Assembly: GCA_018780035.1 (NCBI GenBank) | Contig: JADMKE010000029.1 | Coordinates: forward strand, 65,388 to 129,387 | Length of the DNA: 64,000 nucleotides | Direction: 5' to 3' | DNA from: Candidatus Sericytochromatia bacterium | Lineage (GTDB): Bacteria; Cyanobacteriota; Sericytochromatia; UBA7694 | Shown here: positions 1-64,000 of the stretch, one piece after another | How the letters are laid out: every line of letters begins with the position of its first letter | Position numbering within the stretch: position 1 is the stretch's first letter | The notes under the pieces: model-generated | Told to the model about the DNA's origin: nothing | What the model saw: only the letters and a program-made list of their open reading frames with translations | Databases searched by the model: none | Made by a program: the position numbers and the translations under genes

Positions 1-157
1 CATCATTGGCCACATGCAGAACCAAGACCTCAGGGTCTTTTAAATGTTGCTCTAACCAATCTGTTGAGACCAGCATGTCGTGTTGGATCGGGGGAATCAT
101 CGAAGAGGTGGGTTCGACCACGAGGGCCGAGGTCAGCAAAAGAGACGCTAAAAACAT
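1..157 (-). CDS. N-terminal part of a rhodanese-like sulfurtransferase; gene start at 157, remainder lies off the window
   Basis: Reverse-strand translation from ATG at 157 gives MFLASLLLTSALVV (signal-like), then VSTDWLEQHLKDPEVLVLHVAND, typical of the start of a rhodanese domain. Confidence 0.4.
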   Translation of the reverse strand, partial: MFLASLLLTSALVVEPTSSMIPPIQHDMLVSTDWLEQHLKDPEVLVLHVAND

Positions 158-256
158 GGGTTAACTCCCAAAAAGGTTATATTACTATTTGACAAAGTTG
201 ACTTGGCTACATTAAAAGAATAGTCTTTCATATCAAAATAAACTGCCGAATTTAGT

Positions 257-1573
257 TTAATTCCACCACGGAATGTCCCTTACTGAGCCAACAGTTAGGT
301 GTCTACACCGTATACGATGGTTTAACCACACATTTGTTTTTTCGTTAATCAAGAGCTTCATCGCTTCCCTGCAAATCTTAATCCCCCCTTTGTAAGGTTT
401 TAGTACGAGAAGATGATTCTCAACAGCAACAGGAGAGTCTCCAAGAACCAGTGTAACAACTGCTCTTTCTTTGTCTCTTGAACTCGATGTTCTTCTCACA
501 GTAAGAAAAGGAGGTAGAAAAACACGTTTGTAAAATTTTATTTTTGAGTCTAAATAATTTACATTTACTTCCCCTCCTGAAGGTAACAAACGACTATGTA
601 TGTAAGGATATTCCTCGCCAATTTCAGGATCGCGGTGTGGAACAACGGTACCTACTGAAACTTGAAATAGATCTCCAATAGTTTGACTTGTCGAATCCAT
701 TAACACGGAGCATAGCCAATTATAGTTTGAATTATTGATTTTTTGAGAACGTTTTGTTAAATGAATTATGAATACATCAACATCTGCATAATCATCGAAT
801 TTCCCAACTACTTCAATTGAGCTGACAGCAGCCATGGATGTTATGTGATTTCTCCATTTTTCATATCTTGATCCGGTACGGAGAACGTCAGGTAGAATTG
901 CAGCAATTTGAGATCCGGATTCAGCTTTTTCAATACATTCCGATAAAAAAATTGCTGCCATAGAAATCTTACCTCTTCCCCATGATGCTTTATGAACTTG
1001 ATGGTAGTAAGGTGGATTCAATACGTATAGAGATCTTCTATTAACTTTGCTCAAATACTCTATTCCGTCATTAATGGTAATATTTGGGAAAAGTTCGTCT
1101 TGATTAATTGTGTCAAAATCACAATACGAATTATGCCTTTGCATTGCTTCTAAAACTAATCGGTATTTGAGTGCTAAAATAAACTGAGGTACTACGTCTA
1201 CGCCATGTAAAATTTTTCCCCATTCATTTAAAGTTTTAGAAAGTGTATTCTGGAGAGGTAAAAAGCTAGATGCAGCAAGGAGAAGACTTCCAGCACCACA
1301 AGAGGGATCAATTATACTCAGATTATTTTTCAAAATATCTGAATAAGGCCTTAGGAGCCGTTGAGAAAGTTCTGTAGAAGTAAAAAATGCCCCCAGTGCT
1401 TGACGCTCTTTTAAGTCTAAGGAATTTCTTAACGATTTAGCAGCATCTCCGTTTAGTGCTGGCTCAATAAGAACTTTATATTTAACATCGATATTTTTAT
1501 TGCTTTTTAGTTTCTGGATTAATTCGCTTAATCCAATTGTGTAGTCAGAAAAATTATTCATCTCACTACCCAA
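257..1573 (-). CDS. Gamma-class N6-adenine DNA methyltransferase (Eco57I/TaqI-like MTase module with a C-terminal target-recognition region; no nuclease domain)
   Basis: Motif X FFTSTEL, motif I IIDPSCGAGSLLLAA, motif IV NPPY in gamma-class order. Post-NPPY region resembles the Eco57I-type MTase domain. AT-rich codon usage. Overlaps the upstream gene by 16 nt. Confidence 0.8.
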   Translation of the reverse strand: MGSEMNNFSDYTIGLSELIQKLKSNKNIDVKYKVLIEPALNGDAAKSLRNSLDLKERQALGAFFTSTELSQRLLRPYSDILKNNLSIIDPSCGAGSLLLAASSFLPLQNTLSKTLNEWGKILHGVDVVPQFILALKYRLVLEAMQRHNSYCDFDTINQDELFPNITINDGIEYLSKVNRRSLYVLNPPYYHQVHKASWGRGKISMAAIFLSECIEKAESGSQIAAILPDVLRTGSRYEKWRNHITSMAAVSSIEVVGKFDDYADVDVFIIHLTKRSQKINNSNYNWLCSVLMDSTSQTIGDLFQVSVGTVVPHRDPEIGEEYPYIHSRLLPSGGEVNVNYLDSKIKFYKRVFLPPFLTVRRTSSSRDKERAVVTLVLGDSPVAVENHLLVLKPYKGGIKICREAMKLLINEKTNVWLNHRIRCRHLTVGSVRDIPWWN

Positions 1574-2550
1574 ATAGCGTTAACAAGTTCTTCTCGTCTA
1601 AAGGATGAAGGTAAATCTATTTCATCAGGAATAAAAATTTTAGGAAATCTCCTACGCCTCTGACCAGTGTTTCTTGCACTTAAAGCATTTAAAATAACGT
1701 CAGGTTTTTGATGGATAATAGATTGAATGATAATTCCATAGGGGGATAGGTTTAGAATTGATTTTCCTCGGCCAGCCTTACTTTCATCAATTAGAATTTT
1801 AGCTAAAATGTCTGAATTTAAATCCAATAATTTTAATAAATCTTGAATATTTTTAGAAAGACGGATAATGTCTTGGGGAAGACTAGATTGCTCCCAATTT
1901 GACTTAACAAGATTAATTATTTTAATTAGTTCTTGTGTCTGTCGATCTGTCTTATTTGACAGCGCTACCTCAGAAATTTCATCAACAGCTGCCACAGCAG
2001 ACTCAGCATGTTCCAACATGGCTTTAACTTGGAATGCGACCCTTTGCCTAGCCCAACTTAAATTGTCATTTTTGTATATCAGATCATGTGTTGAGATTGA
2101 CCATGCATGTTGTAGAAATGTTTTTATCTGACATTCAAACTTTTTTCCTAACAATCCTGACGGAGGTAATGTTTCGTCATCGATCCATTCTACGTATAGC
2201 CTTAAATCGTCAAAGACAAAAGATTCTGGAGATTTATGGGTCAGACTATCCTCCTGAGGTCTTCGATATTTAAGTGTGAATAGGCTACAAATAAGGTCTT
2301 CAGCCTCTTTTATCGAATGGAAATTATTCACAACAATTGTACAGGCAAAGAAATCTTCCAAATCCTTGGGATTATCAAACCTTCCAGTCTCAAGCTTTTG
2401 AGCAAAACTTTCTAATTGTTTTACTCGACTTTCATAATGCCATCTTGGGTTTCTCTTAGAACTAATTAACTTATCAACTAGTTGTTGAAGTTCTTCGTAC
2501 ACTTTGACTTGATCAAGATACAAGTTTCTTACAGAAAGTGGTACCTTCAT
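1558..2550 (-). CDS. RelA/SpoT-family nucleotidyltransferase (small-alarmone-synthetase / toxSAS-like) with a roughly 170-aa uncharacterised C-terminal region
   Basis: SRVKQLESFAQKLETG matches the G-loop GRVKxxxSIxEKMxRRG. DFFACTIVV matches DIAGLRV. ECQIKTFLQHAWSISTHDLIYK matches EIQIRTLAMNFWATIEHSLNYKY of RelQ/RelA synthetase domains. Catalytic D and E are present. Its ATG is embedded in the ATGA overlap with the stop of the DUF262 gene. Confidence 0.6.
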   Translation of the reverse strand: MKVPLSVRNLYLDQVKVYEELQQLVDKLISSKRNPRWHYESRVKQLESFAQKLETGRFDNPKDLEDFFACTIVVNNFHSIKEAEDLICSLFTLKYRRPQEDSLTHKSPESFVFDDLRLYVEWIDDETLPPSGLLGKKFECQIKTFLQHAWSISTHDLIYKNDNLSWARQRVAFQVKAMLEHAESAVAAVDEISEVALSNKTDRQTQELIKIINLVKSNWEQSSLPQDIIRLSKNIQDLLKLLDLNSDILAKILIDESKAGRGKSILNLSPYGIIIQSIIHQKPDVILNALSARNTGQRRRRFPKIFIPDEIDLPSSFRREELVNAIWVVR

Positions 2551-3671
2551 TATTCACTTTCAACTTCTTCTTCAGAATTTTGCTCTTCTGGTAAAATCTG
2601 AGGTGGCTCTAAACCTAACAAAATACTAGATAATAGAGTATGCCGTGCTTTCCTCTGCGCTGGCTCAGTATTTGCACCAGTCACGTTATTTAAGTAAGCA
2701 AGTGGAGCAGCAAAACTTGATTCAGGTTGGGTCCTTAAAAACTGTTCCAAATTATCTTGTTCAATTTTTAGAGTCTGTACTTGCTTCATAAACGCAGCAA
2801 ATCGTTTAGCGGCCTCTTCATGACTAGGCAATTCAGAGTAGTTTAACGCTATTGCAAACCAAAGAGAAAAAAGATTATTTGATGATTTTGCATATTCTGA
2901 AACGCTTTGATTTGCTGTTTCCATTTGATTGATAAATGATTTTATCTGCTCAAAATGAATTATAAATTTTTCCTCATCAAAATCAACATCAGTCTCTGCT
3001 GGTAGTTCATATTTAGCGCACATTTCATCAATGAAATCTTGATCAAAACCGCGAATTTCCTTATTAATCATGAGTATCATAAGTTCTAAAATAAACTGGA
3101 CATCTTTCATTCTCTTGACTTTTGCTGTTGTTACAATTCCATAGTCTTTCCAGAATTGAGATTCTGCTTCTGCTTCAGCTGTATTTATTAACCACCCATC
3201 AAACATAGCGTGGCGCAATTCCTGACGCTCTAGTTTTAAAGAATTTCGGTTTAGTCGATCAAATACAGCGCTAATTAGCGTTCCTTCAACAATTTTAATG
3301 TATTCAACAGGAATTACGTAATCCCAGAATCTTCTTTTTAAATCATCATCTAATTGTGACCATTTTTTTCCGTTCAGTCTGGTATCACCAAACCCCTTAT
3401 CTATGACTATTTTATTTTGAGTGAATAGCAAGATTGTCTCAAGACGTTGTTTTCCATCCACAACCTCGTGAATATGAAGCCCATCTTTGAATACTTTATG
3501 AAGAAAAATAGCTGGACTGGGATAGCCTCGAAAAATCGAATCTAGAAAAAAACGTCGATCTTTTGGGCTCCATACACTTCTCCGTTGATATGGAGGATTT
3601 AAATCGAGTTGTGCATTTCTATTCAGATCAAGGAACCAACTAATATCCTGAGTTGTTACGCGTCTATCCAT
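2550..3671 (-). CDS. DUF262 (GmrS-like, ParB/Srx-fold NTPase) protein with a C-terminal helical region; no DUF1524/HNH domain
   Basis: N-terminal LNPPYQRRSVWSP and DGKQRLETI (QRxxVW and DGQQR hallmarks of DUF262). Strong SD (AGGAG) before the ATG at 3671. AT-rich. First gene of the three-gene operon. Confidence 0.75.
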   Translation of the reverse strand: MDRRVTTQDISWFLDLNRNAQLDLNPPYQRRSVWSPKDRRFFLDSIFRGYPSPAIFLHKVFKDGLHIHEVVDGKQRLETILLFTQNKIVIDKGFGDTRLNGKKWSQLDDDLKRRFWDYVIPVEYIKIVEGTLISAVFDRLNRNSLKLERQELRHAMFDGWLINTAEAEAESQFWKDYGIVTTAKVKRMKDVQFILELMILMINKEIRGFDQDFIDEMCAKYELPAETDVDFDEEKFIIHFEQIKSFINQMETANQSVSEYAKSSNNLFSLWFAIALNYSELPSHEEAAKRFAAFMKQVQTLKIEQDNLEQFLRTQPESSFAAPLAYLNNVTGANTEPAQRKARHTLLSSILLGLEPPQILPEEQNSEEEVESE

Positions 3672-3998
3672 TCGGGCTCCTGTATTTAAATAAAAATTAA
3701 TATTGTATTGTTATGTATGTAATTTAATTATCAACATTATATCAAAGGATAAGTGTATGGGGTTAATAAGTTTTCAAATATAGAAAATTTAAGAAATACT
3801 AATTTTTTCATCTCCCTGTAGGGATTCTCCCTTAAAGAATGTATCACATTTTCGCCTCAAAACCAGCTTTTCTGAATCATAGAACTGAGTTACTTATCCT
3901 TCACGAAACGCAAACCCTGCATGAGGAACAGGCCCAAGAGAAGGGGTTCACTTGGGCCTGACCAGAACGGAGAAAGCAGAATCAGAAGGGGATCACCA

Positions 3999-5003
3999 TT
4001 AGAACAGTGGGTCTTGTCTTTGCTGGCGCTTTTCTTGGTGCTTTTGCATCCGCTGTTTCATCCGCTCTTTCATGCTCTCCTGCATGGCTTTGCCACGGGT
4101 TTCGAGCTTGGCCACCAGGGCTTCACGTTGCTGGGGGCTGAGAAGGCCATGGACCTCGGCCATCATCTGCAGGCGCTGATCCAGATGGCTTTCCATTCCA
4201 TTGAGGCCTGTGTTGAGCACAGCCTTTACCTGTTCGACGCTGGGGGTACCGGCTTGAAAGAGGCTTACCAGCTGATTCTTGACCCCGCTCAGCTCTTTAA
4301 ACTGGGCCATGCGCTGGGGTTGACTCTGTTCAAACAGGTTTTTGAGTTGGGTTTTTTGCGCTTCACTCAGGCCCAGCTCAGCTGCCATTTTTTCCAAGCG
4401 TTTGCCACCTCCGTGGCCATGCATTTGCATGAGTTTATCCGCAAAGGGCATTTTGCTAAACCCGGCGATTTTTTTCTCGACCTGATCGAGCTGGCTATAC
4501 ACCTCTTGGCGCTGTTCGGGGGTCAAAATGCTGTAGACCTGCACCATTTTTTCAGCCATTTTTTGGCTGCGCGCAGCTTTCTGTGCGGCAATCAGCGGGG
4601 TGATTTGGCTTTTCACGGCAGCGGTCTCAAATTTGGCACTCAAAAAGGCAGTTTTAAAAATCTGTTTAAACTGGCTGAGGGTCTCTTTGTGATTCTGAAA
4701 ATCAGCGCGGGCCTCTTTGCGCATGGCTTGCAGCTGGGATTTTTGCGCATCGCTGAGATTGAGCTTTTTCAAGAATCCGGCCATGTGCTGACCACGCATG
4801 CCTCTGCCGTGCTGCATCCCAAAACCATTGCCTTTTTCTTCGGCAAAAGCAGGGTTATCGAGGCCCAGCAGATCAAAATCGGCACTGTCTTCGGAATTGA
4901 AGCGGGAATTCACCTGTGTGCTGGGGCCTTGGCTCTGAGCGGCGCAGCCCACGACCAAAAGTGTTGCAGATGCGAGAGCGAATAGGGATTTAATCAGTTT
5001 CAT
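3999..5003 (-). CDS. Periplasmic Spy/CpxP-family (LTXXQ-motif) stress protein, lipoprotein
   Basis: The ORF-track start at 5156 is probably too far upstream. ATG at 5003 has GAGGAAG six to seven nt upstream and gives MKLIKSLFALASATLLVVGC, a lipoprotein signal. Four LTXXQ-type repeats (LSDAQKSQL, LTPEQRQEV, LSEAQKTQL, LSPQQREAL). Confidence 0.7.
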   Translation of the reverse strand: MKLIKSLFALASATLLVVGCAAQSQGPSTQVNSRFNSEDSADFDLLGLDNPAFAEEKGNGFGMQHGRGMRGQHMAGFLKKLNLSDAQKSQLQAMRKEARADFQNHKETLSQFKQIFKTAFLSAKFETAAVKSQITPLIAAQKAARSQKMAEKMVQVYSILTPEQRQEVYSQLDQVEKKIAGFSKMPFADKLMQMHGHGGGKRLEKMAAELGLSEAQKTQLKNLFEQSQPQRMAQFKELSGVKNQLVSLFQAGTPSVEQVKAVLNTGLNGMESHLDQRLQMMAEVHGLLSPQQREALVAKLETRGKAMQESMKERMKQRMQKHQEKRQQRQDPLF

Positions 5004-5097
5004 TTGGGTCTTCCTCACTGTGTGTGTTTGCTTAAGTTTCAGTATGCCGATTGCCTGTGTGGATAGTTTCAGAAAAGTGTAAAGACTTTGTAAAGAC

Positions 5098-5733
5098 TCA
5101 AAAGAGCCAGGAGACGACAGAAATTCGCTCCCCAGCATTGACGGCTCTGACCTCATGGGTTAAGTCTGAGCGGAAGGCAATTAAGGTGCCTGAGGGGGGC
5201 TCCAGGGGGCGACCGATCAATGTATGTCCCTGGGCCTCAGTGGGCAAATAAAACACCAATTCTCCGCCACTGTATTCATCCTGTTTGCGCGGATGCTCTA
5301 CTTGGCGACTGAGCAATAAAATTGTGCTGATTTGGCGTGGCGGCAAGTGGCTCATGCCAGGATATTTCGCAAATTCTGGCAGCCAGTCTCGGTGCGGTTT
5401 AAAATAATAGCCAGGCAAATACTTGAGAAAAGCGGGGGGTTCGAGCCCCCTTAAGCGCACCTGAAAAAAGGTCTCAAATGATCCTCTGAGTGCAATGAGC
5501 CGATCTGAGACCAAATGGCGGAGTTGGTCCGAGACCTCTATCTGGGCGGTTTTTCGGTCGCCTTGTCTGTTTTTCGCTTGGGCGTAAGGGTTGACAATCG
5601 GTGCCATTTCTGTCTTTTTATCGGCCAATTGCCCATGCAGGGCCTGGATTTCAGCGCTACTCAAAAATTCGGGCTGAGCAAAGAGTAGGCCCTGTCGGGT
5701 GAAAAAATCCAGCGGGTAAGTCTCTCTGCGCAT
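5098..5733 (-). CDS. Fe(II)/2-oxoglutarate-dependent hydroxylase, PKHD/PiuC-like
   Basis: HRD (HxD) at KPHRDW, distal His in LTHEVRAV, GGELVF. Overall PiuC/YbiX-like layout. Confidence 0.65.
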   Translation of the reverse strand: MRRETYPLDFFTRQGLLFAQPEFLSSAEIQALHGQLADKKTEMAPIVNPYAQAKNRQGDRKTAQIEVSDQLRHLVSDRLIALRGSFETFFQVRLRGLEPPAFLKYLPGYYFKPHRDWLPEFAKYPGMSHLPPRQISTILLLSRQVEHPRKQDEYSGGELVFYLPTEAQGHTLIGRPLEPPSGTLIAFRSDLTHEVRAVNAGERISVVSWLF

Positions 5734-7140
5734 TCACTCAAAGGCAGTCTTTTCTAGGGCTTTGAGGGCTGTCGGCGACAGATCTGGCAGCCCTTCGGCA
5801 ACCAGACTGCGTGCCCCCTTTTGGTAAATCAGCAGGTGGTCGTTGGGAGCGAGAACGACCAATTTTAAAGCCTGAAATTGGCTGGGCAATTTGAGCGCAG
5901 GATAGCGCTTTGCCAAGGTCTGAGCATAGGCGCCTGTGAATTCTTGGGCCTCTTCGGGACTGTCCCAGAGGGTGTTAAACACGAGCCGGGCCTGGGGGGC
6001 TTTTTCGCCTTTGCCGCTGGGCGCTTGTTGGTAGACCTGGTAATGATCCCCTGCCCAGCCACGGGCTGCACTGCGGGCGGGGCCAGCTTCGAGATGTTGG
6101 AGAAAATAATGCCGCCAGCCCCACTCGCCCATGACGCCTCGGGTCAGGAGTGGCCATTGATCGGGCCATTTGGGCTGGTTTTTAAAGTGCAGAGCGCTGG
6201 GGTTTTCGCCATCGAGGTATTTGGCAGGTTGCAAAATCTGTTCGCTGGAGCGGGGCGGGTTTTTATACAGGGTATTGATCTCTTCCCAGCTCCAGCCCTC
6301 TTTGCGGAAGGTCTGAACAAAGCGCATGCCCTGATCGTAAGGGAAGACCAACGATTCACGAATCACCCGTGGGGCTTGGCGCAGTTTTTCAAAGGCAAAA
6401 TTCATGCGCACGGCGTTGGCCAGACTGCCCAACATCTCCATCAGGCTGAAATTGCTCTGCATCAGTCCCTGAACATATTCTGCGGAGGTTAAAGAGGCAT
6501 CGCCTTCGATCATTGACATCAGGGCCAATTGCCGGTCACCGTTGGGCTCTTGTTTTTGCGGTGCTTCGAGGTAGTTTTTTAAGCCAAAGGATTGATCTTG
6601 CAGGGCATGGGTCAATTCATGCGCCACCAGCACCTCTTGGTCCAATTTGCTCAGCGACATGCCTTCGAGCAAATAGAGTTTGCGGGTTTTGGGATCATAA
6701 AAGCCCCCGATTTGTTCGGTGTACAGCCCGAGCATAAATTGGGCATAGTCAAAATCTGTTGCAAAGAGGCCCCAGCGGGTATAAAGGGCCTGTTCACCCT
6801 GGGTATCAGCAGGGTCCAACTCAGCTTCAAATTCCTTGCGCAAAAAGGCCAGCAACTCTTCGCGGCTGAGGGTATCGACTTTGACACTCTCTTTGATTGG
6901 CAATTGCCGCAGTTTGGCTACTTTTTCCAAGATACTGCCGACATTTTCTAAAAGCGGGTATTCGCCGCTCTGGAGTTTGGCTTTGGCGCGGGCCCCGAGT
7001 TCAACGGCGGGAGGCGCAGCCTGGGCACTGAAACCGCCTGCCAGACCCAAGCTTAAATTCAAACTCAGCCCCAAAACAAAATAAACACAGCTTAAACTGA
7101 GTTTACGGCTGTTGCGCAGAATCGTCATTTTGGCACCCAT
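5734..7140 (-). CDS. Secreted HExxH zinc-metallopeptidase-like protein
   Basis: N-terminal signal-like hydrophobic segment. HELTHALQD HExxH motif. Immediately upstream of, and contiguous with, the 2OG oxygenase gene. Confidence 0.45.
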   Translation of the reverse strand: MGAKMTILRNSRKLSLSCVYFVLGLSLNLSLGLAGGFSAQAAPPAVELGARAKAKLQSGEYPLLENVGSILEKVAKLRQLPIKESVKVDTLSREELLAFLRKEFEAELDPADTQGEQALYTRWGLFATDFDYAQFMLGLYTEQIGGFYDPKTRKLYLLEGMSLSKLDQEVLVAHELTHALQDQSFGLKNYLEAPQKQEPNGDRQLALMSMIEGDASLTSAEYVQGLMQSNFSLMEMLGSLANAVRMNFAFEKLRQAPRVIRESLVFPYDQGMRFVQTFRKEGWSWEEINTLYKNPPRSSEQILQPAKYLDGENPSALHFKNQPKWPDQWPLLTRGVMGEWGWRHYFLQHLEAGPARSAARGWAGDHYQVYQQAPSGKGEKAPQARLVFNTLWDSPEEAQEFTGAYAQTLAKRYPALKLPSQFQALKLVVLAPNDHLLIYQKGARSLVAEGLPDLSPTALKALEKTAFE

Positions 7141-7150
7141 CTCTCAGCGC

Positions 7151-7939
7151 TCATAACGAAAGCGCCGACTCAGGCGGTTCCTTTTGGGGCGGAATGGGGG
7201 TCGGGGTTGGGGTCGATGGCGGCAAGAGGGGGCCAGCAAAAGGGAACGTGGGGGAACCTGATGTTGGATTTGGAGCCGAATTTGTCGCCGAAGTTGAGGC
7301 GGGGCTGGCTGGATTGGCCACGGGAGAGGCGGGAGCGCCTGGTTGTGAGCTGATGGGGGTCAGAACGGGACGGGGAGTGGCTGAGGCCACCGGGCGAGGG
7401 CCACCAGGCACCAAAGGGGTAATCACCGGGAGTGGGGTTGGGATCGGGGTTGAACTGATCAAGGGATTGGAAAGCCCTGAATCGATACGAATATTGGGCA
7501 CCTTTTCGCAGCGGCGATAAATATGCGGCACGCCTTCACCCGTAAATGTCCGGTTGATCTGGGCATTGTCTTGGCTGACACTGCCCGAAGAGAACTCGGT
7601 GCCTCTGGGAAAAAAGGGTTTGCTTTCGTCCAGGTTGAGTTCTCTAAAACTCAGATCGGACCTCACCACCAATTTGGTTCGGCTCGGGTTGAGTTCAAAG
7701 ACAAAGGCATTGGGTGCAATTTTAATAAAATTGAAGGTCGAGCCCAAGGGTTGAACCGTGTTACGCGTATCTACCTCGCGCCAACAACCTGAGATATCGA
7801 TGGAGGGGGGAATGACTTCTGCCGCAGCAGAGGCCACGGCCTGGGCCGTCAACGGACTTTCCGCTTCTGGATCACAGCCCCCGAGCAGGAGTGTTAGCAA
7901 AAGGAGCTGTTTTAAACGCAGATCAGGTCGTCCATTCAT
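7151..7939 (-). CDS. Lipoprotein with Pro/Thr/Ser-rich low-complexity C-terminus
   Basis: LLLLTLLLGGC lipobox. C-terminal PT-rich tract. Confidence 0.5.
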   Translation of the reverse strand: MNGRPDLRLKQLLLLTLLLGGCDPEAESPLTAQAVASAAAEVIPPSIDISGCWREVDTRNTVQPLGSTFNFIKIAPNAFVFELNPSRTKLVVRSDLSFRELNLDESKPFFPRGTEFSSGSVSQDNAQINRTFTGEGVPHIYRRCEKVPNIRIDSGLSNPLISSTPIPTPLPVITPLVPGGPRPVASATPRPVLTPISSQPGAPASPVANPASPASTSATNSAPNPTSGSPTFPFAGPLLPPSTPTPTPIPPQKEPPESALSL

Positions 7940-8138
7940 CCACGGGACCTTTGATCTCTCTTTTCCAGAAACAGGTGGTTAAACCTGTTTGGTTGGGTTG
8001 GGCCTGTACCAGCTCCCAACCGTTTTTGCCCAATTTCTCAAAAACTTCCAGGGCTTCAGCGTTCTTTGGTTTTTTTGTGTCAAAAGGCGGGGTCAGCATA
8101 AACTGAGCCTGTGTCACCTTGTATTCCCATTTCGGCAT
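7923..8138 (-). CDS. DUF4177-like small protein
   Basis: Likely start at internal ATG 8138 (MPKWEYKV...). EKLGKNGWELVQAQP matches the DUF4177 pattern. Confidence 0.45.
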   Translation of the reverse strand: MPKWEYKVTQAQFMLTPPFDTKKPKNAEALEVFEKLGKNGWELVQAQPNQTGLTTCFWKREIKGPVDEWTT

Positions 8139-8246
8139 GTGCTTTACCTCATTCAGATTTCTGGACTCTGGGCTTGGCCTGATGAAGACAGGCACAAGCC
8201 ATTATACAATACTGCTCAGAACAATTGCACGCCGGTTGAACGGCGG

Positions 8247-8720
8247 CTATTTGGCTTTTTCAACCCGGATCAACTCCACTTCAAAAATCAGGGTGGAATT
8301 GGCAGGAATCGGGCCGACATTGCGCTGACCATAACCCATTTCGGGGGGAATCGTCAATTTGCGCTGGCCGCCTTCTTTCATACCGGCAAAGCCTTCGTCC
8401 CAGCCTTTGATGACCTGGCCGACACCCAAGGTGAAGGAAAAGGGTTCATTGCGATCTTTGGAGGAATCAAATTTATCTCCATTGGTCAGCCAGCCTGTGT
8501 AATGGACGATCACGGTATCACCTTTGGCAGGGGTGGCGCCCGTTCCGACTTTGATTTCTTCGATTTTCATTTGGGTGGCATTGGGTGTGGCATTTTGGGT
8601 TTCAGACATGGGTTTCTCCGAGTGTGATTCTTGTTTGAGGCTGCAACTGGCTCCGCCACCAGCCAGCAAATAGGCACTGAGCAGGGCGGTCAGAGAGAAG
8701 GAATAAAGGCGCGTTTTCAT
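8247..8720 (-). CDS. FKBP-type peptidyl-prolyl cis-trans isomerase, lipoprotein
   Basis: ATG at 8720 with AAGGAG upstream. LLAGGGASC lipobox. FKBP core [18 protein letters not shown]...[12 protein letters not shown]...LIFEVELI. Confidence 0.8.
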
Positions 8721-8795
8721 GGCAACTCCTTGGCGATGCATCTTGGCTGATGCGTTACAGATGTCTGTTCAAGATAACCCGCCGTTTGGCCTGCG

Positions 8796-9671
8796 TCAAC
8801 CGAGTAACTCCACTGCCGAACGCAGTTTGCCGGGCTCGGTTTGGGCGTAGATCAAGGTCGTGTCGAGGCGGGAGTGGCCAAGCAGCTTGGAAATTTGCTC
8901 CAGCGGCGCGCCTTTGTCGAGCAATTGGGTAGCAAAGGTATGGCGCAGTTTATGCGGGCTGTAATTCTCAAGCCCAGCCTCTTTGAGCAGACCTTTGACG
9001 ATCTGCCGAAAGGCCCCGTAAGATATCCTCGCGCCTTTGTGGTTTTTGCCCATGCTGACAAACAGCGCTTCGGATTTGAGATAAGGCAGGGAAGACCTCA
9101 AACTGACCCATTCTTCGAGGGTGTAGATCAGCTTTTGACTGATCGGAATCAGGCGCTCTTTGTCGCCTTTGCCCACCACCCGCAATTGCCGGGTGTCCCA
9201 GAGAATATGTTCGAGATCGAGCATTTGCATCTCTCCAATACGCATACCTGTGTAAAAGAGGGTCTTGATCATGGTCATATTGCGGATCGCTTCGGGATCT
9301 TCGTAGCTCAAGGTCTCAAGCAGGTTTTTAACATCTTTTTCGGAGAGGTATTTGGGCAGGCGGCGCGGCAAACTGGGGGCCGAGAGATTGCCGGCTGGAT
9401 CGTCTTTGACAAATCCCCGGCGCTCGGCGTAATCGTAAAAGCGCTTGATGGCGATCAGGCGGCGGCGCACCGTGGTGGCCTTGAGGCTTTCCAGGGTGGC
9501 CATATACTGAAACAACTCACGCTCGCGCACAGCGATCAGCGGCTTTTCTAAAAAGGCTTCGACCAAACGCAAATCCGACTCATACGCTGTGAGCGTGTGT
9601 TTGCTCAGGCGGCGCTGGCGCAAAATATTGAGAAAATCGTCGATCGTAAAGACCTCTTCGGGGTTGGACAT
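8796..9671 (-). CDS. Tyrosine site-specific recombinase, XerC/XerD family
   Basis: N-terminal SAM-like LSKHTLTAYESDLRL. Catalytic region HKLRHTFATQLL...LLGHSRLDTTLIYAQ with the terminal Tyr. Confidence 0.8.
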   Translation of the reverse strand: MSNPEEVFTIDDFLNILRQRRLSKHTLTAYESDLRLVEAFLEKPLIAVRERELFQYMATLESLKATTVRRRLIAIKRFYDYAERRGFVKDDPAGNLSAPSLPRRLPKYLSEKDVKNLLETLSYEDPEAIRNMTMIKTLFYTGMRIGEMQMLDLEHILWDTRQLRVVGKGDKERLIPISQKLIYTLEEWVSLRSSLPYLKSEALFVSMGKNHKGARISYGAFRQIVKGLLKEAGLENYSPHKLRHTFATQLLDKGAPLEQISKLLGHSRLDTTLIYAQTEPGKLRSAVELLG

Positions 9672-9674
9672 GAC

Positions 9675-10160
9675 CTATTCTCCTGGCAATTGGTAGCTCG
9701 GGGGTGTTTCTGGGCGAAATTCGGGAAAGACATAAAGCATCACCCCATCGGGGCGGATATCCATTTGGGCCAATTGGGATGTGACCAGATCTTCAAGCAG
9801 GACTTTGCTCTGCTCCAGACTGAGCTGGGTTTCTGCCGCCACTTCGAGCAGACTCAATTCCCCTGCATGGCGTTTGGCCAAACTCAGAATCAGGCGGATT
9901 TGTTCGTCTTTGTGCAATTGCTGTCCGGGTGGAGTGGTTTTTCCAAAGCCCCAGCGGGCAAAAAAAAACGAGGCCAGGGTGGTGCCTGAAAACAAGATCA
10001 GCAGGGCAAAATCGACCCCCGCACTTTTTGATTCGTAAGCCTTCAAGCCAAAGAGATTGGCGATGGTCATCGCCACAAACATCAGACTGAACAGGGCTGA
10101 GCCCCCCCCGATCAGACCCAGGCCTTTGCGCAAGAGGGACGTGTTTGGATTTTCGGACAT
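9675..10160 (-). CDS. Hypothetical membrane protein
   Basis: Two or three predicted TM helices near the N-terminus. No recognisable motif. Confidence 0.35.
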   Translation of the reverse strand: MSENPNTSLLRKGLGLIGGGSALFSLMFVAMTIANLFGLKAYESKSAGVDFALLILFSGTTLASFFFARWGFGKTTPPGQQLHKDEQIRLILSLAKRHAGELSLLEVAAETQLSLEQSKVLLEDLVTSQLAQMDIRPDGVMLYVFPEFRPETPPSYQLPGE

Positions 10161-10256
10161 GGCGACCTTTTCTTCTGAGCATTTTACGAATTATTGTACC
10201 TGAAAGTCCCGGCCGAGTGTGTGACCTCTGCATCAGTATGATCCCTTTTGGGGTCC

Positions 10257-12250
10257 TCAGGCTTCAGAGGGAGGAAGGTCTGCTGGCGCTTCAGCTGGGA
10301 GTTGTTCGGCTTGGTCCGGGTGTGTGTGAAAGCGGGTATAGACCAAAGCCATGGCCAGGAGGCAGACCCCCAGGCCGACCAGAGAGAGGATTTTAAAGCC
10401 CAAACTCAATTGCTGAATATCATACAAAAACACGCGGATGCTGCTCAAAGCCAAGATGCCAATCCCCTGATAACGCAGCAGGCGCGCTTGCAAGAGAAAT
10501 CCCACTATCAAAATGGCACAGCCCAAAAGAATCCAAACAGCGGAGATCCAGCCTTCAGGCACCAGATAAAAAAACCAGCCCATCAGCCCCAAACTGGCGA
10601 TGATCCCCTGCCCTATTTGGATTTGAGGATTGTCACGTTGGATCGCCAGCCAGAATTGCAGCTGGAAAAGTGCCAATAAAAGGCCATGAATGAGTACCGC
10701 TGAAAGCTGAAAACCCTCAGCATACAACTGAAAATCGTAGCCCATCAGGAGGAGCAGGGTGCTCAGATTCAGCAAGAGAGCCGAACCCCTCAAGACGGGG
10801 CCAGAACTCAGCTTAAACCAGGTGGCATTGGCCAGGGCGGCAAAAAACAGGCCCTGATAGGGAGAGGTCAGGCTTTGGTCGATGGCCCGCGCGGCTGCGG
10901 TCAGAATCCAGAACCAAAGGGCGTCCGCCAGTTGAGGCGCGCGGGCAGAGAGAAAATGGGACCAACCCCAGGCTCCCAGGGCCAGTACCACCATCAGCAG
11001 CGCTGAAAGCAGCGGTTGCTGCTGATCAAATAAACTCCATTCGATCAACCCCAGGGCAATGCCCCAGGGCCATACATAGATTTTTTCCAGCGGGGAGGCC
11101 AAAGGGCTGGGGTGACACTGCAGCCGCCGGTAGACCAAAAACAGTTGGATTCCCAACCACAAGAGGCTGCCGCTCACCACCCACACCGCTGCCAGTTTGA
11201 GTTCCATATACAGGCTCAAACCCGAAAAACCCAGCAGCGAAAAGGCCAAAATGGGGGTGCCCCTGGCCCAGAGCGGTGTGTCTGGCTTCGTTTCGAGCAT
11301 TTCGCCCAAGACCGAATAGACGGTGCTGAAAATCAAGAGCGTGCCAAATCCCAGCAAGACCCTTTCGGGGTTGGCATTGTACCAAAAGAGATGCAAAATC
11401 CAGGTGCCAATCGCCCCGACCAGCCCCAGATAACCCCAGCCGCAGCGGCCAGCCACCAAGGCCAAACCCAGGCTGAGAAACAGATTGTAAAAGAGGGTAA
11501 TGCTGTCAAATTGCTGACTGAGCAAAGAGGTTAAAAAACCGAGCACAAAGGCCCGACTGGCCAAACTCTGGGATTTGCGTTTCAGGGCCAGATAGATAGC
11601 CAGCCCCACGACCCCCATCAGCAAAAGGCAGTCGGTCAGTTCTGAGAGGTGTGTGACTTTGCGGAAGTAGCTGAAATGGTAGGCCCCGTAGATCAGAAAA
11701 TAGAGCAGGGCGATGCCCCCACCCATCAAGGCATGAGACCAACTGCGATAGCGTTCCTTGCGCCCCATCCATTCACCCAGGCCCAAGAGGGTCAGGCTCG
11801 CGGTAAATCCGCTGAATAAGACTGACCAAGGCCCGAGCCAGCCTTCGGTATAAGCATAGCGGACAAACAGACCCAGCCCCATGATCAGAGCAAAAATACC
11901 CAAGAGACTGAACCCTTTTAAGCCAATCCAGTCTTCGTACTGTTTCAGCTCCCTTTTGGCTTTGCCGGCACTTTTGCCGGTGTGCAAAACCTGCTCCCAA
12001 GGAGAGGCTGAAACGGAGGTGGCTTCTTCAAAAACGGAGGTCTCGGGGCCTGGCGGGTTTTGGGATTCAGCTGTGGGATGCTTGATGTGTACATTTAGCT
12101 CAAGCCGGTTTAAACGCAATTCCAGCTGGTTTTGCCGTTGCCTCAACAGAGTTAACTCGCGCTGAATGGCTTTTATTTCTTTCTGCAAAGCGCCCTCCTT
12201 TCTTGCTTGAACCTGTGATTTGATACGTGGTTTCTGTGATTGGGTGTATT
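10257..12250 (-). CDS. Large polytopic membrane protein (DUF2339-like: N-terminal coiled coil followed by many TM helices); true start uncertain
   Basis: The ORF-track extension to 12482 runs antisense across tRNA-Trp (LRDSNPRHAVLETAVLPTELR is a tRNA read-through artefact). The real start must lie below about 12330, possibly a non-ATG start. Confidence 0.45.
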
Positions 12251-12337
12251 CTATGCTACCTATCTCAGCTTGGCAAATCGCTTTCTCATTGATAGCCCCT
12301 TCGCAGTGTGGTATCTTAAAAATATCTGTATTTATCT

Positions 12338-12410
12338 GCGTCCTTAGTTCAGTTGGTAGAACGGCGGTCTCCAAAACCGCATGTCGGGGGTTCGAGTCCC
12401 TCAGGGCGTG
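12338..12410 (+). tRNA. trnW: tRNA-Trp (anticodon CCA)
   Basis: Hand-folded cloverleaf: 7-bp acceptor GCGTCCT/AGGGCGT (two GU pairs), D arm GTTC/GAAC, anticodon stem GCGGT/ACCGC with loop CUCCAAA, T arm GGGGG-TTCGAGT-CCCTC. 73 nt. Canonical position upstream of secE-nusG. Confidence 0.85.
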
Positions 12411-12456
12411 CTTCATTTTCCTTCTGTTTAGACAAAGTATGTTATTATACATGCAT

Positions 12457-12478
12457 CCCCCCTCCCCCCCCTCTCCCA
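12457..12478. repeat. C-rich homopolymeric tract (cccccctccccccccctctccc) about 45 nt downstream of tRNA-Trp
   Basis: Read directly from the sequence. Confidence 0.5.
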
Positions 12479-12650
12479 ACACTCTTTAATTTTAATTTTT
12501 AAAGTTTGAATGTTAAAAAATGAATTTGAGATTGTTATTTAGACTGGTGGCCTTAAAGGGGTCAATGTGAGCGCACCTGAACGCTGACCAAATTATGTGT
12601 CGCAAAAAATTTCAAGGTGCGGCAGTTCATAAAGGAAACGTATAGCTCGA

Positions 12651-12932
12651 ATGTCCAAAGCAACCAAAAAAGAAACCTCGGATTCAGAAAAAACGAGCAA
12701 GGCCAAATCCAAGGAGAAAAAAAACAAAGAACAAACCCCGAATCCAATTCAGGTTTTTGTTCAGTTTTGCAAAGACTCCTGGGGCGAATTTAAAAAAATT
12801 CAATGGCCCACCCGTAGACAGGCGCTGAACGAGTCGGTGATTGTATTACTTACCGTTGTTTTTATTGTCGCCTTGGTGAATTTTTATGACTTTATTTCCT
12901 CCTTTTTACTCGGTTTTATCTTTCAAAAATAG
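12651..12932 (+). CDS. secE: Preprotein translocase subunit SecE
   Basis: Lys-rich N-terminus, KKIQWPTRRQAL followed by a single TM helix. Position between tRNA-Trp and nusG. Confidence 0.8.
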   Translation: MSKATKKETSDSEKTSKAKSKEKKNKEQTPNPIQVFVQFCKDSWGEFKKIQWPTRRQALNESVIVLLTVVFIVALVNFYDFISSFLLGFIFQK

Positions 12933-12952
12933 GCAAAAGAGGCTCACCGCAT

Positions 12953-13504
12953 ATGATGAATCTTAATACGACAGAAACCCAGGGCAAACGCTGGTACGTG
13001 GTTCATACCTATTCCGGCCACGAGAGCAAGGTCAAACAAAACCTGATGCGCCGTTCTGAGTCCATGGGCATGGACAACCGGATTTTTAATATTGAAGTGC
13101 CCGAAGAAAAAGTCATCGAACTCAAAGATGGCAAACGCACCGAAAAAACCAAAAAGATTTTCCCCGGCTATGTGCTGGTAGAAATGATCCTCGACGACGA
13201 CTCCTGGCACGTCGTGCGCAATACCCCCGGCGTCACCAGCTTTGTGGGTGCGGGCAGCCGCCCGGTTCCCCTGAGCCCCCGTGAAGTCAAAAAGGTGCTC
13301 AAACGCGCCTCTTCCCGCAAAGCCCGGATCGAGTTCGATTACAAACTCGGCGACGAAGTCAAAATCACCAGCGGTCCTTTCCAGGACTTCAATGGCAAAA
13401 TTATCGAAGTCAGCCCCGAGCGTGGCAAGGTCAAAGTCTCTGTTTCGATCTTTGGCCGTTCCACACCTGTGGAGCTGGAATTTGGTCAGATTAACAAAGC
13501 TTGA
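12953..13504 (+). CDS. nusG: Transcription termination/antitermination factor NusG
   Basis: [14 protein letters not shown] domain and C-terminal KOW ([21 protein letters not shown]). Confidence 0.9.
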
Positions 13505-13538
13505 TCATCCAAGCTTGATTAACAAAGCCGAAGTGGCT

Positions 13539-13832
13539 TTACCCTTTGAGGGACATCTGAAACGCACGTTGATTGGCCAGCTTAAACAAGCTGGCCAATT
13601 CGCTTTCTCCGAATTGATCCAATTGCTGGGCCAAGAGCAGCCAGTTTTCGTTTTTGTCGATCCAGTCATAGGGCAGGCTGTCGATCACGAGTTTCATCAG
13701 GCCAAACAGCTCCTCTTGGTTTAAGGTCGCTTTGATCATAAACCAGAGTTTTTTTAAGACCTCGACATCGTGGATATCCAGATGGTTTTCGGCTGGGGCT
13801 TCGTTTTCTGTAAAATCGTCAGTGTCTTCCAT
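13539..13832 (-). CDS. Hypothetical small acidic protein
   Basis: ORF only. Convergent with nusG. Confidence 0.3.
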   Translation of the reverse strand: MEDTDDFTENEAPAENHLDIHDVEVLKKLWFMIKATLNQEELFGLMKLVIDSLPYDWIDKNENWLLLAQQLDQFGESELASLFKLANQRAFQMSLKG

Positions 13833-13853
13833 GGGCTTTCCTTCTCAAATGTT

Positions 13854-13918
13854 CTGGTCAAATGTTCTGGTCAGGTATTCTGGTCAGGTATTCAAGTTGA
13901 GTGTTCTGGTTTCAGAAT
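13854..13918. repeat. Five tandem copies of a 13-bp unit (aaatgttctggtc x2, aggtattctggtc, aggtattcaagtt, gagtgttctggtt) in a divergent intergenic region
   Basis: Read directly. Lies between the start of the 13832 minus-strand gene and hrpB. Confidence 0.6.
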
Positions 13919-13976
13919 AGCCTGAGGGCTCTCAGGCTGCAAGTTTTTCACTTGGCTTGACCTCCTTTGGCTTGGA

Positions 13977-16484
13977 GTGTTAAAAAGGGGGAACCTGTTC
14001 CCCCCAAAGGAAAACAAATTGGATTTGCTCTCTCTGCTCCCCTCTCTTGCTCCCACTTTGGCCGAATCTCCCTGTGTGATTCTCGAAGCGCCCCCCGGTA
14101 CCGGTAAAAGCACCACTGTTCCGCCCGCTCTTTTAAAAGCGGCTTGGCTGGGCAGACAAAAAATCCTGATGCTTGAACCCCGGCGTCTGGCTGCCAAATC
14201 TGTGGCCCGGTACATTGCCGCGCAGATGGGCGAAAAGGTGGGTGAAACGGTGGGCTACCGCGTGCGCATGGAGACCCGTGTTGGCCCCCAGACGCGCTTG
14301 GAAGTGGTCACCGAAGGGGTCTTGACGCGCATGTTGCAAAGTGATCCGGCCTTGGAGGGCTATGGCCTGGTGATCTTTGATGAATTTCATGAGCGCAGCC
14401 TGCAGGCCGATCTGGGCTTGGCACTGTGCCGTGAAAGCCAAGCAGTGCTGCGCGAAGATTTGCGTCTGTTGATCATGTCGGCCACCCTGCCAGCCCAATT
14501 GGCTGAACTCCTGAGTTCTGATCTTTTGAGCAATGTGCCGGTCTTGCGTGCGGAGGGAGTCATGCACCCGGTGGAATTGCGCTATGCCGCCCCGCCCCAG
14601 GGTGGAGACCCCGTGGCCTTTGCCGCTGGCGTGATTCGCACGGCCCTGCGTGAAGAAAGTGGCAGCCTCTTGGTGTTTTTGCCGGGGGCCGGTGAAATTC
14701 GCCGCTTGGCTGAGCGTTTGGCTGACCTGCCCCCTGAGATATCTGTTACCCCCCTGTATGGGGATTTGCCCCCCCAAGAGCAAGACCGCGCCATTCAACC
14801 CGCCCCACCGGGCCAGCGCAAAGTGGTGCTCGCCACCAATATCGCCGAAACCAGTTTGACGATTGAAGGCATTCGCGGCGTGATCGATCTCGGGCTGGAG
14901 CGCTCGCCGGTCTTTGACCCAATCAGTGGCATGACCCGTTTGACCACCCGGCGCATCTCGCGGGCCTCAGCCACCCAGCGTATGGGCCGGGCGGGTCGCC
15001 TGGAACCGGGCTTTTGCCTGAGGCTTTGGCCAGAATCCGACACGGCGCTTTTGGCTGCAGATATCGAACCCGAAATTTGCTCGGCAGACTTGGCCCCGCT
15101 GGCATTGGAATTGGCCCTCTGGGGCGTGAGTGACCCCCAGAGCTTGGCCTGGCTCGATCCCCCTCCCCAGCAGGCCTGGGCGCCTGCCGTTGAACTCTTG
15201 CAAGACTTGGGCGCGCTCTCAACAGAACAGATCCTGACACCCCACGGCAAAGCCCTGGCCCAATTGCCCCTGCACCCGCGTTTGGGTCATATGCTGCTCA
15301 AAGCCGAAGCCGAGGGCCTGGGCGGACTGGCCTGTACCGTGGCGGCCTTGCTCTCAGAGCGCGATTTGCTCAGTGGCAGCCGCGACGCCGACCTGGCTGG
15401 ACGTTTGACGGCCTTGGCGCGGGGCAAGGTGCCCCCTGGCCGCAAACAGGCTGTCGAACAGGCCGCCCAGCAAATTGCCGAAAAACGCCGACTCAAAACC
15501 GCCACGCGCCCAGCTGAAGCCCTGGGCCTGTTGCTGGGCTGGGCCTATCCCGACCGGATCGCGATGCGCCGGGGCGACTCGCCGCGTTATTTGCTGGCGA
15601 ACGGGCGCGGGGCGATTTTGCCCGAAGGGGATTTTTTGGCCCGCGAGCCCTGGCTGGTGATTGCCCACCTCGATGGCCATCCCCGCGAAGCCAAAATCTT
15701 TCTGGCTGCAGCCCTGGACCCCGAGCAATTGGCCAGCCTGACCGAAGGCCAAACTGAAACCGGGCTGGAGGTCAATTTTAACGCCCAAACCGGATCGGTG
15801 CAGGCCTTTGAGGTGATTCGCTTTGGCGCGCTGGCTTTAAAAAAAGAGCGGATCCACAAACCCGATGCAAATACCCTGGCGCAGGCCCTGCTCGAAGGGG
15901 TCAAGCAGCGGGGCATTGCCAAATTGCCCTGGAACCCCCATTTGTTGCAATGGCGCGAGCGGGTCGCTTTTTTGCACCGGGTTTTGCCCGAACACTGGCC
16001 CGATCTGAGCGATGCTGCCCTGGCCCGCGACCTGGGGGATTGGCTCTTGCCCTTTTTGAGCGGTTTACAGCGCTTGGACGCCATCAGCCCTGATTTATTG
16101 CAACAGGCCCTGGAAAACCACCTCGGTTATGCCCGTCTGGCGGAGTTGCAAGCGGCAGCCCCCACCCATATGCCCGTGCCCAGCGGCTCGCAAATTCGCC
16201 TCGATTACAGCGGCGAAGAACCCGTACTGGCGGCCCGTTTGCAAGAACTCTTTGGCCTCCACGCCACCCCCCGGATTGCAGGCGGGCAGGTGCCGCTGCT
16301 GATTCACCTGCTTTCACCCGCCATGCGCCCGGTACAGGTCACCCGCGATTTGGCCAGCTTTTGGCGCGAGACCTATCCCGAGGTCAAAAAAGAACTCAAA
16401 GGTCGGTATCCCCGCCATTATTGGCCCGAGGACCCGCTGCAGGCCGAGGCTGTCCGCGGGATCAAGCGCAAGCCTCGGCCATAG
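13977..16484 (+). CDS. hrpB: ATP-dependent RNA helicase HrpB (DEAH-box)
   Basis: APPGTGKST Walker A, DEFHERS, SATL, HrpB C-terminal domain. The exact start may be a downstream alternative codon. Confidence 0.85.
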   Translation: MLKRGNLFPPKENKLDLLSLLPSLAPTLAESPCVILEAPPGTGKSTTVPPALLKAAWLGRQKILMLEPRRLAAKSVARYIAAQMGEKVGETVGYRVRMETRVGPQTRLEVVTEGVLTRMLQSDPALEGYGLVIFDEFHERSLQADLGLALCRESQAVLREDLRLLIMSATLPAQLAELLSSDLLSNVPVLRAEGVMHPVELRYAAPPQGGDPVAFAAGVIRTALREESGSLLVFLPGAGEIRRLAERLADLPPEISVTPLYGDLPPQEQDRAIQPAPPGQRKVVLATNIAETSLTIEGIRGVIDLGLERSPVFDPISGMTRLTTRRISRASATQRMGRAGRLEPGFCLRLWPESDTALLAADIEPEICSADLAPLALELALWGVSDPQSLAWLDPPPQQAWAPAVELLQDLGALSTEQILTPHGKALAQLPLHPRLGHMLLKAEAEGLGGLACTVAALLSERDLLSGSRDADLAGRLTALARGKVPPGRKQAVEQAAQQIAEKRRLKTATRPAEALGLLLGWAYPDRIAMRRGDSPRYLLANGRGAILPEGDFLAREPWLVIAHLDGHPREAKIFLAAALDPEQLASLTEGQTETGLEVNFNAQTGSVQAFEVIRFGALALKKERIHKPDANTLAQALLEGVKQRGIAKLPWNPHLLQWRERVAFLHRVLPEHWPDLSDAALARDLGDWLLPFLSGLQRLDAISPDLLQQALENHLGYARLAELQAAAPTHMPVPSGSQIRLDYSGEEPVLAARLQELFGLHATPRIAGGQVPLLIHLLSPAMRPVQVTRDLASFWRETYPEVKKELKGRYPRHYWPEDPLQAEAVRGIKRKPRP

Positions 16485-16514
16485 ATTAACCTGTTAACAA
16501 CGAGAAAACACCCA

Positions 16515-17507
16515 TTAACCATTCGTCAAGATATAATAGTTTTCTCTTTTGCGTTTGTGTTTGGTTTGAATTAATTCATTGTCATAAAACACACCGTAAA
16601 TATAATATTGATTATCACTGATTCTGTCATAGATAGCCATACCTTTGTAATCAGCTATCTGCCTCGTTCTGACATCACTATAATGAAAACGAATAAACCC
16701 AAAATCAACATAGGGTTTCAGTGAATTAAAAGACTCATATAAATTTGCTTTTTTTTGCTTGATTAATATCTCAGATGCATGTATGTGATAATTATTTTTA
16801 TTTTCTTCGTATTGCATCGGATTTGAAGCATTCATCCAATAAGACGGAGTATTGTGAGTCGGATTTTTTGCTTCACGCTCCAGAACACTTAAATTTTCTG
16901 GATATTTCCCTTGATCGAGGGCATAAGTTTCTAACATGATTTGTAAGTTATGCATATTTACTTTGACCATCGATTCTTTATTGCAACTACAGGCAAAAGC
17001 TGACATAAAAAACAAAGGATCAACAATAAAAGTTGTAAACATACAAAAAACAAATAGTATCCGTCTATACTTATTCAAGTAAATCATCAATATCCAGCCA
17101 AATATCAAAAAAAATCCTGTATAGGCAAATAGAGAAATAGTAGAAAAAAATAAGATTATACCCGGTAATGGATGAATTACATCTTCAATAATTCCAGGTA
17201 AAAAACGCATTTTTTTTCGCTTGCTATCTCTTTTCTTGAAATTTAAATCCATTCCATAGAGTAAAATTAGCAATATCATAAGTAAAATAAAATTTTCAAA
17301 ATTATGTTGGTAAATTGGTTTAAAATAATAATCGGGAGGAGCACAATGACAAGGGAGGTGATGAATACTTAGCCAATTGAATCGAAATATTGGAAACACA
17401 ACGCATAATATTGATAGATTAAACAAACCAAATTCATGAATATACTTATTCTTGTATAGTCTATTGATTAGATTCATATGTCTAAATGAGATACTGACCT
17501 CAAACAA
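16515..17507 (-). CDS. AT-rich polytopic membrane protein with a C-terminal GspG/pseudopilin-like segment
   Basis: Multiple TM helices in the first roughly 190 aa. KVNMHNLQIMLETYALDQGKYPENLSVL resembles the conserved LxxLExALxMYxLDNGxYPT region of type II secretion GspG / type IV pilins. Strongly AT-rich codon usage. Confidence 0.4.
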   Translation of the reverse strand: MFEVSISFRHMNLINRLYKNKYIHEFGLFNLSILCVVFPIFRFNWLSIHHLPCHCAPPDYYFKPIYQHNFENFILLMILLILLYGMDLNFKKRDSKRKKMRFLPGIIEDVIHPLPGIILFFSTISLFAYTGFFLIFGWILMIYLNKYRRILFVFCMFTTFIVDPLFFMSAFACSCNKESMVKVNMHNLQIMLETYALDQGKYPENLSVLEREAKNPTHNTPSYWMNASNPMQYEENKNNYHIHASEILIKQKKANLYESFNSLKPYVDFGFIRFHYSDVRTRQIADYKGMAIYDRISDNQYYIYGVFYDNELIQTKHKRKRENYYILTNG

Positions 17508-17594
17508 AGATTTTCAATTATTCCCAATATAAGAAGTGTTCTAACATATCTTGAAAAGGCCTCAACCCATCATCACCCATCGGGATTTCAAGCA

Positions 17595-17711
17595 ATGCAA
17601 AACATCGCTGCCTGGCTGGTAACAAAGTTGATGCGTTTGCAACTCTCTCAATCTTGGCCCTTGTCTGCAATCAGCCAGCGAAGGATAATGAAGCGTATCC
17701 GTCTCATGATC
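17595..17711 (+). pseudogene. Decayed duplicate of the 5' end of the downstream phosphotransferase gene (19787)
   Basis: MQNIAAWLVTKLMRLQLSQSW aligns with MQTIDTALVKRLIRSQFPQW. The DNA just upstream (cctcaacccatcatc...) is also shared with 19752-19800. Short frame ends at 17711. Confidence 0.4.
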
Positions 17712-17730
17712 TACCCATAAGGAGCCTGAT

Positions 17731-18261
17731 ATGCAAAACACAGAAATCCAAGATATCCAGCGTATTTTTTCCACCCGCTTGGCTACCCTTGAGCAGATTT
17801 TGAGCCTGGGTGAAAAACACGTTGCAGGAGAGGGGGAGATGGCGATGGATGCGGTACTGCAAGCACGTTTGGCCCCAGATATGTTTCCTTTGGGCACACA
17901 AATTGCCTTTGCCTGCAACCAACCCCGTGGATTTGCACTCTGGTGTGCGGGTCAGCCTTATGAGAATCTTGACCCCGAGGTGAAGACGCTGGCTGTCGCT
18001 CGTTCATACATTCAAAATACCCTGTCAGAGCTGGCTGCCATAGAAGCTCTTGATACAAAATTGGACGAAATCAAACGCACAGGGTTGGGGCCAGGACTGT
18101 ATTGTGAGACGCCTGGGCGGCTGTATGTGAGCGATTATCTGATGCCCAATTTTTACTTCCACATCACCACCAGCTATGCGATTTTAAGAAATCTGGGGGT
18201 GCCCCTTGGCAAAGCGGATTATATGGGCTTTCTGATGCCGCATGTCAGACAAGAGAGCTGA
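17731..18261 (+). CDS. DUF1993 family protein
   Basis: YVSDYLMPNFYFHITTSYAILRNLG is typical of DUF1993. AAGGAG SD upstream. Confidence 0.65.
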   Translation: MQNTEIQDIQRIFSTRLATLEQILSLGEKHVAGEGEMAMDAVLQARLAPDMFPLGTQIAFACNQPRGFALWCAGQPYENLDPEVKTLAVARSYIQNTLSELAAIEALDTKLDEIKRTGLGPGLYCETPGRLYVSDYLMPNFYFHITTSYAILRNLGVPLGKADYMGFLMPHVRQES

Positions 18262-18350
18262 GACTTCTGGGTGGAAATTATCAAAGTTGTTCAATAACCC
18301 GTTGGAATCTCTTTCAGATTAGAATGATATATTAAAATAATGGTTAATTT

Positions 18351-19688
18351 ATGATTAAAAAATACAATATTTTGTTGTTGTTTTGTATTTTTGAGATTTT
18401 TTCTCAATCTTCTTGTATTTCTTTGGGTGTTATTAATTATGAATTGGAATCTATTTCACTAGATCGGGGGTTGGAACATCTTAAAAAGAAAGAATATAAC
18501 CAAGCCATACAAGCTTTTCAAGTCAAACTACAAATTAACCCCAAAGATATTGATACTTATATTTGGTTGGCCACCGCTTATGATGATCAAGGCGATAAAG
18601 ATGCTGCTCTCCAAACACTGAAAAAAGTATTGGAATTAGAACCAAACCATATCAGTGCCAATATGCGTTTGGGATACGTGTATTATAAAAAAGCAGATTA
18701 CAAAAATGCCTTAGTAGCGTTCAAAAAAACTGCAGAATTAGATCCGAAAAATACTGAAAATCTAAAATTTTTAGGCAGTACTAGTTTTTATTTGGACGAT
18801 AATGTATCTGCGAAAGAATATTTTTTAAAATATGAATCACTTGAAGAAAATCCTTCTGCAAATACTTTAGGAACTATATGTGCCAATTACTTTAATTTAA
18901 AAGAGTTTGAACAAGCTAAAATATACGCAGAAAAATCAATAAAAACTGACCCATCTGTTTCTTTGGCTTATTTTATTTTAGGTGGCTATTTTTATCAGAA
19001 AAGAGATAATGAAAATGCAGAAAAAAATTTCAAATTAGCTGAAATAAATAGTAAAGGAGAAAGCGTAAATGCTATTTATTACTTGGGGAAATTATATTTT
19101 GAAAAAAAACGCTTTCAATCAGCTTTTGATTATTTCTCAAAACTACCTTCAAGTTATCGAGACACAGAGAAATTAAAACAGGAATCTGAAAAAAAACTAG
19201 AAGAACTAGCTTCAAAAAACTATTTAAAAACATATTTTGAAAATGTTTTTAGTGCTTATGATCTAAATGTTTCTGAGCCACAATCCAGCATGAGCTGTTT
19301 GTCAGATACCTCTGGATTGATTGAAAAACAGGAGTTAAAATCTGTTATTACTAACTATATCAAGTCACAAGGGACTCTTGATTTAAAAAAAATCATATTT
19401 GTTGAAGAGTTAAACGAATACAAGGGGCATAAATATCAACCTTACCATTATATTTTGAGAGCAAAAGTCTTAGAGTCAAAAAATTTTAATGAAACAGAAA
19501 TGGCCTTGCTCGATGCCGTTCAAAAGGCTGTTTTAGTTGGCATTATAAATGGTGTGCCTTGTAAATTTAATAATCACTATGATAAAGCCTCTTCCCAAAA
19601 CAGAAGTTACGATGATTATTTTTTTATTAACTTTATCCCAACAAATCTTCTTTTAAAATATGATTTGTCTATAAAAAAACAAAATTAG
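18351..19688 (+). CDS. AT-rich TPR-repeat protein with N-terminal signal/lipoprotein-like sequence
   Basis: LLLFCIFEIFSQSSC. Multiple TPR units (AIQAFQVKLQINPKD, AALQTLKKVLELEPNH, ALVAFKKTAELDPKN). Very AT-rich. Confidence 0.7.
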   Translation: MIKKYNILLLFCIFEIFSQSSCISLGVINYELESISLDRGLEHLKKKEYNQAIQAFQVKLQINPKDIDTYIWLATAYDDQGDKDAALQTLKKVLELEPNHISANMRLGYVYYKKADYKNALVAFKKTAELDPKNTENLKFLGSTSFYLDDNVSAKEYFLKYESLEENPSANTLGTICANYFNLKEFEQAKIYAEKSIKTDPSVSLAYFILGGYFYQKRDNENAEKNFKLAEINSKGESVNAIYYLGKLYFEKKRFQSAFDYFSKLPSSYRDTEKLKQESEKKLEELASKNYLKTYFENVFSAYDLNVSEPQSSMSCLSDTSGLIEKQELKSVITNYIKSQGTLDLKKIIFVEELNEYKGHKYQPYHYILRAKVLESKNFNETEMALLDAVQKAVLVGIINGVPCKFNNHYDKASSQNRSYDDYFFINFIPTNLLLKYDLSIKKQN

Positions 19689-19786
19689 TATCAAAAATAT
19701 TTTTTAAGCAATTTAAGGTTGTGAACAGCTAAGCAAAGGAACTTGTAAGTACCTCAACCCATCATCGTCCACAAGGATATCAAGCC

Positions 19787-20665
19787 GTGCAAACCATCGA
19801 TACCGCCCTTGTTAAGCGCCTGATTCGCTCCCAATTCCCCCAATGGGCTGAGCTGCCTATCAGACCTGTCTTGCCTGGCGGCTGGGACAACCGCACCTTT
19901 CAATTGGGAGAGACCATGTCCGTGCGCCTGCCCAGTGCAGAAAGGTATGAGCCTCAGGTCGCCAAGGAACAGCGCTGGTTGCCCTGGCTGGCCCCGCAAT
20001 TGCCTCTGCCGATTCCCGTTCCTCTGGCCAAGGGAGAGCCCGATGCTGGGTATCCCTGGCCCTGGTCTGTATACGGCTGGCTGGCAGGGGAGCCCGCAAC
20101 CCACGCAGGGATCACAGATATGAATTTCTTTGCCTCTGACCTCGCAGATTTTCTCAGGGCTTTGCAGCGGCTCGAAACCTGCGAGGCCCCGCCGCCGGGG
20201 GAGCATAACTTTTTTCGCGGGGGTCCGCTCCGCATCTACGATGCAGAAGCCCGGCAAGCCATCAGCCGCTTGGGTGACGCCATAGACGCACAGGCAGCCC
20301 TTGCAATCTGGCAAACAGCCCTCCATTCTACTTGGCGCACAGCGCCTGTCTGGATTCATGGCGATGTCAGTGCAGCCAATCTGCTGCTTGAAAAGGGCCG
20401 TTTATCTGCAGTGATCGACTTTGGCTCATGCGGAGCGGGTGATCCCGCCTGTGACCTGACGATTGCCTGGACGCTCCTGCAGGGCGACAGCCGAGAATTG
20501 TTCTGCAAAAACCTGGCTCTGGATCCCGACACCTGGGCCCGCGCACGGGGCTGGGCCCTCTGGAAAGCCCTGATTACCTTGGCAGATCACCGTCACCCAA
20601 CGACACTACACACCCTCCCGGCCTGGCATGTCTTGAAAGAGGTACTTCAAAATGCAGGGTTTTAA
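19787..20665 (+). CDS. Aminoglycoside/phosphotransferase (APH) family kinase, GTG start
   Basis: Brenner HGD motif in IHGDVSAANLL and IDFGSCGAGDPACDL. Confidence 0.75.
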   Translation: MQTIDTALVKRLIRSQFPQWAELPIRPVLPGGWDNRTFQLGETMSVRLPSAERYEPQVAKEQRWLPWLAPQLPLPIPVPLAKGEPDAGYPWPWSVYGWLAGEPATHAGITDMNFFASDLADFLRALQRLETCEAPPPGEHNFFRGGPLRIYDAEARQAISRLGDAIDAQAALAIWQTALHSTWRTAPVWIHGDVSAANLLLEKGRLSAVIDFGSCGAGDPACDLTIAWTLLQGDSRELFCKNLALDPDTWARARGWALWKALITLADHRHPTTLHTLPAWHVLKEVLQNAGF

Positions 20666-20673
20666 AGCCAAAG

Positions 20674-21324
20674 TCAGCGGCGGCGCACAAAGATCAGATT
20701 GTCGTTGACTTCCGCTTCTTGGCCTTGGGGCCCACGGGCCAGACGGGTGTGAAGCTTGAACTCTTTCACTTCCCAGGCCTCAGATGCCAAGCCCAGATCT
20801 GCCCACTCTGTGTCGAGGGTGGGAAAGGCAAACTCCTTTTTGTGCTGCTCGCCCCAGGGCGGGCCGGAGGCATGGGTCACCACCAGTAAATGACCCCCTC
20901 TGACAATCTGTGCTGAGGCCTGCCGCAAAATCTCGGCCCTGGGAAAGTCAAACGGCGATTGAAAATACAGGGCACACACCAGTTCAAACTCCCCTTTGGG
21001 GATAGCTTGAGTTAGGTCACAGACCTCAAATTCAATCTGAGCCAATAATCCGGCAGCTTGTGCGAGCCGCGTCGCCGTTTGAATGGCATGGCTGGAGATG
21101 TCTACCGCTGTGACCTGCCAGCCCTGTTCTGCCAGCCAGAGACTGTCGTCCCCTGTGCTGCAGCCCAGTTCCAATACCCGTCCAGGTGGCAATTTAGCCA
21201 CAAGATCCTGCAAGAGTTGCCCCGCTTTGCCCCTTGTGCGGGAGTGGCTTTGTGCGTATCGCTCTTGCCAAAATGCTTGGGGATCCTGAGCCTGGCTTTG
21301 GTCGGGGTCGGAGGGGGTTGGCAT
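20674..21324 (-). CDS. Class I SAM-dependent methyltransferase
   Basis: VLELGCSTGDDSLWLAEQGWQVTAVDIS motif I and post-I acidic residue. Confidence 0.7.
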   Translation of the reverse strand: MPTPSDPDQSQAQDPQAFWQERYAQSHSRTRGKAGQLLQDLVAKLPPGRVLELGCSTGDDSLWLAEQGWQVTAVDISSHAIQTATRLAQAAGLLAQIEFEVCDLTQAIPKGEFELVCALYFQSPFDFPRAEILRQASAQIVRGGHLLVVTHASGPPWGEQHKKEFAFPTLDTEWADLGLASEAWEVKEFKLHTRLARGPQGQEAEVNDNLIFVRRR

Positions 21325-21347
21325 CGTCTTTCCTTACTGAATCGTTT

Positions 21348-21372
21348 TCATGTAATGTGTTAAGTTACATGA
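21348..21372. promoter_or_regulatory. 25-bp palindrome TCATGTAA-N9-TTACATGA in a divergent promoter region
   Basis: Perfect 8-bp inverted arms read directly. Lies between the divergently transcribed MTase (20674-21324) and acyltransferase (21555) genes. Confidence 0.45.
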
Positions 21373-21554
21373 TAGCAAAGATACAAAGATCCTGCAACAC
21401 AAACGAAAAAGGTTTGTTTTTGAGGATTTTGCCTACCCTGATCTCAGCTCTTTCAACTTACTGCCCAGAACAATGTTATATTGAAAAGTGTTGAAAAACA
21501 CCCGCTGTCTGCCCCCAAAAGTGAAATCAAAGTCAGGACGCTGACACCCATTTT

Positions 21555-23012
21555 ATGCTGAAAAATAACCGTGAAACCCTGCTCGCTGGCGCCGAATACC
21601 AAGATGCTTATACAGATCTGAAGTGGGTCTGCCGTGCCCCCCATGGCAATTGGGCCATACGCCTGCTTGGATTTGTCTTGCGCAAGGCCTTTCGCAAAGG
21701 CTGTTCGAGCATCACCTTTGACAAATTGAGCTTTGAAAAGGCCACGGCCCAAATCGCGCCAGGTCATTTGGTTGTCTTGGCGCCCACGCACCGCAGCATG
21801 ATGGACTTTTTGGTTTGCTCTTATCTCTGTTTTGCCCATCCCGAACTCAAAATTTCGATCCCGTATATCGCCGCCGATTTACAATTGGGAAAATTGCCGT
21901 TTTTGGGCTGGTTGCTCAAACAGGCGTATGCCTTTTATCTTAAACGGGGCCAAGGCAAAGCGGATCCCGAATTAAATGCCCAACTCAGACACTTGGTGGA
22001 TGCCCAGCAAACCCTGGAAATATTTATCGAAGGCACCCGCAGCCGGGCCCGTCAGTGCCTGCCCCCCAAACGCGGCTTGTTGCGCGCACTTCAGCAAACA
22101 GGTGTGGGCTGTACGCTTTTGCCGATCACCATCAATTACGACCGGGTGCCCGAAGAAGACGCTTTGATGAGAGAACTGCAGGGCGGCCCCAAACCCACAA
22201 TGAGACTGGGCCCGCTGCTTAACTGGAGCCTAAAACTGCTCAATGACCAGATCAAAATTGGCAGGGTCCACTTGGTCTGTGGAGAACCCGTGACGATGGA
22301 ACCCGAGAATGATGTCCATGCCGTCAGCCACGCTGTGATGAAAGAACTGCAAGAAAATTATGTTGTCAGCACTTACCATTTGCGCGCTTTTTTGCATTTT
22401 CAGCCCGAATTGGGTTATACCCTGCAGAGCCTGAGTGAAGCTGTTCAGGCCCGCGGTGGGACTGTACTTGAAAGCCCGCTCGAAGATCTTTCCCTGCTGG
22501 ATTTCAAAACAGAGTATACCCTGCGTTACCAGTGGATGCATCTGTTTTTTCCTGACCTTTTGGCGCTTTCGCCCCATCACCCGATAATCTTGCACCATGT
22601 TAGCAGCAACAGTTTTTCGGAGCGCTTCAGCCGACCTGCGACGCTCTCCCCTCACAATGAGCCATTGCAGGCCCTGTTAAAATGCCTTTTTCAGCCGCTG
22701 CAACAGGCCTATTCACAATTGCTTCACGCAGCGTCTCAACAGAACGGTCTGCGCTTTGCCAATCCCAAGGCCTTTGTGGTCCAACACCCTGACTGTTTTT
22801 TACCGATGGTGGAAGAGGCCTTGGCCCATTTAACCGCCGCCAAATTGCTGATCAAACGAGAGAATCAAACGGGATTTGAATTGGGAGAAGCCTGGAAAAG
22901 TCAGGCAGAAATCTACCAGGTGCCTTTCTTTGAAAAGAACCCAGTGCTCATGAACCCGGCTTTCACGAACCCGGCTTTCACGAACCCTGCGCTCAAGACC
23001 TCGCAACGCTGA
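21555..23012 (+). CDS. GPAT/PlsB-like glycerolipid acyltransferase (LPLAT superfamily)
   Basis: HRSMMDFLV (HX4D motif I), FIEGTRSR (motif III). C-terminal NPAFT tandem repeats. Confidence 0.6.
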   Translation: MLKNNRETLLAGAEYQDAYTDLKWVCRAPHGNWAIRLLGFVLRKAFRKGCSSITFDKLSFEKATAQIAPGHLVVLAPTHRSMMDFLVCSYLCFAHPELKISIPYIAADLQLGKLPFLGWLLKQAYAFYLKRGQGKADPELNAQLRHLVDAQQTLEIFIEGTRSRARQCLPPKRGLLRALQQTGVGCTLLPITINYDRVPEEDALMRELQGGPKPTMRLGPLLNWSLKLLNDQIKIGRVHLVCGEPVTMEPENDVHAVSHAVMKELQENYVVSTYHLRAFLHFQPELGYTLQSLSEAVQARGGTVLESPLEDLSLLDFKTEYTLRYQWMHLFFPDLLALSPHHPIILHHVSSNSFSERFSRPATLSPHNEPLQALLKCLFQPLQQAYSQLLHAASQQNGLRFANPKAFVVQHPDCFLPMVEEALAHLTAAKLLIKRENQTGFELGEAWKSQAEIYQVPFFEKNPVLMNPAFTNPAFTNPALKTSQR

Positions 23013-23034
23013 TCTCCACAGGTCTCTGGCTTCA

Positions 23035-23631
23035 TCAATCCCGAAGCCAATGCAACAAGCGGTTATTGGCAGGCATGGCATGGTTTTGCTGCAAATTCAG
23101 TCCATGGTTCAGCGCCAGGGCCAGCACAGCCTCCAAATCTTTGATCCCACCCCCTGGAAAGGTGCTTTTGGCCCAGGCATCAAGACGGGCATTGCCTTCA
23201 CTTGTGAATTGCCCCGCCTGATTAAAAGGCCCATAGACTGCCAACTGGCCCTGTGCAGGCAACAGTTTTGCCACCCCTGCAAAAAAATCTGCAACCATTT
23301 TTTCGTCCATGATATGCAGGGTATTGGCCGAGAAGATAAAGTCAACACTCAGCACTGCCCAGTCGGGCTGGCTCACGTCGAGCAACACAGGGCCGCGAAG
23401 ATTTGGCAAAGCGGCTTCGGCGAACCTTTCGCGAAGGTCTGGGTGATGTTTCGCCTGATCACTGGCATGCCAAGTGAGCTGCGGCAGCTCCCGCGCAAAA
23501 TGCACGGCATGCTGACCCGTACCGCTGCCAATTTCAAGAACGGCTTGGCTCTTTTGCAGCAGTGGCTGCAGTACGGCAAGTATCGGTTCTTTGTTGCGCT
23601 CACAGGCTTCAGAAAAGGCTTTCATACACAC
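23035..23631 (-). CDS. Class I SAM-dependent methyltransferase (DUF938-like)
   Basis: VLEIGSGTGQHAVHFA motif I. Confidence 0.55.
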   Translation of the reverse strand: MCMKAFSEACERNKEPILAVLQPLLQKSQAVLEIGSGTGQHAVHFARELPQLTWHASDQAKHHPDLRERFAEAALPNLRGPVLLDVSQPDWAVLSVDFIFSANTLHIMDEKMVADFFAGVAKLLPAQGQLAVYGPFNQAGQFTSEGNARLDAWAKSTFPGGGIKDLEAVLALALNHGLNLQQNHAMPANNRLLHWLRD

Positions 23632-23768
23632 GAGTATACCTTAAAACAAAGGATTGACGGCGTTTGCGTCTAAAACATATTTTTGACTTAGCGCTGAATA
23701 TGTGTGCATACTCAAAGTTGCCTTTGACAATTTAAGCGAATCGCCTTCAAGCAGGACTGAGAAAAATC

Positions 23769-24797
23769 TTGAGCATGGTTCGCATGCGTATGAAAATCGA
23801 AGAAAGAACTTTGACGCGTATGGAAAAACAAGCACAGAAAGACGAAGTGGTGGCCGCATTCAGATGGTTTGCCCAGGCGGTCAATGCCGGTCGCAAAGGG
23901 GAATCTGAGATGTCACCACTGGTCGAAGCCACGTCGCGCCTCTCGCTCTCGCAAATGGAGTCTTGGGAAAGGTGCTTGCGCAGGGAACTCCACAACACTC
24001 AGCATCAGCCAACTTCTCTGACCTGGTTAGATCTGTGCAGCGGCGACGGTTATATTCGCGAAGAAACCTTAAATGCTTTATCTGGCGCAGCTCCCAATCG
24101 ATTTTTCTTGGCACTGGCTTTGCGTCGCCTGAATGATTGGGTTCCGCAGGTGCGCGCAGCAGCTCGGAAACAACTCCCACTGATTGCCAACGCATCTGAT
24201 CCCGAACAGGTGGTGGATGTCTTATGTGCAACCTTGCCCCATTGGGATTCTTGGGGGCGAATGGAAGATGCAGACAAACAGGTAATTTTAGAGCTTATTT
24301 CTCCAGAAAAAGTATTAATTGCACTTAAATTTCGACTTATATCATCTAAATCCGGACCAATGACAACTATCTTGGTACAAGCATGTCGAACCCCCGCGCT
24401 GGATCCCTATTTGGCGGAGATTGCCCACCGTGCCATTCAACCTGCTGTACGCGCAAAAGTGTACCGATTGCAACTGTCAAGAAAGAACGTGTGGTTTGAA
24501 GGCAAGAAATGGGAATGGACAAATCTACGCGATTGTAAGGGACGATTTAAACCGATCCATTTCGAACGGGCCCTCTCTGTTGATAGTCCCTTTTTAGAGA
24601 CTTTAAAGCTGGCGGCCACAGATCCTTCTCCCATGGTTCGGCGCGTAGCGGGAGAAATGCTGATCCGAGAGTTAAACACAATCAGCGCAGAGACAGGCGC
24701 AGATGTGCGCAATCTGGCAGAATTGCTTGCTTCAGATACTTCTGTGTCAGTTGCAGAGCAAGGCAAATTTGTCTTAAAACGCTTGTTTCAGTGCTAA
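23769..24797 (+). CDS. Hypothetical alpha-helical (HEAT-like) protein
   Basis: ORF with helical repeat character. No catalytic motif seen. Confidence 0.35.
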   Translation: MSMVRMRMKIEERTLTRMEKQAQKDEVVAAFRWFAQAVNAGRKGESEMSPLVEATSRLSLSQMESWERCLRRELHNTQHQPTSLTWLDLCSGDGYIREETLNALSGAAPNRFFLALALRRLNDWVPQVRAAARKQLPLIANASDPEQVVDVLCATLPHWDSWGRMEDADKQVILELISPEKVLIALKFRLISSKSGPMTTILVQACRTPALDPYLAEIAHRAIQPAVRAKVYRLQLSRKNVWFEGKKWEWTNLRDCKGRFKPIHFERALSVDSPFLETLKLAATDPSPMVRRVAGEMLIRELNTISAETGADVRNLAELLASDTSVSVAEQGKFVLKRLFQC

Positions 24798-24816
24798 GGT
24801 GCTGAAACAAGCGTTT
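24777..24816 (+). terminator. Putative intrinsic terminator hairpin overlapping the stop codon of the 23769 gene
   Basis: 15-bp stem aaacgcttgtttcag / ctgaaacaagcgttt with a 9-nt loop, followed by a weak T-rich tail (ttaattt). Confidence 0.45.
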
Positions 24817-24936
24817 AATTTGGTGGCGCGCTTCGGCTGCAATGGTATCAAAGCCATAGGTTGTTTTCATGCGCACCGCGGATCGTTATCTATTCCTGAG
24901 GCACAAATCGGCAAATGTGACCGAGGGACCATTTGG

Positions 24937-25350
24937 TTATAAATAAGCCGTGATCGCCGGGGGCTGCCACCACAGATCCTGTAATCCATCGAGGTATTGA
25001 ATCGGAATCTGAGCCCGTTCTTCAGGGGTCAGGCCATCCAAACAGGCCAAGTGAACCGAGCAGAAATCGCCCCCCAATTCGGGCAAATGACCATGACCAA
25101 AGGTCTGTGTCCCACAGTGTTTGCAAAAGCGGTGATGGCCCGCTTCGTATTTAGAATAATCCCCCAAATCGCTCTCGCCTTTTAAAAGCCGAAAGTCTAA
25201 AGGGGAGGTGATCAGACCCCAGTAGCGCACTTTTGTACACCATCGGCAATTGCAACGGGTGCTGGTGGTGGTACTGTCATGACTCAAATCGAGTTGGACT
25301 TCAAACTGGATTGCGCCGCAGGCACAGCTGCCAAGGTATTGTTTTTTCAT
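24937..25350 (-). CDS. GFA (glutathione-dependent formaldehyde-activating / CENP-V-like) family protein
   Basis: ATG 25350 with GGAG SD. GSCACGAIQFE...CNCRWC zinc-binding Cys pattern. Confidence 0.7.
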   Translation of the reverse strand: MKKQYLGSCACGAIQFEVQLDLSHDSTTTSTRCNCRWCTKVRYWGLITSPLDFRLLKGESDLGDYSKYEAGHHRFCKHCGTQTFGHGHLPELGGDFCSVHLACLDGLTPEERAQIPIQYLDGLQDLWWQPPAITAYL

Positions 25351-25438
25351 AAAAGTGACTCCAAATAGTGTGTTAATGCAGGTTGTGGCTAAAATAGACA
25401 GCGCTTTAATCAACCCTTATACTGAGCTTACAACCCAA

Positions 25439-25459
25439 TTAGGACAAATACTGTCCTAA
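25439..25459. promoter_or_regulatory. Perfect palindrome TTAGGACA-aatac-TGTCCTAA 18 bp upstream of the WYL regulator start; putative auto-operator
   Basis: Read directly from the sequence. Confidence 0.5.
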
Positions 25460-25476
25460 ATTAAAGCGAGGTCCAA

Positions 25477-26448
25477 ATGTATTCACCGACAACGCGCATC
25501 TTGACGGTACTGGAGCTTTTGCAGTCTTATCCCCGTTTGAGTGGGGCAGAATTGGCAGATAAGTTGGAAGTGGATATTCGCTCAATTCGCCGCTATGTGC
25601 AAAGATTGCAGGAAATGGGGCTTCCGATTGTCGGCGAAGCAGGACCCGCAGGTGGGTACCATATGGGGCGCGGGTATAAAATGCCCCCCTTGATCTTAAC
25701 GGATCAAGAATCTGTGGCGCTGACTCTGGGTTTGATGCTTCTGCGGGACATGGGAAATTTCCTGGATCCCAGTGCGATTATCGGGGCTTTGGCCAAAACA
25801 GAGCGGGTCATGCCTGTGCAGCTGCATGCCCAGGCCCAAGACCTGCAAATGGCGATTCGCTTTCATCTGCGCCTCTACCAACAGCCTGTCGAATTGAGGT
25901 ATATCACCGACCTGAGCCAAGCTATTCGGGCTGAGTGCCGCGTGCATCTGGGGTATGAAGCCCGAGACGGCCAGGTAAGTGAGCGAGCGTTTGAGCCTTA
26001 TGGCATCATCATGAATGAGGGAATTTGGTATACCGTGGGCTGGTGTTGTCTGCGTCAAGCTTTGCGCACCTTTCGTGTCGATCGCTTTCAGAGTCTCTCG
26101 TTAACAGATCAGACCTTTAAAAAGCCCGAAGCCTTTGATGCTCTGGACCATGTTTTGACCAACTTGGCCCAAGGAGCTGGAGAGGATGAGGTCGAAGTTT
26201 TACTTCTAACCACCCTGGAAATAGCACAACAGGCCTGTCCTCCGACTTTTGCCCGCTTGGAAGCAACCTCCGAAGGCGTGCTCTTGCGCCGGGGCGCCTA
26301 CCATCTCGATTGGGTGGCTTATGGCTTGATGCAATTGGATTTTCCCATGCAGGTGCGCAAACCGCTTGCCCTGCGTGAATTATTGTTAAAACAAGGGCAA
26401 AAGGCACTGGCCATGGTAGATACTTCTCAAACCCGAATTTCACCCTGA
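25477..26448 (+). CDS. HTH plus WYL-domain transcriptional regulator (CapW/BrxR/PafBC-like architecture)
   Basis: N-terminal wHTH (RILTVLELLQSYPRLSGAELADKLEVDIRSIRRYV). WYL core YEARDGQVSERAFEPYGIIMNEGIWYTVGWCCLRQALRTFRVDRF. Confidence 0.75.
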   Translation: MYSPTTRILTVLELLQSYPRLSGAELADKLEVDIRSIRRYVQRLQEMGLPIVGEAGPAGGYHMGRGYKMPPLILTDQESVALTLGLMLLRDMGNFLDPSAIIGALAKTERVMPVQLHAQAQDLQMAIRFHLRLYQQPVELRYITDLSQAIRAECRVHLGYEARDGQVSERAFEPYGIIMNEGIWYTVGWCCLRQALRTFRVDRFQSLSLTDQTFKKPEAFDALDHVLTNLAQGAGEDEVEVLLLTTLEIAQQACPPTFARLEATSEGVLLRRGAYHLDWVAYGLMQLDFPMQVRKPLALRELLLKQGQKALAMVDTSQTRISP

Positions 26449-26505
26449 GCGTGGGTGACTACCAACCCCATGGCCAGATATTGGGCAGATGGCGATTAAA
26501 TTTGG

Positions 26506-37113: not shown

Positions 37114-38181
37114 ATGAAAACTTTCAAAGAAAAGCTAATTCCCTTTGCACTTGGCTCTGTACTGAGCGCCGCAGCCATGGGATTCTGGGGCTATTTAAAT
37201 ATTCATTCGCTGCAACGTGAAAACAGCCAATTACAAAAACAGGTCAAACAACAGGCCTGGCGCGAGGCAAACCTCAATAAAACCCAGGCCAGCCTCAAAG
37301 CAGAGTTGGAATGGCTCAAAGAAAAAAAAGCCAGCGAATACGATCAAACCATTGGGGCTTTGTTGCAGGCCAAAGACAATGCCCCTGTTGAGGCCCTGTA
37401 CGAATTGGGGGTCAAAGCCCTGCAAGAAAAGGACTATCCCCGCGCCTATTACGCCTTGGCTCAAGTCCAAGCCGTCAATCCCACATTCAAAGAACAGCAA
37501 AAATTCTATCCCCAAGCCAAAAAAGCCTATGAGAGTCACCAGCAGAAACAATTGGAAGACACCCTCAAAATGACCTATTCTCAGGCCTATGATCAACAGC
37601 TCAATGGCCAATTTGCCCAGGCCAAAACCAATTACCAACGCGTTTTGGCGCTAAAAGCAAATTACAAAGACGCCCAAAGACGATTGAATATGGTGAGCCA
37701 ATACCTTGCTGTGCGCGAACAAAACCGGGACTTTGAACAAAAAAAACAATGGTTGGAAGCCAGTTATAAACTGGGTATCAATGCCCAACTGCAGGGCCGC
37801 TTTGCCCAGGCCAAAGAGGCCTACACAGCGATTGTCACTTATGCACCCAGATACAAAGACGCTGCCCAGCGCCTGAAAGTGGTCCAGGCCCGTTTGCCCA
37901 AAACAGCTTCCCTTTCTGCCTCCCAGACTGTCAATTGTTATGAGATCGGGGTGGCCTTTGGCAAATGCGCCAAATTAGGCGCAGATGTAACAAATTGCGG
38001 CAAAACCGATGTCTCCAGAATTCCCCCCGCCTGTAAAGACAATCCCGACTTTGCCAAGGGTTTGAAGATGGCGCTGTCTTCTGGCCGGAGCGGTGGTGCA
38101 AATGGAGACAATGGGGGCGAGGGCGAGCCCTCTGCCTCAGATTTGTTAAAAGGTCTGCCTTCACTTTTGAGCAATTTATAA
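37114..38181 (+). CDS. Membrane-anchored coiled-coil/TPR-like protein with Cys-rich C-terminus
   Basis: ATG 37114 (MKTFKEKLIPFALGSVLSAAAMGF TM). Q/K-rich coiled coil. Repeated YKDAQRRL/YKDAAQRL units. Confidence 0.4.
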   Translation: MKTFKEKLIPFALGSVLSAAAMGFWGYLNIHSLQRENSQLQKQVKQQAWREANLNKTQASLKAELEWLKEKKASEYDQTIGALLQAKDNAPVEALYELGVKALQEKDYPRAYYALAQVQAVNPTFKEQQKFYPQAKKAYESHQQKQLEDTLKMTYSQAYDQQLNGQFAQAKTNYQRVLALKANYKDAQRRLNMVSQYLAVREQNRDFEQKKQWLEASYKLGINAQLQGRFAQAKEAYTAIVTYAPRYKDAAQRLKVVQARLPKTASLSASQTVNCYEIGVAFGKCAKLGADVTNCGKTDVSRIPPACKDNPDFAKGLKMALSSGRSGGANGDNGGEGEPSASDLLKGLPSLLSNL

Positions 38182-38192
38182 CGGACTCTAAC

Positions 38193-38714
38193 ATGGCCAT
38201 GACTGATCTCACTTTTGTGACCGACCAAGGCCGGTTTAACTACCGCGTGGCCGCAGTGATACTCCAGGGTGAGTCAGTGCTGGTGATGAGCGAGCCCGGT
38301 TTGCCTTATTATTACCTTCCGGGTGGCCGGGTGGGGCTGCATGAACCCAGTGAAGTGGCCCTGCGCAGAGAGCTCAAAGAAGAACTTCAAGCAGAGATTG
38401 CCTTTGCCCAATTGCTCTGGATCAACGAGCAGTTCTTTGTCGAAGACGTCTCACAGGAGAAATTCCACGAACTCTGTCTGTACTACCGTGTGGAATTACA
38501 CTCTGAAAGTTCACTTTTTGCCCAATCTGAATTTGAAATCTGCGAAAATGGCAAATGGCATAGCTTTAAATGGGTCGCGCCAGATGAGCTTGAAAAATCG
38601 AATGTCTATCCCAAATTCCTCGCCAAAGAGCTCAAACAGGTATTTGCGGCTAACCATCTAAGTCCCAAACATCTGGTGGAAGACGGGCTGAACGACTCAT
38701 TTCCAGAACGATGA
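38193..38714 (+). CDS. NUDIX hydrolase
   Basis: Nudix box GGRVGLHEPSEVALRRELKEELQ. Confidence 0.75.
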   Translation: MAMTDLTFVTDQGRFNYRVAAVILQGESVLVMSEPGLPYYYLPGGRVGLHEPSEVALRRELKEELQAEIAFAQLLWINEQFFVEDVSQEKFHELCLYYRVELHSESSLFAQSEFEICENGKWHSFKWVAPDELEKSNVYPKFLAKELKQVFAANHLSPKHLVEDGLNDSFPER

Positions 38715-38734
38715 CAAGAAGGTGGAATTAAACC

Positions 38735-39133
38735 ATGATCCAGAATATTGTCTCTGTGGCCTTGCTCGTCGATGACTACGACGAAGCGATTGCCTTTTTT
38801 ACCCAAAAGCTGCACTTTAACTTGCTCGAAGACACCTATATCCCCGAACAGGACAAACGCTGGGTGGTGGTGGCTCCCCCCGGTTCCACGGGCACAAATA
38901 TCCTGCTGGCCCGCCCTTCTCAGCCCGAACAAGCCGCTTTTGTCGGCAATCAAACGGGGGGCCGGGTCAGTTTCTTTCTGCGCACGGATGATTTCTGGCG
39001 CGATTATGAGGCCATGCGGGCCAAGGGCATTCGCTTTGTGCGCGAACCCCAAGAGCAACCCTATGGCACCGTGGCGGTCTTTGAAGATCTTTACGGCAAT
39101 CTTTGGGATTTGCTCTCGCCTGTGCCAGAGTGA
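38735..39133 (+). CDS. VOC/glyoxalase-bleomycin-resistance family protein
   Basis: Paired beta-alpha-beta-beta-beta modules. FVREPQEQPYGTVAVFEDLYGNLWDL. Confidence 0.65.
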   Translation: MIQNIVSVALLVDDYDEAIAFFTQKLHFNLLEDTYIPEQDKRWVVVAPPGSTGTNILLARPSQPEQAAFVGNQTGGRVSFFLRTDDFWRDYEAMRAKGIRFVREPQEQPYGTVAVFEDLYGNLWDLLSPVPE

Positions 39134-39141
39134 AGAAAAAC

Positions 39142-39780
39142 ATGGACCCTTCTGCACTTTCAGCTCAGGCCTTTGATGCCCTGGCAGACCGTTACCTCGC
39201 CAAATTCGGGGATCTGACCTGTTATGATCAGAGCTATTTGGTTTTTTGTAACGGGCTCAAGCCAGGCCAGGCAAAGGTTTTGGACTGTGCCTGTGGCCCT
39301 GGTCATGTTGCCAAATATTTGCTCAAACAGAGGCCGGATTTGGAATTGCTGGGCATCGACCTGGCCCCGCGTATGGTGGAATTGGCCCGCGCAGCAGTTC
39401 CCTCTGCACAGTTTATGGTTCACGATTGCCGCGATTTGTTCGCGCTTGAGCGCCATTTTGACGGGATGATCTGCGCTTTTGGCTTGCCCTATCTCTCTCC
39501 AGAGGAGGCCCTGGCTTTGATTGCGGCAGCTGAGCGGGTCTTGCTGCCGGGCGGGATGTTTTATCTCAGCACCCTGCTGGGCCCAAGCACTGATTCGGGT
39601 ATGCTGCACTGCAGTACGGGGAAAGTTGTTCATGTCTATTATCACAGTGAAGAAGTGCTGCTCCAGGCACTTGAGCTTCACGGTTTTTCAGTGTTGATGC
39701 AGCAGCAGATCAGCAGTCCGGCAACAGCCAGTCAAGTTACAATGGATTTGATTCTGATTGCAAAAAAAATGACAGACTAA
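39142..39780 (+). CDS. Class I SAM-dependent methyltransferase
   Basis: VLDCACGPGHVAKYL. Start moved to ATG 39142 to avoid overlap with the VOC gene. Confidence 0.6.
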   Translation: MDPSALSAQAFDALADRYLAKFGDLTCYDQSYLVFCNGLKPGQAKVLDCACGPGHVAKYLLKQRPDLELLGIDLAPRMVELARAAVPSAQFMVHDCRDLFALERHFDGMICAFGLPYLSPEEALALIAAAERVLLPGGMFYLSTLLGPSTDSGMLHCSTGKVVHVYYHSEEVLLQALELHGFSVLMQQQISSPATASQVTMDLILIAKKMTD

Positions 39781-39784
39781 AACC

Positions 39785-40987
39785 TTAAGCAAATGTCGCT
39801 CTCTTTTGGGCAATTAGCTGCTTCAGCCAGCTCTGAATTGCTTCGCGGCTGTCGGCCAGATTTTTGTATTCCAACAAAGCGGGAGGCATGCTCTGAAGCG
39901 CACTTGCCAGCCCTTGTAAACCGGCTAAATCCAACGCTTGCACCGGGTAGAGATAGGTGCGAATGGCAAAGAGCACAGCTTGGCAAGCAGGCAGACCACA
40001 GAGCAGCTGCCGTTCGACGCGCACATACAGTTCGGGAGCTGCCAGTGAAAAGGGCGGCAATGGCCAGTTTTCAGGCAAGATGTCGACCGGGGCCAAGGGG
40101 TGGTGATTCAGGCGAGAGCTGGTGTTGAGATCCCAAATAAAGCGACAAAACGCAGGTTTTTGAATCAGGCCTTTGAGCATCGGCAGATAATTCCCGCGCT
40201 GGGCAGCCATGCCCGGCACATGTTGATGCACCTCGGCAAAGGTTTTGCCAATTTTTTCGGCTGGGGCCCAAAAATTGGGGGCACAGACATGCAATGCGAC
40301 CAGTGAGTCTCTGTCTCCCTGCAATTGCCAAATGGCCAGATCTTCTTGCAGTTGTGAGGCCAAGGCATCAAACAGATTCAGGTATAAGGGGTGTTCTTGC
40401 AATTCAAACTTAGCAGAGAGTTTGAGTTGATCTCCACTCAAACTGCAGTTCAAGCTCTGTTGCTCAAATTGAAACCACTGCGGGTAGGCCCTGCAGAGAT
40501 GGTCCACGATCGTCTGATTCACTAAACGTTGACAGGCCGTGTCCAAATCTTGTTCCAAATAATATTTGTTGATGTTTTCTTGGCGGCAGTGTGCTTTGTT
40601 TTGCAGATAAAGTGGGTAGCTTTGGTCAATTTGAAAGAGCCGTTTTTCAGGCGTTTCTGTTTCGACCTGAAGATGGAATAAACCAGGTGTGGAAACGTCG
40701 TATTTGCCAGATTCAAACGGGAAATAACGCAGCACAGGCAGCCGGCTTAAGTGATCTTGGATGGCGGGATTCATGGGAGGTATTTTACCAATTGTGGGGA
40801 AAAACTTGCGGAGATCTGTTTCGCCGCGCACGGCAAAAAACAACAGTACACAGGCCATTTGTGGGTCATCTGGCGCCTTTCTAAGAGCGGGGAGATTCAC
40901 AAGCTTAACATCCAAACCAGATATAATGAAGGCGGAAAGATGCCCTAAAATCTGCGCCGAACCCCAGAGGAGAGACGGTTTTGACAA
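39785..40987 (-). CDS. Hypothetical protein (possibly DUF3445-like)
   Basis: ORF only. Weak resemblance; family not confirmed. Confidence 0.3.
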   Translation of the reverse strand: MSKPSLLWGSAQILGHLSAFIISGLDVKLVNLPALRKAPDDPQMACVLLFFAVRGETDLRKFFPTIGKIPPMNPAIQDHLSRLPVLRYFPFESGKYDVSTPGLFHLQVETETPEKRLFQIDQSYPLYLQNKAHCRQENINKYYLEQDLDTACQRLVNQTIVDHLCRAYPQWFQFEQQSLNCSLSGDQLKLSAKFELQEHPLYLNLFDALASQLQEDLAIWQLQGDRDSLVALHVCAPNFWAPAEKIGKTFAEVHQHVPGMAAQRGNYLPMLKGLIQKPAFCRFIWDLNTSSRLNHHPLAPVDILPENWPLPPFSLAAPELYVRVERQLLCGLPACQAVLFAIRTYLYPVQALDLAGLQGLASALQSMPPALLEYKNLADSREAIQSWLKQLIAQKRATFA

Positions 40988-41559
40988 ACGAAATTCACGT
41001 GACCGGCACAGCCGATGCGGGGGCCACCGCGGTCATCACCCACCGCGTCCGCGATGGTATGCACAGCCAATACGATGCCTGGTTGCATGAAATTGGGCCG
41101 ATTTGCCGCAGTTATCCAGGTATTTTGGACTGGCAGGTGATTCGCCCGATTCCCGATCTGACTCTGACCTATACGGTGATCATCCGCTTTGATACCCATG
41201 ACCACCTGCAAAACTGGTTGTTTTCAGAGGACCGCAAACGCCTGATCGCAGAGGTCTTGCCCTTGCTCTCGGGCGATGATGATTTCTTTGTGCGCAGCGG
41301 TTTGGATTTTTGGTTTGCCCCCGAGGGCGCCAAAGCCAAATTGCCCGTGCGCTGGAAACAATTTTTGATTACCTGGTCTGCGATTTACCCCTTGGTCTTG
41401 CTGATGCCTTTGATTGTTGTGCCGCTTTTGCAAGTGGCGGGTCTGCCCCAGAATCACTATCTTGCAACGCTCTGTGTGACCGGGCTGGTGGTGTTTAACA
41501 TGGTTTATGTGGTCATGCCGCGTTACACCAAGCTGGTTCACCGCTGGTTGTTCAGGTAA
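40981..41559 (+). CDS. Hypothetical protein: ABM-like soluble domain followed by two TM helices
   Basis: ORF. C-terminal hydrophobic helices. Confidence 0.3.
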   Translation: MTNEIHVTGTADAGATAVITHRVRDGMHSQYDAWLHEIGPICRSYPGILDWQVIRPIPDLTLTYTVIIRFDTHDHLQNWLFSEDRKRLIAEVLPLLSGDDDFFVRSGLDFWFAPEGAKAKLPVRWKQFLITWSAIYPLVLLMPLIVVPLLQVAGLPQNHYLATLCVTGLVVFNMVYVVMPRYTKLVHRWLFR

Positions 41560-41598
41560 AATGGATCCATTCCGCACAGCTTAAGGAGTTTTTCTCAG

Positions 41599-42762
41599 AT
41601 GCGCCAGCTCTCCCCTCTCTTGATCGTTCTTTGCCTGACTGCTTGCAACACACCCACGCCTGCCAGCAATACCAATCCCAGTGGCAGTCCCAAGCCTGTG
41701 GCCAGTCTCTTGCCCGATCCTGGTGCTGCTGCCAAGCCTGTCGCAGCTCCCTCGTCGACACCTGCGCCAGGGGCCAATTTGCCCGTGTTTAGTAAAATCT
41801 CCACTGTGGTGGGCACCCGCGAGCAAGTAACCAAAGATGGCAGCCTGGAAGAAGCGCGCTTTTATGCGCCGACAGGGGTGGTCAGCGACGGCAAAGGCAC
41901 GTTGTATATTGCCGATGAAGGCGCTCATACGATTCGCAAAATTACAGCCAGTGGTGTGACCACCTTCGCCGGGACAGGTGTGGCGGGTTATAAAGATGGC
42001 CCTGCGGAGCAGGCCCAGTTTCGCAATCCCTGGGATTTGGTTTTGGATGCCCAGGGCAATCTCTATGTGGCTGATTCTGGCAACCACCGCATACGCAAAA
42101 TTGCACCTGACGGCATTGTTTCGACCATCGCAGGCAATGGCAAAAATGCCTTTGCCAATGGGCCTGCGCTGGAGGCCAGTTTCTTTAGCCCCACAGGCCT
42201 GGATCGCGATGCCCAGGGCAATCTCTATGTGGCCGACCAGACCAATAACTTAATTCGCAAAATCTCTCCCAGTGGAGAGGTCTCCACCTTGGCGGGGGCC
42301 GCAGATAACAGCAATGGCCTCAAAGACGGCCAGGGCGGAGCGGCGCAGTTTCGCCGCCCGACCGATGTGCACATGACTGCCAAGGGGCTGTATGTGGCCG
42401 ATGATGGCAACCACGCCATTCGCCTGATTGCTGCCGATGGCACAGTCAGCACGGTGGTGGGCGCTGGGGCCCGCAGCCAGGGAGCCACAGACGGCCCACC
42501 TGCAGAGGCCCTTTTAAACAGCCCTGTTTCGCTCTGCAGTGACAAAGCGGGCAATCTCTACTTTGTCGAGTTTAATGGCAATGCCGTGCGCAAAATGGCA
42601 AGCGATGGCAGCATTACCAGTTTGATTCGCGGCATACCACCCGGTTTTGTCGATGGCCCACTGGCGGAGGGCAAGGTCAATGGTCCCACCGGGATCTTTT
42701 GCGGCGAAAATGTACTTTACGTGGCCGACCGCGACAATCACCGGGTTCGCAAAATAGACTAA
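41599..42762 (+). CDS. NHL-repeat lipoprotein
   Basis: LLIVLCLTAC lipobox. Repeated GxLYVAD..NHxIRKI NHL units, at least five. Confidence 0.75.
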   Translation: MRQLSPLLIVLCLTACNTPTPASNTNPSGSPKPVASLLPDPGAAAKPVAAPSSTPAPGANLPVFSKISTVVGTREQVTKDGSLEEARFYAPTGVVSDGKGTLYIADEGAHTIRKITASGVTTFAGTGVAGYKDGPAEQAQFRNPWDLVLDAQGNLYVADSGNHRIRKIAPDGIVSTIAGNGKNAFANGPALEASFFSPTGLDRDAQGNLYVADQTNNLIRKISPSGEVSTLAGAADNSNGLKDGQGGAAQFRRPTDVHMTAKGLYVADDGNHAIRLIAADGTVSTVVGAGARSQGATDGPPAEALLNSPVSLCSDKAGNLYFVEFNGNAVRKMASDGSITSLIRGIPPGFVDGPLAEGKVNGPTGIFCGENVLYVADRDNHRVRKID

Positions 42763-42785
42763 AGCGCCGCTGGGGTTGGGTTGTT

Positions 42786-43259
42786 TTAAACCGAATAGAC
42801 GGGCATCAGGGCATCGAGCCTTTCGTAGCTCATTTCTATGCCTTCCGTCATGCCTGTTTGCAGTACCATATTGCGGGTGGCTTCCGTACCATAGGCAATT
42901 AACATGGTCACCAAGGTTTGGTCTTTCTGCTGTTCAAACAGGGTGGTCACGACAGACGAATCGTCGGGCCATTGGGCAAAGGTCTCGGTGTTGACAATCC
43001 GTTGGTGTTTGACGACCTCTTGATAGCTGCCATAGGCAATCATCTCATCTACAGGGATATTCCAAACATAGCGCCATTGGCCCCCTTCGCGCAGGTCGAT
43101 TTCACAGATCGGCATGGTATGGCCGGGCGGGCCTGTCAGCCAGCGTTTGACAAATTCGGGCTCGGTAAAGGCCCGCCAAACAAGTTCAAGTGGGGCGTCA
43201 AAACCGCGTTTGACGCAGATTTCGTTGGGGTTGGCTTGGATCATTTCTAAGGGTTTCAT
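42786..43259 (-). CDS. SRPBCC/AHSA1-domain protein (copy 1)
   Basis: ATG 43259 with GGAGAG SD. AHSA1-like fold signature. Overlaps the upstream ArsR gene. Confidence 0.6.
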   Translation of the reverse strand: MKPLEMIQANPNEICVKRGFDAPLELVWRAFTEPEFVKRWLTGPPGHTMPICEIDLREGGQWRYVWNIPVDEMIAYGSYQEVVKHQRIVNTETFAQWPDDSSVVTTLFEQQKDQTLVTMLIAYGTEATRNMVLQTGMTEGIEMSYERLDALMPVYSV

Positions 43260-43606
43260 GGGGTCTCTCCTGGGTGTTGATGGTGGGTCAGTTTTAATTC
43301 TTCCAAGACCGCATCGAGACGGGCATAATTGCCCTCCCAAATGCTGCGGTAGTCTTCCAGCCATGCGTCCACGGCTTGGAGCGCAGTCGGTTCTAATTTG
43401 CAGGGCCGTGTTTGGGCCACACGGGAACGCGAAATCAGACCGGCGGATTCGAGCACTTTTAAATGGGCCGAGATCGTGGGCTGGGTCAATTCAAAGCATT
43501 TCACCAATTCTGAGACCGTGGCCATGCCTCGGCTCAAATGGGCAATAATGCTGCGGCGGGTGGGGTCCGCCAGGGCTGCAAAGGTTTGGTTTAAAACGAT
43601 ATCCAT
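43256..43606 (-). CDS. ArsR/SmtB-family transcriptional regulator (copy 1)
   Basis: [16 protein letters not shown]...VSELV...TQPTISAHLKVLESAGLI. Confidence 0.8.
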   Translation of the reverse strand: MDIVLNQTFAALADPTRRSIIAHLSRGMATVSELVKCFELTQPTISAHLKVLESAGLISRSRVAQTRPCKLEPTALQAVDAWLEDYRSIWEGNYARLDAVLEELKLTHHQHPGETP

Positions 43607-43703
43607 GTATATAGTTAATCATCTATATAGTTAATTGTCAATATAAGTTTTGAATTTTGAGAATGGTATAATTCAGCTCTAAATCTGTATAGACAATAAA
43701 GCC

Positions 43704-44729
43704 ATGCCAAAACTGAAACTATTTCTGGGTGGATTGTTTGTGCTGCTGGTGGTCTATCTTTGGAATGCCGCTTGGCGGGTCGGCCCTGTGCCGGGTGGAT
43801 TAAAGTTGCTTTCCCACCGGGGGGTGCATCAGACCTTTCATCGCCAGGGGCTTAAATCCGGCACCTGCACTGCCCAGCGCATAGATCCTCCCACTCACGC
43901 CTATCTTGAAAACAGCTTGCCCTCAATGGCTGCAGCTTTTGCTGCAGGGGCCACGGTGGTCGAACTCGATGTACACCCCACCCGCGATGGCGTTTTTGCG
44001 GTTTTACACGACTGGACCCTCGACTGCCGCACCGATGGCAAAGGGGTGACCCGTGAACAGAGCCTGGCCTACCTTAAAAACCTGGATATTGGTCATGGAT
44101 ATACAGCTGATGGGGGCCGCAGCTTTCCTCTGCGTGGGCGTGGCAAAGGGCTGATGCCCACTTTAAACGAGGTCTTTGCGGCTTTTCCCCAGGGTCGGTT
44201 TTTGATCAATTTTAAAAGCAATGAAGCCCGCGAGGCCGAGCTCCTGGCCCAGCTCCTGCGCCAGCACCCTGAATGGCGGCACTTGGTTTGGGGGGCCTAT
44301 GGCGGAGATGCCCCAACCTTTCGCGCGGCCCAATTGCTCAGATCGCCCCAGCATATGGCCCCTGCGGGGACCGATCTCCGGGTCTGGTCGCGCAAAGGCC
44401 TGATGCAATGCCTTGGCCAATACCTGGCCCTGGGCTGGAGTGGATGGGTGCCCCCAGCCTGTCGCCAGAGCACGATCATGGTGCCCCTCAACGTCGGGCC
44501 TTGGCTCTGGGGATGGCCAAATCTGTTTCTGCACCGCCTGAAGGCCGTGGGCACAGAGGTGATTCTCTTGGGGCCTTATGCCCAGGGCGATCCCGGCACT
44601 TCTGGCATCGACAGCTTGGCGCAACTCAAACAGGTCCCTGCTGACTTTTCGGGCTATCTCTGGACCAACAAAATAGAATTGATTGGCCCCGCTCTCAAGG
44701 CCAGCCACGCGCAGACAAAAAAGGACTGA
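43704..44729 (+). CDS. Glycerophosphodiester-phosphodiesterase-like (GDPD/PLC-like) membrane-anchored protein
   Basis: N-terminal TM helix. VVELDVHPTRDGVFAVLHDWTLD GDPD-like motif. Confidence 0.5.
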   Translation: MPKLKLFLGGLFVLLVVYLWNAAWRVGPVPGGLKLLSHRGVHQTFHRQGLKSGTCTAQRIDPPTHAYLENSLPSMAAAFAAGATVVELDVHPTRDGVFAVLHDWTLDCRTDGKGVTREQSLAYLKNLDIGHGYTADGGRSFPLRGRGKGLMPTLNEVFAAFPQGRFLINFKSNEAREAELLAQLLRQHPEWRHLVWGAYGGDAPTFRAAQLLRSPQHMAPAGTDLRVWSRKGLMQCLGQYLALGWSGWVPPACRQSTIMVPLNVGPWLWGWPNLFLHRLKAVGTEVILLGPYAQGDPGTSGIDSLAQLKQVPADFSGYLWTNKIELIGPALKASHAQTKKD

Positions 44730-44733
44730 AACC

Positions 44734-45678
44734 ATGAAAATTCATCAACTCAAAACCCTGCACACCCCCGATGCCGCTGAAATGCCAGTGATTCAAATTG
44801 AGTCGGAGCAGGATTATCACGACCTGCTGCAATCGATTCTGGCAACAGATTATTATGGCTCAGCCTATTTTCAACGCCATTCGGGCTACCGCCGGGGCAA
44901 GGTCAAAATCCGCAATCTGTTTATTTCCACCGTGGTGGATTTTTTGCAGCCGACGGCGATCTTGGAATTGGGCTGTGGGCGCGGGGATATCCTGGCACCC
45001 TTTTGCCAGAACCCCCAACTTCAGGTCAAAGGGATTGAATTTTCACAAGGGGCCTTGGCCTTTGCGCCCGATGCTGTCAAAGCAGTGATAGATCTTGGCC
45101 CGATCGAGACGGTCCTCGAAAATTACCAGGCCCAAGGCTTGCGCTTTGATACCCTGCTCGGCTTTGATATCTGGGAACACCTCTTGCCCCAAAGCCTGGC
45201 GTCAACCCGTGTTCAATTGCTCTCCTGTTGCGCTGCAAATGCCCTGTTTTATTTTGTCATACCGGCTTATGGACACGATCGCGTCTTTGGTGAGACCTTT
45301 CCACTGGAATTGGCCGAGAACAGACAAGCGTTGGCCGAGCATCAGCCCTTTGCCTATTTGCTGGCAGATCAGCTCGACCCCCCCATCCCAGCCATGGGCC
45401 ATTTAACTTGGAGCAGTTCACGCTGGTGGGAGGACTTCTTTGCCCAAGCGGGTCTTGTGCGCGAGGTGGAATTGGAAAAACAGCTACACGCCCATTTTGA
45501 CTTTATCTTTCAGGCCTCTTTGCGCAGTTTCTTTGTCTTTCGCATGCCCACCCCCGAGGCCCAACAACGGGTGGAGACGATTTTGGCCCGCCCTTTTGCG
45601 GGGCTGAGAAAATGGCAAAAGGTGTTTGAATTTTATGGGTGCATGCGCAAATTACAGGCCTCGTTAGGGCCCCACTAA
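44734..45678 (+). CDS. Class I SAM-dependent methyltransferase
   Basis: ATG 44734 (MKIHQL...). ILELGCGRGDILAPF motif I. Confidence 0.55.
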   Translation: MKIHQLKTLHTPDAAEMPVIQIESEQDYHDLLQSILATDYYGSAYFQRHSGYRRGKVKIRNLFISTVVDFLQPTAILELGCGRGDILAPFCQNPQLQVKGIEFSQGALAFAPDAVKAVIDLGPIETVLENYQAQGLRFDTLLGFDIWEHLLPQSLASTRVQLLSCCAANALFYFVIPAYGHDRVFGETFPLELAENRQALAEHQPFAYLLADQLDPPIPAMGHLTWSSSRWWEDFFAQAGLVREVELEKQLHAHFDFIFQASLRSFFVFRMPTPEAQQRVETILARPFAGLRKWQKVFEFYGCMRKLQASLGPH

Positions 45679-45692
45679 TCCCGCACCTGCAT

Positions 45693-47084
45693 TCAGGGAG
45701 ACTTGGCACCTTGGACAGGATAAAAGAGGGGGTGCCGCTTTAAGACCCAGGCCTGTTGGGTCGTCATGGCTTTGCCATTGCCTTCCCAAAACATATAATT
45801 GGCGGCATCGCGCCCGGCACATTCTTCGCTATCGACCAAGCCGTCTTTGTCCTTGTCGAATTTGGCTGCGGGGCATTCAGGCGTGTCTGCAAGCGGGTCA
45901 AAGCCTTCGCCATTTTCTTCGGTGGTATGTACCACGCCCATTAAGTGAGAGCTTTCGTGCCAGAGAGTGCCTCCCTGGTGTTCATCTTCGGGATCATAGG
46001 CCAAGACCACACAAGACCAGCGCGAATGGGGCAAAGGTAAGAGTCCGGGCATGCCCAAGGCAAAGCCGACATTTTCGCCCGCATCTGCTTTGATTTCACT
46101 GGGACTGCGCATGATCTCATCCAGCAGCGCAACATTGAGCTGGCGATAGCCATCGGTGCGTTTGGCCAGATCTTGGCAGATATCTGATTCGATTTTATCG
46201 TCATCGTTGGGTTGCAGTTTTGAATAGGTCTGAATCATGGCTGGGGTGCCCACCTTGATCTGGATTTTGCCCATTTGCAGGCCGTGGGGCTGAATGATTT
46301 GATTGATCTGTTTGCGCACATCGCTGACGTATTTTTGGTAATTGGCAGGGGCTTGGATCGCTTTGTTTTTGCTCAGAATCCAAAAGGTCATGTCCAGGGC
46401 CTGGCGGCCCTGCAAGGAACCTGTGCGCAGAATGGCTCCTGCGTCTTTGAGCGTTTTGCCTGAGTCGGTTTTGACTTTGACACTGTATTTGCCTGGTTCC
46501 AGGGCATGTTCGGGGGTCAAGGGCAAATAAAAGCTCAACTCGCCTGTATTGGCAATGGCCTCTTGCAAATAATCCCCTTCGAGGGTGTCTGCTTGGGGGT
46601 CGTAGCTGTGTAGCACCTCGCCGTCGGGGCCAACAATTTCCAGCAAGGTCATATTTTCGTTTTTGTTTTGGGCATGGGCATAAAAGAGCAGTGAGTGCTC
46701 GTTGGGCTTGAGTTCGATACTCAGGGTCTGATTGGGTTTGACCTGGTTAAAGGTCACTTGCCGTAAATCTGGATAGTCTCGGGGGGCTGAGGTGGCCGAG
46801 GTGCCAGACAGGCTGACGAGGGCCAAGCAGAGGGCGCCCAATAAAATCTGTTTGACCCGCCCGACTTGGCCGTCGCTGAGCCGAACTTTGATCCCATGGG
46901 GGTGATTGGCTGATGGGGTGAGAATCTCTTGAATCACCCCCGAGGTCAGCTTGCCGCTGCGTTGATCCTGTTTGAGGACAATTTGCACCTTGAGGCCGGG
47001 ACGTAAGTCACTGCGTTTTCTGCCGTCAGCCATATATTCTCCTAAAAATCGCTTGTGGGATCTGAATGCCGTTAAGCATAACAT
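45693..47084 (-). CDS. M43 (pappalysin/cytophagalysin-like) zinc metallopeptidase with an in-frame N-terminal YwbE/DUF2196-like domain
   Basis: HESSHLMGVVHT...DTP metzincin-like motif. N-terminal RSDLRPGLKVQIVLKQDQRSGKLTSGVIQEILTPSANHPHGIKVRLSDGQVGRVKQIL equals the YwbE pattern, followed directly by a signal-peptide-like LLGALCLALVSLSGTSATSA. Confidence 0.5.
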   Translation of the reverse strand: MLCLTAFRSHKRFLGEYMADGRKRSDLRPGLKVQIVLKQDQRSGKLTSGVIQEILTPSANHPHGIKVRLSDGQVGRVKQILLGALCLALVSLSGTSATSAPRDYPDLRQVTFNQVKPNQTLSIELKPNEHSLLFYAHAQNKNENMTLLEIVGPDGEVLHSYDPQADTLEGDYLQEAIANTGELSFYLPLTPEHALEPGKYSVKVKTDSGKTLKDAGAILRTGSLQGRQALDMTFWILSKNKAIQAPANYQKYVSDVRKQINQIIQPHGLQMGKIQIKVGTPAMIQTYSKLQPNDDDKIESDICQDLAKRTDGYRQLNVALLDEIMRSPSEIKADAGENVGFALGMPGLLPLPHSRWSCVVLAYDPEDEHQGGTLWHESSHLMGVVHTTEENGEGFDPLADTPECPAAKFDKDKDGLVDSEECAGRDAANYMFWEGNGKAMTTQQAWVLKRHPLFYPVQGAKSP

Positions 47085-47139
47085 TCTGGTGGCTCTGCTG
47101 AAATAGCATTACACTTGTAAAGCAGAACTGAGATCAAAC

Positions 47140-48363
47140 TTGGAGGACCTTTTTATGGGGCGATGGAGCCGCGTGGGGATCTGCATGGGCTTGGGCCTTG
47201 GGATTGTACTCGCTTCAGGGGCACTGAGAGGGTCTGTCTTGCAGGCCTGTGCGACATCGATTGGGCAAATCCCTTCTCTTCGTATCCGCACAGGTGCCGA
47301 TCAACCTTCGCGCTACTTGCCACTGCTCAAAGGCCGCAAAGTGGGATTGGTGGCCAATCCCAGCAGTCGCGTGGGCAAACAACATCTGCTGGATTATCTA
47401 TTGCAAAACAAAGTGCTTGTCAAAAAGGTCTTTGCCCCCGAACACGGCTTTCGCGGCGAGGCCGAAGCCGGGGCCCAGATTGTCGATGGCAAAGACCCGA
47501 TTACCCAATTGCCGGTGCTCTCACTCTATGGCGATCAGAAACAGCCCTCCCCAGAGGCCCTGAAAGAGATGGACCTGCTCGTCTTTGATATCCAAGATGT
47601 GGGGGTGCGCTATTACACCTATATCTCCACCTTGCACTATGTCATGGAGGCCTGCGCTCAGAGTGGCAAACCCCTGATCGTCTTAGATCGCCCCAATCCC
47701 AATGGGGCCTTTGTTGATGGGCCCCTTTTAGAGCCTGCGCTCAGATCTTTTGTGGGCCTGCACCCCATTCCGCTCTTACATGGCCTGACTGTGGGCGAAT
47801 TGGCCCAGATGATCAATGGCGAAAAATGGCTCAAAAACGGCGTTTGTGCGCTGACGGTGGTGCCTGTGGCCTCATATTCCCACAGCAGTCCCTATTCTTT
47901 GCCGGTGCCCCCTTCTCCCAATTTGCCCAATGCCCAGGCCGTCAGGCTCTATCCCTCGTTGGGGCTCTTTGAAGGCACAGGTATCAGCGTGGGGCGGGGC
48001 ACAGATTTTCCCTTTCAGGTGATTGGCCAACCCGATCCCGCGACGGGCCCCTTTCAATTCACGCCTGTGAGTTTGCCCGGCAAAGCCCAACACCCGATGT
48101 TTGAAAACCAGCTCTGTTATGGCTGGGATTTGCGTTCGGTGCCTGCAGGGGGCTTAAATTTGGACTTTTTGATCGGGTTATACCATCAGAGTTCGCAGCC
48201 CGCCACATTTTTTAATCCCTTCTTTGACAAACTTGCAGGTACAGCCCAATTGCGCACGGCCATACAGGCCGGTCAGTCTGAAGCGCAGATTCGCGAAAGC
48301 TGGCAGGCCGGTCTGCAGGCCTACAAAACCCTGCGCCAAAAATACCTGCTTTACCCAGATTAA
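47140..48363 (+). CDS. namZ: DUF1343 / NamZ-like exo-beta-N-acetylmuramidase
   Basis: Signal peptide. VGLVANPSS, LLVFDIQDVGVRYYTYISTL, LDRPNPNG. Confidence 0.6.
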   Translation: MEDLFMGRWSRVGICMGLGLGIVLASGALRGSVLQACATSIGQIPSLRIRTGADQPSRYLPLLKGRKVGLVANPSSRVGKQHLLDYLLQNKVLVKKVFAPEHGFRGEAEAGAQIVDGKDPITQLPVLSLYGDQKQPSPEALKEMDLLVFDIQDVGVRYYTYISTLHYVMEACAQSGKPLIVLDRPNPNGAFVDGPLLEPALRSFVGLHPIPLLHGLTVGELAQMINGEKWLKNGVCALTVVPVASYSHSSPYSLPVPPSPNLPNAQAVRLYPSLGLFEGTGISVGRGTDFPFQVIGQPDPATGPFQFTPVSLPGKAQHPMFENQLCYGWDLRSVPAGGLNLDFLIGLYHQSSQPATFFNPFFDKLAGTAQLRTAIQAGQSEAQIRESWQAGLQAYKTLRQKYLLYPD

Positions 48364-48393
48364 GGGCCCAAGTGGCCCGTTTAAGGAGACTTT

Positions 48394-48822
48394 ATGACCC
48401 ATGTTTTAGCTGTGGGAGATCAATTCAGCACAGAAGTGTGTTTTACCCAGGAAGACGTGATTGCCTTTGCACGTATCAGCGGAGATGCCAATCCCCTGCA
48501 TTTGGACTCTGATTTTGCCGCTACAACGCTGTTTAAACGTCCGATTATGCACGGAATGCTCTCAGCCTCGGTTTTTTCGCGGGTGTTGGGCATGGATTTT
48601 CCGGGGCCGGGAACAGTTTATCTCTCGCAAAACCTGGCGTTCAAAGCGCCGATGTTCGTCGATACGGTGTATCGGGCCCATTTTGTGATTCGGTCTATCC
48701 AGAAATTCCGTGCCACAATCGAAACCTGGGTTGAAGATGAAAGGGGTCAGGTGACCTTGTCTGGCGAAGCGGTGGTCCTGAACCGTGCGCGGCTGAAAGG
48801 AACTGAAAGTGTTGCTGTTTAA
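48394..48822 (+). CDS. MaoC-like (R)-hydratase, hotdog fold
   Basis: FARISGDANPLHLD...PIMHGML. Confidence 0.75.
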   Translation: MTHVLAVGDQFSTEVCFTQEDVIAFARISGDANPLHLDSDFAATTLFKRPIMHGMLSASVFSRVLGMDFPGPGTVYLSQNLAFKAPMFVDTVYRAHFVIRSIQKFRATIETWVEDERGQVTLSGEAVVLNRARLKGTESVAV

Positions 48823-49531
48823 CAGCCCCCTCAGCCAGGCCAAAGCCCAGACCTTGATCGGCCTTTTGGATTTGCCTGACCAGGCCCAGGTGCTGGATAT
48901 TGGCTGTGGCAATGGCGAATTTTTATTGCAAGTGCTCGAACACTATCCCAAGGCGCTGGGCAGAGGGGTGGAGCTGAACCCTGCCCTTGTGGCCGAGGCC
49001 AAGCTGCGCATGCAGGGACGTGTCGATCCTGAGCGTCTGCGCTTTCACCAAGGTGATGCCCGTGTGGGGTTGCCTGCCATGCCATCCCTGGATTTGCTGA
49101 TCTGCCTGGGAGCCAGTCAGGCCTTTGCTGCTGCTGAATCCGCTTATCCGGCACTTTTAGCCGCTTGCTTAGAACGCTTGCGCCCTGCTGGATTGGCCCT
49201 GATTGGAGAGGCTTTTTGGCAGCAATCCCCGACCCCAGAATACCTGGCATTATTGGGTGAGCCTGCGGGCATTTACCGCAGCCAGCTAGAAAATGTCACA
49301 CTGGCCCAAGCGCGGGGCTTCAATCCGCTGTATATCACCGACAGCAATCCCGATGAGTGGGACGATTTTGAATGGCGTCACCAGATGCGGTTGGAAAGGG
49401 CGCTTGGACAAGCCCCTGAAAATGCTGAAATACTTGAAAAAGTCCAGCATGGCCGCCGATGGCGTGATGGCTATTTGCGTTGGGGACGCAGCACCCTGGG
49501 CTTCGGTTTCTATCTTTTGCAAAAGTCTTAA
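48809..49531 (+). CDS. Class I SAM-dependent methyltransferase
   Basis: VLDIGCGNGEFLLQV. Confidence 0.65.
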   Translation: MLLFNSPLSQAKAQTLIGLLDLPDQAQVLDIGCGNGEFLLQVLEHYPKALGRGVELNPALVAEAKLRMQGRVDPERLRFHQGDARVGLPAMPSLDLLICLGASQAFAAAESAYPALLAACLERLRPAGLALIGEAFWQQSPTPEYLALLGEPAGIYRSQLENVTLAQARGFNPLYITDSNPDEWDDFEWRHQMRLERALGQAPENAEILEKVQHGRRWRDGYLRWGRSTLGFGFYLLQKS

Positions 49532-49596
49532 ATTCATCCCATTCAAACAATACTTAGGCATTGACCTAAGTATTGAAATGAACTATACTTAGGTAC

Positions 49597-49944
49597 ATGA
49601 CTAACTATTCAGAATCCCTCGATTCACTCTTTCAGGCCTTGGCTGATCCCACCCGCCGCACAGTGATTGAGCGGCTGAGTTTGGGACCGGCTTCGGTGTC
49701 TGAATTGGCTGAACCCTTTGATATGGCCTTGCCCTCATTTCTTCAGCATTTAAAGGTGTTGGAGCAGTGCGGATTGGTGACTTCGCAAAAAGTGGGACGG
49801 GTACGGACCTATCAATTGGTTCCGGAGGCCCTCAATCTCATGCGGCACTGGTTGCAAAACCAGCAAACGGTTTGGACGCGGCGTTTGGACCAATTGGATA
49901 GTTATCTCTTAGAACTTGCAAAACAGGAGAAACAAAATGAGTAA
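49597..49944 (+). CDS. ArsR/SmtB-family transcriptional regulator (copy 2)
   Basis: [16 protein letters not shown]...[28 protein letters not shown]. Confidence 0.8.
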
Positions 49945-50419
49945 TGGCGTGAATTTTGAATTAAACCCCGAATTGGATCTGGTTTTGGAGCGGGTGGTGG
50001 ATGTCTCCCCCGAGCTGATCTGGAAAGCCTGGACCGAAGCTGAACACCTCAAAAAATGGTTTGTGCCTGCGCCTTGGACCATTTCTGAATGTGAGTTGGA
50101 CCTGCGTTTGGGCGGCATGTGCCGCACCGTGATGCGCTCCCCCGAAGGCCAAGAATTTCCCAATTTGGGCTGTTATCTCGAAATTGTGCCGAATCAAAAG
50201 CTGGTCTTTACCGATGCACTTTTGCCCGGATTTCGGCCCTCAGAAAAGCCCTTTTTTACGGCGATGGTGCTGCTTGAAAAAGTCGAAACGGGCACCAAGT
50301 ACACAGCCATCGCCATTCACCGTGATGCCGAAGGCCGCAAGCAGCACGAAGAGATGGGGTTTGCTGAGGGCTGGGGCAAGTGTCTCGACCAATTGGTGGA
50401 ATACGTTAAAACTTTCTAA
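49937..50419 (+). CDS. SRPBCC/AHSA1-domain protein (copy 2)
   Basis: ATG 49937 overlapping the ArsR stop (ATGA). [17 protein letters not shown]. Confidence 0.6.
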
Positions 50420-50430
50420 GCGCAGTTTCT

Positions 50431-51024
50431 TTGCATTGCGAACAGGGCCTTTGGGATAATTTGGGTCGAATGGTGCCTTTGGTCAATATTGGCATCTATG
50501 GCAAAGATACCGTGCGGGCCCACAAAAACAAAGAGGCCCTCAACGGCATTGCGCGCCATGCTGAGGGCACAGGCAATAGCCTGGCTATCAGCGGTGCGGT
50601 TTCGGTCGTCACCACGGCTGTGGCCTTTGTGCCCGGTACCCAAATCGCTCCCGCTTTGACCGGGGCCTCGTCATCGCTGGCAGGTGGGGTGGGAGCGCAG
50701 ATTGGAGCCATGGGGGTGCGTTATACGGCAGCGGCAGCGATCGATTCTGGAATTAAAACCGCAGGCAGCACCTTGTTTTCGACCGCTTCTTCGACGGCCC
50801 AAGACTATGCCGTCACAGGGGTTGACCGCTCAGGTGCCAGTGTTGGCAAAGAGAAAATCGGCAGTGGTTATGGCAAACTCAAAGTCACCACCCGACAAGA
50901 TGCCCATGGCCAAGTCAAAATGGAGACCGAAATGGGCTACCAAGCCGCACGGGCCCTGGTCAATTATTTGGGGCCTGCCCAGGGCATGGCTGAATCACCC
51001 CTATTCGGCCTTGTCGGGCTATAG
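50431..51024 (+). CDS. Hypothetical Gly/Ala/Ser-rich protein (no SD; possible fragment)
   Basis: ORF only. G/A/S-rich hydrophobic segment AISGAVSVVTTAVAFVPG...AGGVGAQIGAMG. Confidence 0.25.
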   Translation: MHCEQGLWDNLGRMVPLVNIGIYGKDTVRAHKNKEALNGIARHAEGTGNSLAISGAVSVVTTAVAFVPGTQIAPALTGASSSLAGGVGAQIGAMGVRYTAAAAIDSGIKTAGSTLFSTASSTAQDYAVTGVDRSGASVGKEKIGSGYGKLKVTTRQDAHGQVKMETEMGYQAARALVNYLGPAQGMAESPLFGLVGL

Positions 51025-51116
51025 ACCTTGTTTTTTTTGCTGAAAAGCGTATGATGAGTGAAGTTTTAGCAGTTAGCAGCTCTTTAAACGTTATTCAGGC
51101 AAGGAGAACGATTAAC

Positions 51117-51677
51117 ATGGGTGTCTTTTACAGCGCATATTTTCTCAAAACCACTGCCAGCGATGAGCAACTCCGCAAACGCTTTTCCCGTGTTCAAACC
51201 CATCCTGATTCAGACTGGAAGGTCTGTAATTATGGCAACGACTTTGTCGATGGACTCTTTGAAGGGGATGACGATTTTACCCTGGATCTCTCAGCCCGTT
51301 TTGGTGAGGTGATTTTTCTCTGTATTGATTCACGCAATGACCAATTTGAATACGAACACAGCCGTGAAGGGCATTTGTTGCGCAAGCTCTGCTGGAGCTC
51401 AGATGGCAGTGAAAGTACCTGGTTGGCGGTGGCGGGTGAGAGAGAGCCCTGGGAAGACAATAGCCTCTTTTCTCAGGCCAATTTGGCCAAGGCCTTGGAG
51501 ATGCTCAAATACATCGTCGAAGACGAAGGCGCAGACGATTATGAGGAGCGGGCTGAAACCTTGCGCACCCTCTGGGAGCGCAAAGAATACCAGCTTGAAC
51601 AACCCTGGCCGATTGGTGATGCCCATTATGTGGATGTGATCCAAGGGTATTTTGGCCTCAAACTGCCAGCGGCCTGA
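51117..51677 (+). CDS. Hypothetical acidic protein
   Basis: AAGGAGA SD 8 nt before ATG 51117. Confidence 0.35.
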   Translation: MGVFYSAYFLKTTASDEQLRKRFSRVQTHPDSDWKVCNYGNDFVDGLFEGDDDFTLDLSARFGEVIFLCIDSRNDQFEYEHSREGHLLRKLCWSSDGSESTWLAVAGEREPWEDNSLFSQANLAKALEMLKYIVEDEGADDYEERAETLRTLWERKEYQLEQPWPIGDAHYVDVIQGYFGLKLPAA

Positions 51678-51687
51678 GGTCGGCCCC

Positions 51688-52599
51688 ATGCCTGAACCCA
51701 ATCACCCGGCGCTCAAGAAAATTTTGACCAAAGTAGGTAATCCTGACTTGGTCGAACAACTGGCAGATACCCTCAGCCCAGGAGAATTGAGCAGTTTGCT
51801 GCTGGAGGTCTACCGCCAAAAAATCGCCAAATTGCGTCCGGCGGATCTTCTGGCGGGCCTGTCTCAGAATCGCTTGGTTGTGCCCACAGCCTTGGATCCC
51901 CTGATTCTTAAAGCCGGGGAGTTGGATGCGCTCAAATTGGCTGTTGCATTGGGCTTTCATCCGATTGAATTGGGGCCCGTGACCCCTTTGGGTTCGTCTG
52001 CGGTCTACGGACGCATCAACCAAAACAACGTGCTTTCAGCCCTGCGCAATTGTGAAGTGATCGCCGATCCCAGCAATTTGCTCTGCCTGCTCATGGCCGC
52101 TGAACAATTGCAGTCCAAAACACCCGAACTCCATTGGATTTGCTCTCACCGCACCTTGCGAACGGCTTTGTTTGAAGGACCGGGGCGCTATGCCCATTTT
52201 CAGATGTTGGCGGCCTGTTCGCTTGTGCAGACCCGAGCGACGGAACCTGTGCTCGAAGCGGTCTTAAAACATCTGGTTTTACAAAAGGCCCTGTTTCAAC
52301 ATTTTGGCTTGCACGACATGAGTCTCAAATTTTGGCTCAAATCTGCACGCAAACAGGTGGGTTTGGCCCTCTGGGAGTGTTTGCAAAACAGTGGCGAATT
52401 TCAGGCAGAATTGCAATCCGAAACAGGCACTGACTATTACCAGGGTTTTCAGATCAAGACCTATGCCCGCTTCGGGGAACAAACCTTGGAGTTGGCGGAT
52501 TGCGGCTTGGTGCCCTGGGCGGCAGAATTGCGGGGGGATCGGCATTTAAATTGTCTGATCAGTGGTGTGGGTTTGGAACGCATCTTGATGTTTACTTGA
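51688..52599 (+). CDS. Hypothetical protein
   Basis: ATG 51688 with GAGGT SD. ORF only. Confidence 0.35.
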   Translation: MPEPNHPALKKILTKVGNPDLVEQLADTLSPGELSSLLLEVYRQKIAKLRPADLLAGLSQNRLVVPTALDPLILKAGELDALKLAVALGFHPIELGPVTPLGSSAVYGRINQNNVLSALRNCEVIADPSNLLCLLMAAEQLQSKTPELHWICSHRTLRTALFEGPGRYAHFQMLAACSLVQTRATEPVLEAVLKHLVLQKALFQHFGLHDMSLKFWLKSARKQVGLALWECLQNSGEFQAELQSETGTDYYQGFQIKTYARFGEQTLELADCGLVPWAAELRGDRHLNCLISGVGLERILMFT

Positions 52600-52650
52600 A
52601 GGTCTTCTCTGCTAAAATGAAGCACCTTCACACGAAAAGAGTGCAACCTT

Positions 52651-53106
52651 GTGAACATATTAAAGCTGAAAACGGTTACGTTTCTTTTGCCCGCTTTGGT
52701 CTCTCTGAGTTTGCTGTCTTTCCCCGCCTGGGCGACATCTCCCCCCCCTTGGCAGACAGAAACCGTCACTGAAACCGTGGCCAAATTGCCCAAAGGCAGC
52801 ACCGTTAAAACCTATGTCAGCCCCGATAAAAAGCGCCAGTTGATCCTGCGCGATGAAGGCAATCACGGCGATTTTTTCTATTACGCCTATTATTTTTTTG
52901 ATGGCAAAAAATACCACCACATTCAGACCTATGTGGCCCGTGGCAAAGAGCCCGTGGTGAGCTGGAAAAAAGATTACCTGAGTTTTGAAGCTGCCACCCC
53001 GATTGGGCCAGAGCAAATCCAGGTCATGACCGTCGAGTATTATTATGCCAAAAAGCAATTGCGTTACAAGGTACTCAAAACCGAAGCGATGCAACACACC
53101 GGGTAA
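52651..53106 (+). CDS. Hypothetical secreted protein
   Basis: Signal peptide LLPALVSLSLLSFPAWA. Confidence 0.4.
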   Translation: MNILKLKTVTFLLPALVSLSLLSFPAWATSPPPWQTETVTETVAKLPKGSTVKTYVSPDKKRQLILRDEGNHGDFFYYAYYFFDGKKYHHIQTYVARGKEPVVSWKKDYLSFEAATPIGPEQIQVMTVEYYYAKKQLRYKVLKTEAMQHTG

Positions 53107-53188
53107 GAACAGGTTTTCGTTTCAAGGGGTTGGGTTTCTTGCGAAGCGACTGTGCCCGAAAACAGAACCCCTCCTTGCTGTCTAAAAT

Positions 53189-54538
53189 CTATTCCCTCCC
53201 AGCCCAATGGGTTTGCCCATTTTGCTCCAGATTCAGACCTGTGATTTTGCCCTTGTCGTCGCTTTGAAAGGTCAAAGTGGCTTCCACGGCTTGGTATTTA
53301 AATTGGTGGGCCTTGTCTGTCGGGAAAATCCGCAGTGTGGGCTGCCCTGTGAGCTGGGCCTGTAAATACCCCGCTGCCTGGGTAATTGTAAAAAATATAC
53401 CTGGCGCGAGTTGGTATTGGCCAGTATAGTTTTCGAGTGTGGCAGTGGGTCTGCGCAGGTCTGTGATTTTGCGCAATGGGGAATTGGGGTTGAGCAAATG
53501 TAAGCCGAGATCTTCGACTGCATCGGTATTGTTGGTTAAGACGACAGCGCCTTTGCCCTGTTTGAGGTCGAGGCCAATAAAACTCAGCGACCCGCCTGTT
53601 TGGCCATTGTGAAAGTGCAAGGTACTGCCTTTGTATTCAATGACGTGCCAAGCATAAGCCACATGCGGTTTGTCTTCACCGGGCAGGCGCATCTGACTGC
53701 GTTGGATCGCCTTGCCCAGGGGGGTGGGTGGCGGAGTTAATTGGGCCTGTAAAAAGCGGGCCATGTCTTCGGCATTTGAGCGCAAGGCCCCGGCCCCTGC
53801 CGTGACCTCGGAAAAGGTCCAAGCAGGCACGGCAATGCCATCAAAATGGGGCTGGGCCAAAAAATGGGGCGGTACAGGAGCGGCAGTGCCTGTCGACTTC
53901 ATGCCCAGGGGTGAAAACAGATCGCGGCTTAAAAGGGTATTGTAATTGGGGCTGCCACTCAGGGGGGCTTCCAAAGCACCCAAGAGGCCATAAGCCAGAT
54001 TTGAATAGCTATAAGCAGCGGGTGTTTTTTCGGGGGAAAAGCCTGACAAAAACGCTATTAATTTCTCTGAAGAATAATCCTGGTAAGGGTCATCTGGATT
54101 GGCGGGGGCAAAATTTGCGGGCAAACGTGGCAGGCCCGAGCGGTGAGCCAACAGCGACTGCAGGGAGATGTTTTCCAGGGCAGTGGGCAAAACACCCCAG
54201 TTGCTGGGCCAAAAGGCCTTGAGATTTTGTTCGGGGCTGAGTTTTTTTTGTTCGATCAAGAGCGCCGCTTCGAGGGCTGTAAAAATTTTGCTCAAACTGC
54301 CCAATTCAAAGGATGTTTGTGCCGTAATGGTCTCTGATTGGGGGTTTAAATTGCGTCTGCCCCAGGTTTGAATCACCGGGGCCTGTCCTTTTTCGAGGTA
54401 GACAATCGCCAGAGCTGGATTGAGGCCATACTCTACCCGTTGGGCCGCCGAGGACATAATTTCTGGAGGCAGATTTGCCGCCAGGGCGGATGTGGAGAAC
54501 TGCAGGCCAAAGAAAAAGGTCAAAAGTGTTTTTTTCAT
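53189..54538 (-). CDS. Beta-lactamase-family serine hydrolase (class C / PBP-like) with extra C-terminal domain
   Basis: Signal peptide. FELGSLSKIFTA (SxxK). YSYSN region. Confidence 0.7.
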   Translation of the reverse strand: MKKTLLTFFFGLQFSTSALAANLPPEIMSSAAQRVEYGLNPALAIVYLEKGQAPVIQTWGRRNLNPQSETITAQTSFELGSLSKIFTALEAALLIEQKKLSPEQNLKAFWPSNWGVLPTALENISLQSLLAHRSGLPRLPANFAPANPDDPYQDYSSEKLIAFLSGFSPEKTPAAYSYSNLAYGLLGALEAPLSGSPNYNTLLSRDLFSPLGMKSTGTAAPVPPHFLAQPHFDGIAVPAWTFSEVTAGAGALRSNAEDMARFLQAQLTPPPTPLGKAIQRSQMRLPGEDKPHVAYAWHVIEYKGSTLHFHNGQTGGSLSFIGLDLKQGKGAVVLTNNTDAVEDLGLHLLNPNSPLRKITDLRRPTATLENYTGQYQLAPGIFFTITQAAGYLQAQLTGQPTLRIFPTDKAHQFKYQAVEATLTFQSDDKGKITGLNLEQNGQTHWAGRE

Positions 54539-54723
54539 TGGGACATCACTTTCTATTTAAGCCCGTTGTACACATAAAAAATACATAAAACGGCCAGTAT
54601 TTACAAAAAAACAGCCCGTTCATTGTATCACCAAAGCACCTGTAAACGCCTTGTCCAATCAAGCCTGCGCGGGGGATACTGCTAGCAACTCAATCTTGAC
54701 CGAACACAGGAGCACTTGGTTTC

Positions 54724-55158
54724 ATGGCCCAACTCTATCTCTGGCTCAAAGCCTTTCACATTATTGCCGTGGTGGCCTGGTTTGCGGGCCTCTTTTATAT
54801 CTTCAGGCTCTACGTTTACCATATCGAAGCCACTTCCGACGAAGTCAAACAGACCCTTGCTGTAATGGAGCGCAAATTGCTGCGCATTATTATGAATCCC
54901 GCAATGATGGTGGCATTGTTGTTGGGCTGTGGCCTGATTGCCACCCGTTGGCCCGTGATTATGAAGAGCGGCTGGTTTCATGTAAAATTGCTGTTTGTGA
55001 TTGGCTTGATGGGCTATCACCATTACGCCGCCAAGGTGCGCAAACAGCTGGAAGCAGGCAGCTGCAAGCTGACTTCTAAACAGGCCCGGCTGATCAATGA
55101 ATTGCCCACACTGGTCCTCTTTGTGGTGGTGATTCTGGCCGTGGTGAAGCCGTTTTAA
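54724..55158 (+). CDS. hemJ: Protoporphyrinogen IX oxidase HemJ (UPF0093/CopD-like)
   Basis: YLWLKAFHIIAVVAWFAGLFYIFRLYVYH...GWFHVKLLFVIGLMGYHHY. Confidence 0.7.
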   Translation: MAQLYLWLKAFHIIAVVAWFAGLFYIFRLYVYHIEATSDEVKQTLAVMERKLLRIIMNPAMMVALLLGCGLIATRWPVIMKSGWFHVKLLFVIGLMGYHHYAAKVRKQLEAGSCKLTSKQARLINELPTLVLFVVVILAVVKPF

Positions 55159-55172
55159 AGGAGTGCAATTGA

Positions 55173-55619
55173 ATGAAATGTTTTTATCACCCAGAAAAAG
55201 ATGCCTTGGGCACTTGTAAGAATTGCTGCAAAGGCATTTGTGGAGAATGCATCATAGATGTCGGTAATGGGATCGCCTGTGATGATGCCTGTAGGGACGC
55301 AGTAAACCAGGTCAACGCATTGGTTGACTATAATAAAGAACAGCTGAAAAATATCCCTAAAAGCATGAGTTTTATTACGAACACGGGAGATATAAATAAA
55401 AATTCATATTTGTTTAATGCCTATTTTTTGCTTTCCTTAGGCCTCATCATTATTGTCCTCAATATCTATTTGTTTGTTAAAAACAACCAGATTGGATTTT
55501 CGTTTGTATGGATGGGAACAATTGGTATAATTTTTATATTATTTTCTTTTTTTTCATTTCGGAATGCAAAAAAGGTAGGAAACGCCTTTGCAGCAATCAT
55601 AACCGATGAAGAAAAATAA
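55173..55619 (+). CDS. AT-rich small membrane protein with N-terminal Cys-rich zinc-ribbon
   Basis: CFYHPEKDALGTCKNCCKGICGECI then two TM helices. Low GC. Confidence 0.45.
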   Translation: MKCFYHPEKDALGTCKNCCKGICGECIIDVGNGIACDDACRDAVNQVNALVDYNKEQLKNIPKSMSFITNTGDINKNSYLFNAYFLLSLGLIIIVLNIYLFVKNNQIGFSFVWMGTIGIIFILFSFFSFRNAKKVGNAFAAIITDEEK

Positions 55620-55725
55620 AAACTGGGCAATGGGTCCAATCATAAATCAAACTTTTCTTCTGATTATCAGAGTATTTCAGCCTGTGTTATTCTGAAACTA
55701 CAGCACACTTGATAAAAAGCAGCCC

Positions 55726-56151
55726 ATGAAACCCTATTCCGAAGACCTACGCATTCGCGTCCTTCAGGCCTACCTCAACAAGCAAGGCTCCATGCGGGCG
55801 ATTGCCGCCCGTTTTGAAGTGAGCCTGAGTTTTGTGTTGGCGCTGGTCAAACAGTACCGTGAAAAGGGCAGCATCGAACCCAAACCCCGAGGGGGTGGGC
55901 AAAAGCTGCGTGTCGATGACGATGGCATGGACCTGCTTTCACAAATCATTCACGATTATCCCCAGGCCACCCTGCAAGATCTCTGTGAACGCTTTGCCGA
56001 GGCCTCGCAGATCCAGCTCAGTATTGCCACCATGAGCCGCTGTGTGAAGCGCCTGCAGAGCAAAAATACACGTGCCATTTCGCCCCGCCGCCGGGGCCGC
56101 CCCCCGCGCAAACTCAAACCACCGCTCAATCCGCAGAAAGACACCCTGTGA
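55726..56151 (+). mobile_element. Truncated IS630-family transposase (N-terminal HTH/OrfA part only; DDE domain absent)
   Basis: MKPYSEDLRIRVLQAYLNKQGSMRAIAARFEVSLSFVLALVKQYREKGSIEPKPRGGGQK is the canonical IS630 N-terminus. The frame ends after a Pro/Arg-rich tail, with a GTGA overlap into the next gene. Confidence 0.65.
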
Positions 56152-57179
56152 CAATTTCTCTGAAAAGTGCCTTGGCCCAGGCCCACAGCAATATTGCCCT
56201 GATCAAATACTGGGGCAAACGCGACGAGGCTCTCAAATTGCCCCAAAATGGCAGCATTTCACTGACCCTCGATGCACTGTGGACCCGCACCCGTGTGACC
56301 TACAGCGAATCAAATGGGCCCGATCAGCTCTGGCTCAACGGGCAATTGGCAAGCGAACCCATGCGCCTCAAAGTTCAGCGTTTGCTCGATTTGCTGCGCG
56401 AAAAAGAAGCCAGCTCCAGCGGGACTCCTCTTGGTGCCGCCAAGATCGAAAGTGAGAATAATTTCCCCACCGGAGCCGGTTTGGCCAGCTCGGCATCGGG
56501 CTTTGCGGCCTTGGCACTGGCGGCAACTGCTGCCGCAGGTCTTGAACTCTCTCGCCCAGCACTCTCTCGTCTGGCCCGTCAGGGCTCAGGCTCGGCCTGT
56601 CGCTCGCTTTATGGTGGCTTTGCCGAGTGGCAGCGCGGAGAATCTGCCGATGGTTCTGATTCTTTTGCTATTTCAATTGACGAAACTCCCGACTGGGATC
56701 TCTGTATGGCCGTGTTGGTTTTAAACGATTTGCCCAAGGCTCTGTCTTCGGGCGACGGCATGGCTCAAACCGTCGCAACCTCGCCCCTGTATCCTGCCTG
56801 GTTGGCCTCGATAGACGAAGATCTGACACATATGCGACAGGCGATTGCCTCCCGCGATTTTAGCGCTCTGGGTGAGCTGATGGAACACAATGCGCTGAAA
56901 ATGCACGCCACAGCCCTGGCCTCGCGCCCGGCGGTGATCTATTGGATGCCTTTAACCTTGGAATTATTGGCGCGGATTCGGGACTTGCGGCAATCTGGAT
57001 TGGAATGTTATGCCACAATTGATGCCGGGCCCAACCTCAAGGTATTGATGCAAGAGCGCGATTGGCCCCGTTTTCAGGCTGCTCTGGCCCATTGGCACGA
57101 ACTCAAGGCCCTTATCCCCTGTCGACCAGGGCCGGGTGCGTTTCTTGTACCAGACGCTTTGGCTGGGCAAATGCCATGA
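56148..57179 (+). CDS. mvaD: Diphosphomevalonate decarboxylase (mevalonate pathway)
   Basis: SNIALIKYWGKRDEALKLPQNGSISLTL. GHMP-like GLASSASGFAALALAA. Confidence 0.85.
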   Translation: MTISLKSALAQAHSNIALIKYWGKRDEALKLPQNGSISLTLDALWTRTRVTYSESNGPDQLWLNGQLASEPMRLKVQRLLDLLREKEASSSGTPLGAAKIESENNFPTGAGLASSASGFAALALAATAAAGLELSRPALSRLARQGSGSACRSLYGGFAEWQRGESADGSDSFAISIDETPDWDLCMAVLVLNDLPKALSSGDGMAQTVATSPLYPAWLASIDEDLTHMRQAIASRDFSALGELMEHNALKMHATALASRPAVIYWMPLTLELLARIRDLRQSGLECYATIDAGPNLKVLMQERDWPRFQAALAHWHELKALIPCRPGPGAFLVPDALAGQMP

Positions 57180-58291
57180 AGTCGCTCAAATTGCGGGTGC
57201 CGGGCAAATTGTTTTTATTGGGCGAATATGCCATTTTAGAGCCTGGCAGTCAGGCTTTGCTCTTGAGTTTTCAACGCTATTTACAGGCCGAAATTGCCCC
57301 CGCTGAGCAGTTTTGGCTGCAAACAGATTTGTTGCCAGGTGCCGTAAATGGCTTTGGTTATGAACAGGGGCAGATTGTCTGGCAAACCCCTGAAGCAAGG
57401 CCCTCTGAAAAACTCAATTTTGTGGGCGAGGCCCTGCAGTGGGCCTTTGCCTATCTCGAAAGTCTGGAGCGAAGACCCAGGCCCTTTCGATTGCAGCTGC
57501 ACTCAGATCTACACAGCAGCGGGGCCAAACTCGGGCTGGGCAGCAGTGCCGCTGTCACCGTGGCCGTTTTGGCAGCCGTGCTGGCCTTTCATGGCGAGGC
57601 ATTTGAAAGCCACGAAGCCCGTTTAAAATTGTTTAAACTCGCAACCCTGGCCCACAGTGGATCTCAGAGGGGATCTCAGGGCGGCGGCAGTGGTGCCGAT
57701 CTGGCCGCTGTCATCTTTGGCAGTGTGACCTGTTACCGGCGCTATGACGCCTCTTGGCTCAAACCCGGTTCTGTGTCTTTGAACAAGCTGCTGGAAGTGA
57801 ATTGGCCCTTGCTCGGGATCGAAAAACTGCCCTGGCCTGCAGATTTGGGCCTGAAAGTGGGCTGGACAGGTCTGCCCGCCGCTACCCTGGATTTTCTCGA
57901 AGAGATCAGCTACCTCAAAGAAAAAGACCCTGAGGGCTGGATGCGCTTTCTCTTCAGTGCCAATGCGGCGACCGCTGCGGCCCGCTCTGCTCTCATTGAG
58001 GGGCAGAATGCCCCCCTCTTGCAAGCTGTGGGCCAATACCGCCACCTCTTGCAAGAACTGCAAATGGAGTTTCTCTCTCCGATAGAGACCCCGGCCCTGG
58101 TGGCTTTAAGTGATTCAGCTGAGGCCCTGGGCTTGGCCGCCAAGTCTTCGGGCGCGGGCGGCGGAGACTGTGGCCTGGCCCTCGGAGACCCCGCACTTGT
58201 GGATTCCGTTTCTGAACGCTGGCGCTCGCAAGGTGTTGAACCACTTGAATTGGCTTTGGACTTTCAGGGCCTCTGTCTGGAAGAGGGCTGA
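57176..58291 (+). CDS. mvaK2: Phosphomevalonate kinase (GHMP family)
   Basis: ATG 57176 overlapping the upstream stop (ATGA). LRVPGKLFLLGEYAILEPG, LGLGSSAAVTVAVLAAV. Confidence 0.7.
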   Translation: MKSLKLRVPGKLFLLGEYAILEPGSQALLLSFQRYLQAEIAPAEQFWLQTDLLPGAVNGFGYEQGQIVWQTPEARPSEKLNFVGEALQWAFAYLESLERRPRPFRLQLHSDLHSSGAKLGLGSSAAVTVAVLAAVLAFHGEAFESHEARLKLFKLATLAHSGSQRGSQGGGSGADLAAVIFGSVTCYRRYDASWLKPGSVSLNKLLEVNWPLLGIEKLPWPADLGLKVGWTGLPAATLDFLEEISYLKEKDPEGWMRFLFSANAATAAARSALIEGQNAPLLQAVGQYRHLLQELQMEFLSPIETPALVALSDSAEALGLAAKSSGAGGGDCGLALGDPALVDSVSERWRSQGVEPLELALDFQGLCLEEG

Positions 58292-58409
58292 TTCGGCTCT
58301 TTCACCTGTTCTGACTGCGTGTTAAAATGGAGCGTCCCGGCAAAAGGGTGGGCTTTTAAACCCCATAATTAAATTATTTCACTTATAACCACAGCATTGA
58401 GGAAAGTTT

Positions 58410-59027
58410 ATGAAAAAATCGCTCGCATTGGTCGTTACCTCTTTTTTAATGCTCACGGCCTGTGACACGCCTGTCAATTTGGCCAAGGTCCTCGAAGGAA
58501 CCAATAGCAGCAGTTCAGGTTCAGGCAGTTCGAGTTCCGTCACAGCAACCAAAACCTGGCCCAGCACTGTCAAAAAGATCGACGTCAAAACCAAACAAAC
58601 CGTTTCAGTGCAAGGCAATTTTGACAACAGCGTCGAAGTCAGCGATTTGTCTTGGGCCTCCAGTAGCTCAATGGCCTGTTTCCCTGCCACCCAGAACAGC
58701 AAATTCCGGGGCTACCATGCCTTTTATTCAGTCGAAATGCCTGCCCGCACCGAAATGGTGATTCGGGTGATTCCCAAAGACAGCAGTGCAAATATGAGCC
58801 TCTACGCCTACCAAATTGGCACCACCCGCTTTGACATTCCCCCCCAAGTTGCCTCAGCGGTAAGCTGTGAAGCCAGCTTTCAAGACAATGTCGCCCGTGT
58901 TGGCCAGCCCGGTTTTCACCGTGTTGTCACCCTTAATTCCACCACCAACCCGTATAATGTGTTGATTGGGGTCACAGGGCCTGCTGATGTGGACGGCGAA
59001 TACACACTTGAGATTGAATTGAAGTAA
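58410..59027 (+). CDS. Lipoprotein, hypothetical
   Basis: LVVTSFLMLTAC lipobox. Ser-rich linker. Confidence 0.5.
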   Translation: MKKSLALVVTSFLMLTACDTPVNLAKVLEGTNSSSSGSGSSSSVTATKTWPSTVKKIDVKTKQTVSVQGNFDNSVEVSDLSWASSSSMACFPATQNSKFRGYHAFYSVEMPARTEMVIRVIPKDSSANMSLYAYQIGTTRFDIPPQVASAVSCEASFQDNVARVGQPGFHRVVTLNSTTNPYNVLIGVTGPADVDGEYTLEIELK

Positions 59028-59048
59028 TCAACACGCAGGAGCAAAGCA

Positions 59049-59519
59049 ATGGGTCTGATTCAAATTTTGGGCGACCGCCAGGGCCGGTATATTGGACAAG
59101 GGGTCGCCCATGACGGAGACGGGTTTCAGGGAGAATTAAAACTGGAGCCCCTGGCCCATTGTAATGGCCTGCGGCTGGAATATACCGCCAGCCGCGAAGC
59201 CGCTCTTTTGCACCATGAACACACTTATTTGGCGCCCGATCCCAGTGGCTTGATACACCTCTGGGTGATCAGCAACAATACCCCCGGTCTGGTCGCTCAT
59301 GCCTTGGTCTCAGAAGAGTACAACAGCATGGGCGAACACGTCTTGACCTTTGAACATGGTGATTTGCTTGGTTCTGAGGGCTTTCGTGAGCGCATTTTAA
59401 TCACCCTGCACCAAGGGGGAGCCTTGAGTTATACCTATTTCTGGGGCCTGCCCGGCGAGCCCGTGGCCGAGCGCTCCCACGTCAAACTCTATCCCAGCCG
59501 TGTGGCTGAATCCCACTAA
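59049..59519 (+). CDS. Hypothetical protein
   Basis: ORF only. Confidence 0.35.
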   Translation: MGLIQILGDRQGRYIGQGVAHDGDGFQGELKLEPLAHCNGLRLEYTASREAALLHHEHTYLAPDPSGLIHLWVISNNTPGLVAHALVSEEYNSMGEHVLTFEHGDLLGSEGFRERILITLHQGGALSYTYFWGLPGEPVAERSHVKLYPSRVAESH

Positions 59520-59536
59520 AAAGTCCGTTTTCCAGG

Positions 59537-60319
59537 CTAAATTCTGTGGCCTGCCCAGCACACGGCATTCAGGAGCAGGGCCTGCACCTGGGGATGGAAA
59601 TAGGTGGGATGGGCCTCGTGGCCAGGCCGGAAATAAAAGATGCGGCCTTGGCCCTCGCCTTGGCCTTGGCCCCCTCCGGGGCCTGAAGCAAAATTCGGAT
59701 CGATGCCTGCCCCCACGCTCCAAGCCAGACCTGAAGGAAAAAAACGCTGGGCCTGTGGGAAATACGATTGAAATACCAGACATTCAGGTGCAGGCACGTC
59801 AAAGGGTGCGCCATACATCTCTTCTTCTGGGAGTGTAAAGTCTGAGATGCCCTGGGCGATGGGGTGTTGGGGTGCACAAACCCGAATTTCTTCGGGCTGG
59901 CCATTTTCGTGCCAACCGCCTTTGAGATGCCCCGTGGCCTTGAGCAATTGCAAAAAAGGTTTGGCATAATGGGCCGAGTGTAAGACAACCAGGCCCAGGC
60001 CCCGTGTCTCAACGGCCTCGACTATGGCCGCTGTGCGGCTGTCAGACAGTTCGGCATGGCGCAAATGGGCCCACCAAACCAAGACGTCTGTTTCCGCCAA
60101 AAGGGCATCTGGCAGGCCCTGTTCAGGCTGATCGAGATGGGCCGTTTGAAGCGCCAAGGAATTGCCCCAGCTTGCGTTTAAGCTCTTTTCACTTAAAACC
60201 TTTGCCAGGGTTTCACGTATGCCTTCAGGATAGATGTCCTGGGGTACATGGCCAGGATTTTCGTCCCAGACCAAGACTCTCAGCGGGGATGCGGGGTTTG
60301 ACATGGACTGTAAACGCAA
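59537..60319 (-). CDS. ThuA-like (class-I glutamine-amidotransferase-like fold) protein
   Basis: LRVLVWDENPGH...VLVWWAH...GLGLVVLHSA pattern typical of the ThuA family. Confidence 0.55.
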   Translation of the reverse strand: MRLQSMSNPASPLRVLVWDENPGHVPQDIYPEGIRETLAKVLSEKSLNASWGNSLALQTAHLDQPEQGLPDALLAETDVLVWWAHLRHAELSDSRTAAIVEAVETRGLGLVVLHSAHYAKPFLQLLKATGHLKGGWHENGQPEEIRVCAPQHPIAQGISDFTLPEEEMYGAPFDVPAPECLVFQSYFPQAQRFFPSGLAWSVGAGIDPNFASGPGGGQGQGEGQGRIFYFRPGHEAHPTYFHPQVQALLLNAVCWAGHRI

Positions 60320-60322
60320 AGC

Positions 60323-61237
60323 TTAAACCACGCGATTGGCGAGGATTCCAATCTTTTCGATCTCCAATTCAACGCTGTCACCCGGTTGGAGAAATCTGTC
60401 CAATTCCAGACCGCAGCCTGTGCCCACGGTGCCAGAACCGAGCAAATCGCCAGGATACAGGGTGACGCCTTCAGAGGCAAAGGCGATCATCTGGGCAAAG
60501 GTATAAAAGCTGCTGCCCGAATTGCCCTGCGACCACGTTTCGCCATTGACCCGCGCCGTCATGTTTAAATTGCGGGGATCGCCGATCTCATCGGGTGTCA
60601 CCAGTACAGGGCCCAAGCTGCTGGCAAAGTCTTTGCCTTTGGCGGGTCCCAGGCCAATCTTCATGACCTCGGCCTGAATGGCGCGGGCACTCCAATCGTT
60701 GAGAATGGTATAACCGGCAATATATTCCTCGGCGTTTTCGACGGGGATATCCCGGCCCTCTTTGCCAATCACAATCGCCAATTCCAGCTCATAATCGCGT
60801 TTGCTCTCGCCCTTGGGAAAGGCCACATCGGCCCCGTGGCCGATTAAAGCGCGGGGGTTGCCGTTGTAATAGACCGGGTATTGGTACCATTCGGGCACCA
60901 CTTCCAGCCCCCGTTTGGCCCGGCAGGTGGCCACATGTTGTTCAAAGGTATAAAAATCCAGCATTGCACCCGGAAACATGACCGGCGGGCAAAGCTGAAT
61001 CTCTGCCAGATCAAATCCGGGTATGTCGGCCCCTGTGTTGATGGCCTCAAAAACGCGCCGGGTGAGCTTCAGGCCAGGATCCGCCTGAAGCAAAGCAAGC
61101 GTGGTGTCGGGCAGGTTTAATTGGCAGAGTTTGGTCGCAGCCCTGGCCAGATCCACGACCTTTGCTTGACCCTGGCGCTCAAGCAAGAGTCCGGCACGGG
61201 GCGCGGCGCCAACCGCCCGAAATGTCAGCAATTTCAT
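60323..61237 (-). CDS. Fumarylacetoacetate-hydrolase (FAH) family protein
   Basis: ATG 61237 (MKLLTF...). GDLLGSGTVGTG and ELEIEKIGIL FAH C-terminal motifs. Confidence 0.75.
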   Translation of the reverse strand: MKLLTFRAVGAAPRAGLLLERQGQAKVVDLARAATKLCQLNLPDTTLALLQADPGLKLTRRVFEAINTGADIPGFDLAEIQLCPPVMFPGAMLDFYTFEQHVATCRAKRGLEVVPEWYQYPVYYNGNPRALIGHGADVAFPKGESKRDYELELAIVIGKEGRDIPVENAEEYIAGYTILNDWSARAIQAEVMKIGLGPAKGKDFASSLGPVLVTPDEIGDPRNLNMTARVNGETWSQGNSGSSFYTFAQMIAFASEGVTLYPGDLLGSGTVGTGCGLELDRFLQPGDSVELEIEKIGILANRVV

Positions 61238-61244
61238 GGCGGTT

Positions 61245-62963
61245 TTATTGTTCCCACATCGGGATGCGCACCCCGTGATGGCGAGCGGCGGCTTCGGCTT
61301 CGGGATAACCGGCATCGACATGGCGAATAATGCCCATGCCCGGATCACTGGTTAAGACCCGCTCCAATCGGGCTTCGGCCTCTTTGCTGCCGTCAGCCAC
61401 AATCACCATCCCTGCATGTTGGGAATAGCCGATGCCGACCCCTCCACCGTGGTGGATCGAAACCCAAGATGCGCCGCCCACGGCATTGATCATGGCATTG
61501 AGAAAGACCCAATCGGAGACGGCGTCACTGCCGTCCAACATGGCTTCGGTTTCGCGGTTGGGCGAAGCCACCGAGCCACAATCCAGGTGGTCGCGGCCAA
61601 TCACAATCGGGGCCGAGACTTCGCCACTGGCGACAAGGTCGTTGATGCGTTTGCCCAAACGGGCCCGTTCCCCATAACCCAGCCAGCAGATGCGCGCAGG
61701 CAGGCCTTGGAAGGCAACCTGATCCTGGGCCAGGTGAATCCATTTGATCAGGCCTTCGTCGTAGGCAAATTCATCGAGAATCAGCTCATCGATGCGGAAG
61801 ATGTCTTCGGGATTGCCCGAAAGCGCCGCCCAGCGGAAAGGCCCTTTGCCCTCACAAAAGAGCGGGCGAATATACGCGGGCACAAAGCCCGGAAAGGCGA
61901 AGGCCCTTTCCAGGCCACGGTTAAAGGCCTGTTGGCGGATATTATTGCCATAGTCAAAGACCACCGACCCGCGCGTTTGCAGGGTGATCATCGCTTCGAC
62001 ATGGCGCACCATGGAGTGCATCGACAATTTAATATAATGGTCGGGATCCGCCCTGCGCAGGTGTTCGGCATCGTGCAGGCTGTACTCAGCGGGCACGTAG
62101 CCATTGAGTGGATCGTGGGCGCTGGTCTGGTCGGTGACCACATCAGGCACAATCCCCTGATTGACAAGTTCAGGCAAGATTTCGGCGGCATTGCCCAGCA
62201 CGCCAATCGAACGGGCCCAACCATTGCGTTTGGCTTCGATGGCCTGGTCGATAGCGGTATTTACGTCTTCATACCATTGGTCCAGGTAGCGGGTTTCGAT
62301 CCGGCGTTCGATCCGTTTGCGGTCGACCTCGATACAGAGGGCCACGCCGCCGTTCATTTTGATCGCCAGAGGCTGAGCGCCGCCCATGCCGCCGAGACCG
62401 GCGGTCACACAGAGACGGCCTTCGAGGCTGCCATGAAAATGTTTTTCGGCCACGGCCCGGAAGGTTTCGTAGGTGCCCTGCAAAATGCCCTGGGTACCAA
62501 TATATATCCAGCTGCCTGCCGTCATCTGGCCGTACATCATCAGGCCGAGCGCTTCCAATTCGCGGAATTTTTCCCAGGTCGCCCAATGGGGCACCAAATT
62601 GGAATTGGCAATTAAGACGCGGGGCGCGTCGGGGTGGGATTTAAATACGCCCACAGGTTTGCCCGACTGCACCAAGAGGGTTTCGTCGTTTTCGAGATTC
62701 ATTAGGGTTTTGACAATCTGACGCAGGCTCTCCCAATTGCGGGCCGCTTTGCCGCTGCCGCCATAGACCAGCAGTTCTTCGGGCTTTTCGGCCACTTCGG
62801 CGTCGAGATTATTCAGCAACATGCGCAAGGCGGCTTCTTGAATCCAGCCCTTGCAATGCAATTCGTTGCCGTGGGGCGCGCGCAGAGCCACAGGCGCCTG
62901 ACCCTGAAGCAGGGCATCTAACCCGCTCAAATACAGTTCATTGGAAACGGTGAGGTTGCCCAT
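61245..62963 (-). CDS. hutU: Urocanate hydratase
   Basis: [19 protein letters not shown]-binding [12 protein letters not shown], length 572 aa. Confidence 0.9.
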
Positions 62964-63128
62964 GGTCTTCTCCTTTGGTCGTCCAGACTTTTTTGTCTGA
63001 TTACCTTTTTATTATACCAGCCGACCCAAGGGGGGATGGGGTGATAGGTTTTAGGGGTTAGGCCAAAGTCTTTGGGTCTTCGTATCGAGGGTCGAAGAAC
63101 AAAACTAAAAATCAGTGGATAGCTTCTC

Positions 63129-63263
63129 TTGGCACAAGGCCCTGAAGTTCAGGCCGCTCACTGCGCCCATCCATGGGCTCCATTCGCTAAGAGTCACCCC
63201 GCCTTTGTCCATCCTGGACCGGCGGGGTTCCTATTGCCTTCACTTTTCAGGGCCTTGTGCCAA
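63129..63263. repeat. 18-19-bp perfect inverted repeat (ttggcacaaggccctgaag / cttcagggccttgtgccaa-type) enclosing a roughly 98-nt GC-rich segment with an internal CCCCGCC/GGCGGGG hairpin
   Basis: Read directly. Lies in a 750-bp non-coding region between hutU and the last partial ORF. Confidence 0.55.
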
Positions 63264-63712
63264 AACAGATAAGTATTCCAGCCTGATTTAAGCAGGTAGA
63301 GTGACATTCCTGCCTGCAAGCATCAAGTGATAATCGCGAGAAATTCTGGCTGAAGGCACGCTGTATTCGGCTCTGCTGCCAGCTGGGCAACCAAGTGAGG
63401 TTGCTCTGATTGAGCCCGAATGGCTTTGCCAGATTTTCTGTCCGAGCGGGAGCGGCGATACCCGGCACATTATGATTGCCAAGAGTAGCAGGCCTCGCTG
63501 GGATTATGCCCTCGGGCCACAGGGAGAGCTGACTCTGAATCCATCTGTGCACCGAACTGTGGGTTGCAAGAGTCACTTTTGGGTCAGAAATGGTGCGGTG
63601 GAGTGGTGTTGAAAATTTAAACGATCTTTAATTGGGAGTTGTGACCGCTCAATCTTGACTTTGTTAATTATCCGACTACAATTTTGGTAGTAACTTAATT
63701 CACAAATATTAA

Positions 63713-64000
63713 ATGAGCGATTTCCCTACTCCCGCTGATACCCCAGTAGTTTTGCCCGCCCCTTTTTTTCAGCGGCGTCTTTTGCCTATTCCCATTATTG
63801 AAACCTATCCAAATAACACCAATAGCGCTGATTTAACTATGATTGGCAAAGGAAATAATGGTAAGGATTACGCCATTAAGACTGTTGGAGATGTGAATGG
63901 GTATGTACCTTGTAGTGAGGTGTTTTGCTATGAGTTGGCAATGAGGCTTGGGATTGGCACCCCTGACTATACTATTCTGGAGTTGGATGGTGGTGAACTC
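63713..64000 (+). CDS. 5' part of a gene running off the window; weak HipA-like kinase resemblance
   Basis: ATG 63713: MSDFPTPADTP...IGKGNNGKDYAIKTVGDVNGYVPCSEVFCYELAMRLGIGTPDYTILELDGG resembles the HipA core (NEhLcMrLAraaGI..p). Not in the ORF track because no stop falls within the window. Confidence 0.3.
   Translation, partial: MSDFPTPADTPVVLPAPFFQRRLLPIPIIETYPNNTNSADLTMIGKGNNGKDYAIKTVGDVNGYVPCSEVFCYELAMRLGIGTPDYTILELDGGEL

Follow-up and report, generated by a model that had tools for sequence, protein, structure and literature searches.

The window, i.e. the entire stretch of 64,000 nucleotides analysed here, harbours three coupled, operon-like genes on the minus strand (g1, g2 and g3; Table 1), the ends of which overlap in the ORF list. 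They locate in an island with a GC content of 0.33–0.37 (about 200 to 3900) as compared to 0.50–0.60 in the right flank, the comparison on the left side being limited by the 157 bp of left flank contained in the window. The first-pass annotation had described three coupled genes in an AT-rich island, and the ORF list and GC profile confirm this. A GC-rich minus-strand host gene begins at 157, and the flanks of the island within the window comprise housekeeping genes rather than a defence island. Flanking direct repeats, an integrase and an adjacent tRNA were searched for at the island edges, and none was found. A terminator-like hairpin (3932–3916) belongs to the flanking LTXXQ gene.

Table 1 Features of the low-GC island (positions within the window)
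Feature	Position	Strand	Remarks
g1, NsnA-like ParB-DUF262 protein	2550..3671	-	373 aa; proposed DNA-state sensor
g2, divergent RelA/SpoT protein, small alarmone synthetase fold	1558..2550	-	330 aa; proposed effector
g3, Eco57I-family gamma-class N6-adenine DNA methyltransferase	257..1561	-	434 aa from ATG 1561
Operon 5' leader, AT-rich, presumed promoter region; right boundary of the island	3672..3920	-	from sequence and GC profile
Spacer 3' of g3, AT-rich; left boundary of the island	158..256	-	from sequence and GC profile

Coupled overlaps at both gene junctions agree with the operon-like unit proposed earlier, details of which had to be revised. At the g1/g2 junction, stop and start codon form TAATG and have 1 nt (2550) in common, instead of the ATGA previously given. 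An ATGA overlap is formed by the g2 stop and the g3 start when g3 begins at ATG 1561; the 16-nt overlap formerly assigned to this junction applies only to the alternative upstream start TTG 1573 (438 aa) and not to the annotated ATG. Upstream of g1, the expected Shine-Dalgarno sequence is present (AGGAG, 3681–3677) and separated from the ATG by 5 nt (CCCGA). The promoter suggested in the same region fared less well: the leader contains promoter-like hexamers (TTGATA-16-AACAAT, 3734–3707), but such matches did not exceed shuffled expectation (11 found vs 12.9 +/- 3.9).

Properties of the three gene products

The g1 product, publicly annotated as 'DUF262 domain-containing protein' (MBT9547791), carries a DUF262 domain of the NTPase type in its N-terminal part (Pfam GmrSD_N, residues 23-156, E = 2e-20) with the motifs QRRSVW and VVDGKQRLETI, within which Q29, R30, S32 and W34 as well as V70, V71, D72, G73, K74, Q75 and R76 are invariant among 56 homologues. 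DUF1524 was absent from all three proteins (Pfam), in agreement with the first-pass annotation of g1, and a type IV enzyme of the GmrSD/BrxU/SspE kind was rejected on these grounds, GmrSD_N being the only part present. Pfam and PADLOC profiles revealed no nuclease motif in g1. The PADLOC model of NsnA is matched with E = 4.3e-34 (residues 13-301 to profile positions 56-347 of 385), thus covering the C-terminal region of g1 too; further PADLOC matches are PD-T4-2_A (E = 8.8e-21) and REase_II PDLC03418 (E = 3.5e-9). ParB-DUF262/ParBDB proteins of the NsnA type have been proposed to sense phage DNA (PMC12065111), and DUF262/ParB domains bind NTPs, which switches their state (PMC10952713).

As had been read from its motifs, g2 displays the synthetase-domain fold of the RelA/SpoT superfamily: SRVKQLES...ECQIKTFLQHAWSISTHDLIYK is present, and Pfam RelA_SpoT is matched above cut-off (E = 2e-9, 38.2 bits vs cut-off 27). 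The protein consists of a catalytic domain (about residues 1-195) and a helical C-terminal domain (about 196-330), for which no structural relative was found. Invariant in the g2 family are R42, K44, K52, D66, E139, Q141 and T144, with S48 and K143 conserved to at least 90 %. The acceptor site differs from that of all characterised enzymes, in that an invariant Phe (F113, corresponding to Y155 of CapRel) takes the place of the acceptor-stacking Tyr, DxxGxR is devoid of its Arg and F-D-D-x-R stands instead of GYRSxH. An acceptor site altered in this way, F-D-D-x-R being invariant, may accommodate a substrate not previously encountered in the RelA/SpoT family. Similarity to toxSAS sequences is marginal (phmmer, E about 5e-3), a g2-family profile matched none of the PDB sequences, and PADLOC yielded a weak match to the candidate PDC-S33 (E = 2e-7). 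With a pI of 5.7 (family median 7.0), the N-terminal domain lacks basic character and lends no support to tRNA binding; the pI of the C-terminal domain is 9.9 (family median 8.0, range 4.6-10.2).

The assignment of g3 as a gamma-class N6-adenine methyltransferase devoid of an endonuclease domain was likewise borne out. The product, publicly annotated in its shorter form as 'N-6 DNA methylase' (MBT9547789), carries the motifs FFTS, DPSCGAGSLL and NPPY and matches Pfam N6_Mtase above cut-off (E = 1e-5), PADLOC MTase_II (E = 2.3e-11) and, below cut-off, NCBIfam met_A_Alw26 (E = 9e-8). All of 19 orthologues retain motif I (C88, G89) and NPP(Y/F) (N182, P183, P184), and the C-terminal part forms a conserved target-recognition-like domain. 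With motifs I and IV invariant in the family, g3 appears to be an active DNA methyltransferase as found in type II restriction-modification (R-M) systems. No endonuclease domain was detected in g1, g2 or g3 (Pfam, PADLOC, NCBIfam), nor a cognate restriction endonuclease for g3 in the window.

Gene pair and methylase linkage across genomes

In 79 of 80 species-level genome loci, a g1-like DUF262 gene (41-54 % identity to g1) is located directly upstream of a Rel-like gene, co-oriented and usually overlapping. These loci span more than 15 phyla, archaea included, and pairwise distances of g1 and g2 correlate (r = 0.85). Recurrence in so many independent loci indicates a gene association beyond chance; of the trio, the co-occurrence of which in unrelated genomes had been proposed as a check, the DUF262->Rel part is upheld as the conserved unit, while its methylase partner varies within the Eco57I family.

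Such a methylase adjoins the pair in about 70 of the 80 loci, as a solitary g3-like enzyme (19 loci), together with a PstI/BsuBI-type endonuclease (about 31) or as an Eco57I type IIG enzyme (10). The linked methylase thus often brings its own endonuclease of the PstI or Eco57I type: about 41 related loci possess a BsuBI/PstI REase or Eco57I-type IIG enzyme, and about 30, the window included, contain no recognisable nuclease. The M-(R)-DUF262-Rel operons are tight, comprise three to four genes with gaps often of about 30 nt or less, and the tree clades of the pair follow the methylase type. The methylase may be placed upstream, downstream on the same strand or convergently; all 19 genome loci with a g3-type enzyme have the order MTase-DUF262-Rel, compared to which DUF262-Rel-MTase in the window represents a rare permutation. 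Copies on plasmids and viral contigs retain the same layout. Elsewhere, the flanks of the cassette include some defence genes, integrases or transposases, most immediate flanks not being defence genes. The methylase is degraded next to an intact pair in L006 and L060 and missing altogether in L013 (these loci being from MAGs, in which errors are possible); conversely, L030, L056 and L081 have a disrupted DUF262 gene and an intact Rel gene.

The g3-type methylase also occurs outside the DUF262-Rel system. Among 80 metagenome loci encoding it, only 4 contain the pair and 67 carry a GHKL-ATPase gene directly downstream, 42 of the latter also genes for a response regulator-like (RR-like) protein and an MBL hydrolase. 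This methylase type mostly goes with a GHKL/RR-like/MBL module, which points to a single modification module equipped with exchangeable arms, each composed of an NTPase sensor and an effector.

Comparison with known systems

The first-pass annotation knew of no described system uniting DUF262, RelA/SpoT and a DNA methylase, and not even DUF262 with RelA/SpoT was encountered among PADLOC system models, NCBIfam models or in a literature search. Since the pair occurs as a fixed unit next to one methylase family in numerous phyla of bacteria and archaea, the locus appears to be a good candidate for an unnamed R-M-linked antiviral system. Menshen, PD-T4-2 and GmrSD have only the sensor in common with DUF262-Rel, and CapRel and PANGU only the effector type.

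Menshen (NsnABC) resembles the locus in that g1 is a close match to the NsnA profile and the sensor gene comes first in the operon. However, the gene following the sensor encodes a RelA/SpoT-fold enzyme in 79 of 79 loci, the NsnB ABC/OLD-type ATPase was found neither in the window operon nor between the pair in these 79 loci, and g2 and g3 contain no NsnC inPIN + nuclease effector domain (Pfam, PADLOC). Menshen sometimes adjoins methylases, with an R-M-like neighbour of any kind in 27.9 % (PMC12065111), in contrast to the near-universal methylase linkage of DUF262-Rel. PD-T4-2, composed of DUF262 and HEPN (PMC10952713), and GmrSD/BrxU/SspE likewise couple a DUF262 sensor/NTPase to one effector, which in the present case is a separate polypeptide with a nucleotide pyrophosphokinase fold and neither HEPN nor a His-Me/HNH nuclease; despite the PD-T4-2_A match of g1, no gene of the operon matches PD-T4-2_B or HEPN (Pfam, PADLOC). 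From the toxSAS defence enzymes CapRel(SJ46), FaRel/FaRel2 and Tas1, g2 differs by replacement of their essential Tyr, DxxGxR Arg and GYRSxH, and by its partner, a large DUF262 protein instead of a small antitoxin or fused pseudo-ZFD.

The closest analogue of the proposed logic is the bicistronic PANGU type I with its DNA-bound sensor and SAS-fold effector, i.e. the YejK-like nucleoid protein Pag1A, which activates rather than neutralises, and the GRel toxSAS Pag1B, the C-terminal domain of which binds the partner (bioRxiv 10.64898/2026.04.06.716658). PANGU is, however, not described as methylase-coupled, g1 matches GmrSD_N/NsnA-type and not YejK-like models, and the acidic DNA-mimic C-terminal domain contrasts with the non-acidic one of g2. 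R-M-associated GHKL (paraMORC-like)/RR-like modules share the g3-type methylase family and the logic of methylase, NTPase and effector, but their partners (HATPase_c_3/HATPase_c, RR-like, MBL hydrolase) are entirely unlike g1 and g2; work on R-M-linked GHKL modules emphasised C5-cytosine methylases (Bellieny-Rabelo et al. 2021, PMC8011034). MADS was rejected in view of weak similarity between g3 and mad2 (PADLOC E = 1.1e-7; NCBIfam 12.3 bits vs cut-off 720), and no further mad genes occur in the operon. PrrC is an anticodon nuclease guarded by the type I R-M system EcoprrI and embedded in its operon; it parallels g2 as a translation-directed suicide effector (proposed for g2) genetically within an R-M operon, and differs in effector chemistry, R-M type and the lack of a DUF262 sensor.

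Proposed function and alternative explanations

Judged from sequence, the two-gene sensor-effector cassette and its Eco57I-family N6-adenine methylase may well constitute an R-M-linked antiviral module of the abortive-infection type, a reading held with middling confidence. Host DNA would be methylated by g3, the catalytic motifs of which are intact, and g1, as NTPase and putative DNA binder, would monitor the DNA state, sensing invading unmodified DNA either directly or via the methylase recognition domain. Strict adjacency, translational coupling and co-divergence point to control of g2 by g1, probably through the family-specific helical C-terminal domain of g2. Once activated, g2 would, as its fold and conserved catalytic residues suggest, transfer pyrophosphate from ATP onto a nucleotide or a tRNA 3' end and thereby shut down growth. 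Defence or abortive infection, methylation serving as self-mark and (pp)pApp or tRNA chemistry, as put forward in the first-pass annotation, are predictions of this kind.

The pair could instead guard the R-M machinery, being silenced by binding to the Eco57I-family methylase or R-M complex and firing when a phage anti-restriction factor inhibits or displaces the enzyme, so that methylation itself is not read. Partnering with one methylase family, whatever its presumed specificity and with or without endonuclease, fits a conserved protein surface better than varied DNA motifs; the tight operons of three to four genes and the precedent of PrrC also agree with a guard. This is nevertheless unlikely, as g1 possesses the full NsnA DNA-sensor architecture, needless for a pure protein guard, and intact pairs next to a degraded or absent methylase (L006, L060, L013) would be triggered constitutively. 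Decidedly unlikely is an independent Abi/Type-IV-like module that senses a phage cue alone and is merely co-mobilised with methylases in defence or mobile islands. The weak reverse association (4 of 80 metagenome loci), the variable methylase position and L013 would suit it, as would Menshen, another DUF262 system with frequent R-M neighbours but no established connection to them (PMC12065111); yet its loose linkage there is far exceeded by an adjoining methylase of the same family in about 70 of 80 loci across both domains of life, with very short intergenic gaps and pair clades that follow the methylase type.

A toxin-antitoxin addiction module, in which g1 neutralises a constitutive toxSAS toxin g2 and stabilises the methylase or R-M island with no phage sensing, is very improbable. 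Upstream neutraliser, downstream toxin and translational coupling are typical of such modules, toxSAS are classic TA toxins (bioRxiv 10.64898/2026.04.06.716658), and some copies reside on plasmids or beside transposases/integrases. However, disruption of an obligate antitoxin should be lethal in L030, L056 and L081, known toxSAS antitoxins do not resemble an NTPase of 355-373 aa with the architecture of a DNA sensor, and the partner of a toxSAS can act as activator, as in PANGU (bioRxiv 10.64898/2026.04.06.716658). Only a slight probability is assigned to g2 generating a signal or acting as a regulator instead of killing the cell, its second messenger being read by the DUF262 NTP pocket or the R-M enzymes and the DNA-directed activity residing in DUF262 or a linked endonuclease, or else the locus linking epigenetic state to physiology outside defence. 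NTP-dependent state switching of DUF262/ParB domains (PMC10952713), the bona fide endonuclease of about 40 loci and the non-basic N-terminal domain of g2 are compatible with this, whereas about 30 loci, among them the window, lack a recognisable nuclease and none was detected in g1.

The methylase-linked sensor-effector module is suggested by near-obligate pairing, the NsnA-like sensor, methylase linkage, the PANGU precedent and some defence or integrase flanks; against it stand the housekeeping flanks in the window, the mostly non-defence flanks elsewhere, the lack of a PADLOC system model, the weak PDC-S33 match of g2 and its divergent acceptor site. It is unlikely that DUF262 directly reads methylation in a sequence-specific manner, because DUF262 is highly conserved while methylase types, and presumably target sequences, differ; were lack of methylation on self DNA lethal, intact pairs next to no sound methylase (L006, L060, L013) would moreover not be expected, with the reservation that errors are possible in these MAGs. 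It is a tentative and rather doubtful proposition that the locus confers R-M-like immunity with a non-nuclease 'restriction' arm, in which the ParB-DUF262 protein would detect unmodified or foreign DNA and the RelA/SpoT enzyme would produce a toxic alarmone-type nucleotide or pyrophosphorylate a nucleic-acid 3' end. If true, DUF262-Rel would represent a built-in second layer of abortive infection in those loci that encode a PstI- or Eco57I-type endonuclease.

The low-GC island and its operon

Three ORFs were detected on the minus strand, as the first-pass annotation had described, and all motifs claimed for them were found in their translations. They encode a DUF262 protein (g1), a RelA/SpoT-fold protein (g2) and a DNA methylase (g3), and reside in an AT-rich island with a GC content of 0.33-0.37 over ~200-3900 versus 0.50-0.60 to the right, the left-hand comparison being limited to 157 bp inside the window. 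Details of the gene junctions were revised. The ORFs of g1 and g2 share one base at 2550 in a TAATG overlap and not the ATGA previously reported, and the 16-nt overlap claimed for g3 and g2 demands a TTG start, whereas the most likely start of g3 is the ATG at 1561. A Shine-Dalgarno sequence is present upstream of g1; the promoter-like region proposed there contains no more matches than shuffled sequence, and the terminator scan of the island remained at chance level. An inverted repeat has one arm early in the g1 coding sequence (~codons 27-34) and its second arm ~70-90 nt before the g1 start, within the 5' leader; it could form a structure in the leader RNA or have arisen by chance.

No flanking direct repeats, integrase or adjacent tRNA were found for the island, and its right-hand neighbours are ordinary genes (LTXXQ/CpxP-like, 2OG-Fe(II) oxygenase, putative peptidase) of this Candidatus Sericytochromatia MAG. 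The sole tRNA gene in the window lies where GC drops locally to 43%, at a distance of 8 kb from the island and unassociated with it. A second low-GC island (35-38% versus ~52% in its flanks), just downstream of a helicase gene, harbours genes for a 330-aa protein with a weak T2SSG-like match, a DUF1993 protein and a TPR protein, none of which matched any PADLOC model.

Features of the window and of relative loci (L-numbers), with positions in the respective sequence
Feature	Position	Strand	Length	Remark
g1 ORF	3671..2550	minus	373 aa	
g2 ORF	2550..1558	minus	330 aa	
g3 ORF from TTG	1573..257	minus	438 aa	
g3 ORF from ATG	1561..257	minus	434 aa	ATGA overlap with g2 stop; annotated as MBT9547789 'N-6 DNA methylase'
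Shine-Dalgarno AGGAG	3681-3677			
Inverted repeat	3570-3591 and 3739-3760		22 nt	91% complementary
tRNA-Trp (CCA)	12338-12411			
HrpB-type DEAH helicase gene	13977-16484			
Second low-GC island	16500-20000			
PLD-like and Cys-rich proteins	L013:7998-10975		310 and 704 aa	PLD-like protein convergent, with HxK motif; the two flank the pair
Proteins adjoining the pair	L040:3646-5265, L077:3633-5267		~540 aa	
Extended DUF262 ORF	L071:2922-7004			High-GC Rhizobium MAG
Insertion splitting the DUF262 gene	L081:4506-6183		~1.7 kb	IMG/VR contig; Rel gene intact
GHKL / RR-like / MBL module, examples	L121:6671-8743, L086:5226-5927, L154:9358-10362			Among metagenome loci L084-L163

Domain identity and conserved residues

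All three domain assignments of the first-pass annotation were supported by Pfam. The g1 protein matched GmrSD_N/DUF262 above the curated threshold (E = 2e-20), and its top defence-model match in PADLOC was NsnA, the Menshen sensor (E = 4.3e-34, residues 13-301), followed by PD-T4-2_A (E = 8.8e-21). The ParB-DUF262 signatures Q29, R30, S32 and W34 as well as V70, V71, D72, G73, K74, Q75 and R76 are invariant among 56 homologues, a pattern compatible with a functional NTP-binding pocket. No DUF1524, HEPN or endonuclease domains were detected in g1, g2 or g3 by Pfam, PADLOC and NCBIfam profiles. The g3 protein, a predicted gamma N6A methylase of the Eco57I family, matched N6_Mtase above the curated threshold (E = 1e-5); motifs I and IV are invariant within its family, with good conservation of the C-terminal domain.

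The g2 protein matched RelA_SpoT (E = 2e-9, 38.2 bits versus a cut-off of 27). In its high-confidence AlphaFold2 model (mean pLDDT 91.7), residues 1 to ~195 superpose on small alarmone synthetases and toxic members thereof (toxSAS), with which Foldseek concurs, while generic Pol-beta nucleotidyltransferases scored 8 or less in the structural comparison. Among 117 homologues, the ATP-binding element R42-x-K44-x3-S48-x3-K52 (R42, K44 and K52 invariant, S48 >=90% conserved), the catalytic D66 (invariant) and the element E139-x-Q141-x-K143-T144 (E139, Q141 and T144 invariant, K143 >=90% conserved) are retained. The acceptor side is remodelled: the Arg of the DxxGxR motif is lost, and an invariant F113-D114-D115-x-R117 stands in place of GYRSxH. 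F113 aligns with Y155 of CapRel, and a tyrosine at this position was reported to be essential for toxSAS activity. With these catalytic elements conserved and the acceptor side remodelled, g2 looks like an active enzyme, though not one with a predictable substrate. The comparison with known enzymes rests on single-sequence and structure-based methods only, the g2 family profile retrieving nothing from PDB sequences at E <= 0.01. NCBIfam holds no model for g2, which NCBI labels 'hypothetical protein', and its only defence-model match in PADLOC was PDC-S33 (E = 2e-7), a model not described in the text of preprint 10.1101/2024.01.29.577857.

A fixed pair with variable methylase neighbours

The g2 family is coherent, comprising proteins of ~320-330 aa with >1,700 matches in a 90% identity database and 167 clusters at 50% identity (exhaustive search, E <= 1e-30). 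In a survey of one genome per species, relatives were found in at least 113 species, and 80 loci were retrieved. Genomes bearing the pair of g1-like and g2-like genes (DUF262-Rel) span more than 15 phyla of bacteria (among them Acidobacteriota, Bacteroidota, Planctomycetota, Chloroflexota, Nitrospirota, Thermodesulfobacteriota, Pseudomonadota, Myxococcota, Gemmatimonadota, Verrucomicrobiota, Actinomycetota, Bacillota, Cloacimonadota, Armatimonadota) and archaea (g2 relatives in Thermoplasmata and Nitrosopumilales). Cultured carriers include Pedobacter steynii DSM 19110 (locus L040), Myroides indicus DSM 28213, Microvirga spp., Mesorhizobium kowhaii, Terriglobus sp. and Geomonas nitrogeniifigens. 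A g1-like gene (41-54% identity) is located directly upstream of the Rel gene on the same strand at 79 of the 80 loci, the lone remaining one being interrupted by a contig end, and pairwise distances of g1 and g2 correlate (r = 0.85). This makes the pair a fixed cassette, and the co-occurrence of homologues in unrelated genomes is borne out for it.

Of the proposed three-gene system, the domains and the operon stood, but the system definition needs revision: the methylase differs between loci in type and position, and members of the g3 family mostly occur with other partners, which rules out a fixed trio. The third gene is conserved in kind, not as an orthologue. Eco57I-family methylases adjoin the pair at ~70/80 loci, namely as solitary g3-type methylase directly upstream (19 loci), methylase plus separate BsuBI/PstI endonuclease (PF06616 and PF17728; ~25 loci), methylase-PstI fusion (6 loci), Eco57I-like type IIG enzyme plus M.Eco57I (10 loci, Bacteroidota) or other solitary methylase (~10 loci). 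Contig ends curtail most of the other loci; a true exception (L013) carries a PLD-like gene in place of the methylase. Many methylase-pair sets form tight same-strand operons with gaps of ~30 nt or less, others are convergent. In a neighbour-joining tree, the concatenated pair tracks methylase type, and the window groups with the principal clade of g3-type loci. None of the 19 g3-type genome loci has the gene order of the window (DUF262-Rel-MTase). The methylase-pair layout of the genome loci recurs on three IMG/VR contigs and, between transposase genes, on a conjugative Rhizobium plasmid. A phage origin is rejected, as 50,697 phage genomes gave no match and 2.9 million viral contigs gave 3.

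Several loci display unusual ORFs. The ~540-aa proteins at two of them (L040, L077) have in common with BsuBI/PstI endonuclease only its N-terminal HTH part, which is followed by an unassigned C-terminal region, and may be variant restriction or reader subunits. At another (L071), the DUF262 ORF runs ~1,000 codons further upstream, which may represent an N-terminal fusion, as in type II Menshen NsnA, or result from faulty ORF calling. A long ORF at L045 was dismissed as a domain fusion, being a low-complexity read-through artefact.

In the genome loci, 114 genes directly bordering the complete cassette were scanned, of which roughly 14-16 had strong defence-model matches (raw counts), including SIR2-pAgo (twice), a type IV enzyme, HEC-06, AbiD, reverse transcriptases, Cas1, mad3 and several PDC candidates. 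Integrases account for five and housekeeping genes for the remainder. These flanks are suggestive of a defence context.

Conversely, among the best 80 g3-type methylase loci from metagenomes, only 4 contain DUF262-Rel, while at 67 a GHKL protein (~690 aa, HATPase_c_3 and HATPase_c) directly follows the methylase; 42 of these continue with a ~233-aa RR-like protein, lacking any Pfam match, and an MBL-fold hydrolase. This module seems to be a candidate system of its own, widespread and linked to methylases, and resembles the R-M-associated paraMORC/two-component-like modules of PMC8011034. Both partner types are interleaved in the methylase tree, the window methylase being nearest to GHKL-associated ones, so that the methylase behaves like a common modification unit whose 'NTPase + effector' partners are interchangeable. 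The GHKL protein and g1 each match REBASE-derived 'REase_II' models in PADLOC; such methylase neighbours are thus already provisionally handled as restriction subunits.

Relation to known systems and proposed function

The known DUF262 systems compared here combine the domain with an ABC ATPase and an inPIN-nuclease (Menshen), HEPN (PD-T4-2) or DUF1524 (GmrSD, BrxU, SspE) and, unlike the window operon, contain no RelA/SpoT enzyme. Menshen, PD-T4-2, GmrSD, Dazbog and MADS were each ruled out as its identity by their partner genes. With CapRel, FaRel and Tas1, g2 has solely the catalytic fold in common. The nearest precedent comes from PANGU type I, where a YejK-like protein bound to DNA activates the GRel toxSAS through the C-terminal domain of the latter, i.e. 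the logic proposed here with a different sensor. In agreement with the novelty assumed initially, PADLOC v2 has no system model for a DUF262 and RelA/SpoT arrangement, and full-text searches outside subscription-only titles found no paper joining DUF262 with RelA/SpoT, alarmone or toxSAS. The locus is classified as a candidate sensor-effector system that centres on DUF262 and has a toxSAS-type effector, distinguished by near-obligate coupling to one methylase family.

What the analysis shows is domain identities, fold, residue conservation and genetic linkage; the best-supported model inferred beyond these, which we hold with about even confidence, has the sensor-effector module linked to DNA methylation. 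The methylase g3 would mark self DNA, and the ParB-DUF262 protein g1 would monitor DNA; g1 would regulate the SAS-fold g2, probably via the private C-terminal domain of g2, and g2 would then arrest the cell by a toxic nucleotide or tRNA blockage. Sequence-specific reading of methylation by DUF262 itself is unlikely, as the sensor is highly conserved although the linked methylase types differ. Degraded methylases beside intact pairs at two loci (L006, L060) cut against the simple form of this methylation-tied model.

A PrrC-like guard of the methylase or R-M complex is a less probable alternative, and an Abi module that acts on its own and is only co-mobilised with R-M is rather unlikely. That the pair serves as an addiction (toxin-antitoxin) module is improbable; three loci (L030, L056, L081), mostly from MAGs, have a disrupted DUF262 gene beside an intact Rel gene, which argues weakly against it. 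Least probable is that g2 acts as a signalling enzyme, with DUF262 or a linked nuclease as effector.

If validated, the methylation-tied sensor-effector module would be a widespread but unnamed antiviral module, present in at least 113 species-level genomes from more than 15 phyla of bacteria and archaea and, owing to its cultured hosts, directly testable. It would provide the first link of epigenetic self-marking to RelA/SpoT-type nucleotide chemistry and support one methylase family serving interchangeable sensor-effector arms, DUF262-Rel or GHKL-RR-MBL. The range of small alarmone synthetases would likewise be widened by a family in which the acceptor site is remodelled and a new regulatory domain is present.

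Follow-up and report, generated by a model that had tools for sequence, protein, structure and literature searches.

A gene for a RelA/SpoT-like protein lies between a DUF262 gene and a DNA methyltransferase (MTase) gene in the window (i.e., the whole stretch of 64,000 nucleotides analyzed here; Table 1), and this arrangement raises the question of what such a protein does and how it would be controlled. The toxic small alarmone synthetases (toxSAS) include both tRNA 3'-pyrophosphokinases (CapRel, FaRel2 and PhRel2) and (p)ppApp synthetases (FaRel and Tas1), and a first-pass annotation had described the gene as encoding a stand-alone protein with a CapRel-like architecture.

Table 1. Features of the three-gene island (positions are those of the window; the strand is given where a feature has one)
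Feature	Positions	Strand	Basis
Three-gene low-GC island, ~36% GC as compared to ~52% in the flanks	170..3900	.	Composition profile and sequence
Gamma-class N6-adenine DNA methyltransferase, third gene of the operon	257..1561	-	N6_Mtase, MTase_II, motifs
RelA/SpoT-like protein, family-specific C-terminal helical domain, residues ~194-330, and stop codon	1558..1971	-	
RelA/SpoT-like protein, N-terminal nucleotidyltransferase (synthetase-fold) domain, residues 1 to ~193	1972..2550	-	
DUF262 / ParB-like NTPase with NsnA-like C-terminal region, first gene of the operon	2550..3671	-	Pfam, PADLOC, motifs
AT-rich intergenic region upstream of the operon, presumed promoter site	3672..3900	-	Read from sequence

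The RelA/SpoT-like protein matched the Pfam family PF04607 with a score above the gathering score and has the fold of the RSH synthetase-domain superfamily, as initially proposed. Small alarmone synthetases of the RelQ/RelP type represented its best structural matches, and its sequence likeness to PDB chains was marginal (E ~0.005-0.03). Among 312 relatives, the acidic pair D66 and E139, i.e., the Asp/Glu catalytic pair expected from the first reading, was conserved in 100%, while the Syn1 residues (R42, K44 and K52) as well as the EVQIKT and HAW..H..YK motifs were conserved in 99-100%; D66, E139, R42, K44 and K52 also align with the RelQ and CapRel motifs. Conservation of the active-site residues at this level reflects selection on the active site and implies a working enzyme, and the gene encodes a genuine relative of the bacterial alarmone synthetases that is apparently active.

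The catalytic motifs, which had been called intact, are so only in part. While the residues listed above are in place, the DxxGxR motif is replaced by EDFFACT, with Thr at the position of the Arg in 81% of the 312 relatives and Arg not even among the four commonest residues at this position. Similarly, the acceptor (G-)loop GY..H is replaced in the family by F-x-F-D-D-x-R, and its Tyr and His are replaced throughout. The toxSAS differ in both respects, as the family has no Gly-x-Arg in motif 2 and carries FxFDDxR as its acceptor loop. As these replacements are family-wide, the pyrophosphokinase chemistry and the substrate are both uncertain, and the departures from the usual donor and acceptor motifs point to a substrate or a chemistry that would be new for the RelA/SpoT fold. 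Moreover, toxSAS enzymes that act on tRNA are basic, whereas the catalytic domain of this family is not (median pI of 6.5) and hence gives no pointer to tRNA as the target. Comparisons with profile collections did not identify the protein more closely; no NCBIfam model matched it, PADLOC gave just one weak match (to the single-gene candidate PDC-S33), and matches in PHROGs were restricted to families of unknown function.

Among the genome loci with enough sequence to judge what lies upstream of the RelA/SpoT-like gene (i.e., informative loci), 79 of 79 had an orthologue of the DUF262 gene directly upstream on the same strand (E 1e-85 to 1e-123), and DUF262 was also found in 4 further plasmid and viral-contig loci, in 2 of which it was split into two ORFs. 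For 73 of 76 loci, the gap between the two genes fell between -26 and +14 nt, with an overlap of stop and start being usual. The matrices of pairwise identities for the two proteins were strongly correlated (r = 0.84), a value reached by none of 999 Mantel permutations, and the pair has thus co-evolved. The RelA/SpoT-like protein is a fixed, obligate partner of the upstream DUF262 protein, and its designation as stand-alone is refuted.

The DUF262 protein has a size of 370 aa and was matched by GmrSD_N from Pfam (2e-20, residues 23-156) as well as by NsnA (4e-34, residues 13-301) and PD-T4-2_A (9e-21, residues 16-297) from PADLOC. PxYQRRxVW, VVDGKQR and QELRHA were invariant in 77 orthologues, and the DGxQR NTPase motif is intact. 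A ParBDB-like helical DNA-binding region is predicted from how far the NsnA match extends along the protein. PD-T4-2 (DUF262 and HEPN) and Menshen (NsnA, an ABC ATPase and an inPIN-nuclease), the DUF262 subunits of which are matched over ~290 residues, are validated defence systems, and the partners of their sensor subunits are predicted nucleases, i.e., HEPN in PD-T4-2 and inPIN-BECR in Menshen (PMC10952713, PMC12065111). The module studied here shares the logic of GmrSD/BrxU, SspE, PD-T4-2 and Menshen, in which a DUF262 sensor is combined with a separate or fused effector (PMC12065111, PMC10952713), and by analogy we propose that its DUF262 protein may act as DNA sensor and regulator. On the other hand, the effectors of DUF262 defence systems are nucleases (DUF1524/HNH, HEPN or BECR), whereas the module pairs its sensor with a RelA/SpoT-like nucleotidyltransferase and, unlike Menshen, has no ABC ATPase; no nuclease or ATPase gene was found either in the operon of the window or in cassettes with an MTase only.

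The third gene links the pair to DNA modification. Its ATG at 1561 overlaps the stop of the RelA/SpoT-like gene (ATGA; an alternative TTG start is at 1573), and its translation contains the AdoMet-binding DPSCGAGS and the NPPY motifs and was matched by N6_Mtase (Pfam, 1e-05) and MTase_II (PADLOC, 2e-11). In 19 other loci, the DUF262-Rel pair has an orthologue of this MTase as its neighbor (E 1e-67 to 1e-99), which is located upstream of DUF262 there. Overall, an N6A MTase and/or a restriction enzyme was present within 4.5 kb of the pair in 74 of the 79 loci, and 3 of the 5 exceptions were contigs of less than 4.4 kb; the setting with DUF262 and MTase genes, already singled out as unusual from the window, is therefore conserved in related loci. 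Restriction enzymes of the BsuBI/PstI type or the Eco57I-type IIG occurred in 39 of 79 loci, sometimes together with an HTH controller protein, and the M and R genes precede the pair in many loci. With regard to R-M class, nearest relatives agreed in 68-70% of cases as compared to 18% expected by chance, and in one metagenomic protein an N-terminal fragment of an MTase is fused directly to the RelA/SpoT-like domain.

In approximately 30 loci, as well as in the window, an MTase occurred without a recognizable restriction enzyme. Searches of the three-gene island against Pfam and PADLOC revealed no homologue of a cognate restriction endonuclease, and the 19 cassettes of the same class showed no conserved gene other than DUF262, the RelA/SpoT-like gene and the MTase. 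These cassettes have the gamma-class N6A MTase in common with the PstI/BsuBI and Eco57I Type II R-M systems; in contrast to these systems, DUF262 and the RelA/SpoT-like gene are what they conserve besides the MTase. The coupling to DNA-modification genes recalls SspABCD-SspE, although an N6-adenine methylase as modification partner sets the module apart from other DUF262-based defence systems. To our knowledge, no RelA/SpoT domain is part of the Rlo and PrrC modules described so far. For DUF262 genes in general, a link to R-M is known, with RloF as a passenger of R-M loci (PMC4619093).

Our preferred explanation, held with middling confidence, is that the RelA/SpoT-like protein represents the effector subunit of a conserved module of DUF262 and nucleotidyltransferase and, taken jointly with this, that the module rides on small mobile cassettes that contain an N6-adenine MTase and frequently also an entire Type II R-M system. 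Under this explanation, the MTase would mark host DNA, and the DUF262 protein, with its NTPase and DNA-binding domains, would restrain the RelA/SpoT-like enzyme and read the status of the DNA. DNA that is foreign or lacks the mark, or some other sign of infection, could then trigger an NTP-dependent switch of DUF262 that frees or activates its partner, which may use ATP to pyrophosphorylate an acceptor, i.e., a nucleotide or, as in toxSAS, the 3' end of tRNA; the resulting arrest of growth or translation would abort the infection. The joint movement of the pair with methylase or restriction genes in many phyla is suggestive of an anti-phage module not described so far. For the cassettes with an MTase only, we tentatively consider a narrower possibility, which we regard as rather doubtful, namely that DUF262-Rel might form the "restriction" arm of a nuclease-free R-M system, in which N6-adenine methylation would denote self, the ParB-like NTPase would detect unmarked DNA on entry and, in place of DNA cleavage, a RelA/SpoT-family pyrophosphokinase with a non-canonical acceptor site would shut the cell down or chemically block a nucleic-acid 3' end.

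Some observations do not favor the preferred explanation. About half of the loci contain a bona fide restriction enzyme, which would make the pair superfluous as an "R" arm there. In GmrSD and Dazbog, it is modified DNA that the DUF262 proteins sense, and such sensing would be an odd fit beside a methylase. Clustering in defence islands could also account for part of the association with R-M genes.

We also considered whether the protein could be a CapRel-type fused toxin-antitoxin, in which the C-terminal domain would serve as intramolecular antitoxin and phage-protein sensor gating a toxic synthetase, with DUF262 and the MTase as mere neighbors. The large uncharacterized C-terminal domain that had prompted this comparison is indeed present (its orientation towards the catalytic domain is unreliable in the full-length model, with a pTM of 0.59 and pLDDT values of 65-73 at residues 150-200). 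No homologue of the CapRel-type C-terminal antitoxin (pseudo-zinc-finger) domain was found in the protein, though, and no small conserved ORF or antitoxin gene was found beside the RelA/SpoT-like gene among related loci. Whereas toxSAS have a small antitoxin gene or, in CapRel, an antitoxin domain, the invariant partner here is a 370-aa NTPase, and the presence of this partner in all 79 loci contradicts the single-gene autonomy of CapRel. As the obligate partner, the co-evolution and the conserved link to MTase and R-M genes make control via DUF262 far likelier than an intramolecular switch, the CapRel-like architecture is not upheld and we consider this alternative very unlikely. A housekeeping function in the stringent response, as a small alarmone synthetase, is even less plausible, to the point of being highly improbable. 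Such a role would agree with the RelQ/RelP-type structural matches and with the label "ppGpp synthetase/RelA/SpoT-type nucleotidyltransferase" that relatives carry at JGI, but the gene is located in a low-GC island, its distribution over many phyla and archaea is patchy and shaped by horizontal transfer, its link to DUF262 and R-M genes is obligate, the guanine-binding loop is altered and no NCBIfam model recognizes the protein.

Two other alternatives retain the association with R-M genes. DUF262-Rel could represent a toxin-antitoxin or addiction pair, in which the role of the antitoxin would fall to DUF262 and which would stabilize the mobile R-M cassette or guard R-M in the manner of PrrC without reading methylation. 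The tight coupling of the two genes through overlapping stop and start, the mobility of the cassette among varied genomic contexts and the co-transcription of the pair, following the M and R genes, at many of the loci are consistent with this, and toxSAS enzymes are classical type II toxins (PMC5512222). However, antitoxins are typically much simpler than DUF262, a 370-aa NTPase that combines invariant catalytic motifs with a DNA-binding domain, and DUF262 homologues serve as sensors in defence systems; we thus regard an addiction pair as unlikely. This alternative overlaps mechanistically with the preferred explanation, the main difference being the trigger. Alternatively, the RelA/SpoT-like protein might not be a growth-arrest effector but a non-toxic enzyme that assists the R-M or methylation cassette, e.g., a nucleotidyltransferase acting on DNA ends or nucleotides, or one producing a signal by which restriction and methylation are tuned. 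Donor and acceptor motifs unlike those of all characterized (p)ppGpp, (p)ppApp and tRNA pyrophosphokinases, a catalytic domain that is not basic, the constant company of DNA-acting proteins and the metagenomic fusion to an MTase fragment all speak for such a role, which we nevertheless judge to be quite unlikely.

The island itself is flanked by unrelated chromosomal genes. A scan for promoters and terminators yielded nothing above chance level, including a single weak sigma-70-like match at 3734-3707 that was no better than chance; an inverted repeat (3570-3591 / 3739-3760) spans the start of DUF262. At the borders of the island, a search for repeats, integration sites and tRNA genes found chance-level repeats only, the sole tRNA (Trp) being located 8 kb away. 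Neighborhoods of related loci were heterogeneous and showed nothing recurrent beyond R-M genes, which, together with the low GC content of the island, fits a horizontally moving unit. A phage origin of the module was rejected, as matches were found in 0 of 50,697 phage records in INPHARED, in 3 of 2.9 million contigs in IMG/VR and in 7 plasmid records.

No description of the pairing of DUF262 with a RelA/SpoT-like protein was found in PADLOC or in the searchable literature (i.e., outside subscription journals), and the co-mentions of the two families that were checked were all incidental (e.g., "spot assay"). If the preferred explanation is true, a widespread new module would be added to the catalogue of prokaryotic immune systems, and two separate fields, i.e., toxic pyrophosphokinases of the RelA/SpoT type and DUF262/ParB-like sensors of DNA modification coupled to R-M, would be joined. 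An NTPase DNA sensor would then constitute a third mode of control for toxSAS-like enzymes, beside small antitoxins and the fused sensor of CapRel, and DUF262 sensors would gain a new class of effector, possibly as a case of abortive infection that is gated by methylation and needs no nuclease. The module comprises at least 1,700 sequence clusters from most bacterial phyla and some archaea; cultured carriers, among them Microvirga and Mesorhizobium species and one conjugative Rhizobium plasmid as well as Pedobacter steynii DSM 19110, Myroides indicus DSM 28213 and Breznakibacter xylanolyticus DSM 6779, make the idea accessible to experiment.

The gene that the first-pass annotation had described as encoding a stand-alone RelA/SpoT-fold protein is real: the minus strand carries a 330-aa ORF whose ends coincide with 1558..2550. 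NCBI lists a "hypothetical protein" of a Candidatus Sericytochromatia MAG that matches its product (Rel) at 100% identity. Analysis of the ORF list and the sequence placed it in a compact operon, DUF262-Rel-MTase, encoding a ParB-like NTPase (DUF262), Rel and a gamma-class N6-adenine methyltransferase (MTase) whose translation contains the DPSCGAGS and NPPY motifs. In the sequence, base 2550 is common to the Rel ATG and the TAA stop of DUF262, and the MTase ATG overlaps the Rel stop (ATGA). The composition profile showed a low-GC island over the three genes (~36% GC across roughly 170..3900 vs. ~52% in the flanks), and the ORF list showed unrelated chromosomal genes on both sides. A 22-nt inverted repeat (arms 91% complementary, 147 nt apart) spans the DUF262 start codon and sequence upstream of it, and may either have a regulatory function or reflect chance complementarity in AT-rich DNA.

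Coordinates of features in the window and, where a locus is named, in related loci
Feature	Position	Strand	Remarks
DUF262 gene, 373 aa	3671..2550	minus	first operon gene (ORF list)
Rel gene, 330 aa	1558..2550	minus	middle operon gene (ORF list)
MTase gene, 434 aa	257..1561	minus	third operon gene (ORF list); ATG at 1561
Inverted repeat	3570-3591 / 3739-3760		
ORF, 741 aa (membrane protein)	10257-12482	minus	5' end overlaps tRNA-Trp
tRNA-Trp	12338-12411	plus	sole tRNA in the window
NusG gene	12953-13504		follows tRNA-Trp/741-aa ORF
Low-GC patch	16500-17500		
ORF, 330 aa, no Pfam match	16515..17507	minus	in first low-GC patch
Low-GC patch	18350-19700		
TPR-repeat protein, 445 aa	18351..19688	plus	in second low-GC patch
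Interrupted DUF262, L082	3264-5998		IMG/VR contig; two pieces ~1.7 kb apart
Split DUF262, L084	5050-5852		IMG/VR contig; two ORFs
Extended Rel ORF, 896 aa, L045	7959-10649		Bryobacterales MAG
Second RelA/SpoT-like ORF, 205 aa, L060	9068-9685	minus	Acidobacteria MAG

The Rel family is large (1705 matches in a 90%-clustered database; 167 and 478 representatives in a 50%-clustered library at E below 1e-30 and 1e-10, respectively), and nearly all relatives are 315-335 aa in length. With each species represented by one genome, a scan yielded 80 Rel loci, carried by Acidobacteriota, Bacteroidota, Planctomycetota, Desulfobacterota, Nitrospirota, Chloroflexota, Actinomycetota, Alpha-, Beta- and Gammaproteobacteria, Verrucomicrobiota, Gemmatimonadota, Thermoplasmata and Nitrosopelagicus. 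An orthologue of the window DUF262 (E 1e-85 to 1e-123) lies directly upstream of Rel on the same strand in 79 of these loci, the single remaining one being cut by a contig end, so that the protein is not stand-alone. The distance from the DUF262 stop to the Rel start was -26 to +14 nt in 73/76 loci, and the pairwise identities of DUF262 and those of Rel, compared as matrices, were correlated (r = 0.84, a value reached in 0 of 999 Mantel permutations). The pairing is thus obligate, with translational coupling and co-evolution. DUF262 also precedes Rel on a Rhizobium conjugative plasmid and on three IMG/VR contigs, in two of which it is split into two ORFs. In L045, Rel carries a ~570-aa extension beyond its homologous part, for which a Pfam search gave no match, and the upstream DUF262 is split into two ORFs; this may be a decaying locus or a variant architecture. 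The second RelA/SpoT-like ORF of L060, distantly related to the window Rel (E 2e-07), is found downstream of the pair in that locus, at a distance of ~0.9 kb.

A DNA methyltransferase is likewise a recurrent neighbour. Clustering of flanking ORFs gave only three recurrent groups, identified by Pfam as Eco57I/N6_Mtase-type N6-adenine methylases, BsuBI/PstI restriction endonucleases, and Eco57I-type IIG enzymes (~995 aa) with M.Eco57I plus an HTH controller protein. When genes up to 4.5 kb from the pair were counted, 39 loci had both an MTase and a restriction enzyme and 30 an MTase only. Five were scored as restriction enzyme only, four of them for ORFs of about 830-860 aa, and the one tested (L016) is an M-R fusion by Pfam; five have neither, three of these being contigs < 4.4 kb. 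MTase or restriction-modification (R-M) linkage of the pair is therefore conserved. For DUF262 as for Rel, the R-M class agrees between nearest relatives in 68-70% of cases vs. a chance expectation of 18%. An orthologue of the window MTase (E 1e-67 to 1e-99) occurs in 19 loci, whose flanks hold no further conserved gene, so that this unit consists of exactly three genes and no nuclease. Comparison of the window with L005, L007, L008, L012, L014 and other loci showed that gene order varies: it is MTase-DUF262-Rel, with the MTase directly upstream, in these 19 loci vs. DUF262-Rel-MTase in the window; in further loci, including Rhizobium plasmid NZ_CP064190 (L081), a convergent MTase overlaps the Rel 3' end. 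The remaining neighbours vary from locus to locus (housekeeping genes, a few integrases/transposases, occasional other defence genes), and the cassette is mobile. A metagenomic relative of 496 aa (P0174) joins an N6_Mtase N-terminal fragment (residues 22-151) directly to a Rel-like part (residues 179-454), DUF262 being absent from the junction; this could be a true fusion, the product of a deletion or an error of assembly.

The predicted fold agrees with the original assignment. Pfam RelA_SpoT matched residues 41-162 (E 2e-09, above the gathering score), while an NCBIfam search gave no match; an AlphaFold2 model of full-length Rel, built with 40 homologues (mean pLDDT 86.9), had the small alarmone synthetases SAS1, SAS2 and RelP as top PDB matches (Foldseek; E 7e-08, TM 0.72 normalised by target length). 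By these comparisons, Rel has the RelA/SpoT synthetase fold and is a member of that superfamily. Across 312 aligned full-length relatives, the catalytic Asp/Glu pair (D66 of motif 2 and E139), the other EVQIKT residues Q141 and T144, R42/K44/K52 of motif 1, and H155, Y159 and K160 are 99-100% conserved, which indicates selection for catalysis. Neither of the outcomes that the first-pass annotation had named as refuting it, a missing RelA/SpoT fold or a missing Asp/Glu pair, was thus observed. The claim of intact catalytic motifs holds for these elements and fails for two others: EDFFACT replaces DxxGxR, with Thr at the Arg position in 81% of sequences and Arg outside the four commonest residues, and the acceptor loop GY..H has become F111-x-F113-D114-D115-x-R117. 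Rel may therefore differ in its donor and acceptor chemistry from the pyrophosphokinases that act on tRNA or make (p)ppGpp or (p)ppApp.

The C-terminal part (residues ~194 to 330) has no Pfam match; it is conserved family-wide (including W219, P225, G262 and an NLSPYG motif) and, modelled alone, folds confidently (pLDDT 88.5, pTM 0.81), with five helices and a small beta element. Contact with DUF262 or with the substrate is a candidate role for this family-specific domain. In DUF262 itself, the ParB-like NTPase motifs PxYQRRxVW, VVDGKQR and QELRHA are invariant, and the protein matched the PADLOC models of NsnA (4e-34, residues 13-301) and PD-T4-2_A (9e-21), which are the DUF262 components of Menshen and PD-T4-2 and whose partners are predicted nucleases (PMC12065111; PMC10952713); a sensor role has been proposed for NsnA (PMC12065111). 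By its motifs and these matches, DUF262 looks like an active sensor subunit. The sensor makes the operon resemble those DUF262 defence systems, whereas a RelA/SpoT-type enzyme takes the place of their nuclease effector. PADLOC v2 has no model for the DUF262-Rel pairing, and no description was found in the literature covered, which leaves out most subscription-journal papers, so an earlier mention is possible.

The best explanation, to which we give about an even chance, is a methylase-coupled sensor-effector module. DUF262 would act as an NTP-dependent sensor of DNA status and as regulator, with the RelA/SpoT-like enzyme as effector and the methylase labelling self DNA. The analogies for the sensor are SspABCD-SspE, GmrSD, PD-T4-2 and Menshen, and those for the effector are toxSAS enzymes. 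Rel would presumably have catalytic activity on a substrate and be toxic, DUF262 would restrain rather than activate it, methylation would be the signal that DUF262 reads, and the outcome would be anti-phage defence. That DUF262 and Rel are a toxin-antitoxin or guard pair without reading methylation, which would be consistent with the tight coupling of the two genes, is rather unlikely; Rel itself falls outside toxSAS toxin-antitoxin systems because their defining small antitoxin is absent from its loci. It is also unlikely that Rel is a non-toxic accessory nucleotidyltransferase, a role compatible with its altered motifs. An autonomous fused toxin-antitoxin of the CapRel type, to which the first-pass annotation had likened the architecture, is improbable: Rel lacks two defining features of CapRel, a homologous C-terminal domain and autonomy. 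The analogy should give way to the methylase-coupled module of a proposed DUF262 sensor and RelA/SpoT-like effector. A housekeeping small alarmone synthetase, the class of the top structural matches, is hardly credible for a gene of a mobile cassette. Overall, the Rel observation is more interesting in its genomic context than as first stated.

Elsewhere in the window, the two very low-GC patches (28-32% GC vs. a background of roughly 52-60%), separated by a DUF1993 gene, may be additional horizontally acquired islands. Given its overlap, the 741-aa ORF would in its N-terminal part be read antisense through the tRNA gene; translation of this membrane protein probably starts further downstream.

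Follow-up and report, generated by a model that had tools for sequence, protein, structure and literature searches.

A low-GC island encoding a DUF262/ParB-like NTPase, a RelA/SpoT homologue and an N6-adenine methyltransferase is a candidate restriction-modification-like cassette

Genomic context and operon organization

Analysis of the window (the whole stretch of 64 kb that was analysed) showed a low-GC island with a GC content of ~0.36 against ~0.52 in its flanks in the composition profile (Table 1). The ORF list and Pfam searches showed that the island has exactly three genes, which encode a DUF262 protein (A), a RelA/SpoT-like protein (B) and an N6-methyltransferase (C). The island was flanked on the left by a rhodanese gene that runs off the window and on the right by an LTXXQ/metal-resistance-type gene. 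The called genes of a longer contig of the same organism (L090) showed housekeeping genes on both sides of the island.

The junction sequences showed that the start codon of B and the stop codon of A overlap by 1 nt (TAATG) and that the ATG start of C overlaps the stop of B (ATGA). The three genes in the window are one tightly, translationally coupled operon with a solo methylase. A sigma-70-like promoter match was located upstream of A (Table 1), and the number of promoter and terminator matches in the region was not above the shuffled expectation. A search for att-like direct repeats at the island boundaries gave only short repeats at chance level. As for a tRNA target of the island, the sole tRNA (Trp, 12338-12411) lies 8 kb away.

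Table 1. Features of the island in the window, with their positions and the evidence for each.
Feature	Position	Strand	Evidence
Low-GC island	170..3900	.	Composition profile, ORF list, extended contig L090
Gene C, gamma-class N6-adenine DNA methyltransferase (NPPY), 434 aa	257..1561	-	Pfam, PADLOC, NCBIfam, junction, gene caller
Gene B, RelA/SpoT homologue (small alarmone synthetase fold), 330 aa	1558..2550	-	Pfam, PADLOC, AlphaFold2, Foldseek, junction
B residues 166-330, helical C-terminal domain with small beta element	1561..2055	-	Model, Foldseek, alignment A2, pI
B residues 1-165, synthetase (SYNTH) domain	2056..2550	-	Alignment A2, HMM alignment to CapRel 7ZTB and 2BE3, fold matches (TMt 0.65-0.73)
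Gene A, DUF262/ParB-like NTPase with helical ParBDB-like domain	2550..3671	-	Pfam, PADLOC, AlphaFold2, Foldseek
A residues 353-373, acidic low-confidence tail GLEPPQILPEEQNSEEEVESE	2553..2615	-	Alignment A1 columns 380-404; pLDDT ~61
A residues 129-352, all-helical domain, NsnA C-terminal (ParBDB) homologue (predicted)	2616..3287	-	PADLOC, DSSP on model, invariant columns, pI
A residues 1-128, DUF262/ParB alpha/beta NTPase core	3288..3671	-	Alignment A1, model secondary structure, pI
Sigma-70-like promoter match TTGATA-16-AACAAT	3707..3734	-	Consensus scan, 36 nt upstream of A start; weak evidence

DUF262/ParB-like NTPase

Gene A is an ATG-initiated ORF of 373 aa, and its N-terminus MDRRVTTQDISWF is common to more than 100 homologues of ~355 aa. 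More than 3000 homologues were found in total. The Pfam search gave GmrSD_N (PF03235; E 2e-20, aa 23-156), and the only other match at E ≤ 1 was a weak one to YabA. All three DUF262 motifs were invariant in the 51 sequences of alignment A1: QRRSVW (aa 29-34), VVDGKQR (aa 70-76) and FDRLNRN (aa 137-143). The NTPase core, with QRRSVW, VVDGKQR and the start of FDRLNRN invariant in the family, was basic over residues 1-128 (family median pI 9.2). The best PADLOC match was NsnA (E 4.3e-34), with aa 13-301 aligned to positions 56-347 of the 385 in the model, followed by PD-T4-2_A (E 8.8e-21, aa 16-297), and UzuA matched aa 157-299. Neither sequence nor profile searches with A gave a match among PDB chains, even at E ≤ 10, NCBIfam had no model for A or B, and the PHROGs matches were all of unknown function.

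The AlphaFold2 model of A had a pLDDT of 88.8, and its best PDB matches in Foldseek were BrxU, SspE (both with a probability of 0.93-0.99) and ParB/Noc, with no nuclease fold among the matches. Residues 130-352 were modelled with high confidence as helices only, without a strand (DSSP), which excludes a beta-beta-alpha His-Me finger. No His-Me, PD-(D/E)xK or conserved HEPN motif was found in residues 129-352, and no Pfam match of A to DUF1524 or HNH was obtained even at E ≤ 1. The sole invariant His of A is H154, located in a QELRHA helix, and the Arg four residues earlier is not conserved. A candidate HEPN Rx4H motif (R149...H154) was rejected because R149 was not conserved in alignment A1. 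Judging from the PADLOC alignment with NsnA and the predicted secondary structure, the helical half is a homologue of the NsnA C-terminal 'ParBDB' domain, which is also the middle domain of GmrSD and SspE (PMC12065111). This domain was acidic across the family (median pI 5.1), which fits poorly with simple DNA binding. The tail at the C-terminus of A was missing from most homologues in alignment A1.

These results bear on the initial annotation, which described a DUF262 gene at this position with a helical C-terminal half lacking a His-Me motif and no nuclease gene in the island. The gene is real, and neither the model nor the fold search of full-length A gave a nuclease fold in the C-terminal region. 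No nuclease gene was found among the island ORFs or among the called genes within 10 kb on the longer contig. The C-terminal half is indeed helical, but it is not an anonymous helical region, given its NsnA match. The lack of DUF1524 had also been noted as unusual, but DUF262 proteins without it have already been documented for Menshen, Dazbog and PD-T4-2 (PMC12065111, PMC10952713).

RelA/SpoT homologue

The only Pfam match of the product of gene B was RelA_SpoT (E 2e-9, above the curated cut-off), and its only PADLOC match was PDC-S33 (E 2e-7). Its AlphaFold2 model (pLDDT 88.7) matched RelQ, RelP, SAS1/2 and CapRel in Foldseek (E 4e-8 to 1e-6, TMt 0.58-0.73). The best PDB sequence match was CapRel 7ZTB, which was weak (E 0.04, ~16-19% identity). 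B is annotated as 'hypothetical protein' in RefSeq.

In the SYNTH domain, the residues invariant in the 50 sequences of alignment A2 were R42, K44 and K52 (RxKxxxSxxxK), D66, F113-D114-D115-x-R117-x-Y119 and E139-x-Q141-x-K143-T144...H148-x-W150...H155...Y159-K160, while S48 was conserved in at least 90% of the sequences. R42, K44, K52, D66, F113, E139, Q141, K143 and T144 aligned to the CapRel and RelQ motifs. B keeps the predicted ATP-binding RxKxxxSxxxK motif, Mg-binding Asp (D66) and catalytic Glu (E139). The acceptor-stacking position is occupied by an invariant aromatic residue, F113, with Phe instead of the usual Tyr; in the toxSAS FaRel2, the equivalent Asp and Tyr are essential (10.1101/2021.04.30.441581). 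The canonical acceptor motifs were replaced, YxSxH by FDDLR and DxxGxR by DFFACT. The sequence does not reveal the substrate of B, which might be something other than a nucleotide or a tRNA.

Residues 166-330 of B gave no PDB match, and the Foldseek alignments spanned only approximately the first 200 residues. Conserved residues in this C-terminal domain were W219, L224-P225, G262 and NLSP (267-270) in alignment A2. The domain was basic both in the window protein (pI 9.5) and across the family (median pI 8.2).

N6-adenine methyltransferase

The start codon of C was placed at the ATG at 1561 and not at the TTG at 1573, in accordance with the junction sequence, the gene caller (434 aa) and the family length of ~435 aa. 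C matched Pfam N6_Mtase (1e-5), PADLOC MTase_II (2e-11) and the NCBIfam Alw26I/Eco31I-type model (9e-8), and no nuclease domain was found in it. The protein was distant from the PstI-type methylases of sister loci (21-25% identity). Many homologues of C are labelled 'hypothetical protein' by their sources. Elsewhere, C homologues were coupled to another downstream module made up of a GHKL ATPase (which matches a REase_II model), a protein of 230 aa and a protein with an MBL fold. This suggests that restriction-like modules are interchangeable and that C serves as their 'M' arm.

Conservation and linkage across genomes

In 57 of 80 species-level loci, the gene immediately after A was B, and in all 63 informative B-seeded metagenome loci, that is, those with room to show an upstream gene, A came immediately before B. 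B is an obligate partner of A in these loci. A survived without B in a whole clade, and B was never seen without A. Linkage to a methylase was near-obligate, with 54 of the 57 A-B loci having an N6A methylase or a PstI-type remnant within ~5 kb and the other three lying on short contigs. Among individual loci, one that was well flanked (L111) had A-B without any methylase and two had only decayed endonuclease fragments.

The methylases linked to A-B were of at least three unrelated kinds (C-type, PstI-type and Eco57I-M-like), and methylase class followed the A phylogeny. Pairwise distances showed co-divergence of the three proteins, with r(A,B) of 0.875, r(A,C) of 0.858 and r(B,C) of 0.875 over 21 C-type loci. 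A monophyletic A-only clade, which served as internal control, had no N6A methylase or PstI-type remnant in any of 22 loci. A alone in a housekeeping context was found in Nitrospirota, which indicates that some function of A is independent of B and of methylation.

A BsuBI/PstI-type endonuclease (BsuBI_PstI_RE) was present in ~21 of the 57 A-B loci (~40% of related loci), so the lack of a nuclease is not a trait of the entire family. Where the complete PstI-type restriction-modification pair is present, A-B is no replacement for a nuclease and could be a second layer or a guard. A census of the genes around A-B in the 57 species loci showed no other recurrent nuclease. Minimal islands of A, B and a methylase without any nuclease were found in 32 loci, often between housekeeping genes. 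Mere defence-island clustering was rejected as the cause of the methylase adjacency on the basis of the A-only control, the minimal three-gene islands with housekeeping neighbours and the finding that A, B and C diverge together.

Homologues of A were present in 191 GTDB species of many bacterial phyla and archaea, and the B family had 349 clusters at 50% identity. The cassette, which was likewise seen in many bacterial phyla and in archaea, was also found on conjugative Rhizobium plasmids, as well as beside integrases and transposases. From this phylum spread, the plasmids and these neighbours, the cassette is mobile. Viral contigs had only 3 B homologues, which indicates that phages do not carry the system to any real degree.

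Proposed mechanism and alternative explanations

The initial annotation did not count the N6-adenine methyltransferase among the components of the island. With C as part of the unit, a restriction-modification-like cassette is indicated, and we propose with moderate confidence that A, B and C act as such a defence cassette, in which C would mark self, A would be an NTP-switch sensor and B would be a toxSAS-like effector. N6-adenine methylation by C would label the host's own DNA. A would act on DNA as an NTP-driven switch that tells self from foreign or damaged DNA, and B, once licensed by A, would move pyrophosphate from ATP to an acceptor. Modification of a nucleotide or of tRNA by B would then shut down growth and abort the infection. 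The version of the cassette in the window would need no DNA cleavage. The possibility that restriction is delegated to the RelA/SpoT protein had been raised in the initial annotation, and it is now the best-supported reading since B is an obligate partner of A; the role of B as effector is probable from its conservation and the retention of its active site. Points that weigh against the defence-cassette reading are the ~21 loci with a complete PstI-type pair, locus L111 without a methylase and the two loci with decayed endonuclease fragments, the acidity of the helical domain of A, the replaced acceptor motifs of B and the persistence of A alone in Nitrospirota.

In GmrSD, BrxU and SspE, the DUF262 and ParBDB module is an NTPase switch which senses modification and governs an effector (PMC12065111, PMC10952713). 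There are also precedents for the proposed mechanism: PANGU type I combines a DNA-bound sensor with a two-domain toxSAS, and Li et al. proposed that DNA without modification may be the target of ParB-DUF262 proteins linked to methylases. Taking this further, the cassette may be, as a tentative proposal, the first restriction-modification-like immunity with a non-nuclease 'restriction' arm. A would read the N6-adenine methylation set by the linked methylase, and unmarked DNA or the loss of marked DNA would license B, a divergent pyrophosphokinase whose acceptor site is altered (FDDLR, DFFACT). What B makes or modifies could be a new alarmone, a tRNA or even a nucleic-acid 3' end, and epigenetic discrimination of self from non-self would in this way lead to alarmone-type growth arrest.

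A rather unlikely alternative is that A does not read methylation and that A-B is an abortive-infection pair which, as a guard or back-up, watches the linked methylase or restriction enzyme in the manner of PrrC, or a toxin-antitoxin-like addiction pair (B as toxin, A as neutraliser) which stabilises mobile restriction-modification islands. The anticodon nuclease PrrC is kept latent by the type I restriction-modification enzyme EcoprrI. The complete PstI-type pairs beside A-B in many loci agree with this alternative, and toxSAS toxin-antitoxin pairs likewise have the putative neutraliser first and the RSH gene second. A protein-protein complex would be in keeping with the opposite charges of the helical domain of A (acidic) and the C-terminal domain of B (basic), and the covariation of methylase class with the A phylogeny is expected if the proteins touch. 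However, the N6A methylases are of three or more unrelated kinds, and what these have in common is the chemical nature of their mark and not a protein surface. With its complete NTPase site and a sensor architecture like that of GmrSD, SspE and NsnA, A is also more elaborate than a simple antitoxin would have to be, and the persistence of A without B, but never of B without A, argues against this alternative as well.

It is improbable that A is a DndB-like transcriptional or NTP-dependent regulator of the ParB family that acts on the methylase operon, with B as a non-toxic alarmone maker, in which case the genes would be a regulated orphan-methylase (epigenetic) module and not a defence system. 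DndB regulates the dnd modification genes. It is also related to ParB/DUF262 and has the same helical C-terminal domain as A (PMC12065111). The tight coupling of the window genes in one operon with a solo methylase would fit such a regulator, as would the signalling role of housekeeping RSH enzymes. On the other hand, the patchy spread across phyla, the low-GC islands, the conjugative plasmids and the integrase and transposase neighbours point to mobile defence or conflict, and a PstI-type endonuclease is often in the same cassette. The nearest profile relatives of A are also defence proteins (NsnA and PD-T4-2_A), and the nearest solved sequence relative of B, at the weak E value given above, is the defence toxSAS CapRel.

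Finally, a cryptic nuclease in the helical half of A, or a DUF1524 gene elsewhere acting in trans as in an ordinary split GmrSD-type type IV system, is hardly credible: the original GmrSD does have two genes and the portion of the genome inspected was the 64 kb and an extension of ~10 kb, but the confident helices-only model, the Pfam and fold searches and the lack of a conserved Arg upstream of H154 for a HEPN Rx4-6H motif all stand against it, together with the lack of a match to the DUF1524 core motif regex in the six-frame translation of the window (a weak test) and a census of 57 loci, not a specific DUF1524 screen, in which the only recurrent nuclease was PstI-type.

Significance

DUF262 modification-sensing switches, RelA/SpoT abortive-infection toxins and self-marking methylases are each known, and they have not been described as one unit. 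No description of a DUF262 and alarmone-synthetase (RelA/SpoT) pairing was found in the searchable literature, which excludes subscription-only papers, and a prior description cannot be fully excluded. If the restriction-modification-like reading is true, a pyrophosphokinase that acts on nucleotides or tRNA could take the place of the restriction arm of such a system, and a widely distributed defence family would be added. With only three genes, the cassette would also be a simple model for the reading of DNA modification by a ParB-like NTPase, and the RSH enzymes would gain a new branch whose acceptor site is unusual. In addition, the finding is of value for the annotation of B and the many C homologues that now stand as hypothetical proteins.

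Comparison with known systems

GmrSD, BrxU and SspE resemble A in that a DUF262/ParB NTPase with the QRxxxW, DGxQR and FxxxN motifs forms the N-terminal part and a helical domain of the same type comes after it. SspE works with the self-modification module SspABCD, the same logic as that of A with methylase C in the reading proposed here. However, these systems have a DUF1524 His-Me nuclease that is neither fused nor adjacent in the window, where the partner is an RSH pyrophosphokinase and the linked modification is N6-adenine methylation.

NsnA of Menshen shares with A the two-domain ParB-DUF262 and ParBDB architecture (PMC12065111) and aligns over nearly its full length. Menshen is methylase-linked only occasionally (27.9%), in contrast to the near-obligate linkage of A-B. 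In place of NsnB, an ABC/OLD-type ATPase with DUF3696, the window has a RelA_SpoT gene and the island no ATPase gene, and in place of the inPIN-nuclease effector NsnC as third gene, it has an RSH effector (putative) and an N6-adenine methyltransferase as the third gene. PD-T4-2 is similar in pairing a sensor gene with an effector gene and in having the DUF262 gene in first place, but its partner is a HEPN protein, whereas B gave no PD-T4-2_B match at E ≤ 1 and the unit in the window includes a methylase.

PANGU type I consists of a YejK-like nucleoid protein (Pag1A) and a two-domain GRel toxSAS (Pag1B) which synthesizes pppGpp and causes abortive infection (10.64898/2026.04.06.716658). Like A-B, it is bicistronic: the first gene is for a sensor associated with DNA and the second for an RSH effector of two domains (SYNTH at the N-terminus and a partner-binding domain at the C-terminus). 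Its sensor activates the effector and does not neutralise it, which was counted as a likeness to A-B. In contrast to the YejK-like sensor of PANGU, A is a DUF262/ParB NTPase with no YejK-type family in Pfam at E ≤ 1. The C-terminal domain of the PANGU effector is an acidic DNA mimic whereas that of B is basic, and a methylase is linked here.

CapRel and other toxSAS resemble B in the RSH synthetase fold and the conserved Mg-binding Asp and catalytic Glu, and CapRel is an abortive-infection defence. Their acceptor motif is YxxxH instead of the FDDLR of B, and their partner is a small antitoxin instead of a 43-kDa NTPase. A CapRel-type fused pseudo-zinc-finger antitoxin domain was not detected in B: the CapRel fold alignments had a low global TM (0.31-0.33), the SAS matches covered approximately the first 200 residues and residues 200-330 are helical.

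PrrC-EcoprrI is similar in that a restriction-modification locus also encodes a translation-directed abortive-infection effector, which backs up the first defence, but PrrC is an ABC-ATPase-like anticodon nuclease and the proteins are unrelated, with no DUF262 or RSH component. With BsuBI/PstI-type type II restriction-modification, the island shares an N6-adenine methyltransferase (C, NPPY), while the cognate endonuclease is absent from the window island and its flanks. Overall, the cassette is distinct from GmrSD, Menshen, PD-T4-2, CapRel and PANGU.

Organisation of the island

The composition profile showed an island at ~170-3900 with a GC content of 0.36 against ~0.52 around it. The island contained three genes, all on the minus strand, and none besides: a DUF262/ParB-like gene (A), a RelA/SpoT-fold gene (B) and an N6-adenine methyltransferase gene (C). 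The junctions of A with B (TAATG) and of B with C (ATGA) indicate translational coupling of the three genes. A TTG at 1573 was rejected as the start of C, being an artefact of ORF extension. The window proteins were 100% identical to entries of a Candidatus Sericytochromatia MAG, and a longer contig of the same organism (L090) showed that the island lies between an LTXXQ/metal-resistance gene and a rhodanese gene. Within 10 kb of the island, this contig had no nuclease gene, which bore out the claim of the initial annotation that the island carries none. The cassette of the window is thus without a nuclease and tightly coupled as an operon.

Just right of the island, the two strands carry long ORFs that overlap each other. 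The minus-strand ORF was a real gene according to the gene calls of contig L090, while the plus-strand ORF, whose translation is repetitive and of low complexity, was rejected as a shadow ORF. A second low-GC stretch (GC 0.35-0.42) showed no obvious defence genes and was probably also gained by horizontal transfer. The window has a single tRNA gene, ~8 kb from the island, which was rejected as an integration target of the cassette. In addition, a 22-nt inverted repeat with arms 91% complementary and 147 nt apart flanks the start codon of A and a promoter-like site, with one arm coding and the other upstream. A regulatory role or a chance occurrence in AT-rich DNA may account for it.

Features of the window and of compared loci (L-numbers are individual contigs or loci; coordinates are those of the window or of the locus named)
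Feature	Position	Strand	Description
Gene A	3671..2550	minus	ATG-started ORF, DUF262 protein, 373 aa
Gene B	2550..1558	minus	RelA_SpoT 2e-9 (Pfam), 330 aa
Gene C	1561..257	minus	N6-adenine methyltransferase, NPPY, 434 aa; Pfam N6_Mtase 1e-5, PADLOC MTase_II 2e-11
Inverted repeat	3570-3591 / 3739-3760		22-nt arms
Shadow ORF	3921-4985	plus	354 aa, rejected as gene
LTXXQ gene	3999-5156	minus	LTXXQ / Metal_resist family
tRNA-Trp	12338-12411		Anticodon CCA
Second low-GC stretch	16500-19700		
Membrane protein	16515-17507	minus	Multi-pass membrane-like, in second low-GC stretch
176-aa protein			In second low-GC stretch
445-aa protein			TPR-like, in second low-GC stretch
C homologue without A-B, L175	4001-9129		Likewise L176, L177, L178
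Plasmid pTiK1_93, L086	7104-9385		Methylase, BsuBI/PstI endonuclease, DUF262, B
A-B locus without methylase, L111	2860-4716		DUF4238 protein and weak HEPN-like protein upstream of A-B
A in the A-only clade (loci with A, without B)	~8001-9060 in most		L016, L018, L019, L030-L034, L038-L040, L042, L043, L053, L054, L056, L060, L068, L077, L079, L080, L084

DUF262 protein A

The Pfam search matched GmrSD_N (DUF262) to residues 23-156 of A (E 2e-20). Alignment with 50 homologues (50-59% identical, ~355 aa long) showed that the three DUF262/ParB motifs, QRRSVW (29-34), VVDGKQR (70-76) and FDRLNRN (137-143), were invariant. No DUF1524 or HNH domain was detected in A by Pfam at E≤1. The AlphaFold2 model, built on the 50-homologue alignment (mean pLDDT 88.8), showed an alpha/beta core to residue 125, helices only from 130 to 352 and then a disordered acidic tail, which leaves no room for a beta-beta-alpha His-Me finger or a PD-(D/E)xK sheet. 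In the PDB, Foldseek matched A to BrxU (prob 0.99), SspE and ParB/Noc, with no nuclease fold among the hits. The initial annotation had described a DUF262 protein with a helical C-terminal half devoid of nuclease; the domain match, the invariant motifs and coordinates that fit a real gene agree with the former, and the Pfam, AlphaFold2 and Foldseek results with the latter.

The PADLOC models of NsnA, a component of Menshen, and of PD-T4-2_A aligned to A with E 4.3e-34 (residues 13-301) and E 8.8e-21, respectively. NsnA consists of ParB-DUF262 and a C-terminal helical 'ParBDB' domain (Li et al., PMC12065111), which is also found in the middle of GmrSD and SspE and at the C-terminus of DndB (PMC12065111). 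Judged by these alignments, the helical half of A is a known domain. The premise that DUF262 normally occurs with DUF1524 was only partly right, because DUF1524 is missing from three systems that use DUF262, namely Menshen, Dazbog and PD-T4-2 (PMC12065111, PMC10952713).

RelA/SpoT-fold protein B

The family alignment of 50 sequences, 46-53% identical to B, showed that R42, K44 and K52 of the ATP-binding RxKxxxSxxxK were invariant and S48 at least 90% conserved. The Mg-binding D66, all of E139, Q141, K143 and T144 of the catalytic ExQIKT, and the tail HxW...H...YK were also invariant. HMM alignment placed the conserved residues on known catalytic positions of CapRel (7ZTB) and the RelQ-type 2BE3, and the invariant F113 at the position of the acceptor-stacking Tyr. 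In the toxSAS FaRel2, the Asp and Tyr equivalent to D66 and F113 are essential (10.1101/2021.04.30.441581). The AlphaFold2 model of B (pLDDT 88.7) matched the small alarmone synthetases RelQ, RelP and SAS1/2 (E ~4e-8, TMt up to 0.73) and also CapRel in Foldseek, all of them over roughly the first 200 residues only. For residues 200-330, which formed a helical domain, Foldseek gave no PDB match. Two canonical motifs were altered, DxxGxR to DFFACT and YxSxH to FDDLR. With its catalytic residues kept and these two motifs changed, B looks catalytically competent with an altered acceptor site; according to the toxSAS literature, tRNA-using and nucleotide-using enzymes are not separable by sequence (10.1101/2021.04.30.441581).

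The B family comprised 349 clusters at 50% identity (E≤1e-30) and was almost absent from viral contigs (3 matches). B is labelled 'hypothetical protein' in RefSeq, its PADLOC v2 match was only partial, to the candidate PDC-S33, and NCBIfam held no model for A or B.

Linkage of A and B across genomes

A scan seeded with A, using one genome per GTDB species, found relatives in 191 species. The best 80 loci, which were analysed, came from many bacterial phyla and two archaeal lineages, and B was directly downstream of A in 57 of them. Another 22 loci without B formed one clade, Nitrospirota/Thermodesulfovibrionales, with A alone among housekeeping genes, e.g. thioredoxin-like, which suggests a sensor protein with a domesticated, vertically inherited function. 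In the scan of metagenome contigs seeded with B, A was directly upstream in all 63 loci whose contig extended 1.2 kb or more in that direction, so the pair is obligate from B's side. The cassette was also present, in the order C-A-B, in the genome of the cultured Geomonas nitrogeniifigens (CP077684), and an annotated record of a Rhizobium conjugative plasmid listed DUF262, a 'hypothetical' B and an N6 methylase. On the Ti plasmid pTiK1_93 of Rhizobium sp. K1/93, another conjugative plasmid, an IS5 transposase had split B into two fragments annotated as 'hypothetical protein', perhaps because an active effector was selected against.

Association with methylases

The 57 A-B loci carried the window-type methylase C, mostly in the order C-A-B (22 loci), a BsuBI/PstI-type methylase and endonuclease, sometimes fused (~21), an N6A methylase alone, Eco57I-M-like or other (10), or an endonuclease remnant at a contig end (1); no methylase or endonuclease was detected in 3, all short contigs. 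Several of the loci with only a methylase were minimal insertions of three genes, bordered by LepA, RNase R or succinate dehydrogenase genes. The A-only clade had no methylase (0/22) and served as an internal control, which speaks against a methylase linkage due only to clustering in defence islands. Among B-seeded loci with wide flanks, a methylase was found in 12/15, decayed endonuclease fragments only in 2/15 and neither in 1/15. In this last locus (L111), a DUF4238 protein and a weak HEPN-like protein lie directly upstream of A-B on the same strand and may be an alternative partner set.

The phylogeny of A was tracked by methylase class, with the A of the window inside the C-type clade. 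Pairwise distances gave r(A,B) = 0.71 for 54 loci; for C-type loci (n=21), r(A,B) was 0.875, r(A,C) 0.858 and r(B,C) 0.875. Overall, A, B and the methylase showed a near-obligate three-way association and co-divergence.

Four C homologues (40-42% identical, chosen only for long contigs) were not followed by A-B. All four had a translationally coupled GHKL (HATPase_c_3) ATPase of 685-781 aa and a ~230-aa protein with no family match, and two added an MBL-fold protein. The one ATPase scanned with PADLOC, that of L175, weakly matched the 'REase_II' model (7e-8). This layout appears to be a further restriction-like cassette linked to a methylase and as yet uncharacterised. The C family would thus be the 'M' arm of interchangeable restriction-like modules, which supports A-B as the 'R' arm in the window.

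Proposed mechanism and alternatives

Functional statements on the cassette were drawn from sequence, structure prediction and gene context. These show A as a ParB-like NTPase with intact motifs, B as an RSH (RelA/SpoT homologue) enzyme with an intact active site and C as an N6A methylase. A sensor-effector model resembling restriction-modification (R-M) is moderately probable. C would mark self DNA, and A would be an NTP-dependent switch telling marked from unmarked or damaged DNA. A would then license B, which would pyrophosphorylate a nucleotide or tRNA and cause growth arrest. In SspE, the DUF262 module acts as discriminator for phosphorothioate, and in GmrSD/BrxU for modified cytosines (PMC12065111, PMC10952713). 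Li et al. speculated that non-modified genomes may be the target of ParB-DUF262 proteins linked to a methylase (PMC12065111). In PANGU type I, a DNA-bound YejK-like sensor activates a two-domain toxSAS to produce pppGpp (10.64898/2026.04.06.716658).

That A-B is instead a guard or toxin-antitoxin variant is unlikely overall. Two observations sit less easily with the sensor-effector model. A classical endonuclease is kept in ~40% of cassettes, where A-B may be a second layer or guard. The helical domain of A was acidic family-wide (median pI 5.1) and the C-terminal domain of B tended towards basic, which suggests a protein-protein interface rather than DNA binding. A regulatory reading of the cassette is quite improbable, and a hidden or remote nuclease, set against the helical half of A and the surroundings of the island, is highly improbable.

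Comparison with known systems

No paper describing a DUF262 and RelA/SpoT pairing was found in full-text literature searches, subscription-only papers being outside their reach. The cassette resembles SspABCD-SspE in having a modification module and a DUF262 switch, and PANGU and CapRel in its RSH effector. Lacking DUF1524, it is not a member of GmrSD/BrxU/SspE; as NsnB and NsnC are missing it is not Menshen, and with no HEPN partner it is not PD-T4-2. Nor is it PANGU, as its sensor does not resemble YejK and B ends in a domain that is not acidic, or a plain PstI-type R-M system, since the window has no endonuclease. We infer that the cassette is a defence module of the DUF262-sensor kind, with its effector exchanged and a methylase built in.
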